From the NCBI GenBank assembly GCA_037834085.1, contig JBBMKC010230520.1, forward strand, positions 1 through 32,838: 32,838 nucleotides of DNA. The letters are read 5' to 3'. The DNA is from Bipalium vagum (Eukaryota). The position numbers were made by a program, and so were the translations under genes. Under the pieces are notes generated by a model. That model ran no database searches. It was given only the letters and a program-made list of their open reading frames with translations, and was not told the DNA's origin. Of this stretch, positions 1 to 32,838 are shown one piece after another (the stretch's first letter is position 1; every line of letters begins with the position of its first letter).

Positions 1-127
1 ATCACAAATAATAATTTGTAGAAAGTTTTTAATTCACGATAGTTAGGATTTGGAACAGAAATCACAAATAATAGTTTATAGAAAGTTCACAGTAAAGAGT
101 TTTTAATTCACGATAATTTGGGATTTG
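1..127. repeat. Imperfect direct tandem duplication (~60-nt unit; second copy carries a short insertion)
   Basis: atcacaaataata.ttt.tagaaagtt...tttaattcacgata.tt.ggatttg occurs at 1-52 and again at 61-127. Confidence 0.7.
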
Positions 128-391
128 ATTCTGTCGCAGGGTTCGGGCGAGTTGATCCACTTGACCTTGGTTGAGCCGGATGTTTATCAGGTTTCGTTGG
201 TCGTAGTCTCCACATAAAGTTAAAAGAATATAATAATTTTTAACATTTTAATTTAATGAGGATATAGTTTTTTTATTTTAAAATTATTATTTATACTTCT
301 TATGTGGTTTATTAAGTTATTTTATATTAATATAATAATAATTATTATAAGCAGTGATTCAAAGAATTGGTTTGCTGGTTTTTTTTAATAA

Positions 392-546
392 GGACCTCAC
401 GCTATGATTAACAATTTTCAAATGTTTTTAATTAAAAGTTTTTAAAAATTATGTTACGTTTTTAAAATTTTTAAATAAATAATTTAAATAAATGTTGGTT
501 AATTTTAAAAAAGTAAGTAATTTAATTTTAACTAAAGGTGAGGTCC
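392..546. mobile_element. Candidate MITE (~155 bp)
   Basis: Terminal inverted repeat GGACCTCAC (392-400) / GTGAGGTCC (538-546) with weaker pairing continuing inward and an AT-only interior. Left flank is TAA; the right flank is not a clean TSD. Confidence 0.35.
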
Positions 547-902
547 AAGTTTGAAAAGTTTGTTTGGTTAATCGGATTTAATGAAATATAGTATTATTGT
601 TTCGACTTTGAATTCTTATTTACAAATGACTACATAAGAATATAACTATAATAATAATAATAGGTAGTACGCGTTTACCAGATAACAAAACAAAAGAAAA
701 AGAAAATCTTAAATAAAGTAATGATAATGTAAAGATTTTCTTTTATTTTCAATAGTAATTATTTACTTAATTTTATTTTTATAACTTGTCTTAAAATTCG
801 TCTTTTCGTTTTTTCCAAACTTAATTTTACTTTTTCTGAAAACTCTTGAGATGTTGTTTTAGAAAGTTTTTGTGCGATTTTATGACTGAAAACAGGAGCT
901 TA

Positions 903-1158
903 CAGTCCTTGTAAAAAGTTTGTTCACCCCCTATAGAATATACAAAATTAATGGAAAAACTCGAAATTTATTAAATAAATAGGTATTTAATATTTAGTGG
1001 GATATCCTCTTGATTTTTGGACCAATACTAATTTTTTTCATGGAGGATACAATTTTCTTGCACAACTTAGCAGAAAGTTTGTACCATTTGTCTTGAACTG
1101 CTTTCCATAATCCATCAGCAGAGTTGTGCGCCATTGTGGTAACTTTTCTTTTGAGGTC
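903..1158 (-). mobile_element. Tc1-like transposon 3' fragment (TIR plus transposase C-terminus)
   Basis: TA|CAGTCCTTGTAAAAAGTTTGTTCACCCC is a Tc1-type TIR. Translation DLKRKV...LWKAVQDKWYKLSAKLCKKIVSSM... then GYPTKY* in another frame is the typical Tc1 C-terminus. Confidence 0.75.
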
Positions 1159-2160
1159 GATGAGACGTATAACTTTCTTGCACTTGGATCTGACAATTAA
1201 GTCTGGCCGTAGTGTGTTTTTCATCTCATGTGGGTATACATCCATATCTATGTTCAATCTAGAGTCCTTTAAAAAGTTAAACGACAGCGTTAACGCGTGA
1301 TTGTGTTTCGCTGTTGGTTGGTGTGGCCGGGTTGGGCAATAATTTAGAACACAGGCTTATGTTTCCACCGTAATTTTGCAGAGCCTACAGTGGATATCCA
1401 TACCCCTTTAATATGTTTAGAGGACGATATTTTAGTGCTAAATTGTTGCTCTGGGATTGAATCAATAATAATCAATGCTCTGCAGGTAGTCTATTGTTCA
1501 TCATGATTTTATTGGATTGACAACCAAAACCTGACCTTGGCTCACGTGACTCATTCACATATTGAAGTAATGTATACCAAACCCTTGGTGAAGAGTTATT
1601 GTGGTCTCATCTATATTCTTATTTCCTAAAAAATAACTCGTAGACTTACCGTTAGTCAACTTCATTGTTATTTTTAGCTGGACTTCTCGTCAAAAATAAA
1701 GAATTCACACTCTATACTTCTGTATCGGAGAGCCTTCACAGAAACCCGTACCTTGGTCCATCATGTGCTCTGCGCATATAGATCACTTTTAATATTGCCG
1801 CTTAGCCATCTCAATGCAAGATTAAGGTCGACCGAAGTTTCCATGCGGAACATTTTCCTTACGTTATGTAGTAAGGATAGGTTCAAGAGTGACCTCAATG
1901 CTGGCCATTGCTCGTCAAAGATGCAGTCCCTGCACTACACTGCAAATGTGATATTCATCCTATGTAGGGACTATGCAGAAACCCCTAAGCTCCGTAGGGG
2001 TATACAAATATGAGATGTTTGCACGGAATTAATGTCGTATCGGTGATTGACCTCAGGGTCTTTCTGACAAGCTCATCATATTTCACTCTTTTTTCCTCCC
2101 CTCCCCTTGTCTCGTCAAAGGCGATGACAAGGTTTGGATATCCACCACTCTATTTCTAAA
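1150..2160 (-). mobile_element. Degenerate non-LTR retrotransposon of the restriction-like endonuclease (NeSL/R2/R4-type) group: RT thumb, zinc knuckle, PD..D.K endonuclease
   Basis: With stops and frameshifts, in the expected order on the - strand: YDELVRKTLRSI; SYLYTPTELRGFCIVPT*DEYHICSVVQGLHL (YLP...GGLG-like); ST*WTKVR; SHVSQG; HCRLCKITVET*ACVLNYCP...AKHNH (degenerate CCHC knuckle plus RH[ND]-like motif); LRPDLIV...LIDLK. Confidence 0.8.
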
Positions 2161-2199
2161 ATGGAATAGAAGCCTAGAATGCAAGAATATTTTAAAACA

Positions 2200-2790
2200 T
2201 TCTATTTTCTGGGCTGATTAAAGGTGAAATTTGAAAAAATATACAAAAATGATTTATTTTTGATAGATAAAACAACTTTATGACATATAGCAAAGGAATT
2301 CGAAATATATCCGTCAGAAACCGCAATTCAGGTTAGTGGTGTAATGTTGTGGTTAATGATTTTTCAAAATATTCTTATATCATTCCATATAATAGTTTCT
2401 AAGTTCTCATTTAAGGATTTCGTACACATGTTGTAGATTTACATTGTACCAACTATAAGGATAAACTTCGAAAAAATATGTACTTTACAAGATAATTGTA
2501 AAGTACTTACCTCCCGGTTATTTTAAGATTATCTGAGATTTTCAAATATTAAAACTATCCAGCTGCTATCAAGAAGTCCAGACCTGAACGTAGTAAAGGA
2601 TGTACGGAAAATAATATGAGACATGGTATATGATGAACCGCAATCTAAAACTCTGAAGTATTTACAATTGAGCATTACAAACACCATTCATATAATAAAA
2701 AAGATAAAATATAATTAATTTATATGGATCACTGTAAAACTCGTCCTTGTAAAGTTTTAAGGACTAAAGGAAGTTTGTATAGTGATTAAA
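2200..2790 (+). mobile_element. Heavily decayed Tc1/IS630-like transposase remnant
   Basis: SGVMLW (~2336), LQDNCKVL (~2485) and SRSPDLNVVKDVRKII*DMVYDEPQ (~2570) correspond to GGVMVW, QDNA..H and SPDLNPIENVW. Confidence 0.65.
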
Positions 2791-3287
2791 ATGTTTATTG
2801 ATAAATAAAAGATGTTCGAAAAATTTTGCCTTTTTGATAATTTACAATACTTTATTTTAAACTTTTTATATATTAGAAATATTACTTGATAAAATCTTTA
2901 TAACTGATACATATTACTATATTGAATGTGGTTAAATTTTATTCCAGAAATAGTTTTCATATTTATAAAATATTCTTCCTGTATTAAAATGCAGTATAAT
3001 TTAAAGCGCTTATTTTAATGGAAAAAGATTGAATTTAATATTCGATCTTCTAAGTAATACACTTAAATAGGATACAGAATATGTGAAAGACCAAAATTTC
3101 CAAAAATATTATTTGTTCTATATTACTTTGTTTCTTGACAATTGGCCCAAAGATTATAAAAGTATTAAATAAATTAAAAAACTTTTAAACCTAATAATAA
3201 AATTTATGAATTAATTGTTTGAATAATTGATTGGTTGTTAGATACTATGATTATTTAAAATTGTAATATTATAATCGTTAATTATAA

Positions 3288-6200
3288 ATGAATAAAGAAT
3301 TAGAGGTTGAATATCTGAAAGACCAAGGTATGATATTATTTAAATTTATATAACATTAATAAATATTCAGTAAGCCGTTTGAATGAAGCCTTGTCTCATT
3401 ATCAGAAAATTTATATTGATAATTCTGAAGTATTATTTTTTCAGTTAAAAATAGATCTTATTTTGATTTTTAGACACCTGTCTCTAATAAAAATCATATA
3501 ATAAATAACGAGTTAATTTAAAGTTTTAGTGGTTAATTTATTTATATTTTAGTTATTTATGTCCACTTCTTTTGGAATATGACAAAGTAATTCACGAATT
3601 GACAGTAGAAATCGAGTCTACAAAAGTAAGCTTAATAGTATCTAAAAGTTCTTATAACTCAGGACATTGTTTGAATATTGGTATTAATCTTTTGAATCAT
3701 ATATTTTCGTTCAACCAGAATGCAACCAATGTTGATAAATTCTATTCACAAAAATTGATGCAATTTTTCATATTTTGGTTCTCTCTTTTCTGCCTATAAA
3801 ATGCATACAAACTACATTTATTGAACCAGTTATATTTTAAAAATAATTTTAATGAAACGTCCATTCCCATTTATATTTTAAAGCAATAAATTGTCTTGGT
3901 TTTAAAATGATTTTCAAAATCTGCGAAAGGATAGGTTTTGAAATGAATAAGTAATCTAAATAAAACTAGATTTCTAAAATTATAATGTCTCATTTTAAAA
4001 AATCTTATTTTAAATTCAGATTTTCTAAAAATACTTGTGATAAAGTATTATGTAATGTTAATAGAAATTTGAAAGGCGATGATCGAATTATTCTTAAATT
4101 CTTTTCATACTTATTTTGAAAATGGAATTTGTTTCTCTCATTTCAAGCTGTAAATTACGGTGTTTTGGTTTTTAAATAGTTTTTAGTTGGTCGTCATAGA
4201 ATTAATGGAACGTTTTTTTATTTTCTGCTTTCGATAATATTTTTGAATCTCTTAAAAATAATTCCAATATTTTCCTTTAATACCTTAAATAATTATGTCC
4301 ATGTCTTAATTTTATCATGCCAAAATACATGATTCTACTAAAACTTATTAGATTCGACTAGAAGCAATAAGGTAGACTCAATTACATTTTGATTATCAAA
4401 TAAAACTCAGACCTAAGTTGCATGTTTAATCTTTACAAATCAAAGTTTTATTATATGTGTTTAGGAATATTTTAATGAAAAAATTTACTTCGTAGATTGT
4501 CTAGAATAATCTATTCTGTACTTATTACAAGAACTATAGTATAATTAGAATTGACGAAACATTTGTTGAAATCAACTTTTAATGCATCTTTGCATTTAAT
4601 ATAAAGTATCTGGCACAACAGTTTTACAAGAATTCTCATTTAGAAAAACTCACTTTAAATTCTTTTAGTGGGAAAATAAGGGTTCAAGGACATCTCTTTC
4701 ATAATTATCGCATTTACTTAAAAATTAAGACCAAATACATTCACACCATATAAATATTGGTTTCATTGGGAAAATTCTTTCAGTATTAAGTATCGTAATA
4801 GAAATCTTTTCGAAAATTTTCGGATTCTCAATCACTGGTTGAAGTAGAATCTTACATATATATCTTTCGATGTATATTTTGATACTTAAATAGTTTTAAC
4901 TTGGTTTTTATAAAAAATGATAAGATGTCTCACATATAGTTATAAAGGATTTACTTGAACGGGCTTCTTTGCCATATATCTAGTACATGTTTAGTAGTTT
5001 CCAGATTCCTTTATACAATAATATATAATATAATAAAAATATATAATAAAAATCTGATTATATTACAAGATTTAACATTGTGAAAAGAATATATTAGAAC
5101 TGTTCTTTTATAGTGGAAATAAGAGATATTATATTATTTAAAAAATCTTGCTTTCATAATCTCAATATTTCTGATTAAGTCAAAGTATTATTTATATTTA
5201 TATAATTATATTAATTATATATTAATATATATTATATTATATCATATATTATATTAATTAATTATATTTTTAAACTGATACATGGATGTGGTTAGGTAAA
5301 TTATTTTTCAATATTTCTTAAAATACTAAAAATATTTATTATTTTGGTTAAATAATTCAAAAAATATTTAATATTGATAATGATAATTATTATTACCGTC
5401 CCATTTTAATTCAAATTTAATTTTATGATTAAACATTATTTAACATATGCAGAAGCTATTTAAATTGGAGAAATATTTTTATATCAAAAAATGAAATTAA
5501 GCGATTATTTCTAACCGCTTAAAAAATTTTTTGCTTAAAACTAACTTTTCTTGAAAGAGTTTTAAAAATTTTTTTTCTTTTGAAGGAGACATTTTTAGAA
5601 ATTTTTCAAATCAGAATATTTATACTTTCTTTTTCGTTTTTTATAATGAATTTTCTTATATTCCCAGCAAAGCTTAGAAAAAGAACGAATAAAAGTAGAG
5701 GCTATTATTAATGAAAATGAGCAGTTAAAGTTACAGAGCTTACCAAGAAATGTAACCATTTCTGTGAATGATGAAATAAAACAAGTCGCTCAGAATCAAA
5801 TTGATTTGATGACAAAGGTTGATTAAAGTGCTAATATGACATCATTGTAAAAACAATTGTCAACAGGAAAAATGTTATTTGGAAGAATTGTTGAGGCTTT
5901 CCGAAGTTGAGGTGGAAAGATTGCAAGCTGAAGTGACCGAATATCGTTTGAAACCGGAAACAGTTTTGTTTAATGAACAAATCGAATCAATGAGACAACA
6001 ATATTTGAATTCAATTCATCAGATGGAAGAGGAAGTCATGACATTGCGCAATATTAGAAAAGATCTAAGTAACGATTTGGAAAAGTCGCAAACTCAATTG
6101 AGAGAGGTCGAAAAAGACAATATAATGTTGAATGAGAAATTAAGATTTGAAAAGCAAGCCGGAGAAGAAAATCTCAGTCTAATAAAAACTGGTTTAAGCC

Positions 6201-7865
6201 GCATTGAAATTCAAGATAGAGAAAAAAAAGAACTATCGGTAAAATGATAAATTTACCTAATGAAATCTAACTTGATATTTTGTAGGCACAAATTGAAGAA
6301 CTCAGAGCAGTTATCAAAGCACATGAATCGACCAAAAGTGAATGGGGTACAAGTTTGGAGAATTTGGAGGCCAAATACAAAGAAAAAGAGCAACAGTTAT
6401 ATGATGCTACCAGAAAGATCAACGAAGCTTACCAAATGGCCGAGACAGCTCTGGGAGAAAAAAAATCTATTGAAATTAAAGAAATGCAATATTTAGGAGA
6501 ATGTGAACGACTGCGAGGTGTAATTTCTGGAATCTTGGAAGACGCAGGCATCAGAACAAGAGAAGAAGTAGATTTGGTGAGGAATAATTATGAAAAAGAA
6601 ATCGAGAGACTTATGAATGAATTGAGTTTCTGTGAACAGGTTTGGTTGGTTTAATATGCTTGAATGGTAAAAATTTTGTGATTATTTAGAACAGACAAGA
6701 ATTACTAGTGGATATTGACAGAATGAAGCGCAGTAAGAGCCAATTGGAGCAAGAAATAGAATTACTTCACAGATCTGATACTGAAAGGACCATGCAAGTC
6801 CAGTCTTCAGAAGAGGTGATTCATAATCGAGTGGTTCAGGCTGAAAGGGAGCGTGAAGACACTCGATTATCATTGATTTCTGCGGAGAATAACTTCACCA
6901 AAGAAAAAACAGAATGGCAAGCACAAAAAACAGCCTTAGAAAACGAGGTTTGAGAATAATTTCTTTTTGAGAAGTTTTTACTGATATAAAATCTTTCCCG
7001 AAAATGAATAATTTTTTTCGAGGACTAAGAACATGATTTATACAAATATTTGTTACTAAATCGAATCCATTTTCTTCTCTAGATCAATTATATGCAGAAA
7101 AAGTTAGCCAGTCTTCAGATCTCATGTGACAAAGCTCAATCAAATGCTGATCGATTCAGCAAAATGTTATCTGCGTCGGAAGAAATGGCAGAGAAGAATC
7201 GTAAAAAGTATCAGGACTCTTTGAAAAACAGTCGACACGAATTTGAAATTTTCAAACAATCATCCAAAATCAGACAACAAGAATTGGAGGCACGGCTTTT
7301 GTCAACCGAAGAAGCACAGCGTCAAATGACTTCGGAAATGCGACAATTTCTGGCCAAGCAACAGCAGGTATGACACTGACTTGGGTTTTCCGCTACTATT
7401 TCATCGGTTTTGTTCAATTACAGATCAGCAACAAATGGAGGGAAGAAGCACACAATATCACCAATCAATACGAGGAAAAACTGACCCAGTTATCGAGAGA
7501 AGTTGACCGTCAGAAAAAAAGGAACGATGAAATGGTTTTGCTTTTGAATGAGTCCAAACAACACTTATTGGAAGTAAAAGATCATTATTGTAATCACCTT
7601 TAATCGATTTAAAGAGTGAAGAGACAATAGAAGACCAAAGGAAAGCAATAGCGTTAATGGATCGAAGACTGAATATCATTGGAGACTCAAATTCCATGAA
7701 ATTGCAGGTGATCATTGATATGATTTTTTTGTCACTTGAACAACTACTCTAAAACAATAAAATTGATCTCAGATCGATTCTACAGATCAAGACGATTCCA
7801 ATTGGCAGTTGATGCAAGCGAAAAAGCAACAACAACGACTCATCAAGGAATCCGTTGCCAGGTAG
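3288..7865 (+). CDS. SCLT1: Sodium channel and clathrin linker 1 homologue (centriolar distal appendage coiled-coil protein), 12 exons, ~654 aa
   Basis: Phase-consistent GT-AG exon chain: 3288-3327, 3371-3429, 3474-3511, 3553-3625, 5668-5817, 5867-6238, 6286-6639, 6690-6947, 7083-7367, 7424-7573, 7615-7707, 7773-7865 (1965 nt). Colinear motif matches to vertebrate SCLT1 as I recall it: EVEYLKDQVSRLNEALSHYQ ~ EIDFLREQNRRLNEDFRRYQ; YLCPLLLEYDKVIHEL ~ FLAPLVTEYDKHLGEL; DAGIRTREEV ~ DATIRTKKEV; EMRQFLAKQQQISNKWREEA ~ ELRHLLATQQKAANRWKEET. The last exon is ambiguous (see findings). Confidence 0.88.
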
Positions 7866-9119
7866 GCGGATTGAAAATATCTGACATTTATTTATATGAT
7901 GATTTTTGAACAGTGAACAATTTTTATATCTTGATTTTTATCGAATTAACCTTTAGGAAATACGATTTCTTTTCTCCTTCGAGCTCTTCCGTAAGTTTAT
8001 AATGTTTCTGTTGATAGTCACCATATTTTGGAAACAAGCAAATAATGTTAAAAAATTCATTTGAAAATTGTTATTTGTTTTTTTCACAATCAATAATGAA
8101 TTTTGAATATAAACATTAATTTCGTAATTGGTATGATGAAAAAAATAAATACAGTGATAGGAATCATTAATTAAACTCAATGTCGTTGTATTAGTGGCTT
8201 TAAGAGGTCTATTTAGAGCTTTTTGTGTTTTCCGTTTTGAGTCAATATTTTAATGAAAATGCCTTTCGTCTTTTAAAAAACCTTTCCAAAATGCCAAATC
8301 CTTTGGAAAAGTAATTTTGAACAGGTACTTTTAAAATTGACGTGTTTTGTAAAGTGGATTGAAACCGTTGTTTTAATGAGATAGTGATGTTGCCTGGATG
8401 TATCCAATGTTAAAATTATCATTAGGAATTTTAAAAATGAAATTTCAGGTAATATTGATAATTTGTTTCAATCATTCAATTGTATTTTGTTTTAAAATGA
8501 TAATAGGTTTCATATTATGATATAAATTGGTCTTTTAGAATAATTGTGTGAGATTGGCATGGACTTTTGTATTGGATGGGTTTTAGTAGCCGTTTTCAAA
8601 TTTATTTTATCGATTTAATAATATAAATATTGATGGAAATAAATAAATTTAGTCTAAATTTCTAAATATCCAAATGTTAAAAAAGTAACATCTTATTTAC
8701 TTAATTTCAAGCTGCAACGTTTATGGTCCTGAAGTCCAAATTACCAAATGAAATTTTACTAATCCACAAACAGATGTTATGTTCACTTATCTTCCAACAA
8801 GTTATGAGTTTATTAACTTTGACAAACATATCCTTGATTTGGAATAAACCACTGTTTTTATTTGTTATTCGAAATCAAAAGTTAGTGATGAAACGAGATC
8901 TTAAAAATCTTTTCTAATAACGAAGGCTTTTTATTCAAGACCTTGACTACATGTTTAAGAAAAATTACTAGGCGTATTTTTCGAGAGGTAGTGCTTCAAG
9001 ATTTTGTTATGTTACGTTATATGATATATATATTTGTATGATCTTTACTTTTTATTTGTTATATTACCTCATTAATTAAGAATCTGTATTAAATTAGAAC
9101 CGTAGGTTATCAAACAGTT

Positions 9120-9340
9120 CAAATGGTTCAGTTTTAGTTTGAGAGAATATTAAAGTTTCTCACAGATGTTTGGAAACAGTCATTGGTGACATACCTTGTT
9201 TAGATGCAGGTTCACAAAGTTTAAGTTTCACAGCTAATAGCTATCAATGTTTCGTCCACGACCTACATCTTGGACATCTTCAGTTCCAAATTTCTGAAAC
9301 ACGCTTGTCTGCCTTTCAAATATATAGGTCATATTTCGAG
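9120..9340 (-). mobile_element. Possible Tc1/mariner N-terminal HTH fragment
   Basis: FQKFGTEDVQDVGRGR followed by ASKQGMSPMTVSKHL*ETL resembles the GRP linker and second HTH; highly degenerate. Confidence 0.3.
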
Positions 9341-9399
9341 TCATATCACTACTCTTGAGCTTATAGTAAAGTTATCATTTTTTAAATGTACATTCTATA

Positions 9400-10000
9400 A
9401 GTTGCATGGAAATTTATGATAACAAAACTGAAACAGCTTGAATTCTTTATTGAAATTGCTTTTATTATTGAATATAGACTCTTAATACTTCAACACACTT
9501 AGTCCAGTTCTTCATTAATTCTATGACATGTCTGAAATTTGATTACGGAAAGTCGGAAAAATTACTAGTCTACAACTGACATAGTATCTTCATTTGATGA
9601 AAAAATCCCGTGGAAAATTTTTTTAGGTTTTTGAAAAGGTAGAAGTTACTTAAGTAAAATCTGGCGAATACTGTGGTTATTTAAGCAAATATTTTAATTC
9701 TTTGATTTTTGACATTGTCAAAACATTTATGTAATTAGTCTTTAGGATTAATTTCATAAATTGGTTCATTGATTTCCGGTGTTGAGGAGTTTCTAGGAAA
9801 TGCACTGTGTGAATCATCTTCTATGATTTTTCGACCAGGTTAGAACTTCAAAGTCCATTGATGGATAGGAAAAATAAAGATGCATATATTTTTAATATTT
9901 TAATCATGTTTCTGTGGATTTCCCAGAGAGTTAATCCTTTCAGAACAATATATTAAATATTGCGTAATATCCTATAACTATTTTCCATACTAACATTAAT
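9400..10000 (-). mobile_element. Internally deleted mariner element
   Basis: From ATG 9988: ...LKGLTLWEIHRNM...WTLKF*PGRKIIEDDSHSAFPRNSSTPEIN (mariner N-terminus) joined directly to TMSKIKELKY...PQYSPDF...FYLFKNLKK...NWTKCVEV (YSPDL region and C-terminus). The WVPHEL and first catalytic region are missing. Confidence 0.75.
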
Positions 10001-12079
10001 AAATGACAAATCAAATTCAAATATGTGCTAAACAATAATAAAGAGATTAATTCAAACAAAATTTTTAATTTGTTATGCTGAAATATATATTCAAATAGCA
10101 TAGAAATATTTGTTTTTTCTCCGAAACCTTTATTTATAAATCATTGAACAATCTTTTATTAATTAGACATAAATTAAATGATTATTATTTCTTTTATTTC
10201 TTTAATTGGAAAATGGACTTCAAAATTTTAAAAATGTATCGTTTTGCATGTCATGCATTTGTTTAAAGCAATAAATTAATAATGTAAAAATCATTGATAA
10301 ATAAAAAAATTTCTCGACAGGAATAATTATTTATTTATTTTCTAGATCCAAAAAGGTTATTATGGTTGAATAACTTTTGAAATTTGAATGCTTATCCCAA
10401 GACTAATAAGTGTTTTTGAGTTATCAAATTAATGCGATATTTGCGACTTTCAATATTATTGTCATTATTTAATATTAATTTATGCCATTTGAAATTCTTT
10501 ATTTTTATATATAGTTTTATTGTAAAGTGCTGATTGGATGGAAAGTGAAATAGATAAAAAATATTTTAAATTAAATATAATTTTATATTTAAAGGATTTA
10601 TATCCTGATTCATTAGATTTTCAAATATCAAGGTTACAAGATATTTATGATAATTTACATATTGAGTATTTTATTTTTCTTTTGGAAAAATAATGGTCGT
10701 TTATTTATAAAAAAATTTAGAGATTTTGTCTAACATTTGTTTTAATATTAAATATTTTTACTCCTTTAAATTTTATTTCCATCGATTGCTCCATTAATAA
10801 AACAACATTTTTTTACCTAAAAATATTCTTTCAAAATATGTAAAGTTACAACTGCACCATTAATACATAAACAAATGGAAGAAAATCAGTTAAATATGCC
10901 TAACTTCTTTGACATCGATGATATACACATAATTGTGTTAGAGAATATTCATTTTTCTTAATATGAAGTAGATATTTTAAAAATGAATTACTTCTATTTT
11001 CATAATATCAAAAATTTTGTGGGAAGCTTATTACGCTTAAGTTGATGTCAGGAAAAAAACCATAAAGTTGCACATCCTGATAAAGCTAATAATTAAAATT
11101 AATATTTTATTATAAATTGTTTATTATTGTATTATACATTATTTGCGAAACTGAGGTTATGTTAACTCCTATTGCAAGCAAACAATACATTATACCAGTT
11201 ATTCATTTCATTCAAACATTTCTTTTATTTTTATTATACAGGTAGAATATTTGTTATAATTGTTCATTTACATATATTAAAAGAAATAATTTCTGATAAA
11301 AATTAAAAGAAAAAACATTGAAAATATTTAATAAATGAATTTTAATTAAAAATATTAACTAAATAAGGGAAAGTCAAAATGTTAAAATAAATTAAAATAA
11401 AATACTTTTTAATAAAAAATTAGATGAAAAACAAAATCATAAAACGTTTTATATTCACCTCACACTTTCACAATATTTTTCAATTTATAATTCAATTCAT
11501 TTTCAAACATATTGTTACTACTTACAATTTTAATTTAACAATATAGTGCACGTTTATATTCGACTCATACTAAATAGTTGGTGTCACAAAATCAGTTCAA
11601 ACATCACAAGATGTTATTAAAATAACAAGCTCAGTAAAGTTACTGTCGACAATCAAAATGGATCAAATATCAAATAGTACAAATGGCTGAGGAATAAAAT
11701 ACTTAGTGATCAAGTTCATATATAAACTTCAATGTTAGTTGATTACTACTGTTTCTATTATACCTTCACAAAATAACTTTCGATCGCAAATCGACAACTC
11801 CTCAATACTCGATGTTGTGTTCGTTTTACTGTTGTAGCCGGGCAAATTAAAACTTAATTTGAATCAAAACCCCTCAAAAAAACTTTATCAGCACCATAAA
11901 TTTTCAATCACAATAAAATTTTGTTAAATCACAAAACAAATCACAATTGAATTTAAATCTGTCGAAATTATCCGTCTAAAATCACGAACCCACTAATCAA
12001 TGTCAGAAATATAATAGAGTCAATTTTTCGTGATATCAAATAAATAAGTTATGAAAATAAATAAATAAATAATAAAATC

Positions 12080-12640
12080 AATTTATGACTCAAGATCACC
12101 AAAGAAAAGAAAATTACAAAAGAAGAAAATCGATACAATCTAACCAGGAACAACGAGGGGTCCCAGGTTGTCCACTAGGTGCTTTTCAGGTCACTTATGG
12201 ATTTCCAAACTCGCTGGGTTCTCTTGTTAAATCCTTTTGCTTTGTCATCATAGTAAACAAAAAGAATGGCAATAACTGAAGCGAATTGTCCTCGTCTCTA
12301 TCCTTGATAAGAATTATCCTCGTTCAAATATCCTTGTCAAAAGTCGTCAAAAATTTTGTCCTCGTTCAAATCGTTTGATTTCTGGGAATAATCATCTCTT
12401 TATCTGGTTGTAGAGATTGTTCTACGATCATCAATCCCTACACTTCGAGACAGTTATTTCCATCAATAGCCCTTTATTTCTAACTCTATCTCTACGCCGA
12501 GATAAAGTTAGACAAAAGAATAATTAATTACTCCGACGACGGAGTTTATTCCTTTATTTTGACGACGAGATTTTAATATATTACTTTTAGAATTAGTAAG
12601 TTTATTAAAGGGTTTAATTAATGCTATTATTATTATTATT
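12080..12640. repeat. Unclassified interspersed repeat, copy A (inverted relative to copy B); may extend left toward ~11400
   Basis: The reverse complement of ~12080-12552 aligns by eye to ~31848-32290. Shared blocks include cgtcgtcggagtaattaatt, gttagaaataaagggctattg, tgatcgtaga.caatctcta, ttcccagaaat, gtgacctg.aaag and cctggga. It ends in a (TAT)n run at 12625-12640. Confidence 0.85.
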
Positions 12641-13130
12641 GCGTCTGTGGTTACTATACATAATCTACGTTTTTTCGCTCATTACTGCTCTTTTCAAAAA
12701 TGGATCCATTGCTTCACACTTAAGAAACAAATCTGTTTATGCGTTGAATATCATTTTCTGTAAGCAGATGTGGTACGTATACATTGAGCTTTGAAACATA
12801 ACTTAGACCTTTTAAATGGGCGTGAACTGTGGAATTACGTAGATGTAACATCTTTCCAATTGTCCGACTTGTCAAATGTGAATCTCCTTATCGACAGTTC
12901 TCAGCTTGTCTACAGCATTTTTGATTGGTCTTCCAGAACCCGGCCAATCTAAGGTCGAAATTACCGAAGGAATTTCGAAAATCATGTTTGACATTGCCTT
13001 TGGGTTAAAAGCCTGTTCTCCATATACCACAGATAATTTTCTTCTGGTATTTGCAGCATTACTTCCTTTTCTTAAATAAAACAGTAAAATATGTCGAAAA
13101 AATAAATTTTCAACTTTAATGTTTCAAATT
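12641..13130 (-). mobile_element. Mariner transposase 5' half (pseudogene)
   Basis: FRHILLFYLRKGSNAANTRRKLSVVYGEQA...RQCQT*FSKF...GSGRP...STVHAHLKGLSYVSKLNVYVPHLLTE (WVPHEL motif)...DPFLKRAVMSEKT*IMYSNHRR, truncated where repeat copy A begins. Confidence 0.85.
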
Positions 13131-14629
13131 TCCCACCAAAAGAATTTATTTCACATATTTAAGCAATTTTACATATTAATCATATTTGACATATGGCTTA
13201 ATGTAATCGATATTGAAATTTTTATTAATAACTTGTTTTGATACTTTAAATGATGTCTAAAACTTCAACTCAAAGATATTTCAGATATTTCATATAATCT
13301 TTTATGAAATATATATCCTTTTATTTTGTAATGGATAAATTTCATGTTGGCAAGTTTGTTATTAGACTTTTTAATTAATAAAAACGTTATAATTGTTGTG
13401 ATAATTTTATAAATATATATATTTAAGAATAACATAGAGCCAATTCATAAATAAAATTCTTATCTGATTTTTGTAACCTTTAAGTGTTGTTTTTAAATGA
13501 AAAATAAATTAAACAATTAATTTTTCAATGTTATAGAGAAATTAACGTTTTTGATTCAGTTATATATACGTATATAAGTGATAATTATTTTGACTAAATT
13601 TGATATATAAAAAATCTTGTATTTATATGTATTTATGTATTTATAATTTTTTTTATAAACTTTAGAAAATAATCATTTTTAAAGGTTTTTCTGATATTAT
13701 TTTTATTTTTTCAAGACATTTAAAAATATATTTTACTTTCAATCTTGGAAAATTTGAGGAATCGGGTACTATAGGTGATACCTGTCTTTTATAACAGACA
13801 CATTCATAAAATACAACATTGAATTAAAATAAATCATTTGAATAATTCTAAAATAATTAGTTTTAAATACGTAAACATTTGAAAGGAGTTATAAATAAAA
13901 TATGAAACTTTCATTGGAGAATTATCTTTCGATGATTTAATATTACTACTACTACTACTAATATATAAACATATTAATATATTTCGTCTTCACCGAAACA
14001 ATGTATAAGTAGATTTCATTTAGCATTTCGGAATGTAAAACCATCAAAGAATTTTCAGTCTTTTTTTGCTTACAACCATAAAAAAAGCAATCTTTGTTGC
14101 CTGAAGCACCCATTACAAAATTTAAGTCATTAGTATCTGAAATGCCAACCTAAGAATGGAAACAAAATGCTTCAAATATTGGTTCCATAACATACATATA
14201 TATCTTGACTTTAAAGATGGTTAGTTTGAAAATTAATGTATTTTTTATTTTGTTTGATTTTTTTCAAGTACTAGATTCGAAAACTTTTTCAACTACTTAC
14301 ATATTAATGTTTAAATTAATAATTTCATACAAGAATTCCAGTTTTACTAATTCATGCATAACTATTAGTCTGTATAGTATAATGATATAGTATAATTAAA
14401 TTTTTAAAAAGCTGTACATTTATATAAACATGTAAAGGTATTATTCTTTGAAAATAAGCAAACTATATCTTCACTTAGTATGTCATTTTTAAAGAATAGC
14501 ACAAAAGTAAAAATTGGATAATTTAATATTTTACATGCAAAAGGATTAGTTTTAAGTTTGATACTCATTTGGTATATACAAATTATTAAACTCCATTCAT
14601 GGGTTTTTTTTATACACATTTTTTATTTA

Positions 14630-15779
14630 AGATCATGATAACTGTACTGCGTGGTGGTTTGCGGAACTTAAGTGTGTTGTTGAGTGCAGAGAACATTTAG
14701 AAGCACTTATGGAAAAGAACCACTAGGTCGTGAATGAATTTATCAATGGAAATCTCAGTTTCTGGCAAATGGGGTGTAGAGAAAAAAGAAAGTACTGGAA
14801 GACCGAGTATTTCTAAGAAAAAGATTGATCCTATTCGTCAGAGCTTTTCCAATAATCCAAAGCAATCATTGCGATGTGTAAGCAGGGAATTACAAATATC
14901 GTTTTCTACAGTGCACAAAGTAATCAGTAAGCGCCTTCACCTTTATCCTTACAAAATTCAACTTTTCATAAGTTATATGCGAAGGACAAGATTAATTAAT
15001 TATGCTGGAACAATTAGGTAACGATCCGCATTTCCTTGAAAAAAACCTGTTCACCAATAAGGTAACCTTTCATGTGCCAGGGATTGTAAATAGACATAAT
15101 TTCAGAATATGGGGTTCTTGGAGCCCACATGTTACTTCAGTGCATGAAAGAGATACTCCAAAATTAAATGTGTTGCATGGCCTTTTTTATAATCAAATTA
15201 TAGGTCCTTTCTTCTTTGTGGAGAAAACCATAACAGCTGTAATCTTCCTATGAAGATAACCAAAACAACTGTAACCTTCCTATGATCCAACTTAATATCA
15301 TCAAAAGGCTTCAAGGAAATAACACTTTCATTCTACCACAAAATGGTGAGCTGCCGTACTGGTGTCTATTGGTTCTTTATTTCCTCAATAAATGTTTGTC
15401 TGAAATATGGACAGGAATAGGCGGTTCGATTCTCTGGCCACCACGATCACCGGATTTAATCCCGCTGGATTTTTTCCTCTGGGATTATGTAAAAGATCCC
15501 GTATTCAATCAAAATAGAAAATTTGGAACATTTGAAAAGTAGAATTATGGATATTATTGCAACAGTCACTCCGGAAATGCTGAAAAACACCTGGGCTGAG
15601 ATTGAATACCGGCTTGACACACTACGTGTAACAAATGGCTCCCATCTTTAAATGTATTGATAATGATTAATGTGGTACAAATTTGTTGTTAATTGTCTAT
15701 GTAAATAAATTATGTCATTTATTCATTTCATAATTATAAAAAATTTTCATTTTTGTACGATTCTTTTATCGACACTCTA
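14630..15779 (+). mobile_element. DD41D (rosa/Visitor-type) Tc1/mariner transposon, near full-length pseudogene
   Basis: VQRTFRSTYGKEP...STGRPS...LHLYPYKIQL; LFTNKVTFHVPGIVNRHNFRIWG...IIGPFFF; QNGELP...WPPRSPDLIPLDFFLWDYVKD. I count 41 residues between the second catalytic position (D mutated to N) and the final D. A TIR-like right end lies at ~15755-15779; the left TIR was not identified. Confidence 0.9.
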
Positions 15780-18700
15780 AAAGAATCAAAAAATATGGAC
15801 ACATAAAATAACCAAAACTTTTTTTAATGCTTATTCTAACTAATATATTATTTATTAATTACGATTGAAAAGTTTCACCTACTTGATTTTTAATTATTAT
15901 TGGGTTTATATTTATTTTATTTATGTACTTTATTCAAATTTTTTCAAATGATCTTTTAATTAATTATTATTAAAATTAATTATTAAATAAAAATTCATAA
16001 AATAAAAATTATTATTTTTAAGAAATTTGAATAATAATTTCACAATAAATATGTTAATATAAATAATATAATATACATATATACGAAAACATTAGATTAT
16101 TATTATGAATACAATTTGCAGCTATCCATTAAGAATGTTGTAGTGGTAATATTAAAATCTTAATTTTCTTATTATGGATCAATTTAAACACATACTCTTT
16201 ACCGTATATATAACACAATAAAAAGAATAAAAACAAAAAATCGAAGGTCTCATTTTTAAAAATTGTTATGTTCAAAGTCCTTTTGAAAATTCTATTTCCA
16301 CATTATTTTCCAAAGTTGAAAATTTGTTTCCAATAAATTAATACGAACAACTGATGGATTTTATAAGCTTCGTAACGGTGTAAACAGTAATCGTAAATTT
16401 TGAACACGCTTTATTTCAATTATCAAAGTTGAACAAATATAATTATTTATATTTATTGAAATCAGTATTATCAGTATGGCAAAATCCTCGGAAAATTAAT
16501 CTCTATTTGAAGCTTATTGTATTAATAAAACCAAATCGAATCCAAATTTTGTGGTTTTTGTTAAGCATTAGCCATTTTATGGGTTATTTTGAGTATTGCC
16601 TGAATTAAGCTATTATAAAAATCCTCCTGACTTTCCATATTTTAGTTTGTTCTCACGACCCATAATAATGAAATCTGTTTACAACATTTTTTCTCGTTAT
16701 CTATCTAATACATTCAGACAAATAAAGGCAAGATATTTTTATTTATCTGAAAAAATTTTAAACGAAGAACAAAAGACAAATCAATAATTGTTTTTTTTTA
16801 GAAATTTCATTTTCACTTCACCCTGAAGTCGATAGTTTCCAAGACAGCAAAACTTTTTTTGTTTTAATAAACTGTAAATTTATTTATAGGAGATATGAAT
16901 TAATGTGGCCATTCAATTTCCATTTATAGCATATCGGAATATTCTTCAGTTTTAGTAAATAATTGAAAAATTACGAAAAATTAAAACAGAATCCCGATTA
17001 AATTAAAACTTGCTAATGAATTTATACATGAAAAAATATTATATTATATATATTCCCGTTTCAGTTTCATTTCATTAAGGCAACCTGTGTTTGCTTAACC
17101 GAATTGTAGGTGATTCAGTGGCTATTGTTATGATAATTTTCATATTTGTCGAAGAAGTTTTAGATTTATTATTTTTTTACATATTTTACATTACAGAGTG
17201 TAATTAAAAACCAGACCTATTAAAATGCAGTTTATGTTTCACATAAATTAGTATTACTTTTAACATACAACTCAATAATATTCAGAATAAGGTCCTCGGG
17301 TGATGACGAGATGTGCAGTCTCAATGATTTTAAGGTAAAAATCTATGGACAGTCGTTATAAAGATATATTCACAATTTTGTAAAATCATATAATATTAAT
17401 CTTATTTAAAATATATTGTGTAAACAGTCTGAGGAATACGAGTGATGGATAAAAGTTCAAATTTACAATTATTAAAAAAAATCAGACTTGTCAAATTAAG
17501 TTATTATTAGTGGCGATTGATTTTCTCTTTTATTTCAAAAATTGAATTTGATCGCTTTGTCTCTGAATGTTTAAACAATCTACAAGATACTATCACAAGA
17601 AATGTCATAAAAAACGAACAAGACACGAACAACAATTTTAATGCTGCAAAAAATTTATTGCTCATCCAATAAAATTAGTCTTTTATATTAACACCAGTCA
17701 CCTTTTTTATATGAAAAAAGTATTTATTCTGTGGCTTAACATTTGTTTTCCTCATATTTTATGTTTATATATTATTTAAATTTAAAGATTTTATTTATTA
17801 AAATTTTTTTTTCACAGTGTTACTATTAATTTCCATTTCAAAAATTATTTAAATTTGCTTTGCATTCAAAAATCGTCATAAAAATAGACACATCATTCAA
17901 ACAAAGATTACATAAATTATAAATTATAAATAATTATTAGCTTTATAATTTTGGTTAAGGGTAATTAAATGATATATAGTTTTTATTGATAATCCTCAAA
18001 ATGAATACATTCCTATTTGATGATTTTTTAATTGATGGAACCTCATCAATCAAAACAATTATAATGTTGTTTGAAATTTCTTTATCTTAATATCATTTTT
18101 TGCTTTTTGATTTACGTTAAATTTGACTGAATGAAAATTTCTTGTTTAATATTTTTTCAAATGAAATAAATATAACGTAAAAATTCATAAATTTTTTCCC
18201 AACATAAGGTAAACTACTCAATCCCTTCCATTTTTTAATCGTTGGATAGGTCTCAACACTCTGCGAAGATTAGTGTACCGTAATAGCGGGTTACATTTTC
18301 TGATCGTCAGTATATTATCAGAAAATACAACTGTTAGATCAAATTAGATCAATTAAAATCTCATTGAATGAGGTGCATATGACATCGAAGTTGTATAATT
18401 TATTGTAAAACATTATCAAAAGGAATTCTCTTTAATATATTAAAATTCCATATAATCTATGGAAATTCACATTTTTAATAAACTTAATTGTTCTTTTCAG
18501 TTAATTTTTAAGTTCTCATATTTATTTAAGATAGAAAAGTTAATAAAACAATAGTGACAATATTTTGTTGACTTAAAACAATCATTTAAAGGACATGTGC
18601 ACAATTGCCAAACCTAATCGACAAAGATGAATAAACTTAGATTATCATGTGGTATATAAAGTGAACATTAAAGAAGGACCCCTTTTGTTGATAGTTTTTC

Positions 18701-21694
18701 TGAACTAATTTCTTTGTTTATTTTTATATCAGTGTACGAAAATCAAATTTGGATTTATTTTTTAATTCGATCTACTATTGCTGGTATTAAATAAAACTTA
18801 AAAATCAATAAATATAACATTTCAATTATAAGTATGTTTCAATTACTAGTTAAAGCCTTCTGGAATGGTTGGATAAAGGTGTAAGATCACTATTTCAAAA
18901 ACATTTAACAAAGAAAGAATTATTAATAAAAAATCTTTTAAAATGGTAAAAAGTGATCATGTCAAAAAGACTGTTATATTGATCGAGGAATTGATTTAAT
19001 TTAGTTGTCCAAAAACCAAATGGGCTTGATTCTCAAATCTACTTAAATTAAGGAAATATTTTATAATTATATAACTTTATTACTGCCTTAGAAAACAGAT
19101 ATAAAAATAAGAAAAATAAAAAAATAAACATTTTAAAAATACAAACACCCCTCTATACAAAAATTATAATTATATGGAATTTATGATTTAATAAGGTGAA
19201 ATAATTTTTAAAAATATCTATTATTTTATCAACCTATAAAAAATTGCAAAACCTATTTTAAAATTAAATTATTGATTTCCGATATTTCTGTGCCGATTGA
19301 GCAACCTAAATAATTGGTGTTCTCTGTAACGACGTTTTGTACCAATTAATCATGGAATCTCACTTTGACAAATTGGATTACTAATAGACATATTTCTCAA
19401 GGTGTAGGCCAGAAATATATACCAAATATTTGTCAGAACTGATCTCTGTGTACTAATTCTTTTTAATGGCTTTTATATGATTCATATGTTCATTGAACAC
19501 ATATCTCTTTGATCTACTTTATTTCAGAGCTGGTTTTTAATTTTAATCATATTTGAAAGGTGTTGAAACAATGTTAGTGATGAGAAATAGTGGTATCAAT
19601 ACAAACAAGCTATATTGTGCTACATAGATGATCTATGGATACAGAAATATAAAATATTCATAAAAGAAAAATTAATCAAAGAAAATAAATAACATTTAAT
19701 ATATACAGTCATTCTAAAGCCTACTCTGTGATAGTCATATAATTTTATTATAACGTATTTGTGTGGAATTAAAATTTTGTAATAGAGAATTTCGAACCAG
19801 AGGTTTTAGTATATGATCCAATTTCTACTACTGACATATAAATATAAAGACAGGTTGAGTTGTGGGGATGTGAATTTAGAGTAGGAATATCTCCTTTCGA
19901 GTTAAATTGTAAACTTTTATTTTCATTAGTAATAATACAAAATGAATGTTGAAAAGATTATCTTGATTTCAACTCACCATCGAAAGCCTAAGGAAAAAGA
20001 AAAAATAAACAAAATTTAGGTTGGAGAAGCTAAATCAACCCGGTTTTAAAAATACCATTAGATTTAACTCTCAATGATATATCGAAAATTTTAAATAGAG
20101 ATTACACTCATTCTACAAAGAGTCCGACAATCATATTTCATAAATAAATCAACTATTATTTTATTAGAAAATGGAGCTATCCCTTTGATATCAGCTGTAT
20201 ATGTGTTTGTGAAAGATCAATTTTTTTCACCGAAGTATATAATCGAGGATTTTAAAATGTCCAATTGTGAAAATTATGTTCGATATGTAACCGCAAACAT
20301 TATTCAATGCTTAGGAGGCACAAATGTTTTTGCGGTTTCACTGAAAATCTCTGTAAAATAAGACATGAGTTTGAAATTAACGAATTTTCATTTCTTTTTC
20401 AATTTGTTTTGATTACTTTTTAGACTTTGGCCACCAGTATATATTGTTGCAGTTACGAACGTAATTTCCCTGAATTTTAAAATTCTATTTTTTTTAATAA
20501 AAAACAAAGAAAAACTTTAAACTTGGAAAAAAGGTTTATTTGCTCAATTCAATTATTAAATTGTCATTTTTATAAAAATAACTTTAGACAAATTTCGTGA
20601 TCTTTGTGATCTTGATTTTCAAATTTGATCACTGTATTTTAATTAATTATTGAATTTTAATTGATAGGAATGTTAACTGAACCCAACATTCAACTGGTCT
20701 TTTATTCTGTTTTTCTTTATTTTATTCTATTTTTTTCGTTATTAGAAGAAAAATATATTGATTTTCCAAGTCCCGTTTCTTTCTTAAATTTTATTAAATT
20801 TTTGGACAAAAATGAAAACAAAGTCCCTTTGCCGTATTATAAAATATAATTCACCCTAATTTCGTGGGATTTTATTACTACCTTGATTGATTTTAAGGAA
20901 AGAAAAAATGAAATATTTATTGTCATTTTTCATAATTATATATTTCATATTATTTCATGTGATTTTATGTCTTTGATTGTTTCTAAAGCAAAACAGAGCA
21001 CTATTTTTCTATTGTATTTTATTTCAATACTTTCTCATCCTTATTTAATTTTAGTTTATGGACTAATTTTATTTAATGAACAGCACTTATTAATAACTGA
21101 AAAGTCAAATGAGACCAAAATCACATGATAAAGTATAGGTAAAAATAAATAAAAAAACAAATTTTCAAAAATATAAATTAAATACAAAAATATCTTAATG
21201 GAAGTGGACATTATTAAGCTCTTATCATCAAAGAGGAAATAAATAAAAATGATTTTTTAAAAATTTTAATTTGAGATTTGTAGGAAGTTCATAATTAATT
21301 ATAAAATAATTATAATAATTACAAAATAATTAGTAAACCGAAGACTTCTATCATTATCATGTAATAATCAAGAGATTGTATTTTTAATGATAAAACCAAT
21401 TTTTAATTACAAATATTTTTCATATTAGTCCCAAGGGATTTTAGGAACCACAGATAATGACCTAACGAAATGTTCAAGAGTGAAGAACGGAATTCGAAGT
21501 TCTTAACAGTACATATTGGAATTTTATAAAAAGTCTATTTCCTTACTTTTTAAAATTAAAAATATTAAATATTTTTATTAATCCTTATTATTTTCATTGA
21601 TTTATTATTTCTCAACTTAAATTTTAATTAATAATATCGCATCTAAGAAAAGTAAAATCAGATCTAAAAATGGACAAAATAATATTAATAATAG

Positions 21695-21770
21695 ATAAAT
21701 AATAAATAAAAATAAATAATAAATAAAATTAAATAAAAATAAATAATAAATAAGTATAAATAATAAAAAA
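21695..21770. repeat. Low-complexity (AAAT/AAT)-type tandem repeat
   Basis: Repeated aaataataaataaaa-like units. Confidence 0.6.
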
Positions 21771-22009
21771 ATATCTCAAATAATGTATAAAATGTCTTAA
21801 TATGATTATATTATTTAAAGTTTATATTTTAATATAAATAATATTAATGACAAAATAAGAAATTTCAAGTTTAAATAAAAAAAATTGATAAAATTGTCAT
21901 AATATCTCCATATTTAAGCACGCAGTATTTGAGATCATGATTTTTTAAAGTAGGTGATCTCTCTGAATAGCCAAAATAGCACAATAAGTAAATATTCAAT
22001 TAAGTATTA

Positions 22010-22537
22010 AAAAATATTTGTCCATATTTATTGATTGATTTCACCTTTAAAAGGATTTACCATAGCAAAATTCAGTTTACATTGTGTGTCTGTATTGTGT
22101 GTGCTGCCTTGCCTGTTTTGAGACAGACACACCCACGGATTTCTATTGTCTTTCTTTGAGCACACAATTTCAAAAGCATTTCTATCAATAGACCAAACAG
22201 ATTCGTTTTGATCAATAGCACTACGACTCAATTAAACCAACAAATGAAGTAAGCAAAGTATATTTTGTATTATCATTGAGCAACTAGCTTTATAAAGATC
22301 AATAATCATAAGCGTTATATGGTACAAAATAAACGTTGTAGAAGCAGATACAAAACACAGAGTATCAAAACACTATCTCACATATACACAACATTTTTTT
22401 GTTGTTATCTGTCAAAAGAAATTTACAAAAAACAATTTATAATAACTATAAGTAAATGTGGCATCACAGGAAAAGACAATGGAATCTCCACATTGCCAGT
22501 ATAGTGGGAAGTCTACAATAGCTGTTATTATTGTCTG
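22010..22537 (-). other. Probable 3' UTR of the L1-like gene with AATAAA at 22032-22027
   Basis: Higher-complexity non-coding stretch directly after the TAA stop (22540-22538), ending in a - strand AATAAA followed by AT-only sequence. Confidence 0.45.
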
Positions 22538-25500
22538 TTAAGTCATGGCTCTGTTGCGGGGATTAGCTCCATACTTTCCAATAATTGATCCGTCTTCATT
22601 GAAATTTGCTGAAATAAAAAAAAACCCATTGAAGCTCATTTACCAAAGCGACACAGTCTCAAATCTCACAACATAAAACTACGTTTTTCATATTTTGACA
22701 GATTATTGATTTATGATTAATAAGCCAATAATTGTGCCACAATAATAGAAATATAAAGTTATTCGTTCTATAGCGTTATTAGTCTAAAATTGAGATTGAT
22801 TCAATCTCTAATATCTTATAAGAAATATTGTGTACTAAGTTAATAATTACTAAAGCAATTAATCAATAATAAAAATGAATAACTGGATAATGTACACGTT
22901 ATATTTTTATTTTATTTAAATTAATTAAAAAAAAAGAAGAAGAATTAGAATTAATAATAGCAATAAGTATTAGTAATAATAAGAATTTATAAATTAATAA
23001 TAAGAATTAAAAATGAATAATAGTAATAATAATAGTGATAATAATAATAATAATAATAGTGATAATAATAGTAATAATAATAGTAATAATAATAGTAATA
23101 ATAATAGTAATTCATTTATAATAATAATTAATAAGAAGAATCACAATCCAAGTATTTCTTATTTTTATTATTATTATTATTTATTATTATTATTATTTAT
23201 TAATAATTTTTTGAAAACAGAATTTCAATATAAAGTAAAATTTTGGTAATGTTGACGAATCTTTACCAAAAACCCTTAATGTCAACTGAGAGGAGAAATT
23301 TGAATTAGAATTTTAGGAATTGATCAATAATTTCCACTGACCAATCAGATCTGAACATTTTAAACGAATCTACTCACATGGATCTAAATCATAAACATCC
23401 AATTCTCCGTCATCACCACTACCCACACTATGGCCGGAGATTGATAATTTTCTTTCTTCCGTAAGGTTGGACATGATTTCCAGCTCATGTTCTCTAAAAT
23501 CGAATAAATTCGAGAAAGATGACAGAAAATTAACTCTTACTCTCTTTCATATGGCTTAAATATTTCATCCTGGACTTCTTTTTCGGGATCATATCCATGT
23601 TGTCTTTCAATTTTGTCCACTGAAACAAAGATGAGAAAAATGCAACCAGTTCCATCAACTTACATTGATACGTTTCTCCTTTGTTACGCATGCAATATCG
23701 AGCGAGCAAAATGATCATAATTAGAAGAATAAGTAATACCAAAATAACGGCAATAATCCAGTACACATAAGCCATATCTAAATATTTATAATAATCAGAC
23801 TTATGCGGATATTCATATTTTTATTATTTATGATAATTTCTTTTAACAAGACCTTCCAAATCTTCGATATTTTTATCCTTCATTAAAACATAATTTTATA
23901 TTAAATATTCCAATGAAAATATGAAAGATTTTCCTGATGGATAATTATTTCAATGGTAAAAGAGCTTCCAAATTAGTTTGAGTATAATAATTATTATTAT
24001 AATAATTATTAACTTGTAATAATAATAATAATTAGTATAACTCATTTGGAAACTCTATCAAAGTCATTCGGTGAAATTTCTTTACTGGATTACTTAATTT
24101 ATCAATTTTATACAAAGAGACATAAACTGGACAATTATGACCAACTGATTAAAGAGATAATTGATTATTTTGATAATGGTAATCGTTAATTAAAAATGGA
24201 GATTAATCGTTCGAAACCTTCTTGATTCACGTCTTTTGTTCGTAACTAAATAAAGAAACAAACCACTAAGTGGTCTTGCTTTATGTTTTGCACAAGTTCT
24301 CGAATCATGATCAATAAAAAATATACCGAAATCAAATGATCTTTTGTTTAAATGGGAATTGTAATTAATCAAAAACATGCCAAGAAATTCTTTCAATTCT
24401 ACAATCGACTACTTTACCCTTTTTCTGCTTAAAATCTTCATTTGTTTGAACTTATTATGATTTTGAAAGGTAAACAGATATGAAAATAATTTATTTTATG
24501 TTGAAAGAACCAAGACTATAAAAAGTTTTTTGATTTTGAGAAAAAAGGAAAAAGATCCCTAAATCCTGTTATGAAGACTAATTGATAATATTTAACAATT
24601 TTTTAAAAATACTTTAAAAAAGTAATAAATTTTTTCAAATTACAATATATAAAAATTAAAAAACTAATCAATAATTATATAATATTATCGATTTTTAATT
24701 TGACATTTTCTAAATCTATTTGAACGTATTGTGTCACTTTTTAATATAGAATATTTAGATTTTACGACTCTGAAATGTACATTATATTTTACATTTTTTC
24801 CTACATTACCAAATTTCTAAATTATATTATTAAAAAATTATTGTTATTATTATTATCTAAAAAATTATAATATTAAACATTAAATAATATGTATTTATTA
24901 TCGTAAATTATAAGAGATATAAACTAATTTTTATATAAATAAATAAAAATGAAACTTAATTTGTTTCCAACGATTTCTCCTAATTATTAAAATTAATTAA
25001 TTAATTAATTATTAAATTATTATTAAGAACAATAAAGCACATAAGCAGTTCTCTGTATTCATTTCTAACTTACTAATTGGTTTATAATCAATTGTTATTT
25101 TTGCTTTTAACATATTTCCAAGAGTCATATCATTTCTCGAATAATATATGAACCTCGGTACCGAGTCTGTATGACCTATCAAATCAAGATTGCATTGAAT
25201 GAAATTGTTTCCCAAGGCCACACGAACAGATTCGTCCCTTTTTGTATTGTTCGAACTAATTGGTAATAATGTCAAATCTTTCTGAAATGGAAAAATAAGC
25301 AATTATTCTCACCAGAACGTTTTAATTTCACAGATATCTAACATTAAAAAAAAATTAATTACAGTAATCGGATCGACTTGAAAATAAGGAGCAAACTGAT
25401 TGTCCAGCGAATCTTTTTGTTCCAAACGGTGGCTGTTGATGGTCCAGTAGTGATCTATTGTCAATTCTTTGTGTAAATATTCATCAGTTTTGATTCTACA

Positions 25501-28500
25501 CTGAAAATAATGATGATCCGAACTGCGGCATTCGGCCGTGCAGTTTTTCGTTTCTGGTGAAACCAAGATAAGATTTTTAAGCCTGGGGACTGTGTAAATG
25601 GACGTGCTTTTTACGTTCATACCATAATCATTTTTAGCCATAAACATAAATGAATGATCTTGATAAATAGTTTGCCCAATTGTTTTACGGAGATTGTATA
25701 CGGAGTATGTTGCAATCTCAGTGTTTGCGTTTTTGCTCGTAGTAGACGTGAAGTTTAGTTCACTTAAATATGGATACGACAATTGGAGACTATTTTGTGA
25801 TAACTTTAATGGACTATTGAATGGAATTACTTGCTTATTGATTTTCATGATCTGAATAAACAGCTTTCATTAATTATTGACCATGAGTCTTACGTATTAT
25901 TATTATTATTAATAACGCAAACGTTACAGTTGAGTTTTCCATAGTTTATTTATCATTGTGACTTTAAAATTCTATAACTGTATTATATCTGGCGCAAATG
26001 TTAAAATTGGAGTTCATAAGTTTATGGAAGTAACTTATGTCATCGATTATAAACTAAACAGATTATTGAAAAAATCTTTTTCAAGTTTTTCATTTAGAGC
26101 AATATAAGAAAAAGTAAACCAATCATTTTCATAATGATTTAAAAATAAAAATCTTTTTATTAATTTTTAAAAAAATTAAACATTAAATAAACAGTTTATA
26201 TTACTGTCATGAAATTTCCTTTTATTAGGTCGTCTAAAAATAGATATAACATATAAAAAGATTAATATTCATGTCATTAGAGAACTCAAAGTCACTTGAT
26301 ATTTTCCAACTGGCAGGAAATACAATGTGACAAAGTAGTCTCATTATTGATAATAATGTGTGACCAAAAAGATATAACTTCTACAAAATACCAAGTGCCA
26401 TTCCTAAATGTTGCACCCTGAATGATTTCTTTTTCTTCATTAGCGAATGAACAACCATTTTGCACAAACCTTGCTTATTCCCAAGTAATCATAGATAATT
26501 TACTGCAAAGTACCATGAGGACAACCAATAAATTCCTCGATCTCATCAAAGGTTTTTCGTCGGTCGTCCTTCAATAGATAATGCACACGAACAATAAATC
26601 AATCTGAAATTGATGTTATTGATGCATCACCTCGTGTATTATCATCAAGTGATTCCTTTCTGAAACAAGCGCGTTATCCATATGCTGACTGTGGATCTAG
26701 AAGCTGCACTTTCTTCGAAATGTAGCTTTAGTTTATCAGCAGCTCTGATTGTACACTATTGTTCGTAAAAAAACTTACCCATCACTAAAATGATATGACA
26801 GAACAAATGTTTCTAGCTACGTTATACTCCAATACCTAAAAGTGTCATACGCAACACAAACATTAAACAACTTGAGCTATTCAGGAGCTATGTTGATTTT
26901 ATTAACAGCTACAAATTCTATAAAATGATCACTCCTCTACAGGATTTTAGGTACATCCATCATATTTCAATTCCTAAGTTGCGTTTTCAATAATTTTGGA
27001 GTTTCATGAAATAACTAATGACATGAAATACAAGGAAATCAATTAACTATAATTGAATTATATATATTTGTTAGACTAAGTTTGTTTTAATATTTAATAA
27101 TTAGTTTTTGAAGTCAGAATTGTTTATTATGTTTCAATTAAAACAAGATTTAACTGGCGACCACACCGAAAATCTTAATTTAATTATGAAACATTAAATG
27201 CTTTGTCAAAGAAGGCACAAGAATTGTTGTCGTTTCAAATGCGCAAATTCAATGAGGCCGAGAAATGGCTAAGAGAAATCGAAGATTGGCTGCACATCAA
27301 TGAACTTTGCTTGGTCGGTGTTTTTAATCTGTTATTTACGGATGAAGCCGTTATTTTTGTAGAAAATTTTAAATCAGAAGTTACGACAGTACCCGATGTT
27401 AAACAATGTTTCCTAGATACCGTCAGTAAGCGCGGACAACGAATTTTTTGATTGGAGATTCAGTGTTGGCAAGGTGAAACCACACCACAATTGAAAAATA
27501 TTTGCATCCTAAAGATCTGACAACCAAGGTGAGACAATTGTGGAGAAATAGAGATTTGTCAGTTACCATAAAAGAAAAAATTATCTATTTATTATTTTGT
27601 CAATATTTACATTACTTAAGTGAATATGAAAGATTTTGTATCAATTTGAATGTTATGACTGCGGTTTATACGGCAAGATAGTTTATATTATACATAGTTT
27701 AAATCTGAATAAAATAATTTGTTTCTCTCAAACAATTTAATATTAAGCGAGTTTTCAAACCAAATCTTCTTGAAAATCATAAACATATTGAAAATTGGGA
27801 GTTAAAATAATTTGAAATTTTAATAAAAATGGCATCAATATTAAAGATAATTTTACTATTTCTGTTGGTTCACCGCTGTAAATACAAGTGAAATCTGCAC
27901 CTTCAAATTCCCAAACATGGCGAATTAGAGGTAAGCAGTTTCTTGAAGGAATAGGAGGCCCAATTACTTTAACATTTATTTTCATATCAATTTGGTCTTT
28001 ATTGTCTGCTACAGCAAGATTGTACATCCCCTCCATGTCTGAGGTAATGTCTCCGATAAAATTAACTTTATATTTGTCTATGGTTCTGAAGGCTCCGTTA
28101 TTCAAAGGTTGAGTTTTAAAATACCAAGTGGCTTGAGCTACTCGAGGAGCAGCATATAAACAATAAATAGCTACATGTGGAAATAATTCCGCGGTTTTTG
28201 TCTAAAATTCAGCTCAATAAGTTTGATGTCATTAATTTTTAATATGTATACCTTTCTACTGAATATGTTAACATTTTGTTCTAGTTTTGATATAGCCTTT
28301 ATTTTTCCAGTATATTCAGACTGGAAGCCATTGAATATCACTCCACTTTCAATGTCAATTCCCGAATATCGCTTAACATACGTACTGATAGGAACTGCAA
28401 GATTATTTTTCTTTGTATAACACATAAGAGCATATGATAGTTCAGGATCATGAGATTCTTCTTTAATATGAAATATATTTAAGTCTCCATCGCTATTGAC

Positions 28501-29577
28501 AAAATAATTCCAATTGTCCATTTCTTTCAGTTCCCTTGGTCGTAGAGTTTGATCGTCCTCTTTCCATTTTACAGTGGTAAAATCAGTACATTTTTTAAAT
28601 GACATTTTTTCAGTGGCTTTCAATGGTTGTTTGGAAATTTTTACCGGGCACACCACCCAGCTTACAGGACTGGAAAATTCTTGATTGATCCAAGAGGGTT
28701 TCGATGGGTTCAACTTCAGATTACTTTGAGTACATTTAAATGTCCGTGGTAAAGAACTTCTGGTAACATCTTCTACATCTTGGATTCGAGAATCGTCATT
28801 AGACATTACTAAATCTTTAGAAAGATAAATATTTGTGTTATTACTCAACTTCTATGCTTACTTTGTTCCCAAAAAACTGTATCTCTAATCTGAATATTAT
28901 TCGACCTGATATCAAAGTTTCCTCTAGAATCAGAGGCTTCACAGTAATAGTTACCGGACGAATCTATACCATTGTCTGTGAAAGTAAAAGTTACTTTCAT
29001 ACCTTTTAGAATTAAATTTTAAAAATGGGTTTCATTAAATATTCCGTGTTACCTTTTAACCCAGGGGTATTTGTATCAGCTTCTATTTTACCAAAATCGT
29101 GAGCTACAGGTTGTGGGTGTTCACCATCATTTAAAGTGACAAGACACTTATCTTCCTGATGTAAAATTTACTTAACAAAATATTTCTCAGGCTGAAAATA
29201 AGTTTACCCTGCAGAATTTGTATGAAATAACACTATGTGGATTGTAACCAGAAATAAAACAAAATATGGATATGGAATTTGAGTATCCAAGCATATTTCT
29301 AATTATTACAATTTCTTCACCAAAAGACATATCTAATTGTGGACCACCTGTGGTCAGTTTTAAAGAAATCACTGTTTCCAAATTATTACTAAAACCCGAA
29401 GCACTCCACCTGATAGTATTCATAAGACCTGAGATATAACATAAATCACTTTTAAAGGTTCAAAAAAATTACGAAAATTTATGCAAAAAAATATCAGAAA
29501 TTTGATCATAATTTTTATAAATTCTTATTACCGGAAATCTGATATGAAATCAAAATTATTTTATGATTACTAGCCAT
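22538..29577 (-). CDS. L1CAM/neuroglian/SAX-7-family Ig cell-adhesion molecule, atypical (5 Ig, no FnIII, TM, L1-type cytoplasmic tail), ~830 aa; first exon uncertain
   Basis: Phase-consistent exon chain on the - strand: (29577-29532 tentative), 29428-29208, 29155-29053, 29002-28862, 28814-28252, 28201-27857, 25851-25363, 25281-25074, 23777-23664, 23619-23541, 23493-23378, 22608-22538. Ig motifs: SIFCFISG...SGNYYCEAS; DGDLNIFHI; IYCLY...TWYF; FTCIYSGEP...AKNDYG; FQCRI...HYWTIN...IQC. TM segment WIIAVILVLLILLIMIILLA. Tail RNKGETYQLDKIERQHGYDPEKEVQDEIFKPYE...GSGDDGELDVYDLDPSNFNEDGSIIGKYGANPRNRAMT* follows the L1-family pattern KGGKY..., SDDSL.DY, FNEDGSFIGQY. Confidence 0.85.
23017..23205. repeat. 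Compound (AAT/AGT)n microsatellite followed by an opposite-orientation (TAT)n run, in the last intron of the L1-like gene
   Basis: Directly visible; it explains the spurious poly-Asn/poly-Tyr/Leu ORF at 23013-23249. Confidence 0.9.
23961..24056. repeat. ~96-bp foldback or tiny MITE
   Basis: AGAGCTTCCAAAT (23961-23973) / ATTTGGAAACTCT (24044-24056) pair at 12 of 13 positions; there is an inner TGAGT/ACTCA pair around an ATT/AAT core. Confidence 0.55.
24060..24420 (-). mobile_element. Probable piggyBac-like transposase N-terminal remnant
   Basis: VELKEFLGMFL...ESRRFRTINLHF...SLYKI resembles the piggyBac motifs El.aFlGl, MSR.RF..I...LHF and D.LYK. Confidence 0.5.
26268..27027 (-). mobile_element. 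Internally deleted mariner with intact TIRs, in an intron of the L1-like gene
   Basis: Perfect inverted repeat TTCATGTCATTAG (26268-26280) / CTAATGACATGAA (27015-27027). The interior encodes AASRSTVSIW...RVHYLLKDDRRKTFDEIEEFIGCPHGTLQ*IIYDYLGISKVCAKW (mariner HTH up to the WVP motif); the catalytic domain is absent. Confidence 0.75.
27155..27560 (+). mobile_element. Possible Ty3/Gypsy LTR-retrotransposon fragment (PBS plus gag N-terminus)
   Basis: TGGCGACC at 27155 is PBS-like, about 50 nt before an ORF containing EAEKWLREIEDWLHINEL...LLFTDEAV, which resembles the gag capsid W..E motif. No pol or clear LTR pair is visible. Confidence 0.4.
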
Positions 29578-30137
29578 GTAGTTGATTTATTAAAACAACA
29601 ATCAAAGAATACACATTTTTAGTAATTTATGAAATTAAATTAACTAATTATATATATATTTCTTATATAAGTTATAATTGTATAGGATGATATAATAAGT
29701 TTATTTTTTTAATATAATGACTTTAGAATAACATTTTTTAATAAAATAATAATTTTACAATATAATTCGATAACGCACTTATTTGATTAATTAACTTATG
29801 TTTATTCATTGATCAACTATTTATTTGTCAACTTCATTTCTTAATTTTTTCTTAATTATAAGATATTGGGCGAATTTAGATATATATATGAAGTGAAAAT
29901 AGATAGCCACTTTTTACGGAATTCAACATCTTATTTAATAAGCAATTCTAATTAATTAATTTATAATTATTATATTTTCGTAGAACAGAAATAGAAAAAT
30001 TAAAGATTTAGCGATGATTTGGTAAAGGTTAAAAACTAAAGCGAGGAAATTCAAATTTGCAAAGAAGACAGAAGTACGACGAACATATAATATGAGGTTT
30101 AGGGATTCGACCAGATTGAAAAATTGTCTAAAAAGTA

Positions 30138-31435
30138 CAGTTCCCGCTAAAAGTCTTCGGTCACCATGTAAAAAAGCCTAGTTTATCTTTTAGTTATTTA
30201 TTTTTTTATTGATACATTTTGATTAATGAGTTAATAATATTTTGTAGAGAAATCTAAATATGCCAAGTAAGGAATTATTGCCAGAAAAACGGGCACAAAT
30301 CATTGACCTACATGAAATAGGATTATCAAATCGTGATATTTCTATTCAACTCCAAATTCAGCGTTCTACTGTTAGATATACCTTGCAGAGGGATGTCTGT
30401 CATCACGGTACTACTGACCGCTTTCACTCACTGCAACGATCTGGAAGACCTCGTGTGACAAGCAAGCAGACAGACAGAGTCATCCGCCGATCAGTTGTAA
30501 TCGATCCTACTACTACAGCATCTTATATACAATCATCCCTCTTGCAAATTCCACATGCTCCTAGTGTTCGTACCATTCAACGTCGCTTGCAGTATGAAAG
30601 TGGACTAAAATGCTGTCGAACTTCCAAAAAACCATTTTTATCTCCTAAAAATATTAGTGATCGCTTATGATTTGCTAAAGCTCATACCCACTGGAGAGTA
30701 GATGAATGGCAAAAGGTGCAGTTCAGCAACGAAACAATGATATCTCAGTTCAACAGCTACTGTCAGCATGTTGGTCGACCTGTTGGACAGAGATACAATC
30801 CCAAATATGTGGTTACAACTGTCAAAAATTCTCCTAAGGGCATGGTTTGGGGAAGCATATCTGCAGCAGGGTGTGGAGGCTTTCATATTGTCCCACAAAA
30901 TGAAACCATGAAAGCTGACAACTATTTACAATTGTTACAAGATATACTACCGCAAAGGATGATGGCGCACAAAACAAGTGTATTTCAACAGAATAGGGGT
31001 CCGTGTCATCGTGCGAAGAAGGTTATGCGGTGTTTTGATACCAAATCCTTTGATGTTCTATCACCATAGCCTGGTTCTTCTCCCGATCTAAACCCTATAG
31101 AAAATGTTTGGGTCTTACTTAAGAAAAAAGTGGCAAGCAAACACCCAACTTTATTGGTACAACTAAAAGAAGCAATCAGGCAAGTATGAACACTTGAGAT
31201 AACAACAGAATATTGTAGAACACTGATTGATTCCATACCCAATCGCATCCAAACTGTCATTTCAGCCCGTGGACATTATATAAATTATTAAAATATAATT
31301 ATAAATGTTCTTGTGAACTTATTTCTAATGTTGTTAACGTTCTTTACATTTGTACAATAAATATTAATGAATAGAATCATATAAATGCTTTTTTCTAGAA
31401 TTTTAAGAGTGGCCAAAGAATTTTGGCGGGTATTG
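30138..31435 (+). mobile_element. Full-length Tc1-like transposon (1298 bp), inactive
   Basis: TA TSDs at 30136-37 and 31436-37. Imperfect 27-bp TIRs: CAGTTCCCGCTAAAAGTCTTCGGTCAC and (reverse complement) CAATACCCGCCAAAATTCTTTGGCCAC. Confidence 0.93.
30260..31291 (+). pseudogene. Tc1 transposase pseudogene (343 codons, three in-frame stops, no frameshift)
   Basis: Single frame: RSGRPR, KKPFLS, VQFSNE, MVWGSIS, FQQNRGPCH, *PGSSPDLNPIENVW. Stops at 30668-70, 31067-69 and ~31187-89. Confidence 0.9.
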
Positions 31436-31590
31436 TAGATAAAAATCTTATCTGAGAAAGAAATTGGAATCTTCAATTTTTTAGATTTTTTTCATCTGTG
31501 AACTTTTATCCCTCAAGTGATTATCAAGATTAAAAAATAAGTGAAAATCTGTTATCCAGTAATTTTTTAAAAATTATGAAGTTAAAGTTA

Positions 31591-31591
<1 letters not shown>

Positions 31592-31663
<72 letters not shown>
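31592..31663. repeat. (AAT)24 perfect microsatellite
   Basis: 72 nt of uninterrupted AAT. Confidence 0.97.
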
Positions 31664-31665
<2 letters not shown>

Positions 31666-31847
31666 ACATTAATTAATAATGTGAAAAATTAATTTTGAAT
31701 GAATACATCGAACTAATAATAATAACAACAATGGGAGTAATGATAATAATGAATATTAATTAATTATTAAATGGATATACAGAAGTCTCGGAGTCGAGGC
31801 TTTGATGTGTTGGGTTTTTTGTAAATGGAAAATTAATAATTGAGAGG

Positions 31848-32310
31848 GAAATAAACTTCGTCGTCGGAGTAATTAATTTATCCCATTGTCTAACTTTGTG
31901 TCGGCGTAGAGACAGTTAGAAATAAAGGGCTATTGGTGGAAATAGCCGTCTCGAAGCATAGGGGCTGGTGATCGTAGACCAATCTCTATGACTATATGAA
32001 GACTATTCTTCATATGACTATTCCCAGAAATTTGCCTAGAAGCTGAACGATTAAAGATGACAATTTTCAAAGAGAAGGTTTCAAAGCGGACAATTTGATT
32101 TCAGTAATTACAATTCTTTCCGTGGATATGCTAATGCAAGAGGATTTACCAAGGGGACCAATAGAGTTTGGGAATTCCTAGGTGACCTGTAAAGGCCCCA
32201 GAGGATGACCTGGGAATCCCTTGTCGCTCCTGGTGAGATCGTTACATTTTTATAACTATATCTTTTTTTTGTGATCATCTCATGGCATTTATCTGAAATT
32301 TGTTTAATTA
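31848..32310. repeat. Unclassified interspersed repeat, copy B (interrupted by a mariner insertion)
   Basis: Inverted homologue of ~12080-12552. It lies ~185 nt from (AAT)24 on the same side as copy A's tail, and is followed by the TA and TIR of a mariner at 32311. Confidence 0.85.
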
Positions 32311-32312
32311 TA

Positions 32313-32838
32313 TTAGGTTGTTTGGACATAAATTAGCGTTTATATAAGGTAACTTTCGATGATTTTATTGTATATAAAATACGTATGAATGTATTTCAAA
32401 TTTGATTCTTAGATGATAAGGATTCATATTCTATATTAATTTGTTTTACTGCTTTAAATTAAAGGATATTTTGGCACAGTTTTAAAATGTTAACAAACTA
32501 GCAAATTAGAGCAATATATCTCTACGAATTTAAACTTGGAAATTCTGCCGCAGATGCAACCAGAAATATAAACAGAGCTTTCGGAGATCATTATGTAGCA
32601 GAACCGTTATGTATCGTTATGTAGCAAACCGTTGGTGGTTTGCCAAATTCCTTCTTGGAAAATTTGATCTCAGTGTTGCAGAGGGTCGTGGGCGGAAAAC
32701 TTCAGTGGACAATGATGATTTGAAGACAATTATTGAATCAAACACACAGAATACAGTAAGTAATTTATCCAAGCAATTATCAGTATCTATTTCAACTGTT
32801 TCTCAACACCTAAAGGAAATTGGCAAGGTTAAAAAGTT
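32313..32838 (+). mobile_element. Mariner element (cecropia/Hsmar1-like), 5' part, running off the window end; pseudogene
   Basis: TA|TTAGGTTG... TIR. From ATG 32487: MLTN*QIRAIYLYEFKLGNSAADATRNINRAFGD...WWFAKF...GRGRKTSVDNDDLKTIIESN...LSVSISTVSQHLKEIGKVKK. Confidence 0.9.

What the first reader, a model, noticed from the sequence alone, without database searches (positions are those of the whole stretch)
23664..29428. L1CAM-family receptor with no FnIII repeats: five Ig domains spliced straight to the TM exon
Seen: the exon ending Ig5 plus a ~45-aa stalk (25281-25074, phase 1) joins in frame to the TM exon (23777, phase 1). The 1296-nt intron between them holds AT-rich sequence, a foldback and a piggyBac-like remnant; it is too small for Ig6 plus five FnIII domains and shows no FnIII-like reading frame. 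Known: canonical L1/neuroglian/SAX-7 proteins have 6 Ig plus about 5 FnIII domains (~1250 aa); lepidopteran hemolin is a secreted 4-Ig relative. Inference: this is a membrane-bound, shortened L1 paralogue that keeps a cytoskeleton-coupling tail. It could be a lineage-specific adhesion or recognition receptor class with a shorter membrane-to-membrane span.
Basis: partly seen in the sequence, partly recalled or inferred. Interest (0 to 1): 0.8.

Follow-up and report, generated by a model that had tools for sequence, protein, structure and literature searches.

The report
Flatworm Ig receptor with L1-type tail
This gene appears to encode a cell-surface protein with about five antibody-like (Ig) domains joined straight to the membrane anchor, without the fibronectin spacer domains of L1/neuroglian adhesion molecules, yet with their cytoskeleton-docking tail; it belongs to a small, so far undescribed gene family in this AT-rich (reportedly planarian) genome.

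Summary
On the minus strand, 11 exons (29428 to 22538) join through ten GT-AG introns into one open frame of 816 codons. The exon 25281-25074 and the TM exon 23777-23664 are both phase 1, and the intron between them is 1296 nt, as reported.

The absence of FnIII is not an artefact:
- An independent contig of the DNA run spans this intron without a difference.
- Three paralogues in the same genome join the same two exons across only about 50-190 nt, and a fourth across about 800 nt of AT-rich filler.
- Intronless relatives (692-756 aa) run from signal peptide through the ectodomain into the TM as one open frame. The window's exons match them in the same order.
- Pfam finds no fn3 anywhere.

The tail is L1-like (RNKGETYQ after the membrane, FNEDGSIIGKY at the end). 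Only the last exon touches Pfam Bravo_FIGEY, at 19.6 bits against a cut-off of 23.8. The ectodomain is Ig-like, with five units most likely, but shows no specific similarity to L1.

Not confirmed: the piggyBac remnant, a meaningful foldback, the signal-peptide exon, and expression (no RNA run exists).

Verdict: a real gene, a new variant of a known kind, of moderate interest.

The parts
29208..29428 (-). Exon e1 (enters in phase 1, leaves in phase 0): N-terminal part of Ig-like domain 1, including the B-strand Cys (SISIFCFISGY). The signal-peptide exon upstream was not found.
   Evidence: AG/GT sites and frame. It is 50% identical to paralogue C199542 and matches L037, L038 and L036. In L037, e1-e2-e3 form one continuous ORF.
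29053..29155 (-). Exon e2: middle of domain 1 (EDKCLVTLNDGEHP...).
   Evidence: Frame and splice sites. Conserved as an exon in C199542 and L038, and fused in frame in L037.
28862..29002 (-). Exon e3: end of domain 1, with the F-strand motif GNYYCEAS.
   Evidence: Weak Pfam Ig_2 match, E 0.11. Paralogue matches of 47-57% identity. Placed at HMM positions 149-176 of the intronless family.
28252..28814 (-). Exon e4 (187 codons): a large Ig-like domain 2 (Cys27, Trp41, Cys131 invariant; an extra Cys55/Cys75 pair) plus the first strand of domain 3.
   Evidence: Alignment A1 of 10 homologues, with conservation ending at the donor site. AlphaFold mean pLDDT 68.7 and pTM 0.68, one beta-sandwich over residues 2-165. 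All VIA and Foldseek matches are single Ig domains; the top one is hemolin residues 98-208 at Z 6.6, tied with many others.
27857..28201 (-). Exon e5: Ig-like domain 3 (IYC..W..GMYNLAVADN) and the start of domain 4 (ADFTCIYSGEPTEI).
   Evidence: The profile A4 hits the Ig domains of titin, CEACAM1, Otk and DCC in the PDB, E 9e-5 to 0.02. Placed at HMM positions 346-413, E 2.5e-4.
25363..25851 (-). Exon e6: the rest of domain 4 (YPYLSELNF...FMFMAKNDYG) and the first half of the four-Cys domain 5 (NCTAECRSSDHHYFQCRI...HYWTIN).
   Evidence: E 1.8e-15 against the HMM of intronless relatives, positions 445-588. hhalign against the domain-5 profile A7 gives probability 95%, E 2.4e-8. The matching part of P0009 (residues 299-519) models as tandem Ig domains, with VEGFR-3 D4-5 at Z 9.0 over 186 aligned residues.
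25074..25281 (-). Exon e7 (leaves in phase 1): end of domain 5 (NFIQCNLDL) and a conserved stalk of about 23 aa (GNMLKAKITIDYKPI).
   Evidence: Splice sites. 62%, 44% and 28% identical to three paralogues. Aligns in order with the end of domain 5 and the stalk of intronless relatives, E 0.0038 but probability only 8.8%.
23778..25073 (-). Intron of 1296 nt between e7 and the TM exon: AT-rich, with no FnIII-like frame and no recognisable transposon.
   Evidence: Spanned without a difference by an independent contig.
23664..23777 (-). TM exon (phase 1 in and out): membrane helix YVYWIIAVILVLLILLIMIILLA followed by RYCMRNKGETYQ just inside the membrane.
   Evidence: Sequence. About 47-50% identical to the TM exon of C104079. 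From memory, this resembles the KRSKGGKYSV segment of L1.
23541..23619 (-). Tail exon t1: (L)DKIERQHGYDPEKEVQDEIFKPYER.
   Evidence: 81-83% identical to C104079, pN/pS 0.10.
23378..23493 (-). Tail exon t2: EHELEIMSNLTEERKLSISGHSVGSGDDGELDVYDLDP.
   Evidence: Residues 25-38 align with residues 28-41 of the Bravo_FIGEY sequence on C90077. Paralogues on C104079, C141091 and C253699.
22538..22608 (-). Last exon t3: (S)NFNEDGSIIGKYGANPRNRAMT and the stop codon. This is a FIGQY-type ankyrin-binding motif.
   Evidence: Pfam PF13882 Bravo_FIGEY is the only hit, E 0.0022, 19.6 bits against a cut-off of 23.8. 9 of 11 residues identical to the C90077 motif. pN/pS 0.11.

Best explanation
What it is: an intact single-copy gene for a type-I membrane protein of the immunoglobulin superfamily.
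- At least 816 codons lie in 11 exons. The signal-peptide exon is still missing.
- The ectodomain is about 690 aa and holds most likely five divergent Ig-like domains.
- A conserved stalk of about 23 aa follows, then one TM helix, then a cytoplasmic tail of about 100 aa.
- The tail resembles the L1/neuroglian tail along most of its length that could be compared and ends in FNEDGSIIGKY.
- There are no FnIII domains. The last Ig-like domain leads straight to the membrane.

Family: it belongs to a lineage-restricted family with two branches. One has introns and keeps the FIGQY-type tail (at least four loci). The other is intronless and has shorter or degenerate tails.

Inferred mechanism (not shown): the Ig domains bind a partner on another cell or surface. 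The tail recruits ankyrin and spectrin through the FIGQY-type motif, perhaps switched by tyrosine phosphorylation as in L1. The result would be an L1-like link between adhesion and the cytoskeleton, held on a much shorter ectodomain.
For: - Gene model: ten GT-AG introns, consistent phases and no internal stop.
- Selection: all exons are under purifying selection against old paralogues (pN/pS 0.10-0.48, synonymous sites saturated), strongest in tail exons t1 and t3.
- The e7-to-TM join recurs in C104079 (intron about 190 nt), C195002 (about 50-70 nt) and C210537 (about 800 nt of low-complexity AT).
- Intronless relatives C210837, C219201, C233644 and P0009 carry the ectodomain, stalk and TM in one open frame. 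C233644 is a 344-aa C-terminal fragment. Signal peptides are seen in C210837, C219201 and P0009.
- The window's exons map onto these relatives in the same order.
- e1-e2-e3 are fused in frame in a homologue from another sample.
- Ig fold: e5 profile against PDB Ig domains, AlphaFold of e4, P0009 residues 299-519 as tandem Ig, and the ESM Atlas, where all ten nearest clusters are IgSF surface proteins and the top score is 0.97.
- No fn3 or any other significant Pfam domain in any exon or continuous relative.
- Tail: Bravo_FIGEY is the only Pfam hit of the last exon, and t2 and t3 match a bona fide Bravo_FIGEY sequence in order.
- Contiguity of the DNA.
Against: - No RNA evidence: no RNA run holds the locus.
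- No signal-peptide exon was found.
- The Bravo_FIGEY score is below Pfam's cut-off, and t1 and t2 alone give no Pfam hit.
- The ectodomain has no L1-specific similarity, and Pfam Ig models barely see it.
- The structure evidence is moderate. For e4 only one of five models is good. The P0009 model has mean pLDDT 40. Domain 5 and the horseshoe arrangement are unresolved.
- Ankyrin binding is inferred from the motif alone, and here Phe and Gln of FIGQY are replaced by Ile and Lys.
Confidence: 0.7

Rival explanations
1. The family is not a shortened L1. It would be a lineage-specific IgSF receptor family that acquired an L1-type TM and tail module by exon shuffling, or whose tail resembles L1 only through short convergent motifs.
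For: - The ectodomain has no detectable L1 affinity. phmmer with e4 finds no L1, Pfam is blank, and there are five units rather than six.
- Only about 15 residues reach Bravo_FIGEY.
- Genuine strong Bravo_FIGEY sequences exist elsewhere in the assembly, on C90077 and C3091, as possible donors or as the true L1 orthologues.
Against: - The resemblance runs in order over three tail exons: the segment just inside the membrane, the acidic DxYDxDP stretch and FNEDGSxIGxY.
- A degenerate version (SFHEGSMVGEY at the C-terminus) is present in the intronless branch too. This puts the tail in the common ancestor of the whole family.
Confidence: 0.25
2. The FnIII-less structure is an artefact. FnIII exons were missed, the assembly is collapsed, or the Ig exons and the TM/tail exons belong to two different genes.
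For: The assembly is very fragmented (272,664 contigs). No transcript data exist.
Against: - An independent contig spans the intron with no difference, at single-copy depth.
- The intron has no open frame of the right kind.
- Three paralogues have introns of only about 50-190 nt at the same join.
- Intronless relatives show the same order in one ORF.
Confidence: 0.04
3. The gene is a silent or decaying copy that is no longer expressed, so it has no present function.
For: - No RNA evidence and no identified first exon.
- A Tc1/mariner remnant lies just upstream.
- Some family members carry stops: C201148 has a TAA, and C134366 has a TGA where C210837 has Trp.
Against: All 11 exons are open with canonical splice sites. 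Non-synonymous change is well below saturated synonymous change in every exon.
Confidence: 0.1

Closest known systems
L1 family of IgCAMs (L1CAM, CHL1, NrCAM, neurofascin; Drosophila neuroglian; C. elegans SAX-7/LAD-1)
   Same: Type-I membrane IgSF protein. The cytoplasmic tail is of similar length (about 100 aa). It has a basic K-G-x-x-Y segment just inside the membrane, an acidic DxYDxDP stretch and a C-terminal FNEDGSxIGxY motif. That motif matches the FIGEY end of Pfam Bravo_FIGEY.
   Different: L1 proteins have six Ig and five FN domains (PMC3406286, read). Here there are about five Ig-like units and no FnIII. The Ig domains are too divergent to be recognised as L1-type. Bravo_FIGEY scores below its cut-off. 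The motif reads IIGKY, not FIGQY.
Hemolin (lepidopteran secreted four-Ig relative of L1)
   Same: A relative of L1 that lacks FnIII. Hemolin residues 98-208 are the nominal top structural match of exon e4 (Z 6.6, tied with many Ig domains).
   Different: Hemolin is described as a protein of four Ig-like domains (PMC3406286). That it is secreted, without TM or tail, I take from memory. This protein is membrane-anchored, keeps the tail and has about five domains. No sequence similarity to hemolin was detected.
Ig-only type-I adhesion receptors (Kirre/IRRE, fasciclin-3, nectins, CEACAM)
   Same: Several Ig domains lead directly to a TM. These are the nearest clusters by protein-language-model features for the relative P0009. 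CEACAM1 is among the PDB hits of the e5 profile.
   Different: As far as I know, none of them carries an L1/FIGQY-type tail. There is no sequence-level family match.

Membership tests
L1 family (L1CAM/neuroglian) | Three to five FnIII domains between the Ig domains and the membrane | tested here: not met
   No fn3 hit in any exon at E<=10, and none in three continuous relatives at E<=1 or in P0009 at E<=10. e7 joins the TM exon directly, and paralogues have introns of about 50-190 nt there.
L1 family (L1CAM/neuroglian) | Six Ig domains, of which Ig1-4 form a horseshoe | tested here: inconclusive
   Five Ig-like units are most likely. The horseshoe could not be assessed. The joined protein was not folded, under the operators' rule, and the P0009 model has mean pLDDT 40.
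L1 family (L1CAM/neuroglian) | Conserved cytoplasmic domain (Pfam PF13882 Bravo_FIGEY at or above 23.8 bits) | tested here: inconclusive
   The last exon alone scores 19.6 bits, E 0.0022, and this is its only hit. t1 and t2 alone have no hit. t2 and t3 align in order with a 64.8-bit Bravo_FIGEY sequence of the same assembly. The joined tail was not scanned.
L1 family (L1CAM/neuroglian) | FIGQY-type ankyrin-binding motif near the C-terminus | tested here: met
   FNEDGSIIGKY in exon t3. It is conserved in C104079 (FNEDGSIIGKY) and in C141091 and C253699 (FNEEGSFIGQY). pN/pS is 0.11.
L1 family (L1CAM/neuroglian) | Binding of ankyrin by the tail | not testable with these tools
   This needs a binding assay.
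Immunoglobulin superfamily | Ig-like beta-sandwich domains with the B-strand Cys, C-strand Trp and F-strand Y/x-C pattern | tested here: met
   e5 profile against titin, CEACAM1 and DCC Ig domains, E 9e-5 to 0.02. The e4 model matches only Ig domains. P0009 residues 299-519 model as tandem Ig, Z 9.0. The Atlas score is 0.97 to Ig clusters. The fold of domain 5 rests on the motif only.
Hemolin | Four Ig domains (PMC3406286); secreted, without a membrane anchor (from memory) | tested here: not met
   A 23-residue hydrophobic helix and a 100-aa tail follow the ectodomain.

The most novel reading that the evidence does not exclude
A flatworm-restricted receptor family would be a 'minimal L1'. An ancestral L1-type gene lost the whole FnIII stalk but kept the ankyrin-coupling tail. 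It then diversified into spliced paralogues and into intronless copies, possibly retrocopies, which would act as fossil cDNAs of the FnIII-less message. This would give cell contacts with a much shorter span between membranes but with L1-like anchoring to the cytoskeleton.
Probability: 0.4. Interest if true: 0.65.

Novelty: new variant of a known kind. Interest (0 to 1): 0.55.

Why it matters
In every described L1-family member, the Ig region that binds partners sits on an FnIII stalk. That stalk helps set the reach of the molecule and serves as a site of cis-interactions and of cleavage.

A natural family that keeps the L1-type tail but puts Ig domains directly on the membrane would show two things. 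The tail module can work, or at least persist under selection, without the stalk. It would also offer a natural test of how ectodomain length matters for L1-type adhesion.

It also adds an undescribed, fast-evolving IgSF family to the surface repertoire of flatworms. This is relevant to studies of neural wiring and regeneration in planarians, if the organism is confirmed.

Tried and rejected
- Pfam, exon by exon: essentially blank.
- RNA evidence: no RNA run holds the locus. Only one DNA run does, and it may be the source of the assembly.
- phmmer with exon e4 against 1.8 billion representatives: 8 hits in all. Five are clear relatives of exon size (about 200-260 aa); the other three are weak, including one 1681-aa weevil protein. 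No full-length protein of this family was found.
- Word-index searches with a 741-aa intronless relative and with the family alignment: one homologue only, P0009.
- PDB profile searches with e4, e6 and domain 5: nothing useful.
- AlphaFold of P0009 with six sequences: mean pLDDT 40. Only residues about 323-510 are usable.
- A mixed alignment of exon fragments with full-length relatives (A5) stretched the fragments wrongly. I did not use it for folding.
- My first count by eye of six Ig domains: dropped after the e4 model.
- Search for a signal-peptide exon by homology and by an ATG, hydrophobicity and donor scan: no convincing candidate.
- piggyBac remnant and foldback in the intron: not supported.
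- The joined (spliced) protein was not given to any search or folding tool. I used exon-wise searches and naturally continuous homologues instead.
- The small contigs C90077 and C3091 read like invertebrate neuroglian tails, and I did not pursue them.
Full report
**Gene model**

The region lies in a very AT-rich animal genome (440 Mb in 272,664 contigs). Earlier notes of this scan call it a planarian. I did not verify that.

I read the minus strand and checked every junction. This gives 11 exons:
- e1 29428-29208
- e2 29155-29053
- e3 29002-28862
- e4 28814-28252
- e5 28201-27857
- e6 25851-25363
- e7 25281-25074
- TM 23777-23664
- t1 23619-23541
- t2 23493-23378
- t3 22608-22538, including the stop codon

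All ten introns are GT-AG. Seven are 44-81 nt long and three are 769, 1296 and 2005 nt. The phases fit throughout, and the frame is open for 816 codons.

e1 enters in phase 1 and has no start codon or signal peptide, so at least one 5' exon is missing. I could not find it, either by homology with paralogues or by a scan for an ATG, a hydrophobic stretch and a donor site.

**Is the absence of FnIII real?** Four independent lines say yes.

1. The intron has only short, AT-rich open stretches without a Pfam match. At 1296 nt it is too short to hold five FnIII domains.

2. A 3,933-nt contig assembled independently by Logan from DNA run X1 covers 23450-27110 without a difference. Depth is about 20-30 over all exons. 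The run may be the assembly's own source, so this tests assembly and not biology.

3. The same join recurs in paralogues of the same genome.
   - On C104079, e6', e7', the TM exon and three tail exons follow each other, with only about 190 nt between e7' and the TM exon.
   - On C195002 the gap is about 50-70 nt.
   - On the more distant C210537 it is about 800 nt of low-complexity AT.
   - Between these old paralogues, synonymous sites are saturated. Non-synonymous change is much lower (pN/pS 0.10-0.48), and lowest in tail exons t1 and t3.

4. The genome also holds intronless relatives. C210837 has an open frame of 692 aa, C219201 one of 741 aa, and C233644 a 344-aa C-terminal fragment. C134366 is interrupted by one TGA. 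The one public homologue is P0009, 756 aa, from an ENA metagenome assembly.
   - In C210837, C219201 and P0009, the signal peptide, an ectodomain of about 650 aa, the stalk and the TM lie in one reading frame. C233644 shows only the C-terminal part: the last two domains, stalk, TM and tail.
   - An HMM of these relatives places the window's exons in order: e3 at 149-176, e4 at 187-244 by the C199542 copy (the window's own e4 scores only E 0.14, at 218-237), e5 at 346-413 (E 2.5e-4), e6 at 445-588 (E 1.8e-15), e7 at 635-660 and TM at 681-699.
   - hhalign links their last domain to e6 (probability 95%, E 2.4e-8) and, weakly but in order, to e7.
   - In a homologue from another sample (L037), e1-e2-e3 are fused in frame. 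This confirms those three junctions.
   - If the intronless genes are retrocopies, they are in effect old cDNAs of a message without FnIII. That is my inference.
   - No fn3 match appears in any exon or in any continuous relative.

**What the ectodomain is**

It is extremely divergent.
- Pfam sees only traces of Ig_2.
- phmmer with e4 against 1.8 billion representatives finds 8 proteins. Five are clear relatives of exon size (about 200-260 aa), from Logan, ENA and JGI contigs. The other three are weak hits, one of them a 1681-aa weevil protein.

Even so, the Ig nature is supported.
- The e5 profile hits Ig domains of titin, CEACAM1, Otk and DCC in the PDB (E 9e-5 to 0.02).
- AlphaFold of e4 with a 10-sequence alignment gives one beta-sandwich over residues 2-165 (mean pLDDT 68.7, pTM 0.68, but only one of the five models is good). 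It matches only single Ig domains. Hemolin residues 98-208 are nominally first at Z 6.6, tied with many others.
- The usable part of the P0009 model, residues 299-519, corresponds to e5-e6. It matches tandem Ig pairs, with VEGFR-3 D4-5 at Z 9.0 over 186 aligned residues, and also contactin, NCAM2 and Robo.
- In the ESM Atlas, the ten nearest clusters to P0009 are all IgSF surface proteins, with a top score of 0.97.

The count is most likely five units: two large ones of about 150-160 aa and three of about 115-125 aa.

Domain 5 has four conserved Cys and the Cys, Trp, Cys spacing of an Ig domain, but its fold was not resolved. Whether domains 1-4 form an L1-type horseshoe is unknown.

**The tail**

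After the helix YVYWIIAVILVLLILLIMIILLA come these pieces:
- RYCMRNKGETYQ, then a split-codon Leu
- t1: DKIERQHGYDPEKEVQDEIFKPYER, then a split-codon Glu
- t2: EHELEIMSNLTEERKLSISGHSVGSGDDGELDVYDLDP, then a split-codon Ser
- t3: NFNEDGSIIGKYGANPRNRAMT

On its own, the last exon hits only Pfam Bravo_FIGEY (E 0.0022, 19.6 bits, cut-off 23.8).

The same assembly holds two tiny contigs, C90077 and C3091, with strong Bravo_FIGEY matches of 64.8 and 43.7 bits. They read like invertebrate neuroglian tails. t2 and t3 align to adjacent segments of the C90077 sequence, in order.

P0009 ends in ...DDSFHEGSMVGEYRTNEV, a degenerate form of the same motif. So the tail seems ancestral to the whole family.

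The resemblance of RNKGETYQ to the KRSKGGKYSV segment of L1, and the roles of these motifs (ERM and AP-2 near the membrane, ankyrin at FIGQY), come from my memory of the L1 literature. They are not tests.

**Comparison with the known**

[quoted passage not shown] That hemolin is secreted is from memory.

This protein meets the TM and FIGQY-motif criteria. It fails the FnIII criterion. It is inconclusive for the six-Ig horseshoe and for the Pfam tail threshold. So it works like an L1-type link between adhesion and the cytoskeleton, by inference, but I cannot file it as a member of the L1 family. Descent from L1 by loss of the stalk and capture of an L1 tail by a lineage-specific Ig family both remain open.

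Full-text searches found no paper describing an L1-type tail on an ectodomain without FnIII in flatworms.

**Limits**

- No RNA run exists for this organism in the index, so splicing and expression are inferred.
- All searches were exon by exon, or on naturally continuous homologues.
There is no Pfam hit, the stretch is single-copy, and the inverted repeats are only weak and AT-rich.

**Verdict**

The finding is real and its architecture is well supported. It is a new variant of a known kind and of moderate interest.

Noticed in passing
window 30260-31069 (+): Remnant of a Tc1/mariner transposase just upstream of exon e1 (Pfam HTH_Tnp_Tc3_2 E 1.2e-11, HTH_SB). It lies where the missing 5' exon or promoter would be expected.
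   Followed up: partly
window 26300-27450 (intron e5-e6, both strands): Several open fragments of 30-80 aa that by eye resemble the N-terminal helix-turn-helix part of a mariner-type transposase. Pfam gives no hit for three of them.
   Followed up: partly
window 5879-7373 (+): Three ORFs of 93-122 aa rich in coiled-coil sequence (E/K/Q/L heptads). They are probably exons of a separate gene on the plus strand.
   Followed up: no
G000:C90077 (L003, 259 bp) and G000:C3091 (L004, 448 bp): Tiny contigs of about 40% GC that encode strong Bravo_FIGEY tails (64.8 and 43.7 bits) without introns. They resemble arthropod neuroglian (DSM(L/A)EYGDIDxGKFN(E/K)DGSFIGQY). They could be the canonical L1 orthologues of this animal, or contamination from prey. 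They are not human-like.
   Followed up: partly
G000:C253699 (L041) 8620-4449 and 1733-539, minus strand: Exons of a T-box gene (LWESFDRLNTEMIVTKSGR..., YIPRIHIVLL...) lie directly upstream, on the same strand, of two L1-type tail exons (…GSDDGELDLYEIDP / GKFNEEGSFIGQY). No TM exon lies between them. C141091 carries a near-copy of the tail exons.
   Followed up: partly
G000:C134366 (L046) 4065-4067: This intronless family member is interrupted by a single TGA where C210837 has TGG (Trp). It could be a pseudogene, an allele or a sequencing error.
   Followed up: no
L039 (JGI metagenome 3300031718), L047 and a sister contig (ENA ERZ27257134 and ERZ27256860), L037/L038 (Logan SRR33002330): The only public relatives of this family come from environmental assemblies and from one other sequencing run, none with annotation. 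Related animals are evidently being sampled in metagenomes without being recognised.
   Followed up: partly
window 22990-23140 and 31580-31690: Long (TAA/ATT)n microsatellites. Similar AT-rich low-complexity tracts, with much higher depth, cause the spurious 'joints' when the DNA contigs are laid on the region.
   Followed up: no
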